In this document: in pieces, positions 1 through 64,000 of the stretch
Position numbering within the stretch: position 1 is the first letter of the stretch
Layout: the number at the start of each line of letters is the position of its first letter
Assembly (NCBI GenBank): GCA_964452565.1
Contig: CAYVLY010000002.1
Coordinates: 119,166-183,165, forward strand
From: an uncultured Gammaproteobacteria bacterium
GTDB taxonomy: Bacteria > Patescibacteriota > Patescibacteriia > UBA9934
Direction of reading: 5' to 3'
Length of the DNA stretch: 64,000 nucleotides
Position numbers and translations under genes: made by a program
The notes under the pieces: model-generated
Seen by the model: only the letters and a program-made list of their open reading frames with translations
What the model was told of the DNA's origin: nothing
The model's database searches: none

Positions 1-72
1 CGTTCGACATACCGAAACCTGTATTTACGCGGGCAGCCCAGCCAGGTTGTGATCTGGCTGACAGAAAGGTGC

Positions 73-777
73 TCAGGAAGCACGAGAGGCTCCCTGCTCC
101 TTCCATGCATTGATGAGTGCACTCGCCTGGACCTTGTTGATCTCCCCGGGGGAGTCCACTTTGGCAGACTGGCACAGGACACCTACGGCATCATCTCCTT
201 CGTATCCATGCTCGGAGAGGATGCGGAAGAGGAGCCTGCGCTGGGCCTCGGTCATGCTGTCAGAGGGCTCGTTTCCGCGTGGTCCAGGTCGGGGACCCTC
301 GTTACGCCTGCGCAGGGGCGGAGGCTGGTGCGCGTTGGAACGTCCATGGCCTGGCGCTACGCGTAGCGGCTCCACGTTGCTGGGAGGGCGCTGCACCGAG
401 TCGAACTCGCCATCAACGTCGCCACCGAGTTCCTCGAGCGCCACCGTGCCGATGTTCACCGCATCACGAAGAGCCCGGGCCTTGGCACGGGTTTCGGCCA
501 TACGGATCAGGTGCGGGACGATGCGCCTGTTGACGTTGTTCGGCGCTGCGTCACCAATGCCGGTGAACACGCCCTTCTCGGTCTCGACCGTTGCCACGAC
601 GATGGCGACGCCGTGGTTACCCTCGTCGGGAACCTGAAAGAGCTCGGTCGCGATGGACTTCAGCCCTTCTTCGTGGGCCTTGGCAAGCAGACCTGCGTAA
701 GTCGCGACCTCCTTCTCCTGGATGACCCTTCCTTCGCGGTTGCGAATGGGTATCTTGATTGTGAGTGCTTGTGACAT
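73..777 (-). CDS. Hypothetical protein, possibly a phage/ICE single-strand annealing protein (ERF/Rad52-like)
   Basis: ORF 73..834, with a likely start at the internal Met (MSQALTIK). The motif AETRAKARALRDAVNIG resembles the conserved AxT.A.KRA...GIG of Rad52/ERF-type annealing proteins. Weak, motif-level only. Confidence 0.4.
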   Translation of the reverse strand: MSQALTIKIPIRNREGRVIQEKEVATYAGLLAKAHEEGLKSIATELFQVPDEGNHGVAIVVATVETEKGVFTGIGDAAPNNVNRRIVPHLIRMAETRAKARALRDAVNIGTVALEELGGDVDGEFDSVQRPPSNVEPLRVAPGHGRSNAHQPPPLRRRNEGPRPGPRGNEPSDSMTEAQRRLLFRILSEHGYEGDDAVGVLCQSAKVDSPGEINKVQASALINAWKEQGASRAS

Positions 778-880
778 AGAAGTGCTCCAAAGCCTTGTGC
801 CCAGGCTTCTTTGGGAGAGGTGGGATTGCCTCACCTACAGCATGATGGAGCTCGAAAGGCGTGGGGAGGAGGGCTGGCAA

Positions 881-902
881 GGTGTTTCAGGCCTGAAACA
901 CC
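881..902. repeat. Perfect 22-bp palindrome GGTGTTTCAGGCCTGAAACACC, copy 1, in the upstream region of the 73..777 gene
   Basis: Exact self-complementary 22-mer. Recurs at 28414, 30076 and, with one mismatch, 35914. Confidence 0.9.
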
Positions 903-1020
903 CGGGATCATGCAAAAAAACGAACAGCAAAAAGACCCGTCAGAAACGGGCCTCAAGACGAACGACTGACAGCAGATGAGCAATGAGCACGGGCTATCGA
1001 GCTGCAGGCGTCATACTACA

Positions 1021-1698
1021 TCAGGAGGCGCGACGGAGCCTCCTGGGCAGCAGTTCCACGCTCACTCCGGCCTTCTGCCGAAAGACGATGAGATACTCAT
1101 GGGAGATCGGGATGAAGGTGCCAGTGTAGCGTTTTCTGTTCGAGGCCATGTTGTGCTGCACCTTGATGACCACCCCCTCCAGCGCCTCATCAGGGAGCGC
1201 CTCCACCACGGTGGGCAACATGCTCCAGTAGTGCCCTCGCCGGCGGATGTCGCCTACGAGCACGGCAAGCCTTCCACCGCGTGACAGCGCCAGGTAGCAG
1301 GAGCGCAGTACCCATGAAAGCGTGGAAGCGAACTGCTCGTAGTCCTCGTAGGTGGACAGATCTCGCTCATCCGGTTGTCTGCCCCAGACCCTGCCCGAGT
1401 AGCGGATGATGTTGAAGTACGGGGGGTGCAGGAAGACGAGGTCAGCGGGACGCTCCAGCATCTTCAACAGGGGCAGTGAGGTTGCGTCGAACCCGTGGTG
1501 CAGGTCAAAGCCAGCGTAGTCAACGCGCAATCGCTTGCACACGTCCCTGGACGTGCCCGAGCCCTCCATGGGGTCCACGACGAAGCGTGGCTGGTAGTGC
1601 TCGATCAGGGCCTCGATGACCTTGCCCGAGCAGTTGCCCGGGTAGCGAGAGTCACCGTCATGGCCGCGGGCAGGGAAAGACAGAATGCTCGAATCCAT
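1021..1698 (-). CDS. DNA N6-adenine/N4-cytosine methyltransferase (orphan)
   Basis: SAM-binding motif DPMEGSGTS followed about 50 aa later by the catalytic HPPY (D/N/S-PP-Y/F-type). No cognate nuclease adjacent. Confidence 0.75.
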   Translation of the reverse strand: MDSSILSFPARGHDGDSRYPGNCSGKVIEALIEHYQPRFVVDPMEGSGTSRDVCKRLRVDYAGFDLHHGFDATSLPLLKMLERPADLVFLHPPYFNIIRYSGRVWGRQPDERDLSTYEDYEQFASTLSWVLRSCYLALSRGGRLAVLVGDIRRRGHYWSMLPTVVEALPDEALEGVVIKVQHNMASNRKRYTGTFIPISHEYLIVFRQKAGVSVELLPRRLRRAS

Positions 1699-1716
1699 GG
1701 CTCTTGTCCTCCCCTG

Positions 1717-1968
1717 CTACTTGCCGAGCCGGAGCAGGCGCACGTGGTTCTGGGCGCGCTCACGCAGCTCCCTTGGAGCACTCTGCTCCAGAGCAACCAA
1801 GAAGTAGGGGCGTCCAGTGCCGTCGTTGAGCAGCTCTTGGTACTTGTCATGGGTGAGCTTGTGCCTCTGCCTGAACAGGATGACCTCGTGAGGGGCGGCG
1901 TCGCGCATCCAGTCCTCCTCGATGATGTCGGCAACGCCCTCGGCGCCCAACAGAACCAGAATGACCAT
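1717..1968 (-). CDS. Small hypothetical protein (83 aa)
   Basis: ORF immediately upstream of, and co-directional with, the methyltransferase. No recognisable motif. Confidence 0.35.
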   Translation of the reverse strand: MVILVLLGAEGVADIIEEDWMRDAAPHEVILFRQRHKLTHDKYQELLNDGTGRPYFLVALEQSAPRELRERAQNHVRLLRLGK

Positions 1969-2424
1969 ATTGGTCTCCTTTCGTGTTGTGGTTCTTGGCC
2001 ACAGTACGAGTCAGGAGGGCTCTCTGGCAGGAGGGATCGCAGGGGGAAGAAGCACTATCCGCAGATCAGATTGACGATTCCATAGAGTGGGAGTATCCTT
2101 TTTTCTACAAACAAATACACCGTTTGCGATTGGTGGCCTTGGGCTCTTGCCTTTGGCCGTAGAAGACCGATCACAGGAGGGGAACGGATGTTCCCATGCT
2201 TGCCACAATGGCTCGTTCAGCGACGCTACCGGTCTTCTACCCGGCGGCACATGCTTGGACGGGCCTTTTTGGATTTACAGAAATACAGTGTTTGTCTACG
2301 CAGAAGTGGACATACCTGTGGACAACGCTCGCCTTTCGCAAGGCGTTCTCACCCTGTCAGCCCGCCTACGCATGCCCCATAGCAAGAGCTACGATGTCAA
2401 CAATGTTCTTGACATTCCTTGCCT

Positions 2425-2694
2425 ATGAAAAAACGAATTCTCAACGCCATCCGCAGCCTGCGGATGGCCAGAAACAAACCGTGGAGGCAGCTCGACCTGG
2501 GGCGCCTTATTGGGGTTTCGCAGGGAGACGTCGGCGCCTATGAGGGCGGAAAAGTGGTCCCCTCGCTTCCCAAAGCGTTGGATATCGCCAATGCACTTGG
2601 TAAGCCCGTGGAGACCGTGTTTTTCGAACTCAACGAGAGTTCCATCGAGCGTGTTGGACAAAGACGCCGAGAACTTTCTGCCCCCAGGAGGTAG
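2425..2694 (+). CDS. XRE-family (Cro/CI-type) HTH transcriptional regulator
   Basis: Typical HTH_3 layout (LGRLIGVSQGDVGAYEGGKVVPSLPKALDIANALGKPVETVF). Divergent from the methyltransferase operon. Confidence 0.7.
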   Translation: MKKRILNAIRSLRMARNKPWRQLDLGRLIGVSQGDVGAYEGGKVVPSLPKALDIANALGKPVETVFFELNESSIERVGQRRRELSAPRR

Positions 2695-2710
2695 TTTACT
2701 AACTACGAAT

Positions 2711-2756
2711 ACAGAAGACCCTGTTCACTTACCTGGGAGTGAACAGGGTCTTCTGT
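2711..2756. terminator. Long perfect hairpin (18-bp stem, 10-nt loop) just downstream of the XRE regulator gene
   Basis: ACAGAAGACCCTGTTCAC-ttacctggga-GTGAACAGGGTCTTCTGT, followed by AT-rich (TA)5. Could be a bidirectional terminator or an operator. Confidence 0.45.
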
Positions 2757-2908
2757 TAGCAAGTTATATATATATTCCAAGGGGGGGAGTGTGAGGGGGG
2801 GAGAGTAGACCTCTGGCGAGATATCCACAGTTCTCAGTTCAACATGGCGGGAACGCCATGCCAGCCCTCCTCCCTGGGATTCAAGGCTGAACGTATCGTG
2901 TTTGGCAT

Positions 2909-3400
2909 ATGCAACACGATAACCGCTCACAGCGACGGGGCACCTTCGATCTGCTCTTCATCGCTGACGAAAACAAGATCACTGTCGCTCGCGCAGGCGT
3001 CGGTGGCGTCATCCGACTCGCGCACATTCCCGCAAAAGTCATTCTGCGTACAAGAGCTCTCCACGGAGCGCTGCGCGTGGTACTGCACGGCAGAGAACCC
3101 CGCCAAGTTCTGCTCTCGGTGATTGAGAATACACCGTATGAAAAAACAGTGCACCCGCTCTTCGAGGCTGTAGACGAGTACTGCACAGAGCGCAGGATTC
3201 CCCTGGTCTGGCTTCCAGACGTGAAGCAGATGGCGCGTGCAGCAAGCGTGCCGCCCACTGACAGTCGCCGAGATGGACGCTTGACGCGCCATGGACTTGT
3301 CAGCCGGGCAAGGCGCGGACTGGCGCGACTGGCCCGCAACACCAGGCACATCCGCTGCTCAAAAGAGCACAAGAAGAATCGTGATTTCAGAGGCTTATGA
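2909..3400 (+). CDS. Hypothetical protein, possibly an RNase H-fold (RuvC-like) nuclease. Strand ambiguous.
   Basis: Segment TVHPLFEAVDEYCTERRIPLVWLPDVKQMARAA resembles the C-terminal part of RuvC. Long overlapping ORFs exist on the minus strand (2881..3507). Confidence 0.3.
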   Translation: MQHDNRSQRRGTFDLLFIADENKITVARAGVGGVIRLAHIPAKVILRTRALHGALRVVLHGREPRQVLLSVIENTPYEKTVHPLFEAVDEYCTERRIPLVWLPDVKQMARAASVPPTDSRRDGRLTRHGLVSRARRGLARLARNTRHIRCSKEHKKNRDFRGL

Positions 3401-4002
3401 GTACCAGTGCAAATTTGTATGACGCGAATACGGCTCGTCGCCGCCTCTGCCTGGGCATCGCTCTGGGCAAGCGTGAAGCGGGTCTTGCACTGGCCAGCCG
3501 AGAGCACCTGTTTCTGGACCGAGTTCTCACACTACGCAAGATTCCCTCCGTGGATGGCAGAGAACGCCGATTCGCGCAGGTCGTGGATAAACTGATTGAT
3601 GATTTCGATGTTCAAAGGGTTTCCCTGGTGCTCCCTCATGGTAGACATGCCAAAGAACCTCAAGTACAGGCCCAGATCTCCTGCCTGGAGCGTGTGAGAG
3701 AGGAACGAGGGCTGTCACTCAACACCTATGAGATGGAGGAGGTCAAGCGCTCGCTAATTCCGACGGATAAAAACATGAGCCTACGAGAACTTGCCGAAGT
3801 GCTTGCAGAGCAATTCACAGAGCTTAAGTCCAAGGCACCAAGCACGACTCCTGTTCCTGGCGCCGAACACCTGCCAGAGCTTGCGAATCGGCCACGCAGA
3901 ACCAGAACAGCTCGCGAGAGGTATTGGGCACGCATGTTCCTGGCCCTGGGAGCAGCCATCTATGACCTGAACAGGCAGATAGTCCATGAACTGCATGTAT
4001 GA
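3397..4002 (+). CDS. YqgF/RuvC-like putative Holliday-junction resolvase family protein
   Basis: N-terminal RLCLGIALGKREAGLAL and a later DDFDVQRVSLVLP resemble the YqgF/RuvX layout. Start overlaps the upstream ORF stop. Confidence 0.4.
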   Translation: MSTSANLYDANTARRRLCLGIALGKREAGLALASREHLFLDRVLTLRKIPSVDGRERRFAQVVDKLIDDFDVQRVSLVLPHGRHAKEPQVQAQISCLERVREERGLSLNTYEMEEVKRSLIPTDKNMSLRELAEVLAEQFTELKSKAPSTTPVPGAEHLPELANRPRRTRTARERYWARMFLALGAAIYDLNRQIVHELHV

Positions 4003-4862
4003 GCAAGGAAGAAACGCGAACTCTGCGTCTGACAAGCAGAGACCTCGATACACTCTCTGACCTGGGCGACTACAGATTCATGAGCATTGCCCAGCTCGCA
4101 GCTCTGCACTTCCCGACAGAGGGGGCAGCGCAGGCCAGGCTACGAAGGCTTGTGGAAGGCGGCCTGGCGCTCAAGGTCTATGTTCCAGTAAGGCCCTACG
4201 ACCGTAGCGCTCACACCATCTACGCCCTTTCTGCCAAGGGTGCTCGGGAACTCGCAGACGCCCGCGGGTGCAAGCGACCTCGGCACTTGTCCGAGCGAGA
4301 GCGCAGAAGCGGGCTCTTCCTGGACCACACGCTCCGGCGAAACGACCTGCGAGTCTGCCTGGAGTTGCTCCAGAGCATGGAGCCTGGATTCCGCCTGCTC
4401 ATCTGGCGCCAGGCCAAGGACGAGGTGGGCACGAGCGCCAGGGTGCGTGTGGGCAGAGGGAGAGAGCAGAGAGTGCCCATCGTGCCAGACGGGTACTTCG
4501 CCGTACAGATAGGAGCGGGGTTCGAGAACTTCGTGGTGGAGATCGACATGGGCACAGTGCGCCTCGACCGGATGGCCTTGCGCTACAAAGCGTACTGGAA
4601 ATGGTGGAAGGCAGGCGGGCACAAGGCTTTGTATGGCCCTCTGCCTATCCGAGTCCTGACACTCACCACCACACCCCGTAGACTCGAAGCCCTGCGAAAG
4701 GCAGCCATGGAGGCGCCCATGGGAGGGAGCACCGGCTCAAACCTCTTCTGGTTCGCCTGCCTCGAGTGCGCTGACATCCAATCGCCAGAAAAGCTGCTTA
4801 CCCCGGTCTGGACAACAGCGCAGAAGCGCCCAGGGCCACTACGGAAGCTAATTAAATCATAA
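3999..4862 (+). CDS. Replication-relaxation family protein (Replic_Relax-like)
   Basis: N-terminal wHTH (MSIAQLAALHF) plus FLDHTLRRNDLRVCLE and VEIDMGT motifs typical of this family on Gram-positive conjugative elements. ATGA overlap with the upstream gene. Confidence 0.65.
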   Translation: MSKEETRTLRLTSRDLDTLSDLGDYRFMSIAQLAALHFPTEGAAQARLRRLVEGGLALKVYVPVRPYDRSAHTIYALSAKGARELADARGCKRPRHLSERERRSGLFLDHTLRRNDLRVCLELLQSMEPGFRLLIWRQAKDEVGTSARVRVGRGREQRVPIVPDGYFAVQIGAGFENFVVEIDMGTVRLDRMALRYKAYWKWWKAGGHKALYGPLPIRVLTLTTTPRRLEALRKAAMEAPMGGSTGSNLFWFACLECADIQSPEKLLTPVWTTAQKRPGPLRKLIKS

Positions 4863-4888
4863 ACAAACTGCATATGCGTAGAAAATGG

Positions 4889-5032
4889 ATGACCACCAAT
4901 CCGAAGCGGATCGTGGCAAACAAAAAAACAAAGAAGTGCGGTGTCTGTAGGACCAGAATCAAGGGACCGGCCAGGAAGATCGGGGGAAAGTACCGCTGCT
5001 ACTGGTGCAACAAGCGCATCTGCGGACATTGA
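4889..5032 (+). CDS. Small zinc-ribbon protein (47 aa), too short for the ORF track
   Basis: Manual translation MTTNPKRIVANKKTKKCGVCRTRIKGPARKIGGKYRCYWCNKRICGH. Two CxxC pairs. Paralogous to the next ORF. Confidence 0.3.
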   Translation: MTTNPKRIVANKKTKKCGVCRTRIKGPARKIGGKYRCYWCNKRICGH

Positions 5033-5041
5033 GCACAGATA

Positions 5042-5248
5042 TTGACCAACCTGAACACATTATGTATGCGAAAAAGGAAACGCCCATCCAAGAGGCAAAG
5101 AGATCGCTTGCGCCGACGTGCGATAGTCATGGCATCAAAGCGCTGTAAGTTCTGCCGAAGACGGCCTGATGTCCACTTTGCATTCGACAAAGAGAGAAGG
5201 CCGATCTGCTCAAAGTGCCTGGGATACGGTCATTTACCAGATCCATAA
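5042..5248 (+). CDS. Small basic zinc-ribbon protein (68 aa)
   Basis: CKFC...CSKC...YGH, with an Arg/Lys-rich N-terminus. Same Cys pattern as 4889..5032. Confidence 0.35.
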   Translation: MTNLNTLCMRKRKRPSKRQRDRLRRRAIVMASKRCKFCRRRPDVHFAFDKERRPICSKCLGYGHLPDP

Positions 5249-5507
5249 TTGTTATTGCTGCCTCCCGCGGCTCCTGGGAATGTCCCGAGGGGGCCGCTCC
5301 GAGCGTGACCCTCGTGCCGGACCGTTCGGACGCTCGCGTACTTGGCGCACGAGGCCAGGTGCGCGGCGGGGAGGACAAGGATGCCGCCTGTGATTCGTGA
5401 TTCGACCTATGGGCCTTTCAGAGGAGAGGGGCTCAAAGGCCGGAATCCCTGCGCATGAGGCCAGGAAACCGGGCCCAATAGCCAGGAAACCTGAAAAAGG
5501 AGGACAT

Positions 5508-6824
5508 ATGCTGGCGCTCACCATCGACGGCATCACCGAGCACTTGAACGAGACGGAGCTTGAAGGTGCCATGCAGCGGTACTGGATGGCCCGGAGTCAG
5601 GGTGACCAGACTGCGCAGCTCATCAAGGTGGAGTTCGGCCCGTCGGACCCAGAACCAGAGGACGACCCACCCCCCAGCGCTCCTGGCGCGATCATGTCGG
5701 TCGCCCAGGAGCGCATTGCCATCCAGGAGAAGTGGATCGAAGAGGCCGGCTTTTCCATGCCCCAGCCGGTCTTCGCTCCTGGGGCGCGTCTGACCCTGGA
5801 GGGCGAACGCAACTTCAGGCTGGAGCGGCAGCGCGTGGAGGCCATGCCGCTCTTCCCGGAAGCAGCGGCGCGCGTGCGTGAGCAGATCGCCGACGAGTGC
5901 CGAGAGAACGTGTCCACCAGGCTGCGCTCGCTTTCCATGAACAACCAAGGCGAACTCCTGATGGGTGGTGACACTCTCGGGATGGAGGTGAGCGCCTTCG
6001 CCCAGCTCGCTATGCTTTCGGGCTTTGGCTCTGGCACGCGCTACTTGACCAAGCTCTGCCCCAGAGACCTGCGCGCCGAGAACTTCAACCGCCAGGCCAG
6101 GCTGCGGCCAGACCGCGAGCTCGTGCTGCGCACTCGCCTCGGACCTGATGGAGGTCGCCGTGCCTTTGCGACCGTCACGCCCACCTACTCGGCCGTGGAT
6201 ACCGACCAGGTGCTGCTCGCTGTCGAGCACGCCCTGACCGATGCCCATACCGAGATGCGCTACGACGGCGCTGGCGTGCGAGCGACGGCCATGTGGATGC
6301 CCGACCAGATCGTGGACCAGTCTGCAGGCGACGTGTTCAAGGTTGGGGTGCGCATCGAGACCGACGACACCGGTCGGGGCCGCATCCGCATCTCTGGCGT
6401 CGCTTTCCGCCCCGCCTGCCTGAACTTGCTGATCATCAGCGAGGGTAAGGTCGAGACTGTCTCCCTGGTCCACCGTGGAGACCCCGAGCGCATCCTCTCC
6501 ATCGTGCGCGATGGCGTGGACGAGGCGCGAGAGAAGGTCGGCACCTTCCTGGAAGCCTGGGGGCACGCCAGGACCGTCAAGGTGGATGTCCAGGAACTCC
6601 TGCGAGAGTGGGTGGAGGAGAAGAGCATCTTGCCCCGCACGCGAATGGAGAACGACGTGATCGTGGAGGAGCTGCTCTGTGCGTGGCGCAAGGAGCCAGG
6701 AGACTCTCTGGCCGATGCCATCAACGCCCTTTCCCGGTCTGCACACGAGAGCGATCTCTGGGACATGGACTTCCGAGAGGAGATGGAGCGTCAGGCTGCG
6801 CGCCTGGTGCTGGTGCCGAGATGA
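5508..6824 (+). CDS. Conserved hypothetical mobile-element protein (about 438 aa). Family not assigned.
   Basis: Strong RBS AAAAAGGAGGA 6 nt upstream of ATG 5508. Long ORF with ordinary amino-acid composition. A DUF932-type family is possible but unverified. Confidence 0.55.
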   Translation: MLALTIDGITEHLNETELEGAMQRYWMARSQGDQTAQLIKVEFGPSDPEPEDDPPPSAPGAIMSVAQERIAIQEKWIEEAGFSMPQPVFAPGARLTLEGERNFRLERQRVEAMPLFPEAAARVREQIADECRENVSTRLRSLSMNNQGELLMGGDTLGMEVSAFAQLAMLSGFGSGTRYLTKLCPRDLRAENFNRQARLRPDRELVLRTRLGPDGGRRAFATVTPTYSAVDTDQVLLAVEHALTDAHTEMRYDGAGVRATAMWMPDQIVDQSAGDVFKVGVRIETDDTGRGRIRISGVAFRPACLNLLIISEGKVETVSLVHRGDPERILSIVRDGVDEAREKVGTFLEAWGHARTVKVDVQELLREWVEEKSILPRTRMENDVIVEELLCAWRKEPGDSLADAINALSRSAHESDLWDMDFREEMERQAARLVLVPR

Positions 6825-6952
6825 AAGCTACCCCGCTGGACGTGAGCCGGCGGGGCATTCTTGCATCAAGAAATATCAGTCGCGAAAGACAACAGTGACA
6901 CTATTCGTGGCATACAAATAGCCGCTACCAAGACAAATTTTCGCCGATTTTC

Positions 6953-8527
6953 TCAATCCATCCTTTTCAGGGATACTGTGCTACCACCAGGCAGGTCTGA
7001 AGGATACTCGTGTCGGAACAACTCTGCCATTCGTTCTCCATGCACCCTCTCTATCGCCTGATGAAATTCCATGTAGTCTATTAGCCGCCACCAGTGGCTC
7101 GCAAATTCCTGGCGGTGAAATGCCTTCTTGTAGAGATCGAGCAGAGTGAAGGGTTCTTGTTCAAGAACAAGTAGAGTCGCATCGCGCAACTCACTTACAA
7201 AATCTTCGCGCTTTTTGTGGATGCCAAAGCCAACTCTGTATTTTGGGAAAGGTAAGTTCAGCTCGTCCTCAAGCGTTGCACCAGTTGATCCCCTCCACAA
7301 ACGGTGTCCCCGGATGGGAACGCCTAAGGCGGCCATATGAGGCTGTCCCACAGGAGGAGCTTTCTTACCAAGGTATCTGGCAACTTCAATTGCTCGTGTG
7401 TCATCACCAACGAAGACCACCAAAGGTACGCCATCCGAATGTGTGTGGAGACTTCTTTCTATCTCAAGAAAAGCAGCCCCCACATCTTCCACAGAATAGT
7501 CGTGAACCGTGGAAATCCGTTCATGAGTTTTCAGAATACCGCGTAGATAGGCATCACCTGCGGAACCGTGAACGGTGATGAACTTCGCGCGATGGAAGAT
7601 CTGCTCTTTCTGGCCTGTAACATACGAAAGAGCACGAACACTCTGACCACACCAGCTTGTACCCCCATATTCTTCGAGGAACTCAAGCAGGGTTGAAGAA
7701 CGTGCAACGCCATTCAAAGGTAGCCGTAGTCCTGGTGCCTCCACGAAGCTGATCTCCCTGCGTCGATGTAGGGCGGAAGTAATTGGCAGAAGCACGTCCA
7801 CCTTCATCAATTGGGCGGAAACGCTAATGGAACCAAGAGTCTCGGCATCAATCGGGGTCGTGGCCGGTGTCCGATATGGATATAGTAACCTGCGCATGCA
7901 GTCGAGCAGGCCTCCAAATACTCCACCAATCTGTTCTCTATCAATCTCTGCGAAGGGAGGTCGGTGAAGAACACCAACAGTAAGATGCCCACCTAACGGT
8001 TCTTCAGCGACAGGTGCCGCAGCTACGAATTGCACCTTGTCGCCCCGGAGGATGTGTCCTGGCATCTGGAGCAAAGCAGAAAAATGGACTCTGCGGTATT
8101 CTCCGATATCATCGCCACTAGCCTCACAAAGCTCTGAAAGATGCTGGTAGGCTTTCAGCAGTTCAGCCCGTGACCAGGAGTACTCGCCTTTGAGCTTCGC
8201 GAAGATACTTGTGCTGCTTACACCCACTTGCCGAGCAATACTCGCAATGTTCTTCTTCTTTCCAGCGCGCATCGGGGCCTGCCGCCAAGCATGAAAGGCA
8301 TCGCTGTGGCGACCCTGCCGAAAGAACTTCATGGCCGATGCGGGAACGAGTAGTTCTACGTCACTCAATTCTTGAAAACCTGTGTAGTAGATGAAGAGGC
8401 CAGATACTCTCTCATAACCGGCAGCACTATGACTCGGCCGGAACACCTCAATGAAGAGAGTTTCAGGCGGTGAGCCCGCCGAGTCCAGCGCGAATCGGCG
8501 CTTGACAAATACTTGACAGAGGGACAC
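6953..8527 (-). CDS. Hypothetical 524-aa protein with an internal HTH. GC-atypical cargo gene.
   Basis: Long clean ORF in a roughly 50% GC patch inside the 65% GC island. HTH-like segment KKKNIASIARQVGVSSTSIFAKLKG. Possible DxD/Toprim-like PLVVFVGDD. Confidence 0.55.
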   Translation of the reverse strand: MSLCQVFVKRRFALDSAGSPPETLFIEVFRPSHSAAGYERVSGLFIYYTGFQELSDVELLVPASAMKFFRQGRHSDAFHAWRQAPMRAGKKKNIASIARQVGVSSTSIFAKLKGEYSWSRAELLKAYQHLSELCEASGDDIGEYRRVHFSALLQMPGHILRGDKVQFVAAAPVAEEPLGGHLTVGVLHRPPFAEIDREQIGGVFGGLLDCMRRLLYPYRTPATTPIDAETLGSISVSAQLMKVDVLLPITSALHRRREISFVEAPGLRLPLNGVARSSTLLEFLEEYGGTSWCGQSVRALSYVTGQKEQIFHRAKFITVHGSAGDAYLRGILKTHERISTVHDYSVEDVGAAFLEIERSLHTHSDGVPLVVFVGDDTRAIEVARYLGKKAPPVGQPHMAALGVPIRGHRLWRGSTGATLEDELNLPFPKYRVGFGIHKKREDFVSELRDATLLVLEQEPFTLLDLYKKAFHRQEFASHWWRLIDYMEFHQAIERVHGERMAELFRHEYPSDLPGGSTVSLKRMD

Positions 8528-9166
8528 CTGATAATCAGGTACAGCTATGGTGTCTATTCAATCAGGATCAGAAACCCCCCGATGACGCCAGCTGCTCCCC
8601 TCAACATGACAAGAAGACCGCAGCCAGAACTGGCCGCGGTAGAGGTGGAGCACCAAGGCAGGCAGCAGCAAGCTCCCCACCGAACCGGCCGCGTTGCAGC
8701 ACGGCCGATCCTCGGACAGGAGCTCCCACTTCCTATCGGATCGCGACATACCGGCCGCGACCATCACCTCGGACCTTACATGGAGGCCACGAGATGGAGT
8801 GCCCAAGAAAGCCCAGACAAAGTACCATAGCGCGTGTTTTCGTGCAAGGGGAGTACTTCCTGTCGCCGTCCAAGGACGATGGTATTGACCTCGTTCGAAT
8901 GACCGACGGTGGCTCCCCAAAGAGTGTTGCGACGTTCTACGGCTCCCTTCAAGACGCCTTGGCGGGGGCTTTCGTTTTGACTAACGCTGGGTACATCTCC
9001 GTGTTTCGCCCACCGGAGGCCACTCCAGAGGCTGCCGGTAGGCATCCGGCTGCTCCCCGTGGGTAGTTGAGCGCCATGCCTCATCCTCACGCCGACTTGA
9101 GCCAGAGAGCTCGACCTCCCCCAGAGCAGCGAGAAGCACGAGGCGATCTCGCACATCGCCTCGTGC

Positions 9167-9988
9167 TTGAGTCACCTTTCAACCCTCGTTCCTTCGATGG
9201 TCTGTGGCGACCGGGTAAGCATACCATTCGTCGGCCTGGCCTTCCACAGATCGCGCTCCGCAAGAACCGCATCCGCGAACCGGCCTGTCGGCATGAACAT
9301 CAATATCTCCATTCGCCTTCACCCACCGCATAGCCTCGGGTTCCTCTTGGACCAGTTCAGGGAGGAACTTGAGCAGGTCATGGCATGGGTGGGGGGCCTG
9401 GACTCTCCGAGGCTCCTGGTCCAGTCCCAAGACGACTCCACGAGATCTGTCGTTCCGACAGAGTACATATCTACACGCCACCGATTACCTCTCTCCTTAG
9501 GGCGCGCCCTCCTGGTCGCCGAGGACGCATGGGGCCTCCTGAAGAGCCACCATCCAGAGCTGCCGGATGCGGTGATCCGCATCGGCACGCAGGACCAGTA
9601 CATGAAGAAGGGGCACTGGAGTCCCTCTCGCTGGCGGATTCAAGGCCAGGATCTGGGTGAGGTGATGATCGCGGGAGAGCACTTCCATAGGGGAGGAGAG
9701 GCAATTACTGCGACCCTGATCCACGAATCTGCCCATTCTCTGGGTACATATCGGGGCATCAAGAACTGCATCGGCGGAACCTACCACACTCAGGCTTTCG
9801 TTGAATTGGCCCACGAGGTCGGCCTGCATGTCTACGAACCATCGAAGAAGTACGGATTCGGTCACACCTCTCTGACAGCCTCGACCAGGAGCATCTTCAG
9901 CAGCCACATCAGGGAGTTGGACAGGCTCTTGACTGGCTTCCGGCTCTCGAAGGGACGCCATACCATGCGTGGAAGGGAGGTGAGATGA
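9167..9988 (+). CDS. Putative zinc metallopeptidase (HExxH)
   Basis: Motif ATLIHESAHSL (HExxH). Start may be the internal Met at 9293. Stop overlaps the next start (ATGA at 9985). Confidence 0.45.
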   Translation: MSHLSTLVPSMVCGDRVSIPFVGLAFHRSRSARTASANRPVGMNINISIRLHPPHSLGFLLDQFREELEQVMAWVGGLDSPRLLVQSQDDSTRSVVPTEYISTRHRLPLSLGRALLVAEDAWGLLKSHHPELPDAVIRIGTQDQYMKKGHWSPSRWRIQGQDLGEVMIAGEHFHRGGEAITATLIHESAHSLGTYRGIKNCIGGTYHTQAFVELAHEVGLHVYEPSKKYGFGHTSLTASTRSIFSSHIRELDRLLTGFRLSKGRHTMRGREVR

Positions 9989-11769
9989 GCGCTCTTCTGG
10001 CCTTCGTACGGGGTCTTTTTGCCATTCCAGCCCCGCCAGCGTTCCGCTCGCAACTCGATATGGCTTCCTCGGGGGAGCAGATGGATGAAGAGCTTCCGCC
10101 GCTCGCTCGTGAGCAGCCACATCGTGCCGACCTACTCCTCGATGAAGACACCTTCTGTGCCGAGGACACGGCGCAACACCGAAGCACACAGCTTCAGGAG
10201 CAGCAAGCAGCCCAGGAGACGGAGCACGACCTTGATGACCATTACCTCGCCTTTCCAGCCCCGCTCTTGGATGTGGCCTGGTTGATCGGGTGTGCAGTCT
10301 TCTCTGCGGGTATCGCCGTCATCGACACGTGGACTTTCCTGAACGTTGGCGCCCTCCGGGTCGGCGTTGATCCAGCTACCGTCTTCTCCGAGCCGAGAAG
10401 CACCCAGGGCATGGTGTTCGCTTGGGCTTTCGGTCTGGTCCTATCTGGTCTCCTGCCAGCCCACGTCTTCCTCGATAGCGCGTACCCCTCGCAGGGGCCG
10501 CAGAGATGGCTTCTGGCCACCGCGTCTGGACCAGTTCTGCTCGGCACGTGCTACCTGCTCGCCAAGGTTCGTGAGGAAGCGAGCGGCAGCGTCAGCCTTC
10601 TCGAGGCCAACGCCCAGAACGCGGGACCGGATTTCGAGATGTTGCTCCTGCCCATCCTGCTTTCAGTGACTCTCTCCATTCTTCTTGCTGCTGGAATCCG
10701 GCAATGCAGGGTGCTGGCAGGCAGAATCCGCGGGGACATCTCCAAGACGTTCAACCAACGATGGGTCATCAGGCGCAGGCGCTCAAGGGTGCGTCAGTCG
10801 GAACGCGCGATTCGCTCAATTCGCCGCCGTCGCCATCAGATTGCCCAGCACTTCGACGCCGCCCATGTCTTAGGCCAGGCCCTTGCTGGAGACAATCCCG
10901 ATCTCACTCAACCGGAACGAGAGCGCCGTGCCGAAGTCCGTGCGCAGGCCACCCGGACTGCTTTGGGCCTTGAGGTAGGTCAGCGTGCTCGCCGATTCCT
11001 GTTCGGTGGCCTCATGCTCGGCACCGCAGTGCTCCTCCTCTTCTTGATGGCAGGCTGTGAGCCGATGCCGGCGCGATCTGCAGGCGTGGTCGTAGTCTAC
11101 GACGCTTCTTCCAGTGCGGGTCTCTGCAATGAGCAGGGGTGCAGGACAGAGGACCTGGTGGAGCTCTACAAGGGGTTCTCCGAAGCCACTCGCCTTCGTC
11201 AAGGTTCTTGGTTCGAGGTGGTTTTGGTCGGACGAGACGCCCATGTGGCCAGCCTGTACCGATCCCCTGCGTCTGACTTCTCCACAGGGGGCAACCTCCT
11301 CGAAGCCAAGCGGCTTCATGTCCAGGAGCAGAGCAGCCGGATCAGCGAGCTCGATATCGACAGCGGGCAGGCAAGCAGCGCAGTTTCCTATGCGATCTCA
11401 AGCGCGGGAAGGAGACTATCCGAGTCGGAGACCACCCACTCGTATCTCGTCGTGCTCTCTGACCTACGTGACATTCGGCGGGGCCGCTGGAACCTGGAGC
11501 GTCGCGTTCCCGAACCGCAGGAGTACATCGACCTCCTGCAGGCCGACGGCTCCTTCCCCGACCTCAAGGGTGCGGAGGTTCGGGTCTGCGGGGCCCATGA
11601 TCGCCCAGAGCCAGGAATGCACGACTGGAATCCGGCCATGCACAAGGCGCTCACCTCATCCTGGAACGCGGTCTTCAAGGCCGCTGGCGCCTCCTCCTGG
11701 AGGCTCTCGGAGTTCTGCGATTTCAAGAGCTTCTTCAACGATTTCAATGCGTCTACTCCCCACAGATGA
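9985..11769 (+). CDS. Polytopic membrane protein with a C-terminal von Willebrand factor A (vWA)-like domain
   Basis: Several hydrophobic helices in the N-terminal 250 aa. The C-terminal soluble part carries a MIDAS-like DxSxS motif (VVVYDASSSAG). Confidence 0.6.
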   Translation: MSALLAFVRGLFAIPAPPAFRSQLDMASSGEQMDEELPPLAREQPHRADLLLDEDTFCAEDTAQHRSTQLQEQQAAQETEHDLDDHYLAFPAPLLDVAWLIGCAVFSAGIAVIDTWTFLNVGALRVGVDPATVFSEPRSTQGMVFAWAFGLVLSGLLPAHVFLDSAYPSQGPQRWLLATASGPVLLGTCYLLAKVREEASGSVSLLEANAQNAGPDFEMLLLPILLSVTLSILLAAGIRQCRVLAGRIRGDISKTFNQRWVIRRRRSRVRQSERAIRSIRRRRHQIAQHFDAAHVLGQALAGDNPDLTQPERERRAEVRAQATRTALGLEVGQRARRFLFGGLMLGTAVLLLFLMAGCEPMPARSAGVVVVYDASSSAGLCNEQGCRTEDLVELYKGFSEATRLRQGSWFEVVLVGRDAHVASLYRSPASDFSTGGNLLEAKRLHVQEQSSRISELDIDSGQASSAVSYAISSAGRRLSESETTHSYLVVLSDLRDIRRGRWNLERRVPEPQEYIDLLQADGSFPDLKGAEVRVCGAHDRPEPGMHDWNPAMHKALTSSWNAVFKAAGASSWRLSEFCDFKSFFNDFNASTPHR

Positions 11770-11797
11770 ACACCAACAAACGGAGAAGTACGAGATG

Positions 11798-12739
11798 AAT
11801 ACGATCCCCCTCTTTCAGGCCGGTGCTCATCGAGGCGGCCGCGAATACCGAAGAGCCCTGGTGCGTTCTGGTCAAGCTGATCGCATCGCCGACATCGTCA
11901 TCGCCGATCCCAAGCCCAACAGAGCCACCCGTGAGGCCGAAGAGTACTCCCGGATGGGGTTGAGGACCCTGGCGCTCCAGGAATCCTGCGAGTCTGCGGT
12001 CCGTCAGGTGGACGACGAGCGCCCCATCGTGGCGCTCGTTGACGAGGTCGCCCCCATGGCGCACCTCATCGAGCATCGAACGCGACAGCCCGTGCTCGTC
12101 CAAGGAGTCGGCCGCGGCCCCTCGCTCAACGGCAGCACATCGCCGGCCTTTGGTATGACCTTGGCCAGTTTCCCCGAGCGGGCACAAGAACGCGGGCCTG
12201 CGACGGAGCTGCTGCAGACGTTGGCCAGGCTTTCGCCGCCGGCGAGTTCGCAGGCGATCTCGCGAGATCCGCTCAACGCCATGCGCCTCCACCGAGTGCG
12301 CCGCAACACGAGCGAGGTCACCGCCCATCGCGTTCTGGAACTCGACCGCACACGGGAGCAGGACGATCTTCAGGCCCTGCTGTGGGGCGAGGGCACCTAT
12401 CCCCTGGTTCTGGCTCGCGGCCAAGGCCGTGACGCTCTGGAGGCCCAGAGCCAGGCGCTCGACCTCGTTCCCAGGCGCCCGCACGTGGCCGTGGCGATCT
12501 TCTCCCGCAACCCGGATCGAGTGGACATCTTCGTACTCGATCCCACCACGCGCAGAGATGGCCACTTCGTGCGGATGCACGTTCCGTTCCACGCGCCCGC
12601 CCCCGCTCCCCAACAGATGGGACGCCGGATCATCGACGTGAGCCCCTCCCCGGTGAGCTTGCCCGCCAGAAGGCCCAGGCCGCCCAGGGCCGGCACACCG
12701 GTGCCGAGGTCGGCCATCCGCGCGGCGTTCACCGACTGA
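11798..12739 (+). CDS. Hypothetical protein (313 aa)
   Basis: RBS GGAGA upstream of ATG 11798. Same strand and operon position as its neighbours. The competing minus-strand ORF 11753..12874 lacks operon context. Confidence 0.45.
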   Translation, partial: NTIPLFQAGAHRGGREYRRALVRSGQADRIADIVIADPKPNRATREAEEYSRMGLRTLALQESCESAVRQVDDERPIVALVDEVAPMAHLIEHRTRQPVLVQGVGRGPSLNGSTSPAFGMTLASFPERAQERGPATELLQTLARLSPPASSQAISRDPLNAMRLHRVRRNTSEVTAHRVLELDRTREQDDLQALLWGEGTYPLVLARGQGRDALEAQSQALDLVPRRPHVAVAIFSRNPDRVDIFVLDPTTRRDGHFVRMHVPFHAPAPAPQQMGRRIIDVSPSPVSLPARRPRPPRAGTPVPRSAIRAAFTD

Positions 12740-12749
12740 AGGAGAGTCC

Positions 12750-13232
12750 ATGAAGCGCATCCTGCCTCTGGCCATCATCGCCATCATCATCCTGACCGCG
12801 TTGGCTGGCCCGGTCGTTTCCGGCTTCCTGTTCATGGGAGCCATCCTGTGCTTCGCGGGCGCCGGGTGCATCATGATTGCCGGAGCAGAAGCACTGGCCG
12901 GGCGTCTGGCCGCCTACGCGGGAGGCTGTCTTTTCGCGGGGATTATCCTGCGGGCCGTCGCTGGGGCGAGCGCTCAGTTGAGTCCGAGCATCATGGTCGG
13001 GCTCCTGGCGCTCCTGGGCTTGGTCGTGCTTGCAGGAGCCTTGGTCCTCCTGTCCCGGATCATCGTGCAACGGCCGCCGGCGGGTCCTCGACCTCGGCCC
13101 ATGGCCAGACCACGGGCTCGCCTGGTCGAGCACATCGAATCCGATCCTACCGCGTGGGTGGGCACTCGACAGTCTGCTCGCACCGACGACGAGCTGGGCA
13201 TCCTCGGTGAGGGTGATGTTCGCCAGAGATGA
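12750..13232 (+). CDS. Small membrane protein with four TM helices
   Basis: RBS AAGGAG. Glycine/alanine-rich TM helices. Possible membrane partner of the downstream ATPase. Confidence 0.55.
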   Translation: MKRILPLAIIAIIILTALAGPVVSGFLFMGAILCFAGAGCIMIAGAEALAGRLAAYAGGCLFAGIILRAVAGASAQLSPSIMVGLLALLGLVVLAGALVLLSRIIVQRPPAGPRPRPMARPRARLVEHIESDPTAWVGTRQSARTDDELGILGEGDVRQR

Positions 13233-14700
13233 GCGACTACCTGTGGGGCAAGGGCAGCAGGACGTGCTCCCGCTGGCCGCCTCCACATTGGTCGAGGCCC
13301 ATTCGGCTCAAGTGGGTGGGACGGGATCTGGTAAGACCGGTTTCCTCATCGGCAGGGTCATGACCCTCCTCTCGTGCCTTCCCGGACGAGTCCACGTCTG
13401 CGTCCTGGATGGCAAAGGAGAGGCAGCCAGAGATCTACTCGGCACGTTCGCCCCAGCAATTGCCCACGAGAGCTGGGGGCTCAAGGCAGACCAGATTGGT
13501 GTCTGCTCGCCCTGGAAAGATGGCTGCCACGTCGGCCTGAACCTGCTCGCCCGACAGCCGGGGATGCCGGTCGATGTGCAAGCAAGCCAGGCCAGCAGAG
13601 CGATTCAGCGACTCGTAGGTGACAACTTCGGGCAGCGAATGGCCCCGATGATCATGATGGTTCTACGAGCCGTAATCGAGCTCAAGGGCTCGCTGCACGA
13701 CGTACTTCGTATCCTGGAAGACGACGAAATCGGCATCGCAGTAGGCCGACGAGTTCGAGACCCCGATGTCCGGCGCTATCTCATCGAAGTGCTTCCACGC
13801 GAGCCAGCGGCGACCAAGGCAGCTCTGCGGGCGCGTCTTGTGGGCCTCTTGGGTCTGCGGGCGATGCGCGCCATGCTCTGCTCCAGAGAGAGCATCACCG
13901 GAGTGGACTTCATCAATTCCCGGTTGAGCATCATCGACCTCGGAGGGGCGCCACCAGGCCATGCAGATCTGTCCATGTGGCTTGGTACTTGGATTTTCAA
14001 CATCATCACCTCTGCGATCTTGAACCGGCCAGACGAGCCCGGCAGACCACAGCTCTGTCTGTTCGTGGATGAGTTCCATCATCTGATCCACTCGCACGCT
14101 GACCTTGAGCAGCTCCTGACGATGGCCCGTTGGAAGGACACCAGCGTGCATCTGACGACTCAATCTCTGGCCCAGGTGCAGAACCAGCGGCTCATTCAAA
14201 CGGCCCTTGCTAATATTGGAATGTTCGTAGCGTTTCGCCCGCGGCCTGAAGACCTGCACCATTTTGGGCACCTCATTTCAGGCAGGGGTCACGTAGTGGA
14301 CCCCGAGCTTCCAGATCGGTTGCTGGAGCCTTCCAGGCAGACCCAGCTCTGGACCACCCGCCTTCGAGCACTGCCGCCTCGCTACGCTTGGCTTGTGGAT
14401 CTCTCACAAGGAGGGGAGAGCCACATCATCCGCAGCCTGGAGCTGCCATACCAGCGAGCCCGCCAGATCTCCGAACGCCTGTCAGCAGAACAGCGCCACG
14501 CCTTCTGGCGCGGCAAGTTCGGCAAGACCGTCGAGGAGCTCGAATCTGACGCTGCAACAGCTCTCAAGGGCATTCAGAAGCCAGGAGCAGGCCAACAGGG
14601 CGACATGCTCGATGGCCTCGGCAGCGGTGGATCCGGTCGGAGGGCCGGGCGTGGGAAGGGCAAGAAGAGCCCGACTTTCATGATGGAGCTACCAGAATGA
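13213..14700 (+). CDS. P-loop NTPase of the FtsK/TraD/VirD4-like coupling-protein type
   Basis: Walker A VGGTGSGKTGF and Walker B LCLFVDEFHH. Sits among Replic_Relax genes. Confidence 0.65.
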   Translation: MMFARDERLPVGQGQQDVLPLAASTLVEAHSAQVGGTGSGKTGFLIGRVMTLLSCLPGRVHVCVLDGKGEAARDLLGTFAPAIAHESWGLKADQIGVCSPWKDGCHVGLNLLARQPGMPVDVQASQASRAIQRLVGDNFGQRMAPMIMMVLRAVIELKGSLHDVLRILEDDEIGIAVGRRVRDPDVRRYLIEVLPREPAATKAALRARLVGLLGLRAMRAMLCSRESITGVDFINSRLSIIDLGGAPPGHADLSMWLGTWIFNIITSAILNRPDEPGRPQLCLFVDEFHHLIHSHADLEQLLTMARWKDTSVHLTTQSLAQVQNQRLIQTALANIGMFVAFRPRPEDLHHFGHLISGRGHVVDPELPDRLLEPSRQTQLWTTRLRALPPRYAWLVDLSQGGESHIIRSLELPYQRARQISERLSAEQRHAFWRGKFGKTVEELESDAATALKGIQKPGAGQQGDMLDGLGSGGSGRRAGRGKGKKSPTFMMELPE

Positions 14701-15044
14701 CCGCCGCACTCCTCAACGCTCTGGGGCAGGTCCAAGGGTCCTTGCTCATGCGCCTTGGACTGGCGCTGCTTGTGCTGCCTCTGCTGCCTGTGGCGGTAGT
14801 TGTCGATGGGCTGCGATCGCTCATCCGCGCGCAGGCGGAATCTCGGGTGCTCTCTGCTGGAACAGCTCTCTGCCCTGCTGGGCACCGGCTGTCGCTGCAG
14901 GGCGCATATGAGTGCGAGCAATGCCGGCTTCCCTTTGAGGGGCATGGCTTTGGAGAGTGCCCACACTGTCGGCACGTGGCCCACAGCCTCCGATGTCCAT
15001 GCGGCCGAGTGGTCGTCAATCCTCTGTGGAGCCCAGAGCCGTGA
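14697..15044 (+). CDS. Small protein with an N-terminal TM helix and a C-terminal Cys-rich zinc finger
   Basis: ATGA start/stop overlap with the ATPase gene. CEQC...CPHC...CPCG cysteine cluster. Confidence 0.45.
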   Translation: MTAALLNALGQVQGSLLMRLGLALLVLPLLPVAVVVDGLRSLIRAQAESRVLSAGTALCPAGHRLSLQGAYECEQCRLPFEGHGFGECPHCRHVAHSLRCPCGRVVVNPLWSPEP

Positions 15045-15100
15045 GCAAGCTGAAGTGCCCAGCTCGGACTCGGCCCCGCCCTCCTGGCGGAACCAGGGTG

Positions 15101-16006
15101 ATGCCCAGGGACAAGCTCATTCTGTTGCTCGTGGCCAGATGCGCCCCGGTGACCACCACCCAGGTCCGAACCTACCTGGAGTGCAGCACAGATGTTGCCC
15201 AGCGCCGCTGCCGGGTGCTTCGTGATCATGGGCTGCTCCAAGTGACGCTCGATCCCCGAGGGCTCCATCGGCCCAACCTGCTGACTCTCGGTCTGCCAGC
15301 CATGCCGGTGCTCGACCAGACCTTCGGCTTGAGCCCCGAGCAGTGCCGCCGCCCCAAGGCCATGCCGAGGAACCTGGATCATCACCTTGGAGTCGTGGAC
15401 CTCTACATCCAGTTGAAGGCCGCCACCACAAGATCGAAACGCATCGACCTCGCCGATTCGATGCTGGACTGGGAGCTGCGTCAAGGCCCTGGGGCCCGCC
15501 AGAGGCGGGTACAGGTGCCCGATCTGGTAGCTGTTCTTCAGAGCGACAGTGGGCGCATGGGGCTGGCCATCGAGGTGGACATGGCTACGCAGTCACCCGA
15601 CAGCGTGGTCAGGAACAAGGCCCTGCCATACGCCCAGGCCAGGCTGTCTGGCTCGACCCTCAAGGGCTGCCGCGACTGGGCAGTCCTGATGGTGAGTGCC
15701 AGCGTGCGCCGGCGCAACCGCCTGATGATCCGCCTGGGCCGGGAAGCGCTGCCGCTGGGATTGTTCTACTTCGCCGTCTCGGAGAACATCTCTGCCAGGA
15801 GCTTCCTCGGACGAACTACATGGCGGGCTCGCCACCTGGGCTCCGACGGAGTCGTGCGCTGGCCAGAGACCGACCCCTTTGCACCTATCAGGACGACCCG
15901 TCAGGTCCGTGCTGACGGGTTTCGTGCGCCGTCCAAGCCTTTGCAGGCCGCCAATGGCGCGCCCGCAAACTCCGATCTTGGTCCTCCCGGAGGACCACGG
16001 ACATGA
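15101..16006 (+). CDS. Replication-relaxation family protein (second paralog)
   Basis: LDHHLGVVDLYIQL and IEVDMAT motifs parallel the 3999..4862 product. N-terminal wHTH. Confidence 0.6.
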   Translation: MPRDKLILLLVARCAPVTTTQVRTYLECSTDVAQRRCRVLRDHGLLQVTLDPRGLHRPNLLTLGLPAMPVLDQTFGLSPEQCRRPKAMPRNLDHHLGVVDLYIQLKAATTRSKRIDLADSMLDWELRQGPGARQRRVQVPDLVAVLQSDSGRMGLAIEVDMATQSPDSVVRNKALPYAQARLSGSTLKGCRDWAVLMVSASVRRRNRLMIRLGREALPLGLFYFAVSENISARSFLGRTTWRARHLGSDGVVRWPETDPFAPIRTTRQVRADGFRAPSKPLQAANGAPANSDLGPPGGPRT

Positions 16007-16513
16007 CCTGCATCCCCAATCCGCTCTTTCTCCAGCTCATCGGTATCGAGAAGCCGATCTCCTCTTCCACTCCCCTCGACCTCGTTCCGCCCATGGACGA
16101 GGTTGCCCGCTGGGAAGAACACCAGGCGCAGCCTGTCTTCTGCCGCGGGACTGACCGGAACGGTGCCAACCACCACAACGCCAACTCTGTGGGGAGTATC
16201 TGGCGTTCAGGTGGCTGGCCGCTGTCGTGGTGCCTACTCCTGTCCCGCATGGCATCGGGCCATCCGACCATCGGGCCACGGGACTCCGGGACCTCGTTCG
16301 CGCCGGGTTCTTCCTGGCCGTCCAGAGCAGCGAGGGGCAGTGGAGGCTGGAGCCAGCTGGGTGGAAGCCATCCACTTGCAGACAATCACCATCTCGTAGC
16401 AGGAGGTGCTCTACATGAGGTAGTCAGGTGCCAAAGCGCATGGCAGTACGATCTGGCTGCGGTGAGGACCGGTAGGGGGCGGCCCCGCCTCATTCAACTA
16501 ATCCTCAATACCT

Positions 16514-16867
16514 ATGCCAAAGTCAAAGAAAAGGCGCCTCCCTCGCTGGGAAACCGATGTCGAGTGGTCCATGTGGGAGTTCAAGGTGTTCCGCCCGACG
16601 CCCTACGACGTCATCTGCGAGAATTACCTTATATATATGGTCAACGGTCAGCTTGGACCGATTCCGAAGGAACTGCTTCAGGTCCTCGGGAAGATCAGAC
16701 AGGCTCTCGAAAGTTCCCCTCGATTCGTGCAGACCGATTCAGAGGAAGACACCTGGGCCATCGTGGACTGGCTCAAGGACGACGATTCGTCCGAGTCCGA
16801 GGAGCCGACCACACAGGCCCGAAAACTCAAAGGGCATGTGCAGGATGGTCCTGCATCTTGCTCGTAA
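16514..16867 (+). CDS. Hypothetical protein (117 aa) with an acidic C-terminus
   Basis: Local GC drop and protein-like composition, unlike the surrounding Arg-rich spurious ORFs. Confidence 0.35.
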   Translation: MPKSKKRRLPRWETDVEWSMWEFKVFRPTPYDVICENYLIYMVNGQLGPIPKELLQVLGKIRQALESSPRFVQTDSEEDTWAIVDWLKDDDSSESEEPTTQARKLKGHVQDGPASCS

Positions 16868-16879
16868 CCTCAACACTCT

Positions 16880-17110
16880 ATGACAAGGATCACGCCAACC
16901 TGGGAGCAGTCCGTCGTGGCTGCTCTCCGAGATCTTGGTGGCGAAGCTCATCTCTCCGTCCTCAATCCAGAGGTCGCGAGGCTTCGCAAAGCCGCTGGGA
17001 TTCCACTACCGGCGACCTGGACGGCAACCATCAGGCGGACCTGCCAGCAGTCGAGTCAGATCGTCCAGGACGATCGAGGCTCCGGCGTCTGGCGACTCGT
17101 CACCAGGTAG
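16880..17110 (+). CDS. Small winged-helix protein (Mrr-N-like wHTH)
   Basis: 76 aa. The ...LPATWTATIRRTCQ...GSGVWRLVTR pattern resembles the N-terminal winged helix of Mrr-type restriction proteins. Confidence 0.4.
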   Translation: MTRITPTWEQSVVAALRDLGGEAHLSVLNPEVARLRKAAGIPLPATWTATIRRTCQQSSQIVQDDRGSGVWRLVTR

Positions 17111-17998
17111 TCAACCGGGCTGCCTGCTGCTTCGCACTTGATCGCCGCTGTACCACCAGCCTGCTTCGGGCCGCACCCGGCCGGTGTGGGGCCGTCCCAT
17201 TCCGGTTGAACCGCGCCAGATTCTGTCAGCCCAGGCAGCCACCCGCTGCTCCATGGGCTCTCCCTCCAGCTTTCCTGGCCCTGGCTCGTTGGCCAGGGTT
17301 CGCGCAGGCTGTTTCCCCTCACCGCGCCTGGAGCTCTCGCTCTGGGTGGCACGAGGCAACAGCTCCGTGACTGCCTACGGCGCTGCCAGGTTGCGCCTGC
17401 CCAGGCCTGCGGGCTCGCTGGGTTCGCCTTCTTGGTCGTGGCTGTGGGACCACCATGGGTCTTCTCCTCCTATCCAGGCTTCCCGCCTGGCAGGTACTGG
17501 GGGCTCTGTCTCCGTTGCGCTCTGCTCATCAGGGGCGCTTGGGGCTGCAGGAGAGGTGGGAGAGCTCTGGACGGCGAGGCAGCCAGGCCGTCATGGTCTT
17601 TCGTGCGTGAAGCCCCGTGGGTTGCTCTGCACCGGTCGGGTCGCGCGTCCTGTTCTCCACACCGTGGGAGGGATCGACAGGTGAGCAGTTCCCGCTACCT
17701 GCGCCGCATGTGGCGGGCGTCCCTTGGCCCGGCCTCCTTGCTGGCCTTGGATGAGTGCGTGGAAGCGCTTCCTGCTCCAGGTCCACAAGCAAAGACCTGG
17801 TTGGTGGAGACTGTGAGCCCCATCGGAGAGGTGGCGGGCGTCAAGGTCTGGCGCTGGGGTGAGGTGCTGGAGGCCATCGAGTCGAAGCGCAGGGGCGTTG
17901 GCGACAAGGAGCCTGCACACTGCGAGCCTGCGTATGCAGACCGCCCTCCGCGCGGGCATCATGTTGAAGAAGAATTGAGCGGTACTGGCACCGACTGG

Positions 17999-18406
17999 AT
18001 GACTGTGCGCCAAGCCGCAGAGCACTTCCAAGTCTCCGAACGACTGCTCCGCAAGCTGCTCTCCCAAGGGCGGCTTGACGAAGCCGTCGCTCGGGTAGGC
18101 CGAGCAGTGCGGCTCCATCGGGGCCGTCTTGTGACGGCACTCACTGGACAGGAGGATGCCCATGGCCTGGCTCCAAAAGAGCAAGAGGCTCAACCCGGAC
18201 ACGGGGAAGAAGGAAATCTACTACCGAATCTGTTGGAGAGTGAACGGCAAGAAGCGTACCCGCGGCATCGGGTTCTGCGGGGTGGTGGAGGCCAAGGAGC
18301 TTCTCAAAATCTTCGAGGGCAAGCAGGCCGTCGGCGAGGAGGTGGCTCCGCCGCCGAGTTCCGAGCCTACCTCCGCGGAGCCAGCACTGGTTCCGAAGCT
18401 GGCTGA
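17999..18406 (+). CDS. xis: Excisionase/MerR-like HTH protein (Xis). 3' extent uncertain.
   Basis: MTVRQAAEHFQVSERLLRKLLSQGRLDEAVARVGRAVRLHRGRL is a typical excisionase-family HTH directly upstream of int. The ORF continues about 250 nt into int in another frame. Confidence 0.4.
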   Translation: MTVRQAAEHFQVSERLLRKLLSQGRLDEAVARVGRAVRLHRGRLVTALTGQEDAHGLAPKEQEAQPGHGEEGNLLPNLLESERQEAYPRHRVLRGGGGQGASQNLRGQAGRRRGGGSAAEFRAYLRGASTGSEAG

Positions 18407-19367
18407 CTACCTGGATGACGTGTTCCTGCCTGTTGTGCAGCGCGACAAGGCGCCCAAGACCTACGCCGGAGCCTGCCGGGCAGCCAATGCGCTCAAGCCC
18501 ATCCTTGGCCAGTTGCAGCTCGACCAGATCAACTTCGCCGCCGCCGATGCCTATGTGACCGAGCGGAAGAAGCTTGGCCGGAGGTCGAGGACCATCATCC
18601 TGGAGCTGCGCTACCTGCGCCAAGCCCTGCAGCACGCCCACGCCTGCGAAGTCATCCGCCAGGTGCCGGAGCTGCCCAGGATTGCCGACCGTGACCGTAA
18701 GCCCCACAAGTTCCTCACCGAAGAGGAGTCTGAGCGCCTGTTGGATGCCCTACGCCCCCTGGACGAGCAGCCCCACCGGGTCACCCGTGGGAGGCCACCC
18801 ATCACCAGGGACCAGCTCACCTACCTGGTGGTGCTGATGGCTCTCAACGCCGGTCTACGCAAGAGCGAGATCCTGACCCGCGGCTGGGAGGATATCCACT
18901 GGCAGCAGGGGCCTCTGGGCACCATCATCATCAGCCACAAGCCCGAGGTGGGTTTCGTGGTGAAGAAGGGGCGCGAACGGGCCATCCCGCTCACACCGAA
19001 TCTGCGCCACGCCCTGGAAGACGCCCACGAGGCTGCCGGCAGGCCGTCATCGGGCTGGATCTTCCCCTCGCCGAGGATTCCTGGCCAGCCGCGAAAGAAC
19101 TTCGCCCAAGCCCTGGCTCGGGCCTGCAGGCGAGCAGGGCTGCCGCGCATCCATCCCCACGGCCTGCGCCACACCTGGGCCACCAGGCTTGCCATGCAGG
19201 GGGTAGACCGTCGGACGCTCATGGAGCTGGGCGGCTGGAAGGAGGGCCGGATGCTTGATGAGATCTACGCCCACACCACCGACGCTCACAAGGCCGAGGT
19301 CATGGCGCGCATGGGCATCGGCCGCCATGAGAAGAGCCCCGAGGGTGAGCCGGATGATGAGGAGTAG
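18156..19367 (+). CDS. int: Phage-type tyrosine integrase
   Basis: N-terminal arm-binding-type segment (AWLQKSKRLNPDTGKKEIYYRICWRVNGKKRTRG). C-terminal catalytic HGLRHTWATRL...LGGWKEGRMLDEIYAH (R..HxxR..Y). Confidence 0.9.
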   Translation: MPMAWLQKSKRLNPDTGKKEIYYRICWRVNGKKRTRGIGFCGVVEAKELLKIFEGKQAVGEEVAPPPSSEPTSAEPALVPKLADYLDDVFLPVVQRDKAPKTYAGACRAANALKPILGQLQLDQINFAAADAYVTERKKLGRRSRTIILELRYLRQALQHAHACEVIRQVPELPRIADRDRKPHKFLTEEESERLLDALRPLDEQPHRVTRGRPPITRDQLTYLVVLMALNAGLRKSEILTRGWEDIHWQQGPLGTIIISHKPEVGFVVKKGRERAIPLTPNLRHALEDAHEAAGRPSSGWIFPSPRIPGQPRKNFAQALARACRRAGLPRIHPHGLRHTWATRLAMQGVDRRTLMELGGWKEGRMLDEIYAHTTDAHKAEVMARMGIGRHEKSPEGEPDDEE

Positions 19368-19735
19368 GTGCCACCCAGCTGCCACCCACGGCCAGCCTTC
19401 AAGGGCTCTCTGGGAGCAGATTTCTCTGGGTGCCACCCAGAACTGCCACCCAGCAGCCTCAATCGCTCCTTCAACGAAAAGACCCACTCTGCGGTTTGCA
19501 AAGTGGGTCGTTCTTTTTCGTCGAGTCGGGGTGGGCGGATTCGAACCGCCGACTTCCTGCTCCCAAATGATCGAATCGGGGAGGTATATCCTGTGTTTTC
19601 AAGGGGTTACAGTGCACCAGGATGCACGGTTTTGCACGGAAATGCACCTGGTTGCCACCCAGTGCCACCCAGCAGATGGGAGGATGATGGTGCGATATGG
19701 AGTCGGTGGTTCTGGGTGGCAGGGTGCCACCCAGT
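19368..19735. promoter_or_regulatory. attP-like region: eight copies of TGCCACCCAG (one inverted) in two clusters flanking a tRNA 3'-end-like core
   Basis: Copies start near 19369, 19380, 19431, 19444, 19653, 19663 and 19726, with the inverted copy at 19712. Layout is that of arm-type integrase-binding sites on both sides of a core. Confidence 0.5.
19525..19553 (-). other. tRNA 3'-end fragment (T-arm GGCGG-TTCGAAT-CCGCC plus acceptor 3' strand), candidate attachment core. Not a complete tRNA.
   Basis: Reverse complement reads GGCGGTTCGAATCCGCCCACCCCGAC. No matching 5' half. Differs from the tRNA-Val 3' end at 36061. Confidence 0.5.
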
Positions 19736-19858
19736 GTATCTACAAAATGGTACTCCTTTGCGCCAATGGGCAGCCGATGGATGTCAAGATTCTGTCAAGT
19801 CGGCATGGCAGCCTCCATGGATGTCCAATCCCGTAGATCGGCATGCGAGCCTACGAGC

Positions 19859-20770
19859 ATGAAGAACATCCACGCCATTCTCGAACAGCTTCTCACGCTC
19901 GCTCCCTTCCCTCTGACCGCAGCAGACATCAGGGAAGGGCTTGCCGACCTGCAGCTCGCACTGGCCGGTCTTGCCGTTGAGGTGCTGGAGGCAGAACGAA
20001 AAGAGCTCCCACTCCGCGAGGCTGCAGAGCTGGAGCGATTTCCCCGAATGCGGCTCGTTCATCTCGCCATCTTCGATCTACTCCGTTTTGAACTCCCCAA
20101 GGAGTATAGAGAAGTGCTGCGTGAGGTCAGCGCCGACAGTCAGGAGGAACCTCTCTTCGTACGCGACATCAAGCTCGCGCTGGTGAACTGCGCCCGGGAG
20201 TCGGACAACCCGGCAGAGCGCGCTGTCAGCCGTTTCTTTCTGTTTGAGATTATTCGCCTTGGCATGGTGATTGTCGCCTGGCTGGCGGGAGGCATTGAAG
20301 CCGTAGGCGGAGACCAGCAAGACATCGACGAGTTGGCGGAATCCGAGGTGGATGAGTGGTTGAGCAGGCCTCTTCTTCCTGGCCCGATCAGAACCTTCGA
20401 CGTGATCTTTGCTGGTGCCTTGCTACGCCTCAATGGCCGCGCTGATGTGCTTGCCGAGATGATGAATGAGCTCTCCGATGAAGCTCGCAGGGCTCAACTC
20501 TTCCGAGCTGCAGTGGAGGCCAAGCTGCGTGAGATGCCCGCAGCAGAGGCCGTGCTGATCCGCAACATGGTAGCCCCAGCGCTCGACGGGCAGCACGTGA
20601 CAGTCGAACGCTTGGCAGGCCTGCACCCCATGGCGCTCGGTCAACACAAGACAGAGGCGCTCTATAAGAAGCAACAAAGGGCGTTTTTGAAGCTTCGGCA
20701 GGGCCAGGATGTGAAGAGGAGCAATCCAGCCCTCTTTGACATGATTCGTGAAATGACCAAGGAAGGATAG
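19859..20770 (+). CDS. Hypothetical all-alpha protein (303 aa)
   Basis: First gene after the att repeats. ATG 19859 chosen because the upstream part of ORF 19697 overlaps the repeat array. Weak Rx4H (RLAGLH) near the C-terminus. Confidence 0.5.
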   Translation: MKNIHAILEQLLTLAPFPLTAADIREGLADLQLALAGLAVEVLEAERKELPLREAAELERFPRMRLVHLAIFDLLRFELPKEYREVLREVSADSQEEPLFVRDIKLALVNCARESDNPAERAVSRFFLFEIIRLGMVIVAWLAGGIEAVGGDQQDIDELAESEVDEWLSRPLLPGPIRTFDVIFAGALLRLNGRADVLAEMMNELSDEARRAQLFRAAVEAKLREMPAAEAVLIRNMVAPALDGQHVTVERLAGLHPMALGQHKTEALYKKQQRAFLKLRQGQDVKRSNPALFDMIREMTKEG

Positions 20771-20781
20771 CAGAACATCCC

Positions 20782-21213
20782 ATGACTTATGCGATCGCTA
20801 CATATGACTGGCAAAACGTGCTTGATGCGCTTGACGGACACGAACCAGGCTCCATCCTCCGCCTATCCAAGCGCTCCGTACCACATCCGCTCGACCAGGG
20901 GGCCAGAGAATCTGTAGGGCTGCCTCAAGGCCAGTCGGCTGACTACCGCTGGGAGCTTGAGAGTGGAGAGAGCCTGCATGTCAGGGATTTCGGCACGCAT
21001 TATGAAGCCCACATTGACCTCGTTGACCCTGCGGTCGATCTGCTGGCTCATCTGGCGAACGATGCCCCTGGAACAATGATCACGGGTAGTGCGGCTGGTG
21101 GCGCGTTGATCGGGACGGCAGTGGCTCGCACTGCGGCTGGCGCGCTTGTCGGAGGACTTGTTGGTGGGCTCGTAGGAGCTCTGGGAGTCGCTCTGCTCAC
21201 CCAGGATGACTAA
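20782..21213 (+). CDS. Hypothetical protein with a C-terminal glycine-zipper transmembrane segment
   Basis: C-terminus GSAAGGALIGTAVARTAAGALVGGLVGGLVGALGVALL (GxxxG repeats). Confidence 0.45.
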   Translation: MTYAIATYDWQNVLDALDGHEPGSILRLSKRSVPHPLDQGARESVGLPQGQSADYRWELESGESLHVRDFGTHYEAHIDLVDPAVDLLAHLANDAPGTMITGSAAGGALIGTAVARTAAGALVGGLVGGLVGALGVALLTQDD

Positions 21214-21484
21214 AACCAGAAAAGGAACACATGGAGGAGAGAAAATGCGCCGCAAACGCATTCATCGATCACGAATTCCCGAAAAAACTGCCGGCCGCGT
21301 CTACAGTGGCGCAGAGTGGGCCGCAGCTCGACGCGGGCACAGGAACCGTACTCGGTACTCGGGAATTGGAGGACTGGTTGGAGGAATTCTGGGCTCCTTC
21401 GGGGGTCTCTGGGGAGCTGCGGCAGGAGCTGCAATTGGAGCTGGTATCGGAGCGGCTATCGGTGACGAAGTTGACAGTGGTTGA
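21206..21484 (+). CDS. Small basic protein with a glycine-zipper (2TM-like) C-terminus
   Basis: Arg/Lys-rich N-terminus, then GIGGLVGGILGSFGGLWGAAAGAAIGAGIGAAIG. Confidence 0.4.
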   Translation: MTKTRKGTHGGEKMRRKRIHRSRIPEKTAGRVYSGAEWAAARRGHRNRTRYSGIGGLVGGILGSFGGLWGAAAGAAIGAGIGAAIGDEVDSG

Positions 21485-21760
21485 AAGTCATTATCCTTCC
21501 GGGACCGATGACAAAGGACGTGTAGAGCTTCCCCAGCACTCACACTAATTAAACCGATCCCTTGATCCTCCGAGGAGGCTCACCCTTCTTCTTTATTTCA
21601 CAGGGTGTATTTTACAACCGAAATATTCTCGTGCTCTTGAGATAACCAGAGGGGGAAAGAGAGCCATTTACATGTGGTGTATTAGGCGGCGATGCCTTTA
21701 CTTATTCCACGGTCTCGGCTACGGTGCGAGGTAGAGAATCCTCCCATAGGAGCACTTTCT

Positions 21761-23758
21761 ATGCCGAATCAGATTCGAACTCTGCCAGACGGCAAGATAT
21801 GCGATTTCATTGATGGAACTATCCGTAACGACACGCCGGAGGAATACGTTAGGCAGAATATTGAGAAACGCCTCGTCTTGGAGCTTGGGTATTCACTTGG
21901 CCAGATAGCTGTCGAATTTCCTATTCGCATCGGTAGCCGACGGGCACGGATTGACCTTGCCGTATTCCCGGAAGATGCCGCTCACACACAAGACAACGTG
22001 CATGTCATTGTTGAGTGCAAGCGAGAGTCAGTAGAGCCCACCGATCACAAGAACGGCGTTGAGCAACTCAAGTCCTACATGTCGGCTTGCCCCAACGCTG
22101 CTTGGGGGATGTGGACAAATGGCCGATACAAAGATGTGATTCGAAAGACCGTCTCTGACGGCAGCATCGAGTGGGAATCCCCGAATGATATCCCCGCCAA
22201 GGATGGGGATACAGACCGGTTGGACATGCCGTCCCGTGAAGATCTCACTAACGCAACGGACGACAACCTTCTCTTCTCTTTCAAGACATGTCACAATCAC
22301 ATCTATGTTACCGACGGGCTCCAGAAGCAACCCGCCTTCTTTGAGCTTTTAAAGGTGATCTTCTGTAAGATCCACGACGAGCGAAACGTACCTCATGCCC
22401 TTGAGTTCTACGCAACGGCCGCCGAAAAGGCGAGCAATGATGGTCGGCTGACAGTGGCGCGACGCATCGGCAGAATCTTCGATCGAGTGAAGGCGCGATA
22501 CCCAGCCATCTTTGACGGTGGAGACACAATTGCACTGGAACCACGGTCACTTGCCTATGTAGTTGGCGAGCTACACAAGTACAGCTTCCTGACTACAAAC
22601 ATCGACGTGAAAGGCAAGGCGTATGAAGAGTTAGTCGGTGCGAACTTGCGTGGAGACCGCGGAGAATTCTTCACGCCGCGCAATGTGCAGCGCATGGTTA
22701 TCGAAATGCTTGATGTACAGGTCGATGAGCGTGTTCTTGATCCCGCGTGTGGTACAGGTGGTTTCCTTGTCATTGCAATGAAATTGATAATCGATCAACT
22801 TCGAGAAAAGGCAGGATTCTATGCAGATGAGATGGTCAATCCGGCTGTCTTGCACGCCGTCGACCTGCGCGTGCGAGAGCTTGCAAGGTCTTGTTTCTTT
22901 GGTTTCGACATAAACCCCGACCTCGTCAAGGCGACCAAGATGAACATGGTCATGAACAACGATGGGTCGGGTAACATCTTCAGAGAAAACAGTTTATTGC
23001 ATCCACACCAGTGGTCTGACGGTTTCAAACAGGAACTCGCAGACGCGCTCGGGAAAAAGCCTCTTTCTCTGCGTGGGCCAGGCCACCTTGGTTATTTTGA
23101 CGTCATCGCTACGAATCCCCCTTTTGGCGCCAGACTGCCCATCAAGGACCGCGAAACATTGAGTCAATACGATCTTGGCTATGTGTGGACCGAGACGAAA
23201 ACCGGTTGGCAGAAAACACGCAAACTCCAGTCGTCCATGCCGCCTGAAGTTCTCTTTATCGAACGATGCTGGCAGTTTCTCAAACCTGGCGGCCGAATGG
23301 GCATCGTTTTGCCAGATTCCATTCTGGGCGCGCCTGGACAGCGTTTTGTTCGAGAGTGGATACTTCGCCACTGTCGGCTGATTGCCTCGGTCGATCTTCA
23401 TCCAGATACTTTTCAGCCACGCAACAGCACACACACGTCAGTTCTTGTGCTACAGCGAAAGACTGAAGATGAAATCCGTCGAGAGGAGAAACAAGGGCAG
23501 CTCAACGACTACTCGATCTTCATGGCTCAAGCGAAGGCGATTGGTCACGATAGACGAGGAAAGACTATTTATCGTCGAAATGAAGATGGGGAGATTGTGC
23601 TGGTGCCGCCCCCAGGTTCGGTTTCTACGTTGGAACGTACAGCGGACGGTTCTCCAGTCAGCCGTCCTCTACCAAGGCAGAAAATCAAGGACGATGATTG
23701 TCCTTTCATCTCTCAAGAGTTTCGTACCTGGAAGAAGACGGAGGTACTTGGCTGGTGA
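21761..23758 (+). CDS. N6-adenine DNA methyltransferase (HsdM/Type IIG-like) fused to an N-terminal HsdR-N/PD-(D/E)xK nuclease-like domain
   Basis: RBS AGGAG 9 nt upstream of ATG 21761. N-terminal YVRQNIEKRLV...IDLAVF...VIVECKR (restriction-endonuclease-fold core). FFTPRNVQRMV..LDPACGTGGFL (motif I). NPPFG (motif IV). Confidence 0.8.
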   Translation: MPNQIRTLPDGKICDFIDGTIRNDTPEEYVRQNIEKRLVLELGYSLGQIAVEFPIRIGSRRARIDLAVFPEDAAHTQDNVHVIVECKRESVEPTDHKNGVEQLKSYMSACPNAAWGMWTNGRYKDVIRKTVSDGSIEWESPNDIPAKDGDTDRLDMPSREDLTNATDDNLLFSFKTCHNHIYVTDGLQKQPAFFELLKVIFCKIHDERNVPHALEFYATAAEKASNDGRLTVARRIGRIFDRVKARYPAIFDGGDTIALEPRSLAYVVGELHKYSFLTTNIDVKGKAYEELVGANLRGDRGEFFTPRNVQRMVIEMLDVQVDERVLDPACGTGGFLVIAMKLIIDQLREKAGFYADEMVNPAVLHAVDLRVRELARSCFFGFDINPDLVKATKMNMVMNNDGSGNIFRENSLLHPHQWSDGFKQELADALGKKPLSLRGPGHLGYFDVIATNPPFGARLPIKDRETLSQYDLGYVWTETKTGWQKTRKLQSSMPPEVLFIERCWQFLKPGGRMGIVLPDSILGAPGQRFVREWILRHCRLIASVDLHPDTFQPRNSTHTSVLVLQRKTEDEIRREEKQGQLNDYSIFMAQAKAIGHDRRGKTIYRRNEDGEIVLVPPPGSVSTLERTADGSPVSRPLPRQKIKDDDCPFISQEFRTWKKTEVLGW

Positions 23759-25479
23759 GACCTCAATTTGCCCCAAACACGTCGGAGATTCCAGCAAGGC
23801 CCCGTAGGGACTCTATTGCCACAACGGTTTCACTCAAAGAAGTCGTCACCCAAGGAACACGGTTTGACGCTTCAGCGTACGACATAGAATCACGCAATAC
23901 GCTCACAACGATTGAGTCGTGTGGGCTATGTGTCCTGCCGTTGTTCGGCTCGAAAGGCCTCTGCAAGGAAGCACACAATGCCTTCCGCTTCAGGCGAGTT
24001 TTTGCTTCAGAACAAGGGCTACCGTTCCTGACCAGCGCTGACATCATCAAGATGCGACTGGACTATCGTCGTCATTTGAGTCGATCGCAGACTCCACGAG
24101 TGCGAGAGCTTCTTCTTCAGAAGTGGGATGTCTTAATTTCTTGTTCGGGAACCATTGGAAACGTCGCGCTGGCGGGTCCGGCGGTCGAAGGGTTTGCAGC
24201 GTCACAAGATATCATTCGGCTTCGTGCGACAAATAGTGACATTGCAGGTTACGTTGCGGCTTTCCTGCGTTCTCGCTATGGGAGAGGACTGATTGCGAAT
24301 GCGACCTATGGATCGGTAATAACGCACATTGAACCAGATCACCTATCCAGGATTCCCATCCCTGTACCACGTCCACACCTCATGAACGTCGTTGGCACGC
24401 AGATGAGAGAAGCCGTGCTACTGCGTGAACGAGCAAATCGGCTTCTCGATGACGCGGAAGCCGCCCTGTACGATGTTCTCGGCTTCGAGAGGCTTGATAC
24501 CCGGCACATGCGATCTACCACCATTCGCGCTCGGGAGCTCAATGGCCGCTTCGATGCCAGATACCACGAGCCAGTTGCTATTGCTGCTCTGCGGGATTTG
24601 GAGACATGCCGTTATCCGATATCGACAATTGGCGATGGCGCTGTATGTACTGAGATCCGGCAGGTCACGAGGTTTCGTAAGCGCGTATATGTTGAACGAG
24701 GTGGAATTCCTCTCCTAACAACGCGGCAGCTATTCCAGTACGACCCAGTCAAGATAAGTCACCTTGCAAAAGGCGCGCACGAAAAAGACCTCAAAGAAAT
24801 CGCGCTTGCGCCGAACATGGTAACTGTGAACTGCTCTGGTCGACTCGGCCGAGTGCAGGCAGGCACGCTCGGGCGTGTGCAGATTATCCCCAGATATATG
24901 TCGGAGTGGACTACTTCTCAACATGCACTGCGGCTTGTCGCTGCGCCTGACCTCAACGCAGGCTATCTCTATGCCTGGCTTGCCTCGGCCCACGGCCTTC
25001 GTGTCATTACGCGCCATGCATATGGCTCCGTAGTCGTTCACATTAACCGTCACATGATGGCCGAGGTTCCAATACCTCTCCCAACAAGGGAGAAGCGCAA
25101 CATGATTGGCGATCTTGTACTTCTGGCAAACCGACTGCGCGATGAAGCCTGGCGAAGGGAGCAAACTGCTATCCGGCAAGTTGAGGCTCTCATAGCCCTC
25201 CCCCCAGCTGAACATGATCCGATGGGATTTCGGATGGCTCAACTGGAGGCGGAGGCGAGTGGCGTTTATGCGCAGATAGAAAGTTCGTCTGACGAGCAAG
25301 AGGCATCCCGTCTACGCAGGAGACTTCGGCATCTACAACAAGAGCAGTCGGACCTGATGCAACAGGTCTTCTCCAGCCAGTTCTCACTTCCCCCAGAAGT
25401 TGGAGAGGATGTTATCGCCCTTGCTGACCGAGTACTGCGGGAGTATCGTGCTACTACCACCACGGCTTCAACCAAGTGA
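23698..25479 (+). CDS. hsdS: Type I restriction-modification specificity subunit (HsdS) with two target-recognition domains
   Basis: Duplicated TRD architecture with conserved SGTIGN/NCSGRLGRV-type segments and a central coiled-coil spacer. Alternative GTG start at 23755 overlaps the methyltransferase stop (GTGA). Confidence 0.75.
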   Translation: MSFHLSRVSYLEEDGGTWLVRPQFAPNTSEIPARPRRDSIATTVSLKEVVTQGTRFDASAYDIESRNTLTTIESCGLCVLPLFGSKGLCKEAHNAFRFRRVFASEQGLPFLTSADIIKMRLDYRRHLSRSQTPRVRELLLQKWDVLISCSGTIGNVALAGPAVEGFAASQDIIRLRATNSDIAGYVAAFLRSRYGRGLIANATYGSVITHIEPDHLSRIPIPVPRPHLMNVVGTQMREAVLLRERANRLLDDAEAALYDVLGFERLDTRHMRSTTIRARELNGRFDARYHEPVAIAALRDLETCRYPISTIGDGAVCTEIRQVTRFRKRVYVERGGIPLLTTRQLFQYDPVKISHLAKGAHEKDLKEIALAPNMVTVNCSGRLGRVQAGTLGRVQIIPRYMSEWTTSQHALRLVAAPDLNAGYLYAWLASAHGLRVITRHAYGSVVVHINRHMMAEVPIPLPTREKRNMIGDLVLLANRLRDEAWRREQTAIRQVEALIALPPAEHDPMGFRMAQLEAEASGVYAQIESSSDEQEASRLRRRLRHLQQEQSDLMQQVFSSQFSLPPEVGEDVIALADRVLREYRATTTTASTK

Positions 25480-26209
25480 TGTACCTCTTGAGCGCCGACA
25501 CTCACCCCGCCCACTTCGAGGAGAGTATGGGTATAGAGGGTATCGACCATGTATACGCTGGGATTTTGGTTTCACCTGCGCGATATGCCTTCTCCACGAA
25601 GCAGACTTCGTTGCTATTGGAATAGAGGGTACGGGGCTAACATCTATTGAGCATATTGAGGCGAGGAGTCACGACCAAGACCTCGTCAATGAATATTCCA
25701 ATCTTCTATATGCCTGTCGTTTCTGCAATACTGCACGGTCAAACCGTGGAAGATCTGCTCTGGATGGAGCGCAACTTCTGGACCCTACAGAAGCGGCCTG
25801 GGAGAACCACTTTTACATAGCTGCAGACGAACTTCGCCCGAAGCATGGAGATCACTCGGCGCAATACACGGCTGACTGCTACGATATTAAAGAACCGCGT
25901 AAAACAACTCTGCGCCGGCTCCGAAGGGAGCACGTCCAGTACTCACAGCGAGTGCTTGAAGCCGCGCCAGGACGTATTGCAGAGCTTAATAACGCCTTGG
26001 CAGACGATTCGATTTCGCCCTCATCTTCGCTCTACCTTCTCCTGAAGAACACGCTGGACGATTTGAAGGTCGAGTATGAGCGCATCATGACAGAGATTCT
26101 TCGCTACTGCGCAATACCGCTTGATGCGGACGACATCTGCCGTTGCGAGGGCGAGGGCAATCGAGCATTGCCGCCATTTATCGCGAGTCAAGTTTGGCAG
26201 ATAGGTTGA
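25400..26209 (+). CDS. HNH endonuclease-domain protein
   Basis: CAICLLHEADF...IEHIEARSH...NLLYACRFCNTAR, i.e. a CxxC...H...N...CxxC HNH motif. Start overlaps hsdS by about 80 nt, and no in-frame start lies downstream of the hsdS stop. Confidence 0.55.
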   Translation: MERMLSPLLTEYCGSIVLLPPRLQPSDVPLERRHSPRPLRGEYGYRGYRPCIRWDFGFTCAICLLHEADFVAIGIEGTGLTSIEHIEARSHDQDLVNEYSNLLYACRFCNTARSNRGRSALDGAQLLDPTEAAWENHFYIAADELRPKHGDHSAQYTADCYDIKEPRKTTLRRLRREHVQYSQRVLEAAPGRIAELNNALADDSISPSSSLYLLLKNTLDDLKVEYERIMTEILRYCAIPLDADDICRCEGEGNRALPPFIASQVWQIG

Positions 26210-26269
26210 GCTTCATGCACGTCGGTGGCGTGGGTGCCCCCATAAGAGAAAACACCCAACAGAAAGTAG

Positions 26270-27406
26270 CTACTGCGGCATTTTGGGCAAAGGCGCCGGA
26301 AAGTGAGGCCATGATATCCATCTGTTGAAGATGGTTTGTCTGAAAAACTCACATATGTTGGTCTGGGTACGAGAATCAATGCGTTCCCAGGCAGAAGGCG
26401 CAATCGCGAAGTTCTCCGTGTATCTTAATACAAGTTCCCAAATTCCCTCCAAGAAGGCAACATCATCATTGCGGCGAAACACTGAATTGACCAGTTCCCC
26501 GGCTGTACGCCTATGGTCACGAGAGTACGAGCAGGACACCAGGGCTCCGCTGTCGGTGAAAGAAATATCAACGGTAGCCCAGGGAAGATTCGTCTGGTCT
26601 CCTTTCTTTGCGTGAATCCTATTTCCAACAGCGTCGAAATGTGGAGTGAAGAACCCGTTCACAGCAAATCCGGGACGTGAGATGTGCCTCCACCGCACAG
26701 CAAGTGCGCGATCTACATGATGATTCAATATGCAACGGTCAAAAGCCTCCTTCACTCGGATAATCCCCTGCATCCCCAGTTGCACACCATAGGACTGGAT
26801 CATTGACAACGTCTGTAGTTCCAAGGACGTGCTTGTGTCTTTTACAATCTTCTTGGTAATGGAAATTGCGTGTTCGAGTGCCCGTTGCTTCTCCCACGCC
26901 TCCCGCAATATTGCCCGATATGCCAAGAGGACGAGTTGGTGCTCGGTCGGATGCTGGAGTTCTTCGGTGTCGATACTTCTGAAGAGTGACGCATCGTGTT
27001 CGGCACACAGGGCGTGAAAAATGCTTGCGTGGCGCGAAATGCCGACAGGCTTGCCACGTATTTCTAGGTGGTTGTCGAGATCTTGCGTCATATCCATCAC
27101 AACAACATGCCCGGTGCCCTCTGAAAGAGGCGTCAAGGTGCGCTTTCGCTGCAGCGAATGACTGCGGATGGGTGTTCTCGGACAGGCCACAGGACCAGGA
27201 GCGAGGCAACGAGGAATCGGTTTGCTTTTTAGCGTCTTAAAGAGAACTGCTTTCAATCCGCGCATCACAGAATCGGGACGCAGCAACTGATCGGAGTTCG
27301 GCATTTGCCGTATTTCGTTGATGCTGAATCCCAAGTCTCCTTGGGCGCTCCTCCAAAGCATCTCGTGAAGGAGGGCAGGGTCGAGTTCCCGACGATCAGT
27401 CATCAC
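26270..27406 (-). CDS. Hypothetical protein (378 aa) in a restriction-modification-adjacent defence-like context
   Basis: Clean long ORF. No motif recognised. Convergent with the HNH gene. Confidence 0.5.
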   Translation of the reverse strand: MMTDRRELDPALLHEMLWRSAQGDLGFSINEIRQMPNSDQLLRPDSVMRGLKAVLFKTLKSKPIPRCLAPGPVACPRTPIRSHSLQRKRTLTPLSEGTGHVVVMDMTQDLDNHLEIRGKPVGISRHASIFHALCAEHDASLFRSIDTEELQHPTEHQLVLLAYRAILREAWEKQRALEHAISITKKIVKDTSTSLELQTLSMIQSYGVQLGMQGIIRVKEAFDRCILNHHVDRALAVRWRHISRPGFAVNGFFTPHFDAVGNRIHAKKGDQTNLPWATVDISFTDSGALVSCSYSRDHRRTAGELVNSVFRRNDDVAFLEGIWELVLRYTENFAIAPSAWERIDSRTQTNICEFFRQTIFNRWISWPHFPAPLPKMPQ

Positions 27407-27623
27407 CTGTACCTTCTTGACGATTCACACATGAACAGCACCAAGCACTGAACGGAAGAGAACCTCGAGAAATAGACTCTATTGCCGAAGGGCCTCACCA
27501 CCTGTTTGGGCCGTGCTTGCGGATCGGGTGAAGAGATATCCTTCGGACATTTTTTCTGCAGCTGTCGAGTTTCATACCCCCCTGCACAGAAGCAGCTCGC
27601 CCTCAACGCGGGCTGCTACCCCC

Positions 27624-28325
27624 CTACTCATCATCGGAAGAGCCGAAACCGGGCATCCTGCTCTGCAACTTCTGCTGGAGTTCTTCGCACTTGAGCTTCA
27701 TGCCAATGACGGCCTGGTGGAGCTTCTCGGCGTCGTCCTCATCCAGTTCTTCGACCTTCTCCAGTTCGCCGAAAGCTTCGGAATCGTCGGCCAGCATCTT
27801 GGAGAAACGGTTAATGGTCTTCACGAATGCCGGGAGTGCTGGACGGCCCCTCTTGCCGGCGGCCTTTGCCCTGATGGCCTTCGCCTTCTTTTCGACCGCC
27901 TGGACCTGCCAGCCCTTCTTCTCGGCCTGCTCCAGAAGCCGCCTCTGGTCCTTCTCCTTGAGCCCGATCACGGCGTAGAAGTGCCCGACCTGCAGGTGCT
28001 TCCATTTCGTGACACCGATCTTGTCGCACATCTCGTAGACAGAGACTGCGCGGAAGAGGTTCGCAGCACTCAAGTCGCAGTCTCTGCGCTCGGCCAGTTT
28101 CCTGAACGACGCGTCCTTCTTGCCCCGATCTCGCCAAGCCGCGAGTTCACCGCCGTAGAAATTATCGACGATGATCTTGCCGACATTGAGCGCCATCTCG
28201 AACAGGGATGCTCTCGTCACTTCGTTGATGTCAGCAACGACTTGATCGATGACCTCATCATCGACAGGAGCGGGCAGAACGTCATCCGGGCTGGTCAGCG
28301 CTGTCTCTTCTTTCTCGTCGGCCAT
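27624..28325 (-). CDS. Hypothetical protein (about 233 aa) with a Lys/Glu-rich coiled-coil C-terminus
   Basis: RBS GAGG 8 nt upstream of the internal Met (MADEKEET). Palindrome copy 2 lies about 90 bp upstream. Confidence 0.5.
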   Translation of the reverse strand: MADEKEETALTSPDDVLPAPVDDEVIDQVVADINEVTRASLFEMALNVGKIIVDNFYGGELAAWRDRGKKDASFRKLAERRDCDLSAANLFRAVSVYEMCDKIGVTKWKHLQVGHFYAVIGLKEKDQRRLLEQAEKKGWQVQAVEKKAKAIRAKAAGKRGRPALPAFVKTINRFSKMLADDSEAFGELEKVEELDEDDAEKLHQAVIGMKLKCEELQQKLQSRMPGFGSSDDE

Positions 28326-28413
28326 TTCGTACCTCTGCACAAGGGAACGCTCTTTATTAAGCACGAATCACGAGTGAGTGCAAGTGAATTTCTAACACCA
28401 GACTCCTCTGGTT

Positions 28414-28435
28414 GGTGTTTCAGGCCTGAAACACC
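28414..28435. repeat. Perfect 22-bp palindrome GGTGTTTCAGGCCTGAAACACC, copy 2
   Basis: Exact match. Intergenic between two minus-strand genes. Confidence 0.9.
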
Positions 28436-28588
28436 GCACGAAGAGCCCACACGCATGGACGCCGCCTCTACCTCACATACGCCTGGTGATGGCGATATTC
28501 ACGCTCTCCAGTCGCAAAAACACGCCGTCGAACCTACGCCAACGATGGCGGTGGCTACGGCGTGCACGGCGCTGCGAGCTGGCGGGAA

Positions 28589-29371
28589 CTACTCGGCCTC
28601 GTCCCCGACGACGGTGATCGATTCGATCTCCAGGCTGTTCTGCCAGGGGAAGGCGCCTGTGGAGGTGGTGGCGCGCATGACCACCTTGTCCGACATGATG
28701 CCAGTAATCTCCACCAGGTCGTTCAACTGTAGAGCTCTGACCGACTCGGTGACCTCGGGACTTGACTCGTGCACCGCCCCGATGACCGACGTGTAGATGG
28801 GGCACGCATCGTCGAAGGTGTAGCCCTCTTCCTTGAGGGGGAAGATGGACCAGTGGGCATCCTGGAGGATGTACCCAGAGGTGGGGCAGACGCCACCGAA
28901 AACAGCTCTGACAGTCACTCGGCCGAGGTGGTAGCCGCTGGATGAGCTTTCGAGCTGCTGGAAGGTCACCTCACCCGTCTCGTGGATACGGGAGGAGTGC
29001 GTGTCAGAGGTAAGTTTCTTCGCACGGCTGGCCTTAACAGATGCTGGGATGATGAATGCGAGTCCCACACCACCCACAACTCCACTGAGCACTGTCTGGC
29101 GGGTGTCCTCGTCCATGACGTTGACCACGAGCCCCGTCGTACCCACAGCGAGCAATCCCAGACCGATGCCGATGGAGGTAGCAGGGCGAGAGGCCACCAG
29201 GCCGGAGGACCGGGGCGGAACGCTCGGGACTACTTGAGAGGAACGGGCCGTAGGCTGAAGAAGTAGATGCTCGGGAGCCCGTCTCGGAATGTCGAAGTCC
29301 GAGGGCTCGACCTCACCTGCCAGCGCTGATGGCGCCAGTAGGGAGAGCAGGAGGATCGCAGGGATTTTCAA
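28589..29371 (-). CDS. Putative exported/membrane protein
   Basis: N-terminal signal-peptide-like MKIPAILLLSLLAPSALAGE. Internal hydrophobic segment IGIGLGLLAVGTTGLVV. Confidence 0.5.
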   Translation of the reverse strand: MKIPAILLLSLLAPSALAGEVEPSDFDIPRRAPEHLLLQPTARSSQVVPSVPPRSSGLVASRPATSIGIGLGLLAVGTTGLVVNVMDEDTRQTVLSGVVGGVGLAFIIPASVKASRAKKLTSDTHSSRIHETGEVTFQQLESSSSGYHLGRVTVRAVFGGVCPTSGYILQDAHWSIFPLKEEGYTFDDACPIYTSVIGAVHESSPEVTESVRALQLNDLVEITGIMSDKVVMRATTSTGAFPWQNSLEIESITVVGDEAE

Positions 29372-29566
29372 GGGCAGCTCCTTGTGTTCGTGGGAAGCCT
29401 GGACAGATAGACCAAGCTGTGGTGAAGTGCGCGAAAGCGCAGGAAACAGACTGATTCTGGCGATATTGGCCGTGTCAGTCCCAACTACGCAGAATGATAT
29501 AAACTGCGAAGTTCAAAGGGGAGGAAGGACGGCAAGGGCACGGCACCCTGCCGATGAATCTGGCCC

Positions 29567-30532
29567 CTACTTTTCATTGATAGATGCTCCATCATCGCAG
29601 AGCAGATCAACGACTTTTCGTAGGCCAGCCTGACCAGGGTGCAGGTAGCGGATCGTGGTCTGGATGGAGGCATGTCCAAGAAGGCGCCTGACCTCTTCAA
29701 TGCTCGCCCCGCGGTTCAAGAGCTCGGTGGCGAAGCCATGCCGCAGCATGTGAGGAGTAACGGCGAAGTTCAGGCCTGCAGCCTTCCCAAGGTCGCTGAC
29801 GTGGAGCTCGACCGTTCGCGGTGAAAGTCTACGGCGAAGCCTAGACACGAAGACCGCATTCGTAGCCAGCTTCAGCGATATTCTCTGCTCAAGCCAGGCA
29901 GCAAGAGCTGCTCGTGCTGTGCGGTTCAAGAGCACCGGCTGGGAGTTGCCGCCCTTGCGCCGGACCTCCAACAGGAGGCCCTCGTCCAGGTCCACCTGGT
30001 CGATGTCGAGGGAGAGAAGCTCATCGAGGCGCAGCCCTGTGTGGAACAGCAGCGTGACCATGCACGAGTCCCTGTGGTGTTTCAGGCCTGAAACACCCAT
30101 CGGGATGGCAGCCAGGAGCCTCTCCATATGCTCCGGCGTCACGACTGGAGGCTCTATCCGAGGAACCTTGACACGAGGGATGTCAGCCTCTGGGCTCAAC
30201 TCTATCACCTCTGTTTTTTCAAGATGTCTGAAAAAACCGCGAAGGACAGTCAGCTTGCGGTTCCGAGTGCTTGGAGAGATCGGGCCCCTGGGGCCTGGCC
30301 GGTTGAGATAGGCCACCAGGTGCTCACGGGTGACTTGCTCTGCCCTCACGACCTCCATCTTCGCGAGGGTTCGCCGAAAAAGGCATAGCTCCTGACGATA
30401 CGAGCGCAGCGTCTTTGGCGTGTACTTGCGCTCCTGTTCCGCGTGCTCCAGGAAGCCGTTGACGGTCGTCGCGAGGTCCATTCTTGAGCGTCGAGGGGTG
30501 AGGGTTTTTGGGGTGGGTGAACTGCGCCACAT
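29567..30532 (-). CDS. XerC/XerD-like tyrosine site-specific recombinase
   Basis: Box I-like TGLRLDELLSL. C-terminal HMLRHGFATELL...LLGHASIQTTIRYLH. Contains palindrome copy 3 in-frame (encoding GVSGLKHH). Confidence 0.85.
   Translation of the reverse strand: MWRSSPTPKTLTPRRSRMDLATTVNGFLEHAEQERKYTPKTLRSYRQELCLFRRTLAKMEVVRAEQVTREHLVAYLNRPGPRGPISPSTRNRKLTVLRGFFRHLEKTEVIELSPEADIPRVKVPRIEPPVVTPEHMERLLAAIPMGVSGLKHHRDSCMVTLLFHTGLRLDELLSLDIDQVDLDEGLLLEVRRKGGNSQPVLLNRTARAALAAWLEQRISLKLATNAVFVSRLRRRLSPRTVELHVSDLGKAAGLNFAVTPHMLRHGFATELLNRGASIEEVRRLLGHASIQTTIRYLHPGQAGLRKVVDLLCDDGASINEK
30076..30097. repeat. Perfect 22-bp palindrome GGTGTTTCAGGCCTGAAACACC, copy 3, inside the recombinase coding sequence
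   Basis: Exact match, embedded in codons of the 29567..30532 ORF. Confidence 0.9.
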
Positions 30533-30680
30533 ATATCAAACGGCGCAGTTGGCTGCAACGATGGCGGGCCATACTTTCGTTGCATCGGAGAAGCACTCGC
30601 GATATGTTATTTTATGGCGCTGGAAAGCGTCGGTGAGGTGATGTTGCCATTGGAATGGGTAAATTCAAAAGGGGAAGTGT

Positions 30681-31613
30681 ATGTCAACCACCGATCGCCT
30701 TTTTATTCTTCATGTTAGCGACACCCACTACGCACGGCCCGGGGAAACACTTTGTTCACTGTTGCGTGCGCAGACGCGTACAGAAGAAACTCCAGCCGCC
30801 GCTTTTCAAGTGGCGGCCCGGTATTTTATCAGTCAAATGAAAGGGGCAGCGCATCACTTCGCAAAATACAGACGAGACTATCTCGATAGAGTCTCACAGG
30901 TGGTCCAAATACTGCAAGGAGAGTGCATAACCATCCTTCACTCTGGAGACGTGTCGCAGGCGGGACAGATAAGCAGCATAGTGGAGGAATTGTCGGAACT
31001 CCAAAAGGCTGCAGGCGATGGCATAGAAATGATAGCCGTGCCAGGAAATCATGATCTCTGGCCAATGGACCTTCCTGTCCTGAGGCCGACACATACGGCG
31101 CTGCAATACTCGAGGATACGAAATCTTGGCTTCTTTCCTTCGCAGTATCCGAAGCTCTTCACCCTGTCAACTCCGGTGAACAGAATTCATCTTTGGGCGT
31201 TAGACTCTCCAATTGCAGATAGCGTTCCGAATATGTTCGCTGTTGGGAGTGTGGAGGACAACAGAATATCGGATGTCGGCGTGGTGGATGATTCAGGTCC
31301 CTATATCGGGACAGTGAGCCACCATCCGTTGCGACCCGTGGATCCCAAATTGGCAAGACGCTTGGCGCAGCACCTGCGCTTTCCGGTTCTCAACATGCTC
31401 GGGGCGACAGCCCTGTGCGATGTTCTTGTGAAACAGGGTGTCATCGTTCATTTTTGTGGGCACGAGCACAGAAGACCTGCTCGACCAGATGATATGCCTA
31501 TCCATGATAACAAAATACTGCAGCTCGCGGCGGGGACGCCAACGATTGGATCCTCTACCAGAACCTCAAGCAGCACAATTCCACAGTTTTCGCTTTACAG
31601 CGTTGTCTTCTGA
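30681..31613 (+). CDS. Calcineurin-like metallophosphoesterase
   Basis: Motifs in order: VSDTHY (DxH), HSGDVSQAG (GD), VPGNHDLW (GNHD), FCGHEHRRP (GHxH). Confidence 0.75.
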   Translation: MSTTDRLFILHVSDTHYARPGETLCSLLRAQTRTEETPAAAFQVAARYFISQMKGAAHHFAKYRRDYLDRVSQVVQILQGECITILHSGDVSQAGQISSIVEELSELQKAAGDGIEMIAVPGNHDLWPMDLPVLRPTHTALQYSRIRNLGFFPSQYPKLFTLSTPVNRIHLWALDSPIADSVPNMFAVGSVEDNRISDVGVVDDSGPYIGTVSHHPLRPVDPKLARRLAQHLRFPVLNMLGATALCDVLVKQGVIVHFCGHEHRRPARPDDMPIHDNKILQLAAGTPTIGSSTRTSSSTIPQFSLYSVVF

Positions 31614-31735
31614 CACTCCTGCGCGAGGGATCTCGTAAAAACAGCTTTCTTTGCCCGATGTTGAGCACAGTCTGGAACCTCATTCGAGGCGCACCTGTCC
31701 CCTGCGTGTGATGAGAGGGCGTTCTACTTGGTTTG

Positions 31736-33145
31736 TCAGGCGGCGCGCACCTCCTCTCTCGGCTGGATCTCCCCTGGTCGTCGCCGCAGGCGTCGGGGCT
31801 CCGCGGGTGGCTCGCGCCTGGTGAGGAGCAAGTCGAGGAATGCGCACAGGGAATCCAGGGAGCGGAGGCAGTAGTGGGAGCGCTGTCTCTTGCGGAACTC
31901 CCTGTTCTCTCGCTCTGGGTGGTTGGAGGTCTTGTCGGCGTTGTCGAAATCCAGGTAGTGGGTGAGCCGAGCGAAGAGGCCGTCATTGGACAGATCCGCG
32001 AGCACCAGCTTCATACCAGGGATTCCCTGGAATGCGGGATTGGCGAGGAGGGCCTGTCTGCGCTCCTCTGCCAACTCGTGGGAGTCCGTGCTCGAGCCGA
32101 AGAGCTCGTACATCGCCTCGATGAAGCGGCGGAGCACGCCTAAGGCCGGGCAGAGGCAGAAGGCCTCGTCCAGCATCTTCTGCTCGGCCTCGGTGATGAG
32201 CGGGCGCCCCTTGTCGTCCAGCCCCCCACGCTTGAAGATCAGGAACCGGCAGCGCATCACCTTGCGCCGGTTCTCCCTCTTCCGTTTGTCCAGCCGAGGT
32301 CGTCCCCTCTTCCTTGGGCGGCCACGTTTGCGCTTCTTGGGCTTTGGAAGTTCGTTGTAGGCGGCCCAGAAGGCCTTGGCCAGCTTCCTGTTCGCTCCCA
32401 TGAGGAAGTGGAAGACGCAGCGTTGGTGCTCGGCCTCGGGCCACACCTCTGCGATGATCTCTGGGTAGAGAGAGGAGCCGTCCGTCACCACGATCTGGGG
32501 CATGATGCCCGCCTCTCGCAGCTCCAGGAAAAACTCGCGCACGTCTTGGCCGCAGGGAGAGCCGTCCCCCAGCCGAGAGGAGATCTCCACGCCGTTGAGC
32601 GGATCGGTGGCTCTGATCACGTAGTGGTCGCCTTCGTAGACCTCGTCTACAGCGAGCTGACCGGAGAAGACCGTCACCATCCTCTCCATATGGCTCTGGA
32701 AATCCACCTCGCCCCCAGCTCTGCGGTACCAGCGGAGGACCGTCGTGTCTGCCAGCTTGGGCAGATGGAGCAGGGAGCGGCCCACGGCAGCCGCTCCCTC
32801 AAAGGACAACTTGTGGTCCACGACCAGCGACAGCACGGCGAGGCGAGTGGCGGTCGTATATCGGCTCCGTTCCTCGAATCCTGGAGGCTCAAGACGGAAC
32901 CAGCACTGGCCGCGTGGGCAGTGCTCACAGATGTAGCAGCCGACCTGCACGTACTCCATCGTAGGCCCATCGATGTCGGCCCTCTGGCGTTCCAGCAGGC
33001 GGATTTCGTTCCGCGGAGCTGGGCGACCACATCGAGGGCAGAGTGCGGCCTCTGGGGCGAAGGGGACAGGGTTGAGCTTCTTGGTGGGGAGGGGTATGGT
33101 CTTCATCGGCGCAGGTCCGGTTTGTGGAGCTTGGTAACTACGCAA
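31736..33145 (-). CDS. DDE-type insertion-sequence transposase with an N-terminal zinc ribbon. Family not assigned.
   Basis: CPRCG...CYICEHC zinc ribbon. Acidic residues in a DDE-like arrangement (AVDEVYEGD, IVVTDGSS). Basic KRKRGRPRKRGRPR patch. C-terminal NHPERENREFRKRQR resembles the transposase N..E..N..K/R signature. Confidence 0.6.
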   Translation of the reverse strand: MRSYQAPQTGPAPMKTIPLPTKKLNPVPFAPEAALCPRCGRPAPRNEIRLLERQRADIDGPTMEYVQVGCYICEHCPRGQCWFRLEPPGFEERSRYTTATRLAVLSLVVDHKLSFEGAAAVGRSLLHLPKLADTTVLRWYRRAGGEVDFQSHMERMVTVFSGQLAVDEVYEGDHYVIRATDPLNGVEISSRLGDGSPCGQDVREFFLELREAGIMPQIVVTDGSSLYPEIIAEVWPEAEHQRCVFHFLMGANRKLAKAFWAAYNELPKPKKRKRGRPRKRGRPRLDKRKRENRRKVMRCRFLIFKRGGLDDKGRPLITEAEQKMLDEAFCLCPALGVLRRFIEAMYELFGSSTDSHELAEERRQALLANPAFQGIPGMKLVLADLSNDGLFARLTHYLDFDNADKTSNHPERENREFRKRQRSHYCLRSLDSLCAFLDLLLTRREPPAEPRRLRRRPGEIQPREEVRAA

Positions 33146-33385
33146 TACCTGGATCTGCGCCGATCCACAAGCCCGCCGGTAGCCAGTCCTCCCCGGACGG
33201 CATTTCGAACGTGGTCTGCCCCTCTACGCCCCTGCTTCAGCACTCACGCAGGAGTGTCTGTCTTCTCACCCGTTCTCCGCGTCTCGTTGGCCGTATGGTA
33301 TGTGGACCTTCATTCGTGGGAAACACCAGCCTCGTTTGAGTACGATAGTGGTCTTGGGCGTTGGCATATTGTGTCCGCGAAGAAG

Positions 33386-34002
33386 TCAGACTTCCCTCTT
33401 CAGCTCCGCTCCAGCAAGCCGAAGGCCATGTTTCCGTAGCCGTTTTGTGAGTCGATGTATCCGGACTCTCGCTGTTCCTCTGCGAAGATTTTGGCGCTTG
33501 ATCTCCTGTGTATACTCTTCTGCTCCAGTGAAATAGGACAAAAGAAGGTCTCTATCTTTCTGGTGAAGAGATGAAAGCAGTTGAGAAGTGATCTCCTTGA
33601 ATTGATTCGTACCTCTCCTCGGAAAATACTTCGACTCGTCCTGGACTCGGTCGAATCCATGACAGTGCTCGATGTTCTTGGTGAAGGTCTGGGCCGCACG
33701 AAATCGGTCAATAAGGTGATTGCGAACTATTCGAACGGCATATCCGCGACCAATGGACTCAACATCAGTTCCATGAGTGAGTTCCAGCCTGCGCTCTCGT
33801 TCCATTAGCCGGACGATAGATTCCATCAGGGCATCCTCTCTCGACTCGGCGTCAAAACCGATATCGTGCCGATCGCGAATCTCCGGTAGAAGACCGAGAA
33901 GAGCCGTGAGTTTCTGGTCGGTTGATGGGGGTTTCACATTCGATACCCAAGCGTTGATGGATTGAGGAGCATCTACTGCGCAAGATACTGGGTAGTCAGG
34001 CG
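33386..34002 (-). CDS. ECF-type sigma-70 family RNA polymerase sigma factor
   Basis: Region-2-like YAVRIVRNHLIDRFR and region-4 HTH ARVRIHRLTKRLRK. 5' end trimmed to avoid overlap with the upstream gene. True start uncertain. Confidence 0.5.
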
Positions 34003-34473
34003 TCAATCCCAGTCGAAGAGATCTCTCCACTGCAGGAGTGAGTCGCGATTCGGCACGATCATATCGCCCTGGATTCGTCCGGCCAGAGGAAGCTCTTTCT
34101 TCTCGACGAGCATGGCGGCTACCCTCTTCAGCAGGTTGACGGGCACCCCATACATGGCAGCTATTCTCTCCTGGACTTCGGGGGTCCACCGCGGAAGTGT
34201 TTGGCGCTCGAGGTTTCCACTTCTAACGAGTGAGGCTGATAGCCAGTCGATATACCCATGGGTGGCGGCCAGAATGTCTTGCTGGACCTCCTGTTCCAGA
34301 ATTTCAAGAAAGAGTTCTTCACTGATCTCTGGAATGTCATCTGGCGAGGCTGTTTCAAGAAGCTCCGACAGCTGGTCGAGCGCGCCTTTGCCAATCGATG
34401 GACGAAGTCGATCCCATATCTCCCCGGCAAGGTCAGATTGCTGCTTTCTGATGATCTCCATGAATACCGTCAT
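34003..34473 (-). CDS. Hypothetical acidic protein (156 aa), possibly a sigma-factor partner
   Basis: ORF immediately upstream of the sigma factor on the same strand. Role as a sigma partner is inferred from position only. Confidence 0.4.
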   Translation of the reverse strand: MTVFMEIIRKQQSDLAGEIWDRLRPSIGKGALDQLSELLETASPDDIPEISEELFLEILEQEVQQDILAATHGYIDWLSASLVRSGNLERQTLPRWTPEVQERIAAMYGVPVNLLKRVAAMLVEKKELPLAGRIQGDMIVPNRDSLLQWRDLFDWD

Positions 34474-34655
34474 TCCATGACTCCTGCTTCGATGGTAGGT
34501 CTTCTACCTATAGACGAAGAGGCGTTACACCTTATATGCATTGTTGATATAAGCCTATTTCATCTATGGCCTTCCATGCAGAATCTGGCCTCGTTTCGTG
34601 CCACAAAGGAGATCATCCAAAACCGTTGCCAAAAAGCGCATTTCGAACCCCTCCA

Positions 34656-35489
34656 TCAATGAATGCAGCCCATCCAGACTCTACCGAATGCCATTTTCGC
34701 TGCTGTCTTGACGTTCAGCGGAAGGCCTTCGTCGATCCAGAGTCCGTGTGGGTATACCTCCTTGACAAAACGCTCGTCTGTGAGTTCTTCGCCGGGCCCT
34801 GGGATAGTGCTGATGCCAACAAGAGCGTGTCGTAAACCCATGAGGCTGGACCAACCCAGTGGTACAAGTAGTTCTGGGTCGTATCCAGAGTTTTTGCCAG
34901 CGATGTGCGTTCTTTCCCTTCCCGGGAGTTGCCCTCTAATTACTAAAGCAATTGACTTCGACACTAGATCAGCCAGTTGGACTCCCACTCTCTCTTTCGA
35001 GCAACAGGACAGTTCAAGGGTCAGACCATGCAGCCAAGGGAACTCTTCAAGCGGTTTGTTGAAATCGCAGCCCTTCCAGCCCACTCCTTCATCGAAGTGA
35101 ACAGATTTGAGGCGACCAGCAAGGCCATGGCCAGCAACCCTGTTCAACATGGCAAGGGCTTCCACACCAACAGAGGAGCGACGAGAGCGCTGGTGAATGG
35201 TAGCGATCACTCTGCAACTGCGACTGATTTCAGCGGCAAGCATTTTTCTCAACAGGACCTGTTCAGGGCTCTTTCTAATTGTCGCGGAAGACTTGAATTC
35301 ATCGACGCCTGGGCGAAGTCCCATGCTCTCGAAGCCGATCCGAAGGCGGTCCTCTATATCACCCGGCGCCAAGACAAACGCGCCAACGATGTAGAGGTCT
35401 TGGTCATGAATGCTTTCGTCGAAGTATGCCCGACGAATCCTGCTCCTGCTTTCTGCTGTTCGGGTCATTGACCACTTCCTTCTGTTCAA
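34656..35489 (-). CDS. Hypothetical protein, possibly DUF3800-like
   Basis: N-terminal YFDESIHDQDLYIVGAFV resembles the yiDESG start of DUF3800 proteins. Unverified. Confidence 0.4.
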   Translation of the reverse strand: MNRRKWSMTRTAESRSRIRRAYFDESIHDQDLYIVGAFVLAPGDIEDRLRIGFESMGLRPGVDEFKSSATIRKSPEQVLLRKMLAAEISRSCRVIATIHQRSRRSSVGVEALAMLNRVAGHGLAGRLKSVHFDEGVGWKGCDFNKPLEEFPWLHGLTLELSCCSKERVGVQLADLVSKSIALVIRGQLPGRERTHIAGKNSGYDPELLVPLGWSSLMGLRHALVGISTIPGPGEELTDERFVKEVYPHGLWIDEGLPLNVKTAAKMAFGRVWMGCIH

Positions 35490-35913
35490 TATTCTATGCG
35501 ATAGCCAGCTTGGCCTATTATCCCGGAATCGAACATCGACATCGAGGGGATCGTGCCCATGTCGAACCGACTGTTTGGTGCGTTTTTCTTGCTTGATAGT
35601 GAGTCTCTCTGCTTTTCATAGCAGGGCTGCGGGCAGGAAACAGATGGACCACGGTTTTTCCACCTTCAGTAACTCCAGGGACCATTGCGAGGTGTTGCAT
35701 TGAAGTGATGAAGGTATCAAGCGAGTGAATCCTCTGCAGCCCATATGCAGCCCAAAACTATGGAAAAACGACATTCTGTGGGAGAATTGATAATTAAGGA
35801 GAGAGCAGTCTTCTTTGCGAACTGTAAAGGCAAATCATGATTTCGGCGAGAGTTTGCGGAGTATCGAATCTGCCAATGATAGGGTTCGATTCCCCCGACA
35901 ATTGAAGTGAATC

Positions 35914-35937
35914 GAGTGTTCCAGGCCTGAAACACCT
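35914..35937. repeat. Near-perfect copy 4 of the palindrome (GTGTTCCAGGCCTGAAACACC, one mismatch) close to the island/host junction
   Basis: One substitution relative to the 22-mer. About 125 bp from the tRNA-Val 3' end. Confidence 0.8.
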
Positions 35938-36001
35938 CCGCAGGTAGTTGTCCACAGCAATTTTCGGAATGGCACCAATGCTATTCCCGTCAGACGCCAA
36001 A

Positions 36002-36026
36002 GCCCCGCAACATGCGGGGCTATTGT
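36002..36026 (+). terminator. Hairpin GCCCCGC-aacat-GCGGGGC followed by a T-rich tract
   Basis: 7-bp GC stem followed by tattgtt. Confidence 0.4.
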
Positions 36027-36060
36027 TAGCGACATTATTTGTGTTCGAAGAATGCTGTAA

Positions 36061-36137
36061 TGGTGGGCGTGAGAGGACTCGAACCTCTGACCTTCACAAT
36101 GTCAATGTGACACTCTAACCAGCTGAGCTACACGCCC
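36061..36137 (-). tRNA. tRNA-Val (anticodon GAC)
   Basis: Manual fold of the reverse complement: acceptor GGGCGTG/CACGCCC, D-arm GCTCAGCTGGTTAGAGT, anticodon loop TTGACAT, T-arm AGAGGTTCGAGTCCTCT, discriminator A, encoded CCA. Confidence 0.9.
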
Positions 36138-36359
36138 AATTTTCCCCAGAATGGCGAACTATGCATTCAGGACTGTGCTGCTCAACAATGTACTTATAGG
36201 TACATCTTTCTGCGCTGCTCGTCCTTCACGCATATTTCATCCATTCTGGAAAAAATTGGATCTCGACTCGATAAACAACTTAAACATTTAAACAGTCATC
36301 ATACTACATCGATTTTAAAAAGCAGGCAACGCCTCGCAAGGCGAGACGTTAAGACGGTG

Positions 36360-36971
36360 TTATCGGACGAACCGACGGCGTGGTGGCTGGAATCCGAGGC
36401 TTGCAGGGACCCTCACATACAAGGCATTGCCTCTTTGGTCTACAAACTCTAGGCTCCCAATTTGGGTAAGGGCTGTGAGCAATCCCACGCTAAGCAGTCG
36501 TATTCTAATTACCGAGCTGCCGCGACTAACCATCACTTCGACTTGATCATGGCCGCGGTGATGACGCCTTGAACCAATGCTAAGATCCATGGGGCCACTG
36601 AGCGTCAGTGCGTTGCCAGCACGGCTGATTGGAAAACTGCAACCATTGCGCCCTATCTGAACACACCTGTCACTCGCGTCGTACAGAACTGCGCCCAAGT
36701 CGAACTTCCACGACTCAACATCGAATCCTGGCAAAGACACGTGTTTCAATGCAGTTGACTTGATGAGAACGCTGAGAAGTTCGCAAAACGGAATACCCGC
36801 AATGCTCATCTGAAACCCCTGCCTTTGCATTCGCATGTCAAGCTGCATCTCTACAAACTCTGGGGCTTGCCAGCTTACACTGGCACCGATGACAGTTGGG
36901 GTTGTGAAACTAAGTGGCACATCGCAGGTCGCATAGACCTGCAGCCCGGTATGGGCTCGCGCAGGTTCCAT
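36360..36971 (-). CDS. Hypothetical protein (203 aa)
   Basis: ORF in a mid-GC patch between the tRNA and the pseudouridine synthase gene. No secure motif. Confidence 0.35.
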   Translation of the reverse strand: MEPARAHTGLQVYATCDVPLSFTTPTVIGASVSWQAPEFVEMQLDMRMQRQGFQMSIAGIPFCELLSVLIKSTALKHVSLPGFDVESWKFDLGAVLYDASDRCVQIGRNGCSFPISRAGNALTLSGPMDLSIGSRRHHRGHDQVEVMVSRGSSVIRIRLLSVGLLTALTQIGSLEFVDQRGNALYVRVPASLGFQPPRRRFVR

Positions 36972-37087
36972 GACTTACCTCCGTGTCGAAAAGGAACGCG
37001 ACAAGGCTAACATTTTTAGTCTACCATGTCAATGCCACCAATATCCAATGGCTTGATCTAAGCCCTGCTCCGTGCGATACTGCGGAC

Positions 37088-37999
37088 ATGAAAACTCTGA
37101 AACTGAAAAATGAGGCTCCCGAAAGGCTCGACAAAGTTATTGCTGAACTTCTTGACTTAAGTCGATCAAAAATCGTCAAAATGATAGAAAAAGGCGATAT
37201 TCTTGTTGACGATGAAAAAGCAAACAAGAAAACACTTGTTAGCATCGAAAACAAGATCAAGTACCACATCGAGAAGCCCAAGCGTCAGTTATTCAAGAAA
37301 CAGAAACCAGTGGAGCTTGATGTAATATTTGAAGATGACGATGTACTTGTAGTTAACAAACAAGCCGGGCTGCTAGTGCATCCAACCGAAATAAGTACAG
37401 ACACAACTTTGCGCGATGCTCTTGTTGCACGAAACCGGAAAGTCAAAAAAGTTGGAGATGATGAGCGACGTGCCGGAATTGTACATCGACTTGATAAGTT
37501 CACATCTGGTGTTTTGATCACGGCAAAAACTCAAGAGGCTTTTGAACACCTCAAACAGCAATTCAAAGATCGTAAAACAACCAAAAAATATACTGCACTC
37601 GTGCATGGCACAATGCCAAAACCACATGACACCATCACACTTCCAATTGCTAGATCAAAACAAACAGGAAAGATGGCTGCACGACCAGAGTCTCAAGGTG
37701 GAAAGTCAGCAATCACTCATTACGACGTTATCGAACAGTTCCCTCACCATGCGCTACTCGATGTCAGAATCGAAACCGGACGAACCAATCAAATCCGCGC
37801 GCATATGTTTGCCATCAAACACCCGATTGTTGGTGATCCGCTTTACAAACAGCGAGACCAAAAACTCATGAATATTGACCGCATCTTTTTGCACGCTCGC
37901 GAGCTAACAATCACCATTCCTTCAGGAGAAAAAAAGACATTCACAGCTCCACTTCCCGACAAACTTGAAGAGGTGCTAAAGTCTATTCCGAAAATATAG
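37088..37999 (+). CDS. RluA-family 23S rRNA pseudouridine synthase (RluD/RluC-like) with an N-terminal S4 domain
   Basis: S4-like LDKVIAELLDLSRSKIVKMIEKGDILVD. Catalytic VVNKQAGLLVHP and HRLDKFTSGVLITAKT. Confidence 0.85.
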   Translation: MKTLKLKNEAPERLDKVIAELLDLSRSKIVKMIEKGDILVDDEKANKKTLVSIENKIKYHIEKPKRQLFKKQKPVELDVIFEDDDVLVVNKQAGLLVHPTEISTDTTLRDALVARNRKVKKVGDDERRAGIVHRLDKFTSGVLITAKTQEAFEHLKQQFKDRKTTKKYTALVHGTMPKPHDTITLPIARSKQTGKMAARPESQGGKSAITHYDVIEQFPHHALLDVRIETGRTNQIRAHMFAIKHPIVGDPLYKQRDQKLMNIDRIFLHARELTITIPSGEKKTFTAPLPDKLEEVLKSIPKI

Positions 38000-38001
38000 C
38001 T

Positions 38002-38598
38002 ATGACCTACAAAGAAGCATTAGATAAACTCAAACGCGCTGAGCGGCTCATCATCACTGTTGGTGGTGATATTGGTGCTGGGAAATCAACGTTTGCGAAA
38101 CATCTGGCTGAAGAGCTTGAAATCCCACGAATCTACGTTGGTCAATTTATGCGCGAGGAAGCTGCCAAACGAAAGATCACTCTTGATGAGCTTGGAAAGT
38201 TGCAAGAGAAAGACGATTCTATTGATAAGTACTTCGATGAGATGCAACGCGAACGATCGCAGCATGTTCAGAAAGCGGTTTTCGAGGGCCGCACATCATG
38301 GCACTTTGTTGAGGATCCAACCGTGAAAGTATATCTTTCAGTTGATCCGCAGGTGGCTACTGATCGAATCTGGCGCGATCGAAATGATAAGCGTGATCAA
38401 TATGGAACAAAGGAAGCGCTTCATGCAGCAAATGAAGAGCGTAAACGATCTGAGATAAAACGCTATCAGAAATACTACGGAATTGACTCATACGACATAA
38501 AAAACTACGACATAGTGATTGACACAACAGACTTGACGATAGACGAAGTGTTTGATAAAACAATTCAAGAAATCAGCAAGTCCCGTCCCACCAACTGA
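38002..38598 (+). CDS. Cytidylate kinase-like nucleoside monophosphate kinase
   Basis: P-loop IITVGGDIGAGKSTFAKHLAEEL. Overall (d)CMP-kinase-like length. Confidence 0.6.
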   Translation: MTYKEALDKLKRAERLIITVGGDIGAGKSTFAKHLAEELEIPRIYVGQFMREEAAKRKITLDELGKLQEKDDSIDKYFDEMQRERSQHVQKAVFEGRTSWHFVEDPTVKVYLSVDPQVATDRIWRDRNDKRDQYGTKEALHAANEERKRSEIKRYQKYYGIDSYDIKNYDIVIDTTDLTIDEVFDKTIQEISKSRPTN

Positions 38599-38642
38599 AA
38601 CCACCGCCCTGAGGCGGTGTTTTCTTAGACCAAGAGGAGAGC

Positions 38643-38915
38643 ATGAGAACAACGGAAATAGACCTCACCAATGACGACGGCATCAAGGCATTCGTCAACG
38701 CAAGCTACGACGATCGTACAGAGGCATGGACACAGTTCCTGCAGGGAGCACCGTCCATGGAACAGTGCGGTACGGTCCTGGCTGGACTTCGTAAGCATGG
38801 CATCGAAACTCGTCCCGGACAACCGCCACAGCTGAAGCCCTATGTCGCACACTACGTCCAGAAGCTCATGGCTGCCGAACAGCGCGGCACTGCTCCTCCC
38901 TTGGGCATTCTCTAA
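38643..38915 (+). CDS. Hypothetical protein (90 aa) in a mid-GC cassette
   Basis: RBS GAGGAG upstream of ATG 38643. Followed by direct repeat copy 1. Confidence 0.45.
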   Translation: MRTTEIDLTNDDGIKAFVNASYDDRTEAWTQFLQGAPSMEQCGTVLAGLRKHGIETRPGQPPQLKPYVAHYVQKLMAAEQRGTAPPLGIL

Positions 38916-38957
38916 CCCATCGACCACGCGCGGTCACACCCACACACTCCAGCTCTC

Positions 38958-38978
38958 GGCTGGGGTGTTCTGCTTCTC
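38958..38978 (+). repeat. Direct repeat GGCTGGGGTGTTCTGCTTCTC, copy 1 (about 35 bp of similarity including flanks)
   Basis: Recurs at 39611..39631 with similar upstream context (CACAC...GCTCT). Confidence 0.8.
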
Positions 38979-39100
38979 ACAAGTCACCGGCAGATTCAAT
39001 ATAACCACGAAATAGTTGACAAAACTTGATTTTTGTGGTAGAAAGCTTTGTCGCATGAAGCGATGCCCCAGTGGACATCCTGGGAAACAGAGAGGAGAAA

Positions 39101-39562
39101 ATGGCAAGGAAGACCAGTCCTATGGATAAGGCGGCAGCGGCCGCAGAGAAGGAGTTCGACACTATCCTGAGCGAAGGAACTCCCTCCGCAGAAGATATCA
39201 GCGAGGTCGCCCTTTGGTGGACTACCCACTTCCTCAACGCCGGGCACAAGCGACTCGGTCGCCTGATGGTGAGGGTGTCGAGCATCGGTGTCGATCGCGG
39301 CCTCAAGCCCAATGGTCATCCGGGAGACAACCCCCTCGACCAAGCAGCAGAGGCAGCAAGGGCTGCAATCAGCCAGCGCATCGAAGAGGGAGACATGCCG
39401 AACGATGGTGTGAAAGCTGTCGCTGACTGGCTCAAGAGTCACTATGGTGCCGCTGGACACAAGCGGCTCGGTCGCGTGCTCGTGCAGCACTGCTGTGACC
39501 TCCACGGCATCCAAAACCACCCGGCTATCATCCGCAGATTCATTGCTGGGCCCGAAAAATAG
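39101..39562 (+). CDS. Hypothetical protein with an internal tandem duplication
   Basis: RBS AGAGGAGAAA before ATG 39101. Two copies of W(W/L)..H(F/Y)..AGHKRLGR(L/V)(M/L)V in one polypeptide. Confidence 0.55.
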   Translation: MARKTSPMDKAAAAAEKEFDTILSEGTPSAEDISEVALWWTTHFLNAGHKRLGRLMVRVSSIGVDRGLKPNGHPGDNPLDQAAEAARAAISQRIEEGDMPNDGVKAVADWLKSHYGAAGHKRLGRVLVQHCCDLHGIQNHPAIIRRFIAGPEK

Positions 39563-39610
39563 CCTAGTGTAGAAATACGCGCACCTGGCTACAACACCAC
39601 CCTGGCTCTT

Positions 39611-39631
39611 GGCTGGGGTGTTCTGCTTCTC
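39611..39631 (+). repeat. Direct repeat GGCTGGGGTGTTCTGCTTCTC, copy 2, abutting the -35 of the rplS promoter
   Basis: Exact 21-mer match to 38958..38978. Confidence 0.8.
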
Positions 39632-39660
39632 TTGACAAATTTCGCCAATTTCACTACACT
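39632..39660 (+). promoter_or_regulatory. Sigma-70-like promoter TTGACA-17-TACACT upstream of rplS
   Basis: TTGACA at 39632..39637, a 17-nt spacer, TACACT at 39655..39660, about 70 bp before the rplS start. Confidence 0.5.
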
Positions 39661-39730
39661 TCCCCCTGTTAATCCATCTGTGAATGAAGGGGCCTCTCTT
39701 CCTCTGGCACGGTGAAGTAAAACTCAAAAT

Positions 39731-40276
39731 ATGAGTGACGAAGAAAAGAAAATAAAAGAAGAGCAGAACACAGACGAAAAAAAGCCAGTTGAGTCGGAAA
39801 CAGCTGATGCACCCACCAAAGAGGCAGCTCCAGAAGCTGAGGTTGCAGAAGAAGCAACTAAGGCACCGACTCAGGAAGAAAAAAAGCCAGAGACTGATAC
39901 ACTTCAAGAAGAGCTTCAAGCAGCTGCTGAAGAAAAAACTCCAGTTCAAGAGCTTCCAAACCGAGACATTAAACCTGGAATGCTAATCCGCGTCCATGAA
40001 CGAATCGTTGACATCTCTCCAAAGGGAGAGAAGCGAGAACGTGTGCAGGTGTTTGAAGGTATGGTCATGGGACTCAAGAGCAAGGGAGTTGCTCGAACAA
40101 TGACTGTTCGAAAGGACTCAAAAGGTTTCATGGTAGAAAAGATTTTCCCACTTTCATCTCCGAACATCGCAAAGATCGAGGTAAAGAAACAGTACCGAGT
40201 GCGTCGAGCAAAGCTCAGCCACTTGCGTGGAAAATTCAAGCGAAAGTTGAAGGAGATCAAGGAGGTTCAGAAATAA
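39731..40276 (+). CDS. rplS: 50S ribosomal protein bL19 with an acidic/Lys-rich N-terminal extension
   Basis: The C-terminal 115 aa match the L19 family (MLIRVHERIV...RVQVFEGMVMGLKSKG...VRRAKL). About 65-aa low-complexity extension. Confidence 0.85.
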   Translation: MSDEEKKIKEEQNTDEKKPVESETADAPTKEAAPEAEVAEEATKAPTQEEKKPETDTLQEELQAAAEEKTPVQELPNRDIKPGMLIRVHERIVDISPKGEKRERVQVFEGMVMGLKSKGVARTMTVRKDSKGFMVEKIFPLSSPNIAKIEVKKQYRVRRAKLSHLRGKFKRKLKEIKEVQK

Positions 40277-40278
40277 CA

Positions 40279-40323
40279 ACAGAACCCAGCCGAAGGCCCT
40301 GAGCCTATCGAAGGGAACACAGA
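40279..40323. repeat. 45-bp repeat ACAGAACCCAGCCGAAGGCCCTGAGCCT(A/G)TCGAAGGGAACACAGA, intergenic copy
   Basis: 44 of 45 identical to 57479..57523. Flanked by cagaaca-type short repeats. Confidence 0.85.
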
Positions 40324-40330
40324 TCAAAGG

Positions 40331-40352
40331 ACCGCCGCAAGGCGGTTCTTTT
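40331..40352 (+). terminator. Rho-independent terminator after rplS
   Basis: ACCGCC-gcaa-GGCGGT stem-loop followed by TCTTTT. Confidence 0.65.
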
Positions 40353-40437
40353 ATATTGACAGAAAGACATAAAACTGGTAGTCTCCAAAGTCGAAAGACT
40401 TGAGTGTGGGCATCCCGCCCGCCTCTTGGAGGGAAAC

Positions 40438-40908
40438 ATGAACAGAAAACTCGCGATGCTGGCCATCGCCTCCACCTTCCTGGCCTCCTGCGCCTTGAGC
40501 AAAGGTACCGGCCTCACCGATTGCCACGATGCACACGGCTTTGTCAGTGACACGGTCTGGATCTCAGGATCTGTCAGGCGGCCGATCAAGGTCGCCAAGA
40601 CGATCGAACAGCATGCTCACCAATTCGATCACTGCAAGAACTTCTCTGATGTGCGTGGGACCACCAGCGAACAACGTCCGGGTGTCAGGCTCATCATACG
40701 CGAAGTACCCCAAGAAATCACCGTAGAGGTGATGGTGCAGTCCAACGGCACCCCCATCGAAGGTGGTGGGCGCACGGAATACGAATCGCCCATGGAAACT
40801 TGCTATCGGGAAACCATGGAGATGATTGGCTTTCCTGCCTGCACAGGCCCGAACTACTACACGGTCATGTGGTTCCCGGATCGTGACCAGAAAACCCCCG
40901 CCCCATAG
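40438..40908 (+). CDS. Putative lipoprotein
   Basis: MNRKLAMLAIASTFLASC signal peptide with lipobox. Higher-GC gene. Confidence 0.55.
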   Translation: MNRKLAMLAIASTFLASCALSKGTGLTDCHDAHGFVSDTVWISGSVRRPIKVAKTIEQHAHQFDHCKNFSDVRGTTSEQRPGVRLIIREVPQEITVEVMVQSNGTPIEGGGRTEYESPMETCYRETMEMIGFPACTGPNYYTVMWFPDRDQKTPAP

Positions 40909-40937
40909 GCAGCAGACCGACGCGCTGTCTCGTTCGT

Positions 40938-40969
40938 CCGCCCCACCCCGGGGCGGTTTCTGATTTTTT
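40938..40969 (+). terminator. Rho-independent terminator (plus strand) between convergent genes
   Basis: CCGCCCC-acc-CCGGGGCGG then TTTCTGATTTTTT. Confidence 0.6.
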
Positions 40970-40975
40970 AAAAAC

Positions 40976-40999
40976 CCCCTGGCCACGCCAGGGATTTTT
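40976..40999 (-). terminator. Rho-independent terminator for the minus-strand gene 41021..41824
   Basis: CCCTGGC-cac-GCCAGGG with a T-run when read on the minus strand. Confidence 0.55.
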
Positions 41000-41020
41000 G
41001 TTAAATATGTCTAAATTTTT

Positions 41021-41824
41021 TTACGCTGCCAACTTTATAACTTGACTATCTACCCCTTTCTCATCACCCTCAGCACTTCGTGCACCGCCCTCATCTAATA
41101 TCTGACGCTCACCAACGATGTACAATTCATCTGAAGCATTTGGTGTCCAATGTATTGCCATTTCATGCATAGGAAGTGCGTGATCCTCACCTACATGCAC
41201 ACCCTGCTCTTCGAGAGCGCCTCTCATATCATCAACTTTGCGCTGTATACTTTCTTCACTCCAACCATATTCATATTTCTGACTCTTGACCCCCATGGTC
41301 CTTAATAGTGTCAGTTCCACAGATTCAAAATCAACATCAGCATCTTTCATAGCATCTGCAATCTTACCAGCCGAATATTCCCTGGTATCATGACCCCAAT
41401 GTCTATCATCATCTTCTTCCTTATAATTACCCCACCCGAGCCTAGAGCGTGGTGTTAAATGGACCATGATGACACGATCCTCGCCCTCCGAAGACTTACC
41501 AATACCAAATGCAACCATACATCCAGAAACTCTATTTGTTAGCAATTCATGCCCCTCTGATAAAATGACACCTGAATCAGTGGGCACAATTCCCGCCTTG
41601 CCATCTGGAACCTCGGCCATAGCAATATCCCCCATGCGGACATGGATCTTTTGACTGACCCTATCTTCCCCATCAACAATATTCGATAAATCTGCGGTCT
41701 GACGATTTTCAAATTTTTGTGTATAAAGATCTAATATCATCTTTCGTGTTAATACTGCTCCGGATGGCTCTCTTTGTTCACTATGAGCCTCCTGGCTAAT
41801 ATGATCTCTTTTTAGTTCATTCAT
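41021..41824 (-). CDS. Hypothetical protein (267 aa)
   Basis: Long low-GC ORF with host-like codon usage. No motif recognised. Confidence 0.55.
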   Translation of the reverse strand: MNELKRDHISQEAHSEQREPSGAVLTRKMILDLYTQKFENRQTADLSNIVDGEDRVSQKIHVRMGDIAMAEVPDGKAGIVPTDSGVILSEGHELLTNRVSGCMVAFGIGKSSEGEDRVIMVHLTPRSRLGWGNYKEEDDDRHWGHDTREYSAGKIADAMKDADVDFESVELTLLRTMGVKSQKYEYGWSEESIQRKVDDMRGALEEQGVHVGEDHALPMHEMAIHWTPNASDELYIVGERQILDEGGARSAEGDEKGVDSQVIKLAA

Positions 41825-41942
41825 ATAAAGACATATTATATTAAAACTCCCCTTTTGGGGAGTCTTATAGATCCTTCGACTCGGCCAGACAAGCTGACCT
41901 CGCTCAGGATGACGGCTTCTGGAATACAGCTATCCGCTACCG

Positions 41943-44876
41943 TCATTTCTTTTTTGACTTTGCTGTGCCCTTTTTCTTCATTGCCTCTTTAAGATACTTT
42001 CCAGTGAACGTTTTTGCTTTTGCGATTTCCTTAGGTGTTCCTTCGCCAATTATCTTTCCGCCTTTGATTCCACCTTCTGGTCCCATGTCGATAAGCCAAT
42101 CAGATGATTTCATTACATCTGTGTTGTGTTCGATAACTAATACAGTATTACCTTTATCAACCAATGCATGTAGCACGCCAAGTAGACGCTCAATGTCATC
42201 AAAGTGAAGTCCTGTTGTTGGCTCATCAAGAATGTATAGGGTCTTTCCGGTTGCACGTCGAGACAACTCAGTTGAAAGCTTCACGCGCTGCGCCTCACCT
42301 CCAGACAAGGTCGTGGCGGGTTGTCCAAGTGTTAAATACCCAAGTCCAACCTCATGTAACACATTGAGCTTTTCGTAGATGTTTGATCGATCCGCAAAGA
42401 AACGTCGCGCTTCATCAACTGTCATGTTCAAAACATCAGCAATGTTCTTCTGACGATAGTGAATATCAAGCACCTCTTGAACATATCGATTTCCCTTACA
42501 CTCAGGACACGGCGCATATACATCTGGCATGAATTGCATCTCGATTCTAATCTGTCCATCTCCAGAACAGGCCTCGCAACGACCTCCGCCCTTTACATTA
42601 AAGCTAAACTTTCCAGCATCATATCCACGCAACTTCGCCTCTGATACTTCTGTAAACAAATCTCGAATTGCAGTGAACACGCCGGTATATGTAGCAGGGT
42701 TTGAACGAGGAGTTCGTCCAATCGGAGACTGATCAACTGTCACCACCTTGTCAATACTCTTTATTCCTTTAATCTCCTTATGCTCTCCTGGATAAGCTTT
42801 TGCACGGTAAAAGTGCTTTGAAAGTGCCTTTCCGAGGATATCGAGGATCAACGTTGACTTACCTGAGCCTGATACTCCAGTAACACAGACTAGCTTTCCA
42901 AGAGGAACCTCAGCTGTGACATTCTCAAGGTTGTGCTGGTTGGCGCCAACGATTGTAATCTTCTTATTGTTCCCTTTTCGATATTGTTTTGGGGTCTTAA
43001 GCGTCTTTCGCCCCATCAGATAATCACCAGTTAAAGAATCCTTATCTTTCATCATTTGTGCCGGAGTTCCTTCAGCAACAATCTGACCACCATAGGCTCC
43101 TGCTCCTGGTCCAACATCAAATACATAGTCAGCGGCCTTAATCATGTCTTCATCATGCTCAACAACAATCACAGAGTTTCCAAGATCACGAAGATGTTTA
43201 ATAGTTTCGATTAGATGCTCATTGTCACGCGGATGAAGCCCAATAGATGGTTCATCAAGAACATAGATCACTCCTGAAAGCGCTGCTCCAAGCTGAGTCG
43301 CTAGACGGACACGTTGAGACTCACCGCCTGAAAGCGTCATAGCACATCGATCAAGGGTAAGGTATCCGAGCCCAACATCGATTAAATGCTGAACACGCTC
43401 ACGAACTTCTTTTGCAACTCGCTCAACGACTAGTGCGTAAGCATCTGAAAGGTCACTATCTCCATTGAGCTTCTCAGCCTCAGCAAGCACATCATCAAAG
43501 AAACCTGGGACATCCTCGATCGGACGGGAAACAACATCAGCAATAGACTGATCATTGATTGTGAAAAGTAGCACCTCTTTGCGAAGACGCTGGCCACCAC
43601 AATCCGGGCATGTCATTGAACGCATGTATGTTTCAAGCTCTTTGCGAACATACTCACTAGAAGTTTCACGATACTTTTGCTCAAGCATTCCAATAACTCC
43701 CGGGAATGTAATCTTACGACCACCAACTTCATATTCAGTGCCTCCTGTTCCGTTAAGAACTATGTCAAGTTTCTTTTGCGTAAACTTCTCTAGTGGATCG
43801 TGCATGCTAAACTTTTGCTTTTTCGCAACAGTTTGAAGTACTTCCATGTACCCGCTTTGATTTCCCGCAATTCTACTCCAAGGCTTTACTGCACCCTGCG
43901 CCAAAGTCAATCGCTTGTTTGGCACAACAAGATCTGGTTCCAAAACCAATTTGACGCCAAGCCCAGTACATTCAGGACAAGCGCCAGCTGGGGAGTTAAA
44001 TGAAAATAGTCGTGGCTCAAGCTTTGGAATCTGCATTCCACTTGGTAGATGATATCCCTGAACCAATTCCTCCTCGTCACCCGTGTCGTCTCGGTACATA
44101 AGCAGACGATCGTTTCCAAGATCAAGCGCTTTTTCAAGAATTACGCGCATGCGCTCTATTGGCACATCCTCCTTTACATCAAATCTATGCGCGAGAATCT
44201 CAATTGTATGTTTTTTTGTTTTTTGTTTGCGCATTCCAATAGCCTCATCCAGATCCATCATCAAACCATCGTATCGAACCTCATCAAAACCAGCATTCTT
44301 GGCAGCAATCAAAACCTGTTGATGCTCACCCTTTTGGTCTTCAACCATTGGAATGAAAAGCATGACCTCACCACCCTTTATAGCTACTGTAACTTGTGTA
44401 GCAATATCCTCGAGCGTTCTCTGTTCGATTAACTTACCTGTCTCAGGATGATGCGGCTGTGCAACACGGGAAAATAAAACACGCAGATAGTCATAGATCT
44501 CCGTGACTGTTCCCACAGTTGAGCGTGGGTTGTGTGAAGAAGACTTTTGATCAATCGCGATTGTTGGAGAAAGTCCAGTGATCTCGTCAACGTCAGGCTT
44601 GTCCTGAAGTTCCAAGAACTGCTTTGCATAACTTGAAAGCGACTCCATGTATCTACGTTGCCCTTCGGCATAGATCGTATCAAACGCCAGGGATGATTTT
44701 CCTGAACCAGAGAGTCCGGTTATCACCACAAGCTCATTCTTTGGTATGTCGCAATTTACGTTTTTAAGGTTATGCACTCTTGCACCGCGAATAGTCAATT
44801 TGTCTTCGTTTTTCACACGCGAATTGTTATGAATGTAAGCGACGACGACAATATCATATATTTTGATAAGTGGCAA
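41943..44876 (-). CDS. uvrA: Excinuclease ABC subunit A
   Basis: Two ABC ATPase modules ([23 protein letters not shown] and [11 protein letters not shown]), zinc-finger Cys pairs, LSGGE signatures. 977 aa. Confidence 0.93.
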
Positions 44877-44909
44877 GACTGAGACTGCGTAATCAAAAAA
44901 CCGACCCTA

Positions 44910-44995
44910 TTTTCCATCCCGAGTGTTAGTCGACCTGCCTGCCGGCAGGCAGGGGGATCTCTCGACTCGTCCTTCGGACTCGCTCGAGATGGAAA
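44910..44995. repeat. Palindromic intergenic element (REP/MITE-like), copy 1
   Basis: TTTTCCATCCCGAG...CTCGAGATGGAAA with internal CCTGCCTGCCGGCAGGCAGG and a GGATCTCTCGACTCG core. Related copies at 54870 and 63943. Confidence 0.7.
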
Positions 44996-45015
44996 TATTC
45001 ATGGATCGGTTTTTT

Positions 45016-45034
45016 ATAATCACTTTTAATCACC
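45016..45034. promoter_or_regulatory. Direct-repeat motif ATAATCAC-ttt-TAATCACC (candidate regulator binding site), copy 1
   Basis: About 40-bp region roughly 85% identical to 48888..48932. Confidence 0.4.
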
Positions 45035-45049
45035 TTTTCATCCTCTTCC

Positions 45050-46600
45050 TCACCACGTCGGATTGCAATCTACATCTTCTCCATCCTCATCCCTACAATC
45101 CATCAAACCATATCCAGAGGATTCAGAGTTCGCGCAATTTACAATAAGCTCATCTCCAGCAAATCCAGCCGCAGTGGCAAGTGCTGCAACAACTGGAATC
45201 GCTGCACCACCCGTAATAACAATGCCGGGGACCCCTAAGACAGTCACTATGACAGCCGCCTCGCCATCAAGGTCCAACTGAAATACCGCACACTGCTCAC
45301 CTTCTGGCGCCAATCCGCATGGATCATTTATACAAATCTCCTCCAACCAAGGATAGTTCTCATCACCACTCTCAATATCATCGATTGGCTCATACTCTAG
45401 CTCCTGCTCTCCAACGTCCAATAACTCTGGGTCTAAGTATGTAGCAAGAACAAGGTCGTACGCTCGACAACTCTCACTATCCCCATCCTCTGCATCTTGA
45501 CGCAGCTGATCGCAGTCTAGGGAATTGCCCTCTTCTGGATATACAAGCTCTACACAAGCAGTGTATGAAACTCCCAAATCAAACAGACCGGGATCATACT
45601 CACAGTAATAGAGATCATCATCATCTGGCTCAGGATCGCTTGCAAGTAATGACTCACATGCACTGTCACTTGGAGTAACGCCTTGTGAATGCGCAAATCC
45701 ACAACGAACACATTCATAACCAGTAGCACTCTCTGTCGAGCTCATGCAAGTTTCCATTGGATCTTCTGTCTCTCCATCATCTTCATAGCACGTTGACCAT
45801 ATACATTCGGTGCCATCTGTTATCGACGTCTGAACATCTTCAAACCCCTCACGAAATCCATCAACAATACCCGTATCACCGCATGCATCAGTATCCGCGG
45901 TAATATTCAACCCCGCCTCTTCCATAACTTCACAAGTCGAACTTGGATCTAAGAAAACAATGGTTCGAATCTTTGGCGGACTCAATCGATTGAAAGTCGT
46001 GAAGCTTGGATCAACTAGGTTTGCAATCGCATAGGTTGCAAACAGAAGAATAATCCCCACCACTGCATTTTTGATTCGTGTTTTTGCCTTACCAACTTTT
46101 TCTGGCTTTCCACGTGCCAACATGTACTGTAAACCACCAAGCATGATAATTACGATTGCCAGAAGTGATCCAGCGGTTAGTACCCAACTGTATGCAGCGT
46201 TTATGTAATCCCCTAAACTGTCAGACTCAGTAAAACTTCCAATGGCAACGTTAAGGCTAACTGCCTCAGGTTCTGAATAGCAGCGACCCTCACCCGGTAA
46301 ACAGTTTGTTGCCTGTCCTTCCCACTCGCCTTCGAGTTCACCAGTCTCAGTTGATGTCTCACACTCATACTGAGTCCAACACATTGTATTGTATTGCGGC
46401 TCAAGATCACTCTGATCTTCTGTGTAACATCCAAGGTAATCATCACAGGCGTCCTGGCAGGCTGCCACATCTTCTGACTCTCCATTTTCATATGCACCCC
46501 CACTCGACTCGCACCAACAGGCACAGGTATCTGCCAAAACAAAAGATGGCAGAACACAGAACGCGGAAAGCAGAATAAATAAAACTAACAAACGTTTCAT
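45050..46600 (-). CDS. Large Cys-rich acidic secreted/membrane protein
   Basis: Signal peptide MKRLLVLFILLSAFCVLPSFVLA. Two central TM helices. Many Cys and Asp/Glu residues. Confidence 0.6.
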   Translation of the reverse strand: MKRLLVLFILLSAFCVLPSFVLADTCACWCESSGGAYENGESEDVAACQDACDDYLGCYTEDQSDLEPQYNTMCWTQYECETSTETGELEGEWEGQATNCLPGEGRCYSEPEAVSLNVAIGSFTESDSLGDYINAAYSWVLTAGSLLAIVIIMLGGLQYMLARGKPEKVGKAKTRIKNAVVGIILLFATYAIANLVDPSFTTFNRLSPPKIRTIVFLDPSSTCEVMEEAGLNITADTDACGDTGIVDGFREGFEDVQTSITDGTECIWSTCYEDDGETEDPMETCMSSTESATGYECVRCGFAHSQGVTPSDSACESLLASDPEPDDDDLYYCEYDPGLFDLGVSYTACVELVYPEEGNSLDCDQLRQDAEDGDSESCRAYDLVLATYLDPELLDVGEQELEYEPIDDIESGDENYPWLEEICINDPCGLAPEGEQCAVFQLDLDGEAAVIVTVLGVPGIVITGGAAIPVVAALATAAGFAGDELIVNCANSESSGYGLMDCRDEDGEDVDCNPTW

Positions 46601-46690
46601 ACAGCTATATTGTAGCATGAAAGAGACATGATCATATGCTATACTGTGAGCATTGACGCATAAGGCTAATCCTGCTAGGATCTTACCGTT

Positions 46691-46900
46691 ATGACATTAG
46701 ACATTATACAATTTATCCTTGCTATTTTGCTGGTTGGAGCAGTGCTTATCCAGTCAAAAAACGCAGGACTTGGATCAATCTTTGGAGGAAGTGACAATGT
46801 ACAAACAACTCGACGTGGAGTTGAGAGAAAACTGCACATTACAACAATTGTGATCGCAATTTTGTTCTTTGCTATCTCGCTTCTCAACGTCTTGTACTAG
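46691..46900 (+). CDS. secG: Preprotein translocase subunit SecG
   Basis: 69-aa two-TM protein with LGSIFGGS motif characteristic of SecG. Confidence 0.75.
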   Translation: MTLDIIQFILAILLVGAVLIQSKNAGLGSIFGGSDNVQTTRRGVERKLHITTIVIAILFFAISLLNVLY

Positions 46901-46946
46901 ATAGATCCCTCGCAAGCTTTTTATTGAAAGCCGCGAACCGACAAAC

Positions 46947-48773
46947 ATGTCAACTCACATGAAAAACCTAAAACGAACACTCAAGCGCGTGATCGCGCCA
47001 GTGAAATCTTTCTTTACAAAAAAACCTTCCAGCAAGAAGAACCTGGCAATGCAACAGGTAATGAGCGCTAAAGAGGTTAAAAAAGTTCCAAGCGGAAAGC
47101 AGCTTAAGCACTTCCCTTCATTATTATCGCAACGTGAAAGGATGATCGCTGGAGTTGCTGTTCTTATTATTATAATCTCTGGGATATTTCTTATCCGGTC
47201 AATCATCGGCACCCAACAAACAACCATCGCTGCAGTTGGAGGAGAATACACTGAAGGCCTAATTGGATCACCACAGTTGATCAATCCTCTCTACTCCCTT
47301 ACAAGTGATGTGGATACAGACCTTTCTAGACTCATATATAGTGGTTTAACAAAATTTGATACTGAGCTTGGAACGGCGCTTGACCTTGCAGAATCTTATT
47401 CGATTTCAGAAGACGGACTTGAGTACACATTTACCATTCATGAGAATGCTAAATGGCATGATGGCAATCCAGTGCTTGCAGATGACATCATCTTTACAAT
47501 AAGCGCGGTTCAAAATACGCAGTACCGTAGCCCGCTTGCAACAAGTTTTGAGGGAGTAACTGTCTCGCAGGTTGATGACCGTACAGTGCTTTTCACACTT
47601 GAAGAAACATCTGGCTCATTCATGTCACTTATGAGCGTTGGGATCCTGCCATCACACCTTTGGCAGGAGATAACACCGGCTAACGCTGTTCTGACACAAC
47701 TCAACATTAAACCCATTGGATCTGGTCCATATATGTTTGAGGTGTTGGAAAAAGACGAACGGACTGGGAATATTAAGAACTATACTTTGGAAAGATTTGC
47801 CGATTATTACGGAGATGGTCCATATATCGAATCAATAACTTTTAAATTCTACCCAGACCTCATATCAGCATTAAACGCACTGCAAAATCATAATGTTGAG
47901 GGTGTGAGTTATGTCCCAGTATCCGAAGCTCTGGCACTTGAGGACGAAGACCGCACTACTATAATGACAGCTGGGATGAATGAATATGTATCTGCGTTCT
48001 TCAACCAGGACTCATCAAATGCGCTCGCTGATGAAGAAGTTAGGAAGGCACTTGTCTTTGGTGTGTATTATGAAGAAATTATTGATGAAGTGTTCTCTGG
48101 GTATGCCCGATCAACTAGCAGCTTTATTCTTCCTGAGACATTAGGGTATTCAGAAGACATTGTCGATGTCGGGTTTGATCAAAAATACGCAACTACAATC
48201 CTAAACGAGGCAGGTTGGGAGATTGATGGTGATACAGGCCTAAGAATGAAGGGCGATGAAACCTTGTCGCTCACAATAACAACGCTTGAATCTCAGGAAT
48301 TGCTTGATGTGGCAGAACTTTTAAAAACTCGTTGGGAAGAGTTAAATATCGAAGTTGAGATTGAGGCGGTTGATGTTACTACATTCAAAAATGAGACTAT
48401 TGTGGATCGCGATTATGAAATCCTGCTATCAGGAGAGGTTTATAGTGCAAACTTGGATCCATATGTTTTCTGGCACTCATCACAGGTTGATTATCCAGGC
48501 CTTAACTTAGCCGGATATGAGGACGCTGATGCTGACACTCATATAGAGACTGCTCGCGAAACAACTGATATTGCGAAACGAGAATCAAACCTTATCAGTT
48601 TACAGGAAATCATTCTTGCAGATTATCCTGCTGTATTCTTGTACCAGCCACTCTACACATACGCGATCTCAAGCTCGATCAGAGGGGCCGAGTATGAGCG
48701 TATTTCCGTACCAGCTGATAGATTCAATAACATCAACGAATGGCACATAAAATCATCTAAAAGCTTTGAATAG
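46947..48773 (+). CDS. ABC transporter substrate-binding protein, family 5 (oligopeptide-binding-like)
   Basis: N-terminal TM/signal anchor. Length and overall SBP_bac_5-like layout. Confidence 0.75.
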   Translation: MSTHMKNLKRTLKRVIAPVKSFFTKKPSSKKNLAMQQVMSAKEVKKVPSGKQLKHFPSLLSQRERMIAGVAVLIIIISGIFLIRSIIGTQQTTIAAVGGEYTEGLIGSPQLINPLYSLTSDVDTDLSRLIYSGLTKFDTELGTALDLAESYSISEDGLEYTFTIHENAKWHDGNPVLADDIIFTISAVQNTQYRSPLATSFEGVTVSQVDDRTVLFTLEETSGSFMSLMSVGILPSHLWQEITPANAVLTQLNIKPIGSGPYMFEVLEKDERTGNIKNYTLERFADYYGDGPYIESITFKFYPDLISALNALQNHNVEGVSYVPVSEALALEDEDRTTIMTAGMNEYVSAFFNQDSSNALADEEVRKALVFGVYYEEIIDEVFSGYARSTSSFILPETLGYSEDIVDVGFDQKYATTILNEAGWEIDGDTGLRMKGDETLSLTITTLESQELLDVAELLKTRWEELNIEVEIEAVDVTTFKNETIVDRDYEILLSGEVYSANLDPYVFWHSSQVDYPGLNLAGYEDADADTHIETARETTDIAKRESNLISLQEIILADYPAVFLYQPLYTYAISSSIRGAEYERISVPADRFNNINEWHIKSSKSFE

Positions 48774-48796
48774 CCCCAGAGGTTGCCCCTGAGGGG

Positions 48797-48825
48797 TTGA
48801 CAGTATTAATCATACGTGCTATTAT
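48797..48825 (+). promoter_or_regulatory. Near-consensus sigma-70 promoter TTGACA-17-TATTAT
   Basis: TTGACA at 48797..48802, a 17-nt spacer, TATTAT at 48820..48825. About 240 bp upstream of rnj, suggesting a long structured 5' UTR or a small RNA. Confidence 0.45.
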
Positions 48826-48887
48826 ACTTATCTTAATACCCACGTGTGCCCCTTGAAAAAAGTGATGAAAGGCAGAAAAAGTGATCA

Positions 48888-48920
48888 AAGGTGATTTTTT
48901 AATAATCACTTCTAATCACC
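48888..48920. promoter_or_regulatory. TAATCAC motif cluster (one inverted AAGGTGATT plus ATAATCAC-ttc-TAATCACC), copy 2
   Basis: Matches 45016..45034. Lies in the rnj leader region. Confidence 0.4.
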
Positions 48921-49068
48921 TCTTCAACCTTTTTGACCCTCCTTCTGCTATGTGACTAGTCGTCTCTTTTTCGTATTTCAAAAAAGTCGAGTATTCATAT
49001 ACGTGGATCGGTATAAATCCGATCGGCATCGCAAGATGCAGCTTATTCATTCGTTAACAATTTAAACT

Positions 49069-50931
49069 ATGGTTCAGAAAAAAAGACGAACGACTACTCG
49101 TCGAAGCTCTCGACGTAAGCCGTTCCAAAAGAAAAAAGGGGCCACAACCCAGTCTACCAAAAAGCCGACACATCAAAAGGTTAAAGCAAAACCAAAGACA
49201 AATACCAAACGTACCCACCGCAAGCCCCAAAAAACTAGAGTCTTTAAGGGTCGAGGTGGTGATGAAGTTCGTGTAATTGTTCTTGGTGGACTAGAGGAAG
49301 TGGGTCGAAACTGTACACTTATTGAATACAAAAATGACATCATGATCATTGATCTGGGTCTTGAATTCCCAAGCGAAGACATGCATGGAGTGGATTACAT
49401 CATTCCAAACATGGACTATCTTAAGGGGAAGGAAAAGAACGTGCGTGGTGTTGTAATCACCCATGGTCACTATGACCATATCGGAGGAATCCCTCACATT
49501 GTTCCAAAAATTGGAAACCCACCAGTTTATACAATGCCAATCGGTGCTGGAATCATTAAAAAGCGCCAGGAGGATTACCCTCAGTCAAAGATCAACATCA
49601 AAGAGATCGATGCTAAAACAACACTACAGCTTGGAGTCTTTAAAGTGTCATTCATTCACATGAATCACAACATTCCAGACTCAGCAGCTGTTGTGGTAGA
49701 AACTCCGGTTGGAACCATTATCCACTCTGGAGACTGGAAGTTCGACTTCCATCCAGCGGGAGAGGAGCAGGGCGATCTACACAAAATGGCTCGACTTGGC
49801 GACAAGGGTGTATTACTCCTTATGGGTGATTCAACGAATGCCAATAAACATGGACATCAAACCTCAGAAAAAGTCATTGGTGAAGAATTACGAAAGGTTA
49901 TCCAGCAAGCTGACGGTCGAATAGTTATTGGAACATTCGCTTCGCTACTCTCGCGCGTTAAACAGATCCTGGAAATCTCTGAACAACTTGGAAGGAAGGT
50001 CGTAATTAACGGACGATCGATGATAACTAATGTTGAAATCGCAAGACAAAAAGGTTTCATCCACATAAGTGACAAGACCCTAATTCCAGTTGAAAAAATC
50101 AACACATACCCAGACGAAAAAGTCATGGTCGTGTGCACTGGAGCACAAGGAGAAGAAAATGCAGCCCTGAGCAGGATTGCAAATGACGAACACAAAAATA
50201 TTCGTATCAAAGAAGGTGATACTGTCATTTTCTCTAGCTCGATTGTTCCAGGAAATGAAGTTTCTGTGTCCCGCCTAAAAGATACTCTGTACAAGAAAGG
50301 AGCGAATATTATTCACTCCGCAGATATGGATGTTCACGCAGGAGGACATGGAAAAAAGGAAGATATTAAACTTATGATCAGTTTGATTAAACCTGAATAC
50401 TACATGCCAATTGAAGGTAACTACAGCTTGCTTCATGCAAATGCACAAGTTGCCCACTCGCTTGGTTATGATAAGCAACATGTAATCCTTGCTGATAACG
50501 GTCAAGTAATTGAAGTTAAAAAGGACCGAAACGGCAAAGGAAACATTCGCAAAACTCAAGAGAGAGCCAATACTGACTACGTCTTTGTTGACGGGCTCGG
50601 TGTTGGAGATATCTCTCAGATCGTCCTGCGTGACCGAAAGGCACTTGCAGAAGACGGTATGGTCATCCCAGTTATTAAAGTCGACAAGAAAACTGGAAAG
50701 ATGGTTGGAAATGCAGATATTATCAGTCGTGGATTTATCTTTATGAAAGATAACCAAAAGCTCATCCAAGAAACCCGCAAGTTAATTAAGAAGGCGGTGG
50801 TAGATGATGATCCAAAATCCAATGCTGATTCTGACTACATCAAGAAAACAGTTCGAGATGCGGTTGGAAAGTATCTGTTCAAAAAGACCAAGCGTCGACC
50901 AATGATCATTACGCTTGTCATTCAAATCTAG
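49069..50931 (+). CDS. rnj: Ribonuclease J (beta-CASP metallo-beta-lactamase RNase) with a basic N-terminal extension
   Basis: HGHYDHIGG motif, beta-CASP layout, about 555-aa core preceded by a 65-aa Lys/Arg-rich tail. Confidence 0.9.
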   Translation: MVQKKRRTTTRRSSRRKPFQKKKGATTQSTKKPTHQKVKAKPKTNTKRTHRKPQKTRVFKGRGGDEVRVIVLGGLEEVGRNCTLIEYKNDIMIIDLGLEFPSEDMHGVDYIIPNMDYLKGKEKNVRGVVITHGHYDHIGGIPHIVPKIGNPPVYTMPIGAGIIKKRQEDYPQSKINIKEIDAKTTLQLGVFKVSFIHMNHNIPDSAAVVVETPVGTIIHSGDWKFDFHPAGEEQGDLHKMARLGDKGVLLLMGDSTNANKHGHQTSEKVIGEELRKVIQQADGRIVIGTFASLLSRVKQILEISEQLGRKVVINGRSMITNVEIARQKGFIHISDKTLIPVEKINTYPDEKVMVVCTGAQGEENAALSRIANDEHKNIRIKEGDTVIFSSSIVPGNEVSVSRLKDTLYKKGANIIHSADMDVHAGGHGKKEDIKLMISLIKPEYYMPIEGNYSLLHANAQVAHSLGYDKQHVILADNGQVIEVKKDRNGKGNIRKTQERANTDYVFVDGLGVGDISQIVLRDRKALAEDGMVIPVIKVDKKTGKMVGNADIISRGFIFMKDNQKLIQETRKLIKKAVVDDDPKSNADSDYIKKTVRDAVGKYLFKKTKRRPMIITLVIQI

Positions 50932-50942
50932 ATTTAACAAAA

Positions 50943-50973
50943 CCCGCGCAGAAAGTGCGGGTTTTGTGTTTTC
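50943..50973 (+). terminator. Rho-independent terminator after rnj
   Basis: CCCGCGC-agaaa-GTGCGGG followed by TTTTGTGTTTTC. Confidence 0.65.
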
Positions 50974-50982
50974 TGGTATAAT
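50974..50982 (+). promoter_or_regulatory. Extended -10 promoter element TGgTATAAT for trpS
   Basis: TGGTATAAT lies 27 nt upstream of the trpS ATG. The same terminator-plus-TGGTATAAT arrangement recurs at 53429. Confidence 0.5.
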
Positions 50983-51008
50983 CTAAAGGCTAAAATCAAA
51001 TCAGACAT

Positions 51009-51989
51009 ATGCGAGTCCTAACTGGAATACAACCTACAAATATTCTTCATATCGGAAACCTATTTGGTGCTTTAATCCCTGCTGTTGAGCTTCAGAAAGA
51101 TCATGAGCTCTACATGATGATTGCTGACTATCATTCTATAACTGTACCGCAAAATCCTGAGATGCTGAGTGAGAGCATCCTTCTTAACGCTGCAGCCTAT
51201 ATTGCTGCTGGTATCGATCCAACCAAGACTGTACTTTTTCAGCAGTCTCAGATTCCTGCACATACTGAGCTTGCATGGATCCTTGCAAGCCAAACCCACA
51301 TGGGTGAGATGAAAAGGATGACTCAGTTTAAAGACAAGTCTGGTGATAAAGCTGATAAAGTTTCTGTTGGGCTATTTACCTATCCTGTTTTAATGGCTGC
51401 GGATATTCTGCTGTATGACACAGAGGCAGTACCTGTTGGACATGATCAAAAGCAGCATGTTGAGCTGACCCGCGACGTTGGTCAGAGGTTTAACAATGCT
51501 TATGGCGAAACGTTTGTAATTCCAAAACCAATGATTCGCAAACATGGAGCGCGACTTAAGTCTTTGACAGAGCCTGAGAAAAAGATGAGTAAGAGTGCAC
51601 CGAGTGCGAAGAGCTATATTTCATTGATGGACGACCGCGAAATTGTTCACAAGAAAATACGATCTGCCGTGACAGACTCAGGGCAATTGATTACATTTGA
51701 GGAACGGCGTGAAGGACTTTATAACCTGCTTACGATATTTAGTTTGTGCACTGGAAAGTCCGGTGAAGATCTGGCACATGAGTATGCAGAAAAAGGCATG
51801 AAGGTCCTTAAGGACGATCTTGCTGAAGCGCTTTCGAACTATCTAGATCCGATGCAGAGCAAGATGAAGGAACTACTTGAAAACAAAGATGAACTCAAAC
51901 GCATCATCGCGAACGGATCTACAGCCGCTGATAAGGTGGCGAACGCGAAGTTGGCGGAAGTGAAAAAGAAGGTGGGGGTAACGTTATAG
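51009..51989 (+). CDS. trpS: Tryptophanyl-tRNA synthetase
   Basis: HIGH-type motif (ILHIGNLFGA), KMSKS present, 326 aa class I layout. Confidence 0.9.
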   Translation: MRVLTGIQPTNILHIGNLFGALIPAVELQKDHELYMMIADYHSITVPQNPEMLSESILLNAAAYIAAGIDPTKTVLFQQSQIPAHTELAWILASQTHMGEMKRMTQFKDKSGDKADKVSVGLFTYPVLMAADILLYDTEAVPVGHDQKQHVELTRDVGQRFNNAYGETFVIPKPMIRKHGARLKSLTEPEKKMSKSAPSAKSYISLMDDREIVHKKIRSAVTDSGQLITFEERREGLYNLLTIFSLCTGKSGEDLAHEYAEKGMKVLKDDLAEALSNYLDPMQSKMKELLENKDELKRIIANGSTAADKVANAKLAEVKKKVGVTL

Positions 51990-52025
51990 CAGAAAGCAGA
52001 ACACAGAACTCAGAACGCAGATCAA

Positions 52026-52049
52026 GAACCGCCAAACGGCGGTTCTCTT
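52026..52049 (+). terminator. Rho-independent terminator after trpS
   Basis: GAACCGCC-aaac-GGCGGTTC followed by TCTT. Confidence 0.5.
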
Positions 52050-52433
52050 AAATACACGCCTAAGTCCCAAGCCAATTTTCTAGTCTCGACCTCAGGCCTG
52101 CCACGAGCACGTTCATGCTTATCCCCGGGCAGAAAGATGGAATAGCATTTTGATGTCCAGTTTCTCCTTAGATAAAAATTGGATCTCCAAAATGCCCGTC
52201 TGTATGCCTGGGGTATGCATGGACAGCGCAGTGAGGCCAAGCAGTTTCTTTTCCCCATTTCTTTGCTGCTTCAAAGAAATGGGGCCAGGGGTTAGGGGCA
52301 GGATGCCCCATCAATGGGGTTGACTTTCTTGGCCAATCCTGCTATATTCTCTCCGTCAAGTGCATCCTGCGCCTCTGACGCTGAGACAGCCCTCCTAAGC
52401 TGAAACTGAAAAACACATGGAGTGAAACCACAC

Positions 52434-52862
52434 ATGTCCGCAGTCCTCCTCGTCTCCCCGCCCAGCTCGAGTCCCACCCCCGGCAGTCCCCTGCCCGACA
52501 CGAGCGCCACACCCCCGTCCGAACAGCCCGTCATCTCAGATGAGCACCGTCGAGTCCTCCAGCATCTGGTCGCCATCGAGTTCGAGATCCCGAACCTGGT
52601 CGACCGCGAAACCATCGCTACCCTCGAGAACGCCGGACAGGTCTGCGACGCTGTAGCCTCCGCGCTCGCCGAGCACTGCGAAGTGACTCACGACGAGCTC
52701 GGGAGCACCTTCCAGACCATCGCCCGGATGAGCATGCTCAACGTGAACATCATGATCCGCATGGCCAAGGCTACCACCTGGCGCGAGTTCTGCAGCGCGA
52801 TCCCGCAGTGCTACCGCCAGGCCTGCGGCAACGCAGTGGTCGCCGGCGCCAGGATCACCTAG
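52434..52862 (+). CDS. Hypothetical high-GC protein (about 143 aa) with a Pro/Ser-rich N-terminus
   Basis: Roughly 62% GC patch (52280..52920) inside low-GC host DNA. RBS GGAGTG before ATG 52434. Directly upstream of the RNase P RNA gene. Confidence 0.4.
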   Translation: MSAVLLVSPPSSSPTPGSPLPDTSATPPSEQPVISDEHRRVLQHLVAIEFEIPNLVDRETIATLENAGQVCDAVASALAEHCEVTHDELGSTFQTIARMSMLNVNIMIRMAKATTWREFCSAIPQCYRQACGNAVVAGARIT

Positions 52863-52968
52863 TCCCGTTCTGACTACGCCCACTTGGGTAACGGTCAGCC
52901 CCGTCCCTCCGGACACCTGTTCCGGGGGGCCTTTGTTTCTATTGACATATTCGGCTAATAATGGTATT

Positions 52969-53395
52969 ATTCTGTCGTTCAGGAAATACGATAGTCGCTT
53001 GACGCTTTGCGTCATGAGGAAAGTCCGAACACCCCCTGCACGGTAACGTGCATGGACAAAGGATGTTGCTAACAGCAACCAAGGGATCAGAACGGGAGGA
53101 ACTGGAATATTGTTCCTGCCAGTCTGATTAACCTTAGGGAAAGTGCCACAGAGACAATACTAGCTCTTCGGAGTTAAAGGTGAAAAGTAGTGCGGTGTCT
53201 GAGGTCAGATGACCTCGATAGGCTACGCACTTCGCTCCATGGTGACATGGAAGCGTGGTAAACCCATCCTGGTGCAAGAGCAAATTTGGTCGCTCGCATG
53301 AAGTGATTGGCAACAATCACTCTAGATAAATGACTATCATCTTATGTCGCCCTACGGGCTATATCAGATACAGAATTCGGCTTACCATTTCCTGA
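52969..53395 (+). ncRNA. rnpB: RNase P RNA (bacterial type A-like)
   Basis: P4 strand AGGAAAGTCCG. GTGAAAAGTAGTGCGGT and GGTAAACCC...GCAAGAGCAAATTTGG conserved blocks. P1 pairing TCAGGAAAT/ATTTCCTGA defines the ends. Confidence 0.6.
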
Positions 53396-53406
53396 GCAAC
53401 AAAGAT

Positions 53407-53429
53407 CACCGCAATGAGCGGTGTTTTTT
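53407..53429 (+). terminator. Rho-independent terminator after rnpB
   Basis: CACCGC-aatga-GCGGTG followed by TTTTTT. Confidence 0.6.
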
Positions 53430-53437
53430 GGTATAAT
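53429..53437 (+). promoter_or_regulatory. Extended -10 element TGgTATAAT for the sugar transferase gene
   Basis: Same TGGTATAAT as at 50974, about 10 nt before ATG 53447. Confidence 0.45.
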
Positions 53438-53446
53438 CAAAACACT

Positions 53447-54847
53447 ATGAAACGAGTCAACCTCTTCTTTGCCGCACTTCTAGTTCCTTTGGACTATATC
53501 GTTGTTGTTGGAGCTGCCTGCTTTGCTTATTGGATGCGATTTACCCCATTTGTCCGGGAGATTCGGCCAGTAGTTTTTGACCTGCCTTTTGATGCCTACT
53601 TCAAGGTCACTGTAATATCAGGCTTTGTCTTCTTGATAATCTTTGCGCTATCAGGTCTATATGTTATCCGACAAATGCGTCTTGCCACTGAGTTTGTACG
53701 TATCATACTTGCAGTATCAGCTAGTATCGCAGTGGTGCTCGGAATTGCATTTTTCTCCCGTGAGTTGTTTGACTCACGTTTTATTGTTTTGGCGGTTTGG
53801 GGATTTTCACTCATATTCGTCTCGATTGAGAGATACCTTATCAGAATGCTTCAAAGGTCGTTGCGCCATTTTGGCATTGGACTGCAACGCGTGGTGATTA
53901 TTGGAAAAACAAAATCTGGGCAATCACTTAAAAAATACTTTCAACGATATCCAAAAATTGGTTTTGAAGTTGTTGAACACATCACGCATTTCACAGAAAG
54001 CTCAAGAGACAAAATCTTGTCACTTAAGAAAAAAGGGATGGTTGACGCACTAATGCTTGCTAATCCTGAGGCCGACAAGAAAGAGATACGATCAATTAAA
54101 GCATTTTCTGACGTTGAACATCTCAACTTCTACTACTCAGCAGAAATCTTCCCAAGTGGCGCAGTAAAGCCAGTCATACACACACTTGCCGGACAGCCAA
54201 TCATTGAAGTTCCGAAGACTCCGCTAGATGGGTGGGGCGCGATTTGGAAACGTGGATTTGATATTGTCATGTCTTTGTTCTTCATAATACTCACATCACC
54301 GATTCAGATCCTGGCAGCGCTAGCACTATTTATCGAACAGCCCGGTAATGTGTTCTTTGTACATAAACGTGTCGGACAAGGGGGCAAGGCTTACAATCAT
54401 CTTAAGTTCAGATCAATGATAAAAGACGCACATAAGTATCGCTTCGACCCAGAGTTCATTAAAAAGTATGGAAATGAACGCGGCGGGACTCCCCTTTTCA
54501 AACTTACACACGATCCCCGTATCACCCGTGTTGGTCGTATCATACGAAAACTTTCTATTGATGAACTTCCTGAATTATTTATGGTACTGATCGGTCGCAT
54601 GAGCTTGATTGGCCCTCGACCACACATGCCTGAAGAAGTTGAAAAATACAAACCACACCAAAAACAAGTACTCACAATCAAGCCTGGGATGACTGGCATG
54701 GCCCAAGTCGGTGGCCGCGCAGAGCTCGACTTTGATGAAGAAGTTCAACTGGACATGCACTACATCCAAAACTGGAGCCCATGGCTCGACTTGATAATCC
54801 TTTTCAAAACACCAATAGTAGTTATCTTCGGCAAAGGCGCATATTAA
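53447..54847 (+). CDS. Polyprenyl-phosphate sugar phosphotransferase (WbaP/CpsE-like bacterial sugar transferase)
   Basis: N-terminal TM helices. C-terminal KRGFDIVMS...YNHLKFRSM...DELPELFMVLIGRMSLIGPRP bacterial sugar-transferase signature. Upstream ATG 53414 lies inside the terminator stem. Confidence 0.85.
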   Translation: MKRVNLFFAALLVPLDYIVVVGAACFAYWMRFTPFVREIRPVVFDLPFDAYFKVTVISGFVFLIIFALSGLYVIRQMRLATEFVRIILAVSASIAVVLGIAFFSRELFDSRFIVLAVWGFSLIFVSIERYLIRMLQRSLRHFGIGLQRVVIIGKTKSGQSLKKYFQRYPKIGFEVVEHITHFTESSRDKILSLKKKGMVDALMLANPEADKKEIRSIKAFSDVEHLNFYYSAEIFPSGAVKPVIHTLAGQPIIEVPKTPLDGWGAIWKRGFDIVMSLFFIILTSPIQILAALALFIEQPGNVFFVHKRVGQGGKAYNHLKFRSMIKDAHKYRFDPEFIKKYGNERGGTPLFKLTHDPRITRVGRIIRKLSIDELPELFMVLIGRMSLIGPRPHMPEEVEKYKPHQKQVLTIKPGMTGMAQVGGRAELDFDEEVQLDMHYIQNWSPWLDLIILFKTPIVVIFGKGAY

Positions 54848-54869
54848 AAAACAGACCCCTGCCCATTGT

Positions 54870-54951
54870 CCATCCTGAGAGAGCCGTCAGGCGAGTCGAA
54901 GGATCTCTTGAAACTTGATTCTTGAGATCCCTCGGCTGACGCTCGGGATGG
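54870..54951. repeat. Palindromic intergenic element (REP/MITE-like), copy 2
   Basis: CCATCCTGAGAGAGCCGTCAGGCGAGTCGAAGGATCTC...GAGATCCCTCGGCTGACGCTCGGGATGG. Near-perfect inverted arms. Shares the CCATCC..GAG and GGATCTC core with copy 1. Confidence 0.7.
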
Positions 54952-54977
54952 AATAGGGTGTAGGTCTGTTTTTTGTT

Positions 54978-55583
54978 TTATACCTTATCCATCGTAATCG
55001 TCTCAACCACTACTTTCTTCACTGCCTGACCAATCTTCTCATGCCCCTTCTCGTTCGGATGAAGACCATCCTCTGAAAGATCCTCCATCGAGAGCAACTC
55101 TGAGTTATCGATTACCCGCACTCCCAACTCATCTCCGACTTCCTTCATGATCCCCGCATAACGCAAAACGTCGTCATTGTCATAAGTAAGCTCAGTGCGC
55201 CATGGAACCGGCTGCAGCTTAGAATCATCAATCTGTGTTGGCGTTACCAGAAGAACATGTTCAACCAGTTTGCAAGACTGGTCAATTAGTTCGTGCAGAT
55301 TCTTTTTAAAATCCTCAGGAGCAACCTGATACTCGCCGTTAGCCTTTCCTGAGTCATTCACACCAACAGCAATGATAATAGATCGAGCTGATCGCACTTC
55401 TGCCTCAAGCGAAAGGCGCTTAACCATACCATCGGTCGTGTCTCCGGACACGCCACAGTTGTAAACAAATACGTGATAGTCCTTTTCAAGATCCAATCGC
55501 AGCCGATTAACCCAACCGCCCAACTCATGATCCCAAGCTCCCCACCCAATACTTGTTCCGAAAACGCAAATCTTCTGTGTCAT
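54978..55583 (-). CDS. SGNH/GDSL-family hydrolase
   Basis: N-terminal ICVFGTSIGWG block. C-terminal DGLHPNEKGH (DxxH catalytic block). Confidence 0.65.
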   Translation of the reverse strand: MTQKICVFGTSIGWGAWDHELGGWVNRLRLDLEKDYHVFVYNCGVSGDTTDGMVKRLSLEAEVRSARSIIIAVGVNDSGKANGEYQVAPEDFKKNLHELIDQSCKLVEHVLLVTPTQIDDSKLQPVPWRTELTYDNDDVLRYAGIMKEVGDELGVRVIDNSELLSMEDLSEDGLHPNEKGHEKIGQAVKKVVVETITMDKV

Positions 55584-55670
55584 ATACATGAATCTTATCA
55601 AATTGGCCGCTACCAAACAAACAAAATTGCCCTTGCTCAAAGCCCTCTAGCGTGCTTAAATACATCTACT

Positions 55671-56786
55671 ATGAACGTAGCCTTGGTACACGATCACTTG
55701 ACCCAAAATGGCGGTGCAGAACGCGTACTTGAGGCTATGCAAAATATTTGGCCAAAGGCACCCACATTCACTCTTCTGTACGACAAATCCATCATGGATT
55801 CTGTTTTTGGCCATCGCGATATTCGTACAAGCTTTTTACAAAACATACCTGGCTCTCTTAAACGCTCTCGATGGCTCTTACCGTTAATGCCAACCGCAAC
55901 TGAAAGCTACAACCTATCAGAATTCGAAGTGATCGTATCAAGTACCAGCGCTTTTTCAAAAGGAATAATCCCATCAAACGATGCGATTCATATTTGCTAC
56001 TGCCACACACCAACTCGATATCTCTGGTCTGATACACACAGTTACATTGAGGAGCTTAAGGTTCCGGGAGCCATCAAAAGAATCCTCCCTCCAATCTTGA
56101 GCAATCTAAGAGCCTGGGATCGACTGGCAGCAGACAGAGTTGATCACTTTATCGCAAACTCAGAGACAGTTCGAAGGCGAATCAGGAAATACTATCGACG
56201 TGAGAGTGATGTAATCCACCCACCCGTTGAGGTTGATCAATTTAGCGTTACTGATGATCCAAAGGAATACTACTTGATCGGTGGTCGGCTCGTTCCATAC
56301 AAACGATACGATCTTGTTATCGACGCATTCACAAAGCTTGGGATCCCTCTCAAGGTTTTTGGATCTGGTCCGATTGAAAAAGACTTGCGGGCTCGCGCGG
56401 GTGATAACATACAATTCTTGGGCAGAGTTTCAAACGAGGAACGCGCGCGACTTTTCCAAAATGCAATCGCATTTTTGCACCCACAGGAAGAAGACTTTGG
56501 GATTACTCCAGTTGAATCCATGGCTGCAGGTCGTCCAGTCATTGCCTATCGTAAAGGTGGAGCAACTGAGACCGTAATTGATAGAAAGACCGGAATATTT
56601 TTCGACAAGCAGCACTGGGAAGAGATCGCAAACACTGTTCTACACTTTGATCACACGCGATTTGATCCAATGGAGATACGAGAACATGCTAAGCAGTTCT
56701 CAACACAGATTTATCACAAAAAAATGCACGACTATGTGCAGAATAAGTGGGGAGAGCACAGGAAAAAAATATTAGGAATCGTCTAA
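55671..56786 (+). CDS. Family 4 glycosyltransferase
   Basis: EEDFGITPVESMAAGRPVIAYRKGGATETV (E-x7-E type GT4 motif). Start at ATG 55671 (MNVALVHDHL). Confidence 0.85.
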   Translation: MNVALVHDHLTQNGGAERVLEAMQNIWPKAPTFTLLYDKSIMDSVFGHRDIRTSFLQNIPGSLKRSRWLLPLMPTATESYNLSEFEVIVSSTSAFSKGIIPSNDAIHICYCHTPTRYLWSDTHSYIEELKVPGAIKRILPPILSNLRAWDRLAADRVDHFIANSETVRRRIRKYYRRESDVIHPPVEVDQFSVTDDPKEYYLIGGRLVPYKRYDLVIDAFTKLGIPLKVFGSGPIEKDLRARAGDNIQFLGRVSNEERARLFQNAIAFLHPQEEDFGITPVESMAAGRPVIAYRKGGATETVIDRKTGIFFDKQHWEEIANTVLHFDHTRFDPMEIREHAKQFSTQIYHKKMHDYVQNKWGEHRKKILGIV

Positions 56787-56787
56787 T

Positions 56788-57966
56788 ATGCATTTGGCGA
56801 TCGACATAAGGCATTTAGCAGCTGATCAACACTCAGGCATAGGACGTTACACGATCGAAATAATAAAGCGCATGACAAAGATGGCGCCAGATGATTATTT
56901 TACACTTTTTGCAGCAGGATCTTCAGAAACACTTGCGAAACTCCCAAAATTCTCTGGAAGAAATATAGAACTTATCAAAGAAGAAACGCCAAATAGAGCA
57001 CTTTCCGCAAAGCTTCACTTCACAGCCCACACACTTGAAGACTTCTTACCAAAGCAACCTGATCTTTGGTTTTTCCCAAACATCAATATCATCAAAACAC
57101 ACAGGCCATACGTGATAACAATGCATGACCTTTCTTTTGAGCTCTTCCCTAGATTCTTCAGGATAAAAGATCGCATCTGGCACAGGGCTGCAGCACCTCA
57201 ATCACTAGCAGAACACGCGGAGCTAATCTTTGCGGTTTCGGAAAATACAAAGCATAACCTTAGTGCCCTCTGGGGCATTGGTGAGGATAGCATTGTATCT
57301 ACCCCGCTTGGAGTTGACGATCGTTTTGAAACCAAGGAGCAACCATGCGACAAGAATTATCTGCAATCGCACAGTATTGATTATCCGTATATTTTAAGCC
57401 TTTGCACGCTTGAACCGCGCAAGAACATTGAAACCATTGTAGAAGCATACGAAATTTGGCGGGAACAGAACACAGAACACAGAACCCAGCCGAAGGCCCT
57501 GAGCCTGTCGAAGGGAACACAGAACACAGAACCCCACTTAGTTATTGCTGGAGGTCGCGGGTGGAAGAATGATTACCTTCACAAACGTATTCGATCCTCA
57601 AGGTACTCATCAGACATTCATGTTCTGGGGTATATTAAGGAAAATCACAAACCAACACTATATAGACACGCAGAGCTATTCTTGTTCCCATCGTTTTTTG
57701 AAGGATTTGGTCTGCCAATTGTTGAAGCTATGGCAAGTGGGACCCAGGTGATTACAAGTTTTACTGGATCTATGCAGGAGGTCGGCAAAGAGCATGTGAT
57801 CTTCGTGGATCCATACAACGTACACGACCTGGTGCATGCTATCGATGTTGGTTTAAAAACAGATCACAACCTTGGACCACATATCCCATCTATTTTCTCC
57901 TGGAACGCTGCCGCAATGCGTACACTGATGTCGATCAAGGCATTGGAAAAAGAGGCTGTAGAGTAA
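56788..57966 (+). CDS. Family 4 glycosyltransferase carrying an in-frame 45-bp repeat insertion
   Basis: FEGFGLPIVEAMASGTQVITS GT4 motif. Residues EQNTEHRTQPKALSLSKGTQNTEP are encoded by the repeat at 57479..57523. Confidence 0.85.
   Translation: MHLAIDIRHLAADQHSGIGRYTIEIIKRMTKMAPDDYFTLFAAGSSETLAKLPKFSGRNIELIKEETPNRALSAKLHFTAHTLEDFLPKQPDLWFFPNINIIKTHRPYVITMHDLSFELFPRFFRIKDRIWHRAAAPQSLAEHAELIFAVSENTKHNLSALWGIGEDSIVSTPLGVDDRFETKEQPCDKNYLQSHSIDYPYILSLCTLEPRKNIETIVEAYEIWREQNTEHRTQPKALSLSKGTQNTEPHLVIAGGRGWKNDYLHKRIRSSRYSSDIHVLGYIKENHKPTLYRHAELFLFPSFFEGFGLPIVEAMASGTQVITSFTGSMQEVGKEHVIFVDPYNVHDLVHAIDVGLKTDHNLGPHIPSIFSWNAAAMRTLMSIKALEKEAVE
57479..57523. repeat. 45-bp repeat (copy of 40279..40323) embedded in-frame in the glycosyltransferase coding sequence
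   Basis: 44 of 45 identical. Flanked on both sides by GGGAACA(GAACA)CAGAACACAGAACCC short tandem repeats. Confidence 0.85.
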
Positions 57967-58080
57967 TTTTTGCTTAGTGTTTTTTCGAACAATTCAGGTG
58001 TTCATCGCACCTGTATTTTTTATCCACTGTTACCCACATTTGAACACAGAAAGTGCACGAAAAAATGGTAAAATAGATGC

Positions 58081-59211
58081 ATGCGTATTGGTATTGATGC
58101 TAGATTTTATGGACCCCGAGTGGGCGGAGGCGGACTTGGTCGTTACGTCGCTGAATTAGTGACTCATTTACAAGAAATTGACCAAAAAAATCAGTACGTT
58201 CTTTTTTTACGTAAAGACAACTTTCACGAATGTCGAATAACTAACAAGAACTTCTCAAAGCAACTTGTTGACATTCCTTGGTACACGCTAGAGGAGCAGA
58301 TGAAAATGCCGGGAGTGGTTGCACGCTCGCAAGTGGACTTCATGCACTACCCACACTGGAACGTTCCGATCTTTTCGAAAGTACCATTCATAGTAACAGT
58401 CCATGATCTCATAATGCTTGAACTGCCTCGCTCTTCAAGGGTTAGCACTCGCAGTCCGATTGTTTACGGATTTAAGCATGCAGGATTTAGAATGACGCTT
58501 GAGAGTGCAATTCATAGATCTCGACACATTCTTACGGTGTCAAAGTATACTAAGCAGTCGATCCTCAAACATTTTGGCGTAAAGCAGGATGAGATAACAG
58601 TCATCCTAAATGGAGTTATTCCACCTCGTGAAGCCCGATCTGTTAGTCTCACCGCTCTCGGTGTATATCAGCCGTACTTTCTCTATGTTGGAAATGCTTA
58701 TCCGCACAAGAATATCGAAATGATGATGCATGCATTCGCGCAGTTTCATGAGAATCATCCATATGTACAGTTAGTAATTGCCGGACGTCGTGATGTATTT
58801 TCACAAAGATTGGAAAAAGAAGCTGATGAGCTTGGTCTAAAGGGTGAGGCTGTTCGATTCATTGATCTACCAACAGATGAAGAACTTGCTGCACTTTATA
58901 AAAATGCAAATCTATTCATCTTCCCTTCTCGAATCGAGGGATTTGGGATCCCACCACTTGAGGCAATGAGCTATGGGACTCCGGTCGCGGCAGCAAAAAC
59001 AAGTTCGATTCCCGAGGTTTGCAAGCATGCTGCTCACTACTTTGAACCAGACGATATCGAGGCGCTCGCAGAGCTTATGCGCCAAGCAGCAGATGAGCCT
59101 GAACGTTTTGATCAAAGCACAAAGGATGGATTCAAAGTTGCTGAAAGTTATACATGGCGCGAAACAGCAAAACAGACTTTAGAAGTTTACAATAATCAAT
59201 CACTACTCTAA
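58081..59211 (+). CDS. Family 4 glycosyltransferase
   Basis: EGFGIPPLEAMSYGTPVAAAKTSSIPEV GT4 motif. Confidence 0.85.
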   Translation: MRIGIDARFYGPRVGGGGLGRYVAELVTHLQEIDQKNQYVLFLRKDNFHECRITNKNFSKQLVDIPWYTLEEQMKMPGVVARSQVDFMHYPHWNVPIFSKVPFIVTVHDLIMLELPRSSRVSTRSPIVYGFKHAGFRMTLESAIHRSRHILTVSKYTKQSILKHFGVKQDEITVILNGVIPPREARSVSLTALGVYQPYFLYVGNAYPHKNIEMMMHAFAQFHENHPYVQLVIAGRRDVFSQRLEKEADELGLKGEAVRFIDLPTDEELAALYKNANLFIFPSRIEGFGIPPLEAMSYGTPVAAAKTSSIPEVCKHAAHYFEPDDIEALAELMRQAADEPERFDQSTKDGFKVAESYTWRETAKQTLEVYNNQSLL

Positions 59212-59214
59212 GGC

Positions 59215-61839
59215 ATGGCTCGCAAAAGGCGACAATCAAAGAACTTGAAAAAGGCACAACCGCAAGTGTCCAAGCTTTATGATGATGCGCTTCCAGTTTC
59301 CCTGCAGAATCGTGGGATATCTGATGCGTTGCGGCCTGGGATACGCGTGCACTCGTCAGACACAGCGCCTGTGTCACCTTATGTGATTGAGTTGTCTCGA
59401 CAGGAAAAGCGAGAACAAGCAAAAGAAACCACTGAACAAAAAATTGAAGAACTTGCAGCTCAACTGGCTCAAATAAATGAATTTGATCAAATAGATACTG
59501 CAGTGCCAGTAGTAGCATCCCTTGAGTTGTCTTCTGGGGAACTTGCCGGACAGCTTCGCGAGCCTGAAAGAATCATTGGAAAAATTCAAATCAAAGAATC
59601 AGTTGAATCAACTACGCATGTAAGTGAGCTTCCAGAGATTGAGGTTGACTCTCCAGATGTTTGGAGTGTGATCGAACAAGTGGATCCTTCGTCATCTTCG
59701 ATTCCTCAGGATGACGAACTTACTTGTCATTCTGAGCGCAGCGAAGAATCTACTCAGGACGAGATTAACCACGAATCCCACAAAGTATTAAGTTCTGAGA
59801 CACTTGTAGAGCGCTTCTCGAGAATTCACTTGCTTTTACCAAAACAAGCACGTCACCGTGCCATGGCAGCATTTTTGGTTATCTCATTCATCCTTGTAAT
59901 GCCATTACATGCCATGCAAGGCATAATAGATAGTACGTCCATTGAGTCAGAGATCACCCGCATTAGCTCACAGGCGATAACTGAGATCGAGAGTGCAACT
60001 AGTTCTGCTCAGGCGCAAAAGTTTGGAACTGCAAGCTTAGACTTTGAGCGTGCAGCTGAAAGTTTTGAAGAAGCAGAGCAATCACTTAAAAACATGCACC
60101 TAGCCGCGACTGCTCTCGTAAACATCATTCCTCAAACAGATAACACATACGACACGGTTCAAGGTTTAGTGCGTGCAGGAGCATCACTTTCAACTGCTGC
60201 AGCCCAAATCAGCTCCGCAATTGAACAGCTTACAGATGCTGACTCTTACGACCTTGTTACCAAGCTGGAGCTTCTAACAACTTATGTTAATGCTGCGCTT
60301 CCAGAAGTGGTAGAAGCGAATAAGGCGCTCGGCGAAGTTGATCTAACACTGATACCTGCAGATTACATCGATAAAATCACAATGCTTTTGGATACCGCGC
60401 CGTCACTTGAGGCGTCGATGAACGAATTCTTACAATTCTCAGGAACTCTTCAGGTACTACTTGGTGGAGACCAAAAGATGCGCTACCTACTTGCATTCCA
60501 AAATAACACAGAGCTTAGAGCTACTGGAGGATTTGTGGGAAGCTTTGCACAAGTCGACATGCTAAATGGTGTAATTGAGGAAATCGACATTCCTGAAGGT
60601 GGTACTTATGACGTTCAAGGTCAACTTGATGAGTACATCGCGCCACCAGAGCCACTTACACTTCTAAATAGCCGTTGGGAATTGCAAGACGCCAACTGGT
60701 TCCCTGACTTCCCAAGCTCAGCCCAGAAAATGCTTGGATTCTACGAAAGCGCCGGTGGCCCAACACTTGATGGTGTTATAGCAATCAATGCGACCCTAAT
60801 GCCAAAGTTGCTTGAAATCACTGGGCCGATTGAAATGCCTGAATATGATCGAACGATTACAGCTGAGAACTTCTTATTTGAAACTCAGAAGATTGTTGAA
60901 TACGAATATATAGAGTACGAGGATGATGCAGAGCGCGAGGAAGACGCTCCAAAGCAATTCATTGGCGACTTAGCGCCAAAAATCTTAGAACGGCTTAGTG
61001 AAGCAGAGCCTGAGATGCTTTTGCAGGTTCTAGACTTACTTGCAACCTCGCTCACGCAAAAGGACATGATAATCTACATGCAGGACAATGAACTGCAAAG
61101 CGATATTGAGACACTGGGTTGGTCAGGGTCGCTCAAACAAACAGATGGCGACTATCTCATGGTTGTGAACACAAACCTTGGTGGTGGAAAAACCGATACA
61201 GTGATTAAACAAGACATCCAACTTGATGTTGAGATCGCAGAAGATGGGTCAATCATAAATACAGTCACAATCACAAAAGAACACACAGGACTTAGCACAG
61301 CTCTATTTGAAGGTGTAAACAATGTTGATTACATACGGCTATACGTGCCACTTGGAAGTGAGCTTTTGAGTGCAAGTGGCTTTGAGATCCCAGATGATGA
61401 ACTTTTTGAAGAGTCTGAGGTCCCTCTACAAGCTGATGAGGACATGCTTATGTGGACATCTGACTTTGCTATGGATATGAACTCTGGAACTGATATTTGG
61501 GCAGAGCAAGGTAAAACAGTATTTGGAAACTGGATTCAAACAAAGCCAGGTGAGATTGAAACTGTTACATTTAGCTACAAGCTACCATTTGCTTTTGAAG
61601 AATCTGGAGACTCGATTCTTGAAATGGCAAAGGCTTATCTTGGGATCAAACAGCTAAACGAATATTCGCTACTGTTACAAAAGCAGCCTGGAGTGGAAAC
61701 TCGCACAACAGACATTAATGTATTTGGACCAAGTAACCACAATATTATCTGGAGCTCACATAATGAACTAACTACTTCTGGAACTCAGATTGATAATTCT
61801 CAAGATCACTTCTTCTCTACCCTGTTCGAACAACGATAA
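59215..61839 (+). CDS. Large membrane-anchored protein (874 aa), hypothetical
   Basis: Single TM helix near residue 210 (AMAAFLVISFILVMPL), followed by a long extracytoplasmic region. Confidence 0.65.
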   Translation: MARKRRQSKNLKKAQPQVSKLYDDALPVSLQNRGISDALRPGIRVHSSDTAPVSPYVIELSRQEKREQAKETTEQKIEELAAQLAQINEFDQIDTAVPVVASLELSSGELAGQLREPERIIGKIQIKESVESTTHVSELPEIEVDSPDVWSVIEQVDPSSSSIPQDDELTCHSERSEESTQDEINHESHKVLSSETLVERFSRIHLLLPKQARHRAMAAFLVISFILVMPLHAMQGIIDSTSIESEITRISSQAITEIESATSSAQAQKFGTASLDFERAAESFEEAEQSLKNMHLAATALVNIIPQTDNTYDTVQGLVRAGASLSTAAAQISSAIEQLTDADSYDLVTKLELLTTYVNAALPEVVEANKALGEVDLTLIPADYIDKITMLLDTAPSLEASMNEFLQFSGTLQVLLGGDQKMRYLLAFQNNTELRATGGFVGSFAQVDMLNGVIEEIDIPEGGTYDVQGQLDEYIAPPEPLTLLNSRWELQDANWFPDFPSSAQKMLGFYESAGGPTLDGVIAINATLMPKLLEITGPIEMPEYDRTITAENFLFETQKIVEYEYIEYEDDAEREEDAPKQFIGDLAPKILERLSEAEPEMLLQVLDLLATSLTQKDMIIYMQDNELQSDIETLGWSGSLKQTDGDYLMVVNTNLGGGKTDTVIKQDIQLDVEIAEDGSIINTVTITKEHTGLSTALFEGVNNVDYIRLYVPLGSELLSASGFEIPDDELFEESEVPLQADEDMLMWTSDFAMDMNSGTDIWAEQGKTVFGNWIQTKPGEIETVTFSYKLPFAFEESGDSILEMAKAYLGIKQLNEYSLLLQKQPGVETRTTDINVFGPSNHNIIWSSHNELTTSGTQIDNSQDHFFSTLFEQR

Positions 61840-61856
61840 GCAAAAACCCCCTCCAT

Positions 61857-61918
61857 CTCCCCCTTCGAAAGGGGGAGGGTCTAGGTCGAAATCAAGCCCC
61901 CTCCTTACGAAGGAGGGG
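61857..61918 (+). other. Twin GC-rich hairpins in the intergenic region. The second sequesters the RBS of the downstream gene.
   Basis: Hairpin 1 is CTCCCCC-ttcgaaa-GGGGGAG at 61857..61877. Hairpin 2 is CCCCTCCTT-acg-AAGGAGGGG at 61898..61918, ending 1 nt before ATG 61919. AGGAGG lies inside its 3' arm. Confidence 0.5.
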
Positions 61919-63883
61919 ATGGGGGAGGTCCATAAGAACTCGATCGGATACAAACATATGACACCGAAGGAATCCAAGAAAAAAACAAAAAAACACTCGT
62001 CAAAAGCGCATGAAAAAAAGCATGCGCCTCATGAGCCTCACACAGACAGAACACAGAAGCATGAAAAAACTCATGAGCATATAAAGCATGAGCGGCACCC
62101 ACATAAGGAAGATAAGGAGCTCATGATGGATGAGGGGCTGGAAGCAATCTATGGCGACGGTGCAATCGACTTTGAAAAACTAGACCGTGGCGGAAATCGA
62201 CTTACGAAAATCCTCATCGCAGCTGTAATCGTTTTAGCAGTCCTTGCCGTAACTGCTTGGGCTGGGTTTTTTGTCTATACCAAGTTCTTCGAGGTGTCGC
62301 ATGATAAAAACTTTGAACTTGAAATTCTAATGGATGAAGAGCTAACCAGTGGGCAGACAACGCAGATCGAAATTCAATACGCAAACCCAACCACTGTCCC
62401 GATTGCTTCACTTGAGCTTGACGTAAACCTCCCTTCCACATTCCGTGTCTACTCGTTTAGCGAAGATCCAACAAACCTGGATGACCTGATTTGGGAGATG
62501 GGTTCCCTACCTGGAATCACCGACAACATAATAACTATTGAGGGTGTGTGGGTCGCAGAAGCTCCGTCTGAGACTCCTGTGCAGGTCTATGCGAACTACA
62601 AGCCCGGGAACTTTAACTCTACTTTTGAAGATATTGCCGTTGTATACGTCACAACACTTGAGAGCACACTGACAGCGCTCATCGAGGGCCCTGAGGAAGC
62701 ATCTGCTGGTGAAACACTTGATTACACACTAAGTGTTGAAAATATTGGCGATGAGCCGTTTGAGGACTTGCAGGTGAGTGTTGATCTGCCACAGGGATTT
62801 TACCTTGAAGATAGCGATCCCGAACTTGAAGCAGGTGGCCCTGCAGAGTGGGATATTGACTTTATTGATGCAAAGGAAATAATCGAAATTAGTTTCTCTG
62901 GAACTTTTGCTTCTAACATCGAAGGCTTCCAGTACTTTGATGCTTCTGTCGATTTGGTGACTGAAACACGAGAGATTGAGCAATCTAGCGCACAAGCATA
63001 CACTGATGTCCTACAAAACGATATTAGTGTGCAGCTGGTTGCCAATGGAGTAACCGATGAAACTAGTGTGGACGTCGACAGTAACCTGCGAATCAGCATC
63101 GGACTTGAGAATACTGAAGATACTCCAATCGAGGATCTGTCAGTGCTGCTCGACTTCCAATCTGATGACTCAATCCCGATTGGATGGAGCAACTCTACAC
63201 TTGATAGCGGAACAATAACAAGCGATGGGATCTACTGGACTCTGGATTCGATTGAGCCGGGTGAGAAGATCCTTATTAATACTTCGTTCCCAATAGACTC
63301 TGAGCTTGGAGTGGGCGACGCTGATACATTCCAGGTTGTAGCGTCATCGACCTATGAAGGACGTAAGGTGCTATCATCTCCGATGAGTATTTTGATAAAT
63401 TCAGAAGCAGATTTACAAACATCTATCCGATACTACGAGGATAGCGGTGCAGTGCTTGGAAACGGACCCCTACCGCCACAGGTTGATCAAACCACTACAT
63501 ACAGCGTGATATGGACGATCGACAATAGTCTGCATGATCTTGAAGATGTTACTGTGAGCGCAGATCTTCCCCCACATGTGAGTTGGGCTGGGAACGCAAC
63601 ACATGACCTAGGATCGATAAACTATAATGGCTCTGAACATAGCGTTGCATGGACAGTTGATTCGCTGACGTCTGATCTTTCTAGCATTGAAGGACGGTTC
63701 TCAATTTCGATTACCCCAGATTCTGGTGATGTTGGATCGTTTGTGAAGTTGATCTCTGGATCTGAACTAAAAGCAACTGACTCATCCACTGGCGAATCGC
63801 TGACTAGCTCGACTGATTCACTAACAACCGATCTGGTAGATGATATGTACGCTATTGTAGAGGGAGGGGTTGTTATTGAGTAA
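61919..63883 (+). CDS. Large surface protein with an N-terminal basic region, one TM helix and DUF11-like repeat domains
   Basis: His/Lys-rich N-terminus. TM helix LTKILIAAVIVLAVLAVTAWAGFFVY. Repeated segments of the TLDYTLSVENIGDEPFEDLQVSVDLP type. Confidence 0.65.
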   Translation: MGEVHKNSIGYKHMTPKESKKKTKKHSSKAHEKKHAPHEPHTDRTQKHEKTHEHIKHERHPHKEDKELMMDEGLEAIYGDGAIDFEKLDRGGNRLTKILIAAVIVLAVLAVTAWAGFFVYTKFFEVSHDKNFELEILMDEELTSGQTTQIEIQYANPTTVPIASLELDVNLPSTFRVYSFSEDPTNLDDLIWEMGSLPGITDNIITIEGVWVAEAPSETPVQVYANYKPGNFNSTFEDIAVVYVTTLESTLTALIEGPEEASAGETLDYTLSVENIGDEPFEDLQVSVDLPQGFYLEDSDPELEAGGPAEWDIDFIDAKEIIEISFSGTFASNIEGFQYFDASVDLVTETREIEQSSAQAYTDVLQNDISVQLVANGVTDETSVDVDSNLRISIGLENTEDTPIEDLSVLLDFQSDDSIPIGWSNSTLDSGTITSDGIYWTLDSIEPGEKILINTSFPIDSELGVGDADTFQVVASSTYEGRKVLSSPMSILINSEADLQTSIRYYEDSGAVLGNGPLPPQVDQTTTYSVIWTIDNSLHDLEDVTVSADLPPHVSWAGNATHDLGSINYNGSEHSVAWTVDSLTSDLSSIEGRFSISITPDSGDVGSFVKLISGSELKATDSSTGESLTSSTDSLTTDLVDDMYAIVEGGVVIE

Positions 63884-63942
63884 TAATAACCAAAGGGACC
63901 AAAGAAACCCGTAGCCAGATAAAGACCGATCCGTATAATTAT

Positions 63943-64000
63943 CCATCCCGAGCGTAGCCCGGCAACTGCCGGGCGTAGTCGAGGGATCTCTCGACTCCCC
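63943..64000. repeat. Palindromic intergenic element (REP/MITE-like), copy 3, truncated by the window end
   Basis: CCATCCCGAGCGTAGCCCGGCAACTGCCGGGCGTAGTCGAGGGATCTCTCGACTC shares both CCATCCCGAG and GGATCTCTCGACTC with copy 1. Confidence 0.65.

What the first reader, a model, noticed from the sequence alone, without database searches (positions are those of the whole stretch)
52280..53395. High-GC gene directly upstream of the RNase P RNA gene
A roughly 640-bp patch of about 62% GC encodes a 143-aa Pro/Ser-rich protein (52434..52862). It ends about 100 bp before rnpB (52969..53395). Stable RNA genes such as tRNA, tmRNA and rnpB are common integration targets, so this may be a remnant of a second high-GC insertion or a lineage-specific addition.
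Basis: partly seen in the sequence, partly recalled or inferred. Interest (0 to 1): 0.5.

Follow-up and report, generated by a model that had tools for sequence, protein, structure and literature searches.

The report
Persistently GC-rich orphan gene beside rnpB
The GC-rich patch upstream of the RNase P RNA gene is not an insertion scar but a fast-evolving gene, known only from a small group of Candidatus Uhrbacteria, that has stayed extremely GC-rich in AT-leaning genomes for a long time, and no standard mechanism explains this.

Summary
Window 52280-52920 is 62.7% GC in a 44% GC host. It carries a 142-aa ORF (52434-52862, GC3 0.87) that ends 116 bp before rnpB (52979-53399).

The "insertion remnant" reading does not hold. 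There are no att-like repeats and no integrase. No homologue turned up in phage, plasmid or viral collections.

An exhaustive protein search found only about nine relatives, all from Candidatus Uhrbacteria/Patescibacteria assemblies. Wherever the contig reaches far enough, trpS lies upstream. rnpB lies downstream in every such locus except L014.

In every lineage the gene is 62-67% GC (GC3 0.74-0.93) while its neighbours have GC3 0.35-0.44. It has a host-type promoter (also seen at rnpB and secG), a Shine-Dalgarno site and a terminator.

Its similarity ranking follows that of the flanking genes, which argues for vertical descent. It diverges far faster than they do: 40-46% amino-acid identity where the flanks are 88-91%. 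In near-identical strains it is mosaic and varies in repeat number.

Synonymous sites have turned over (44% of conserved residues use different codons) yet remain G/C, so the composition is actively maintained.

The predicted fold is confident and all-helical, with no structural relative. The protein's function and the force that keeps it GC-rich are both unresolved.

The parts
52320..52348 (+). Promoter of the GC-rich gene: TTGACT, 17 nt, TATATT with a TG extension. It carries the clade-typical spacer motif TTGAC-N8-CYAAY-N2-TGSTA.
   Evidence: Consensus scan, 10 of 12 matches. The same motif occurs at the rnpB promoter (52942) and the secG promoter (46653): 3 hits against 0.04 expected. It is present upstream of the homologue in L004, L005-L008 and L011 (sequences).
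52355..52433 (+). 5' UTR. Conserved elements are GTCAAGTGCA at the predicted start, GCCCTCC (52389-52395), GCTGAAAC (52399-52406) and a Shine-Dalgarno GGAG (52419-52422), 11 nt before the ATG.
   Evidence: Alignment of the transcription units of the window, L004, L011 and L013 shows these blocks invariant or nearly so. Coordinates read. The transcription start is inferred from the -10 box and was not measured.
52434..52862 (+). Coding sequence of a 142-aa orphan protein. It has a disordered Ser/Pro/Thr-rich N-terminus (1-35) and a Cys-rich all-helical domain (36-140). GC is 65.7% and GC3 0.87. It lacks the 25-45-residue C-terminal tail seen in its closest orthologues.
   Evidence: ORF and composition. 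Homologues E = 2e-19 to 2e-5. In-phase nucleotide alignments and position-specific conservation (positions 1 and 2 about 0.3 above the composition expectation, position 3 about 0.1-0.15 above). AF2 pLDDT 81.7, above 90 for 82 residues. C-terminal comparison.
52905..52939 (+). Intrinsic terminator of the gene: a 9-bp GC-rich stem followed by CCTTTGTTTC.
   Evidence: Terminator scan. An equivalent hairpin lies after the homologue in L004, L011, L013 and L014. It is the only helix in the alignment with compensatory support.
52942..52970 (+). rnpB promoter: TTGACA, 17 nt, TATTAT with a TG extension.
   Evidence: Promoter scan, 11 of 12. Conserved in L004, L006 and L013.
52979..53399 (+). RNase P RNA gene (bacterial class A). 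It is the fixed downstream neighbour and is not part of the GC-rich unit (47.7% GC).
   Evidence: Rfam RF00010, 174.1 bits, E = 1.7e-54, full length. GC. Terminator at 53407-53423.

Best explanation
The patch is a complete native transcription unit: host-type promoter, 5' UTR with a Shine-Dalgarno site, a 142-codon CDS and an intrinsic terminator. It encodes a member of a tiny protein family restricted to one subclade of Candidatus Uhrbacteria (Patescibacteria/CPR).

Shown:
- The gene occupies one fixed slot, with trpS upstream wherever the contig extends that far and rnpB downstream in every such locus except L014.
- It descends vertically with its neighbours.
- It evolves about 7-9 times faster than they do at non-synonymous sites.
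- Within a species it exists as mosaic alleles with variable copy number of a 52-residue helical module.
- Its high GC is a maintained equilibrium, not a leftover of foreign origin. Synonymous sites have been substituted repeatedly between lineages yet stay G/C. Lys is replaced by Arg, and AT-rich-codon amino acids are depleted.

Inferred mechanism:
- A fixation bias towards G/C acts on the whole coding sequence. It is either selection on the nucleotide composition of the gene or mRNA, or GC-biased gene conversion during frequent allelic recombination. It opposes the AT-ward drift that shapes the rest of the genome.
- I lean slightly towards the recombination-linked version, by analogy with the Borrelia vls locus. 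The two versions are not distinguished here.
- The product is most likely a soluble, cysteine-rich helical-bundle protein under relaxed or diversifying selection. Its role would be in an interaction that rewards variation, such as host cell, phage or competitor. That functional guess is weak.
For: Synteny in independent assemblies:
- trpS is upstream in the window, L004, L005-L010 and L014.
- rnpB is downstream in the window, L004, L006-L008, L009, L011 and L013.

Composition: the gene is 62-67% GC with GC3 0.74-0.93 in all nine sequences. The rest of each locus is 41-44% GC, and flanking genes have GC3 0.35-0.44. GC3 is uniformly 0.7-1.0 along the whole CDS. GC falls to host level within 60-120 nt of its ends.

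Vertical descent: the ranking of identities matches the flanks.
- Window-L011: 46% for the gene, 91% for Bac_transf.
- Window-L004: 40% against 88%.
- L009-L014: 52% against 88% (trpS C-terminal fragment).

Rates (Nei-Gojobori):
- Window-L011: gene dN 0.59 and dS 1.1; Bac_transf dN 0.063 and dS 3.3.
- L005-L006: gene dN 0.132 and dS 0.136; flanks dN at most 0.001 and dS 0.005-0.007.

Synonymous turnover: 378 of 858 aligned identical-residue codons differ.

Mosaic alleles: differences between L005 and L006/L008 fall mainly between nt 100 and 450. The 3' 470 nt are identical apart from two sites. One 156-nt module is present once or twice.

Amino-acid shift: K/(K+R) is 0.11-0.45 against about 0.6 in four of five flank sets (0.46 for the single flank gene available in L011). 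FYMINK is 0.14-0.22 against about 0.32.

Native expression signals.

Coding frame; AF2 model pLDDT 81.7.

Precedent for a maintained GC-rich variable locus in an AT-rich genome: vls cassettes are 49% G+C against 28.6%, described by the authors as under strong selective pressure (PMC11499132).
Against: - No transcript or protein data exist, so expression is inferred from sequence signals only.
- All relatives were found through the gene itself. I cannot show that close relatives never lack it, and the family's true phylogenetic spread is unknown.
- Against gene conversion as the GC driver: GC3 is just as extreme (0.96-1.0) in the 3' half that barely differs between strains. The boundaries are sharp at the CDS ends. 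No silent copies exist in the 64-kb window. C-runs are fewer than in shuffles, so there is no G-quadruplex signal. The known bacterial gBGC signal is weak (R2 0.03-0.09 in PMC4450053).
- Against mRNA or codon-level selection: no other gene in about 60 kb of host DNA examined shows it, and non-synonymous sites are also shifted.
- dS estimates at these divergences are saturated and composition-biased.
Confidence: 0.72

Rival explanations
1. Un-ameliorated horizontal transfer. A gene from a high-GC donor, possibly related to the 36-kb high-GC island in the same window, was inserted next to rnpB. This happened either recently in this genome or once in the clade ancestor, and it has not yet drifted to host composition.
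For: - Composition and codon usage are foreign-like: RSCU correlation is -0.42 with host genes and +0.82 with island genes.
- The same genome clearly accepts high-GC DNA. The island carries an integrase, a type I RM system and a transposase.
- There is no detectable homologue outside a narrow clade.
Against: - The gene is present at the same slot in at least 7 divergent lineages whose flanking proteins differ by up to 27%.
- Synonymous sites at conserved residues differ in 44% of codons, yet GC3 stays at 0.74-0.93. With flank dS above 2-3, a neutral relic should have decayed most of the way to GC3 of about 0.4. The most divergent lineage has the highest GC3 (0.93).
- The promoter is host-type.
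- There are no att repeats.
- No similarity to any island ORF (tblastn).
- No homologue in phages, plasmids, IMG/VR or any high-GC genome in 1.84 billion representatives.
Confidence: 0.07
2. The GC-richness is maintained by selection on the mRNA or on codon choice rather than by recombination. Candidate pressures include resistance to AU-directed ribonucleases or toxins, a long mRNA half-life, or deliberately atypical decoding that couples its translation to the tRNA pool.
For: - The GC-rich domain coincides with the transcription unit, with sharp drops at both ends.
- GC3 reaches 0.96-1.0 even where alleles do not differ.
- dS is about a third of the flanks', which implies constraint at silent sites.
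- The promoter is near-consensus.
- C-ending codons dominate (C3 0.44-0.61). These pair exactly with GNN anticodons; that last point is from general knowledge.
Against: - No other host gene examined shows the bias.
- G-ending is also preferred in two-fold purine-ending families, and Lys is replaced by Arg. That pattern looks like a general nucleotide pressure, not tRNA matching.
- The tRNA complement of the genome is unknown.
- The mRNA is not unusually structured (z -2.0 and -2.4).
Confidence: 0.3
3. The conserved feature is a structured or regulatory RNA (for example a long leader or processing partner of rnpB), and the open frame is a by-product of high GC.
For: - The unit is always adjacent to, and co-oriented with, rnpB.
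- GC above genome average is typical of structural RNAs in AT-rich genomes (general knowledge).
- Alternative frames also give sizeable scores between lineages.
- Folding z-scores are mildly negative.
Against: - No Rfam match, even at E of 1 or below, apart from one chance microRNA-family hit.
- RNAalifold gives a positive (penalising) covariation term. Only the terminator and a short 5' hairpin are conserved.
- Three-base periodicity is strong, with GC3 0.74-0.93 in one frame in all lineages.
- The ATG, the MS(A/L) N-terminus and the Shine-Dalgarno site are conserved.
- Indels between alleles come in multiples of three.
- The protein profile is significant and the fold is confident.
- A terminator and a separate rnpB promoter lie between the two genes.
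Confidence: 0.03
4. It is the variable target of a dedicated diversification system: a diversity-generating retroelement, or a vls/pilE-type cassette gene-conversion system.
For: - There is a variable block flanked by a conserved 5' end and a 3' end that differs at only two sites, in strains whose neighbouring genes are 99.8-100% identical.
- dN/dS is about 1 there.
- The combination of elevated GC, strand skew and a helical protein recalls vls.
- DGRs are common in CPR bacteria (general knowledge).
Against: - No second copy of any part of the gene (template repeat or silent cassette) exists within the 64-kb window, by blastn or tblastn.
- Allelic differences include a 3-nt indel and runs of adjacent substitutions, not an adenine-only pattern.
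- GC skew is modest and opposite in sign to vls (-0.11 to -0.20).
- There is no G-run clustering.
- There is no lipoprotein or signal sequence.
- The rest of the genome could not be inspected.
Confidence: 0.08

Closest known systems
Borrelia vlsE/vls cassette locus (antigenic variation by segmental gene conversion)
   Same: - It is a variable, alpha-helical protein gene whose G+C is about 20 points above an AT-rich genome.
- It has a consistent strand skew.
- The property is conserved across species despite sequence divergence, and the authors interpret it as actively maintained (PMC11499132).
- The variable block is flanked by conserved ends.
   Different: - No silent cassette array was found in 64 kb.
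- The locus is chromosomal, between housekeeping genes, not telomeric on a plasmid.
- The skew is weaker and C-rich on the coding strand.
- There is no G-run clustering.
- There is no lipoprotein signal.
- Variation has been seen only between strains, not within a clone.
Taxonomically restricted (orphan) fast-evolving genes
   Same: - There is no Pfam, NCBIfam, PHROG, PDB or fold relative.
- Only six genuine clusters match in 1.84 billion representatives.
- dN/dS is 0.5-1.
- The N-terminus is disordered.
   Different: Orphans normally share or approach the host's composition. This one holds GC3 at 0.74-0.93 against a background of 0.35-0.44, across lineages whose silent sites are saturated.
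Genomic islets or integrative elements at stable-RNA genes (tRNA, tmRNA)
   Same: Atypical composition immediately beside a stable RNA gene. A real island with an integrase lies elsewhere in the window next to tRNA-Val.
   Different: - There is no recombinase and no att duplication.
- It lies upstream of the RNA gene's promoter rather than at its 3' end.
- It is vertically inherited with a host-type promoter.
- It is absent from mobile-element collections.
GC-biased gene conversion hot spots (well documented in mammals and birds; weak genome-wide signal in bacteria, PMC4450053)
   Same: G/C enrichment is local and long-term. It affects silent and replacement sites alike, and it occurs in a gene with signs of recombination.
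   Different: - The reported bacterial effect is a slight correlation between recombination rate and GC3 (R2 0.03-0.09). It is not a 45-50-point jump confined to one gene.
- The boundaries here coincide with the CDS.

Membership tests
Integrated mobile element remnant at a stable-RNA gene | Recombinase gene or fragment within or beside the insert | tested here: not met
   The only ORFs in 51990-52978 are the 142-aa gene and its shadow frames. There is no Pfam or PHROG hit.
Integrated mobile element remnant at a stable-RNA gene | Direct repeats (att) duplicating part of the target RNA gene at the insert borders | tested here: not met
   Only 10-13-nt two-copy matches, none bracketing the patch. 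The patch lies 5' of the rnpB promoter.
Integrated mobile element remnant at a stable-RNA gene | Patchy distribution, or copies on phages, plasmids or other genomic contexts | tested here: not met
   All retrievable homologues sit in the same slot. None is in phages, plasmids or IMG/VR. Relatives lacking the gene could not be sampled independently.
vls/pilE-type cassette gene-conversion locus | One expression site plus silent partial copies that donate sequence | tested here: inconclusive
   No second copy within the 64-kb window (blastn and tblastn) or in 5-12-kb flanks of the related loci. The rest of the genomes was not available.
vls/pilE-type cassette gene-conversion locus | G+C and GC skew far above genome background, with G-runs on one strand | tested here: inconclusive
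   G+C is 20 points above background (met). Skew is only -0.11 to -0.20, and C-runs of 3 or more are fewer than in shuffles (not met).
vls/pilE-type cassette gene-conversion locus | Variable segment bounded by invariant ends | tested here: met
   In L005 versus L006/L008, differences fall mainly between nt 100 and 450. The 5' 100 nt differ at three sites and the 3' 470 nt at two, while the flanks are 99.8-100% identical.
Diversity-generating retroelement target | Nearby template repeat and reverse transcriptase; variation restricted to template adenines | tested here: not met
   There is no repeat of any gene segment in the window. Alleles differ by a 3-nt indel and blocks of adjacent changes. 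A reverse transcriptase was not specifically searched for outside the locus.
Structured non-coding RNA | Match to a known family, or a conserved structure with covariation | tested here: not met
   Rfam at gathering and E-value thresholds. RNAalifold covariation term +2.88. z-scores -2.0 and -2.4.
Bacterial RNase P protein (RnpA) | Ribonuclease_P domain; small, strongly basic protein | tested here: not met
   There is no Pfam or NCBIfam hit. pI is 5.1 in the window and ranges from 5.1 to 8.8 across orthologues.
Taxonomically restricted fast-evolving protein-coding gene | Real coding sequence (frame-specific conservation, translation signals), narrow taxonomic range, no detectable relatives | tested here: met
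   Translation itself is not testable with these tools.

The most novel reading that the evidence does not exclude
A dedicated, locus-specific mechanism keeps one vertically inherited chromosomal gene at GC3 of about 0.8-1.0 inside a 42-44% GC CPR genome. Two candidates are not excluded. The first is targeted GC-biased conversion or hypermutation tied to allele diversification. The second, more radical, is codon usage tuned for expression in a high-GC partner cell of this presumably episymbiotic bacterium. Either would be a new way in which base composition is controlled gene by gene in bacteria.
Probability: 0.12. Interest if true: 0.9.

Novelty: new variant of a known kind. Interest (0 to 1): 0.6.

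Why it matters
Atypical base composition is routinely read as evidence of recent horizontal transfer. Here a gene with foreign-looking composition is old, native, natively promoted and vertically inherited. That reading fails for it.

The locus offers a compact natural test for the long-standing question of what sets GC content in bacteria: mutation, selection or biased gene conversion. One gene evolves under a G/C-favouring regime a few dozen bases from neighbours that drift the other way, in several lineages that can be compared.

It also flags an uncharacterised, rapidly diversifying protein in CPR bacteria, whose interactions with other cells are poorly understood.

Tried and rejected
- Word-indexed protein search with the window protein found nothing. 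Only the exhaustive HMMER scan found relatives.
- Two metagenome scans found nothing.
- The 6581-aa hit P0005 aligns only to a repeated beta-type motif. I discarded it as spurious.
- Pfam, PHROG, NCBIfam, PADLOC and PDB sequence searches gave no consistent family. A 17-bit LmuA hit occurs only for the window protein and not for its orthologues. I treat it as chance.
- G-quadruplex idea: rejected.
- Duplication of the rnpB promoter as the origin of the gene's promoter: not needed, because secG has the same motif.
- An 11-nt perfect complement between the 3' UTR (52863-52873) and rnpB (53087-53097) is not conserved in other loci, and one such match is roughly what chance would give.
- The antisense ORF 52536-53078, of which a Logan gene caller called a 126-aa part, runs into rnpB. 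I reject it as the expected open shadow frame of a gene with little A at third positions.
Full report
**1. The observation**

The window falls into two compositional parts. Positions 1 to about 41 kb are 51-68% GC (apart from one 1-kb window at 43%). The rest is about 44% GC. Within the low-GC part there is a sharp GC peak at 52.3-52.9 kb.
- 52280-52920 is 62.7% GC, against 44.1% for the surrounding host DNA.
- It contains the ORF 52434-52862 (+), 142 codons plus a stop. GC at codon positions 1/2/3 is 0.61/0.50/0.87, and 61% of third positions are C.
- Eight neighbouring host genes have GC3 of 0.34-0.48.
- Rfam places a full-length class-A RNase P RNA at 52979-53399 (174 bits), 116 bp after the stop codon.
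- A near-consensus promoter lies at 52320-52348 and a terminator hairpin at 52905-52929. A second near-consensus promoter at 52942-52970 serves rnpB.
- An independent Logan assembly from run SRR8146441 (L003) is identical from 52282 through the patch, rnpB and the downstream sugar-transferase gene.

The Pro/Ser richness is confined to the first 35 residues.

**2. Is it an insertion?**

Taken alone, the window invites that reading. The gene's codon usage anticorrelates with host genes (RSCU r = -0.42) and correlates with the genes of the large high-GC island (r = +0.82). That island has a tyrosine integrase, a type I restriction-modification system and a Mutator-family transposase. It ends near tRNA-Val at 36061-36137.

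The patch itself shows none of these marks:
- It has no recombinase and no Pfam or PHROG hit.
- It has no bracketing direct repeats.
- It has no similarity to anything else in the window.
- It has no relative in phage, plasmid or IMG/VR collections.

**3. Relatives**

The word-indexed search found nothing. An exhaustive HMMER scan of 1.84 billion representative proteins found seven hits. One is a spurious match to a repeat in a giant protein. The six genuine clusters, plus two more alleles found with a profile, come from assemblies labelled Candidatus Uhrbacteria or Patescibacteria, where a label exists.

I recovered the DNA for all of them. Wherever the contig extends far enough, the order is SBP_bac_5, RNase J, trpS, the gene, rnpB, Bac_transf, then glycosyltransferases.
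- trpS is upstream in the window, L004, L005-L010 and L014.
- rnpB is downstream in the window, L004, L006-L008, L009, L011 and L013.
- In L014 the 357 nt downstream of the gene show no rnpB match.

In L009 and L011 the rnpB copies score below Rfam's gathering threshold (85 and 93 bits) but have E-values of 1e-26 and 1e-28.

**4. The composition anomaly is shared**

In all nine sequences the gene is 62-67% GC with GC3 of 0.74-0.93. The remainder of each locus is 41-44% GC, and RNase J, trpS and Bac_transf have GC3 of 0.35-0.44.
- GC3 is high in every 25-codon block from start to stop, reaching 1.0 over 75 codons in L005/L006.
- GC falls to host level within 60-120 nt of the CDS ends.
- Replacement sites are also shifted. 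K/(K+R) is 0.11-0.45, against about 0.6 in four of five flank sets (0.46 for the single flank gene in L011). FYMINK residues are 14-22% against about 32%, and GARP residues 27-35% against 23-25%.

**5. It is a real, native, vertically inherited gene**

- Nucleotide alignments between lineages are in phase with the ORF.
- Identity at codon positions 1 and 2 exceeds the composition expectation by about 0.3. Position 3 exceeds it by only about 0.1-0.15.
- The ATG, the N-terminal MS(A/L) residues, a GGAG 8-11 nt upstream and several 5'-UTR blocks are conserved.
- In L005/L006/L008 the annotated start is probably six codons too early. The seventh codon, ATG, has the GGAG 10 nt upstream and gives the conserved 'MSP...' N-terminus.
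- The promoter carries a spacer motif, TTGAC-N8-CYAAY-N2-TGSTA, that also occurs at the rnpB and secG promoters. There are 3 hits in the window against 0.04 expected. The motif recurs in the related loci. The gene is therefore wired into the host's own promoter class.
- The ranking of pairwise identities follows the flanks: window-L011 46% against 91%, window-L004 40% against 88%, L009-L014 52% against 88%. This argues for vertical descent.

**6. It evolves very fast and is mosaic within species**

Nei-Gojobori estimates:
- Window-L011: gene dN 0.59 and dS 1.1. Bac_transf: dN 0.063 and dS 3.3.
- L005, L006 and L008 come from near-identical strains. RNase J and trpS are 99.8-100% identical in nucleotides, with dS of 0.005-0.007 or less.
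- In those same strains the gene shows dN 0.132 and dS 0.136.

The differences fall mainly between nt 100 and 450. They include a 3-nt indel and runs of adjacent changes. The 3' 470 nt are identical apart from two sites.

L008 matches L005 at several sites and L006 at the others. It also carries one copy of a 156-nt (52-residue) module that is present twice in L005 and L006. This is the signature of recombination among old, divergent alleles, not of in-place point mutation.

**7. The GC-richness is an equilibrium, not a relic**

At aligned positions where the amino acid is identical between lineages, 378 of 858 codons (44%) are nevertheless different synonymous codons. Silent sites have therefore been substituted many times while GC3 stayed high.

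The flanks' silent sites are saturated (dS above 2-3). A neutral foreign gene should by now be most of the way to GC3 of about 0.4. Instead the lineage most divergent from the window (L005-L008) has the highest GC3, at 0.92-0.93.

The gene's dS is about one third of the flanks'. This indicates constraint, or a fixation bias, at silent sites.

**8. What maintains it**

I could not decide this.

For GC-biased gene conversion:
- There is evident allelic recombination.
- The shift affects all codon positions.

Against it:
- The boundaries are sharp at the CDS ends.
- GC3 is equally extreme in the segment that barely differs between strains.
- There are no donor copies nearby.
- There is no G-run clustering.
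- The reported bacterial effect is small (PMC4450053).

For selection on mRNA or codon composition:
- It fits the boundaries and the reduced dS.

Against it:
- It has no precedent at this magnitude.
- It does not explain why no other gene shows the same bias.

A structural-RNA explanation is not supported. There is no Rfam hit, the folding z-scores are only -2.0 and -2.4, and RNAalifold gives a positive covariation term with only the terminator conserved.

The closest documented analogue is the Borrelia vls locus. [quoted passage not shown] The present gene fails the defining vls features that I could test. No cassette array was found in 64 kb, there is no G-run clustering, and there is no lipoprotein signal.

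**9. The protein**

AlphaFold2 with the 7-sequence alignment gives a confident model: mean pLDDT 81.7, with 82 residues above 90. The N-terminus (1-35) is disordered and eight helices span residues 36-140.

The protein is cysteine-rich: 3-8 Cys per protein against about 0.3% in the flanks. Its pI varies from 5.1 to 8.8. I saw no signal peptide or hydrophobic span in the sequence; this was not tested with a dedicated tool.

The window's allele lacks the 25-45-residue C-terminal tail, with its 'HC' motif, found in its closest orthologues.

Function is unknown. The combination of rapid, near-neutral-to-diversifying evolution, allelic mosaicism and module copy-number variation suggests an interaction surface exposed to an arms race. 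This is inference only.

**10. Verdict**

What is actually there is an orphan, natively expressed, vertically inherited and hyper-divergent gene. Its foreign-looking GC content has been held for a long time by an unidentified force.

The main limits are these:
- The relatives were ascertained through the gene itself.
- No expression data exist.
- There was no whole-genome view of any carrier.

Noticed in passing
window 1-36137: There is a large high-GC region (58% overall). It carries a tyrosine integrase (18156-19367), a type I restriction-modification methylase and specificity subunit (21692-25479) and a Mutator-family transposase (31736-33145, minus strand). It ends next to tRNA-Val(GAC) at 36061-36137. 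Most of its large ORFs have no Pfam hit. A 20.8-kb Logan contig (L001) ends at window 52118, so by its length it should start near 31.3 kb and cross the island/host junction in an independent assembly. Only its last 11 kb were fetched.
   Followed up: partly
window 46543-46575, 51989-52022, 57465-57491, 57513-57532, 62047-62065: Short tandem arrays of a heptamer, (N)CAGAAC repeated 3-5 times, all on the + strand of the low-GC part. The pattern gives 10 hits against 0.26 expected. One array sits immediately after the trpS stop codon and is also present after trpS in L004. Function unknown.
   Followed up: partly
window 46653-46677, 52320-52344, 52942-52966: The secG, orphan-gene and rnpB promoters share an extended motif, TTGAC-N8-CYAAY-N2-TGSTA. 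There are 3 hits against 0.04 expected, and it recurs in the related loci. It may define a class of strong promoters in this lineage.
   Followed up: partly
window 52060-52300: About 200 bp between the trpS hairpin and the orphan gene's promoter have no counterpart in the seven related loci with an intergenic region. The stretch includes a perfect 13-bp-stem hairpin (52253-52265 and 52272-52284). Logan contigs of the same population stop at 52083 and 52118 and resume at 52282. This suggests a palindrome-induced assembly break, strain heterogeneity, or both.
   Followed up: partly
L006 6048-6626, L008 4862-5440, L009 5763-6125, L011 1421-1777: RNase P RNA length and score vary strongly within the clade. 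It is 421 nt and 174 bits in the window and 579 nt and 121 bits in L006/L008. The copies in L009 and L011 fall below Rfam's gathering score (85 and 93 bits). This implies lineage-specific insertions in the ribozyme.
   Followed up: no
window 52863-52873 and 53087-53097: There is an 11-nt perfect complement between the first bases after the orphan gene's stop codon and an internal segment of rnpB. It is not conserved in the other loci, and about one such match is expected by chance in this stretch.
   Followed up: yes
L005/L006/L008 gene starts (for example L006 5001 versus 5019): The deposited annotations probably start six codons too early ('MQEFYQ'). The seventh codon, ATG, is preceded by GGAG at 10 nt and gives the conserved 'MSP...' N-terminus seen in the other lineages.
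   Followed up: partly
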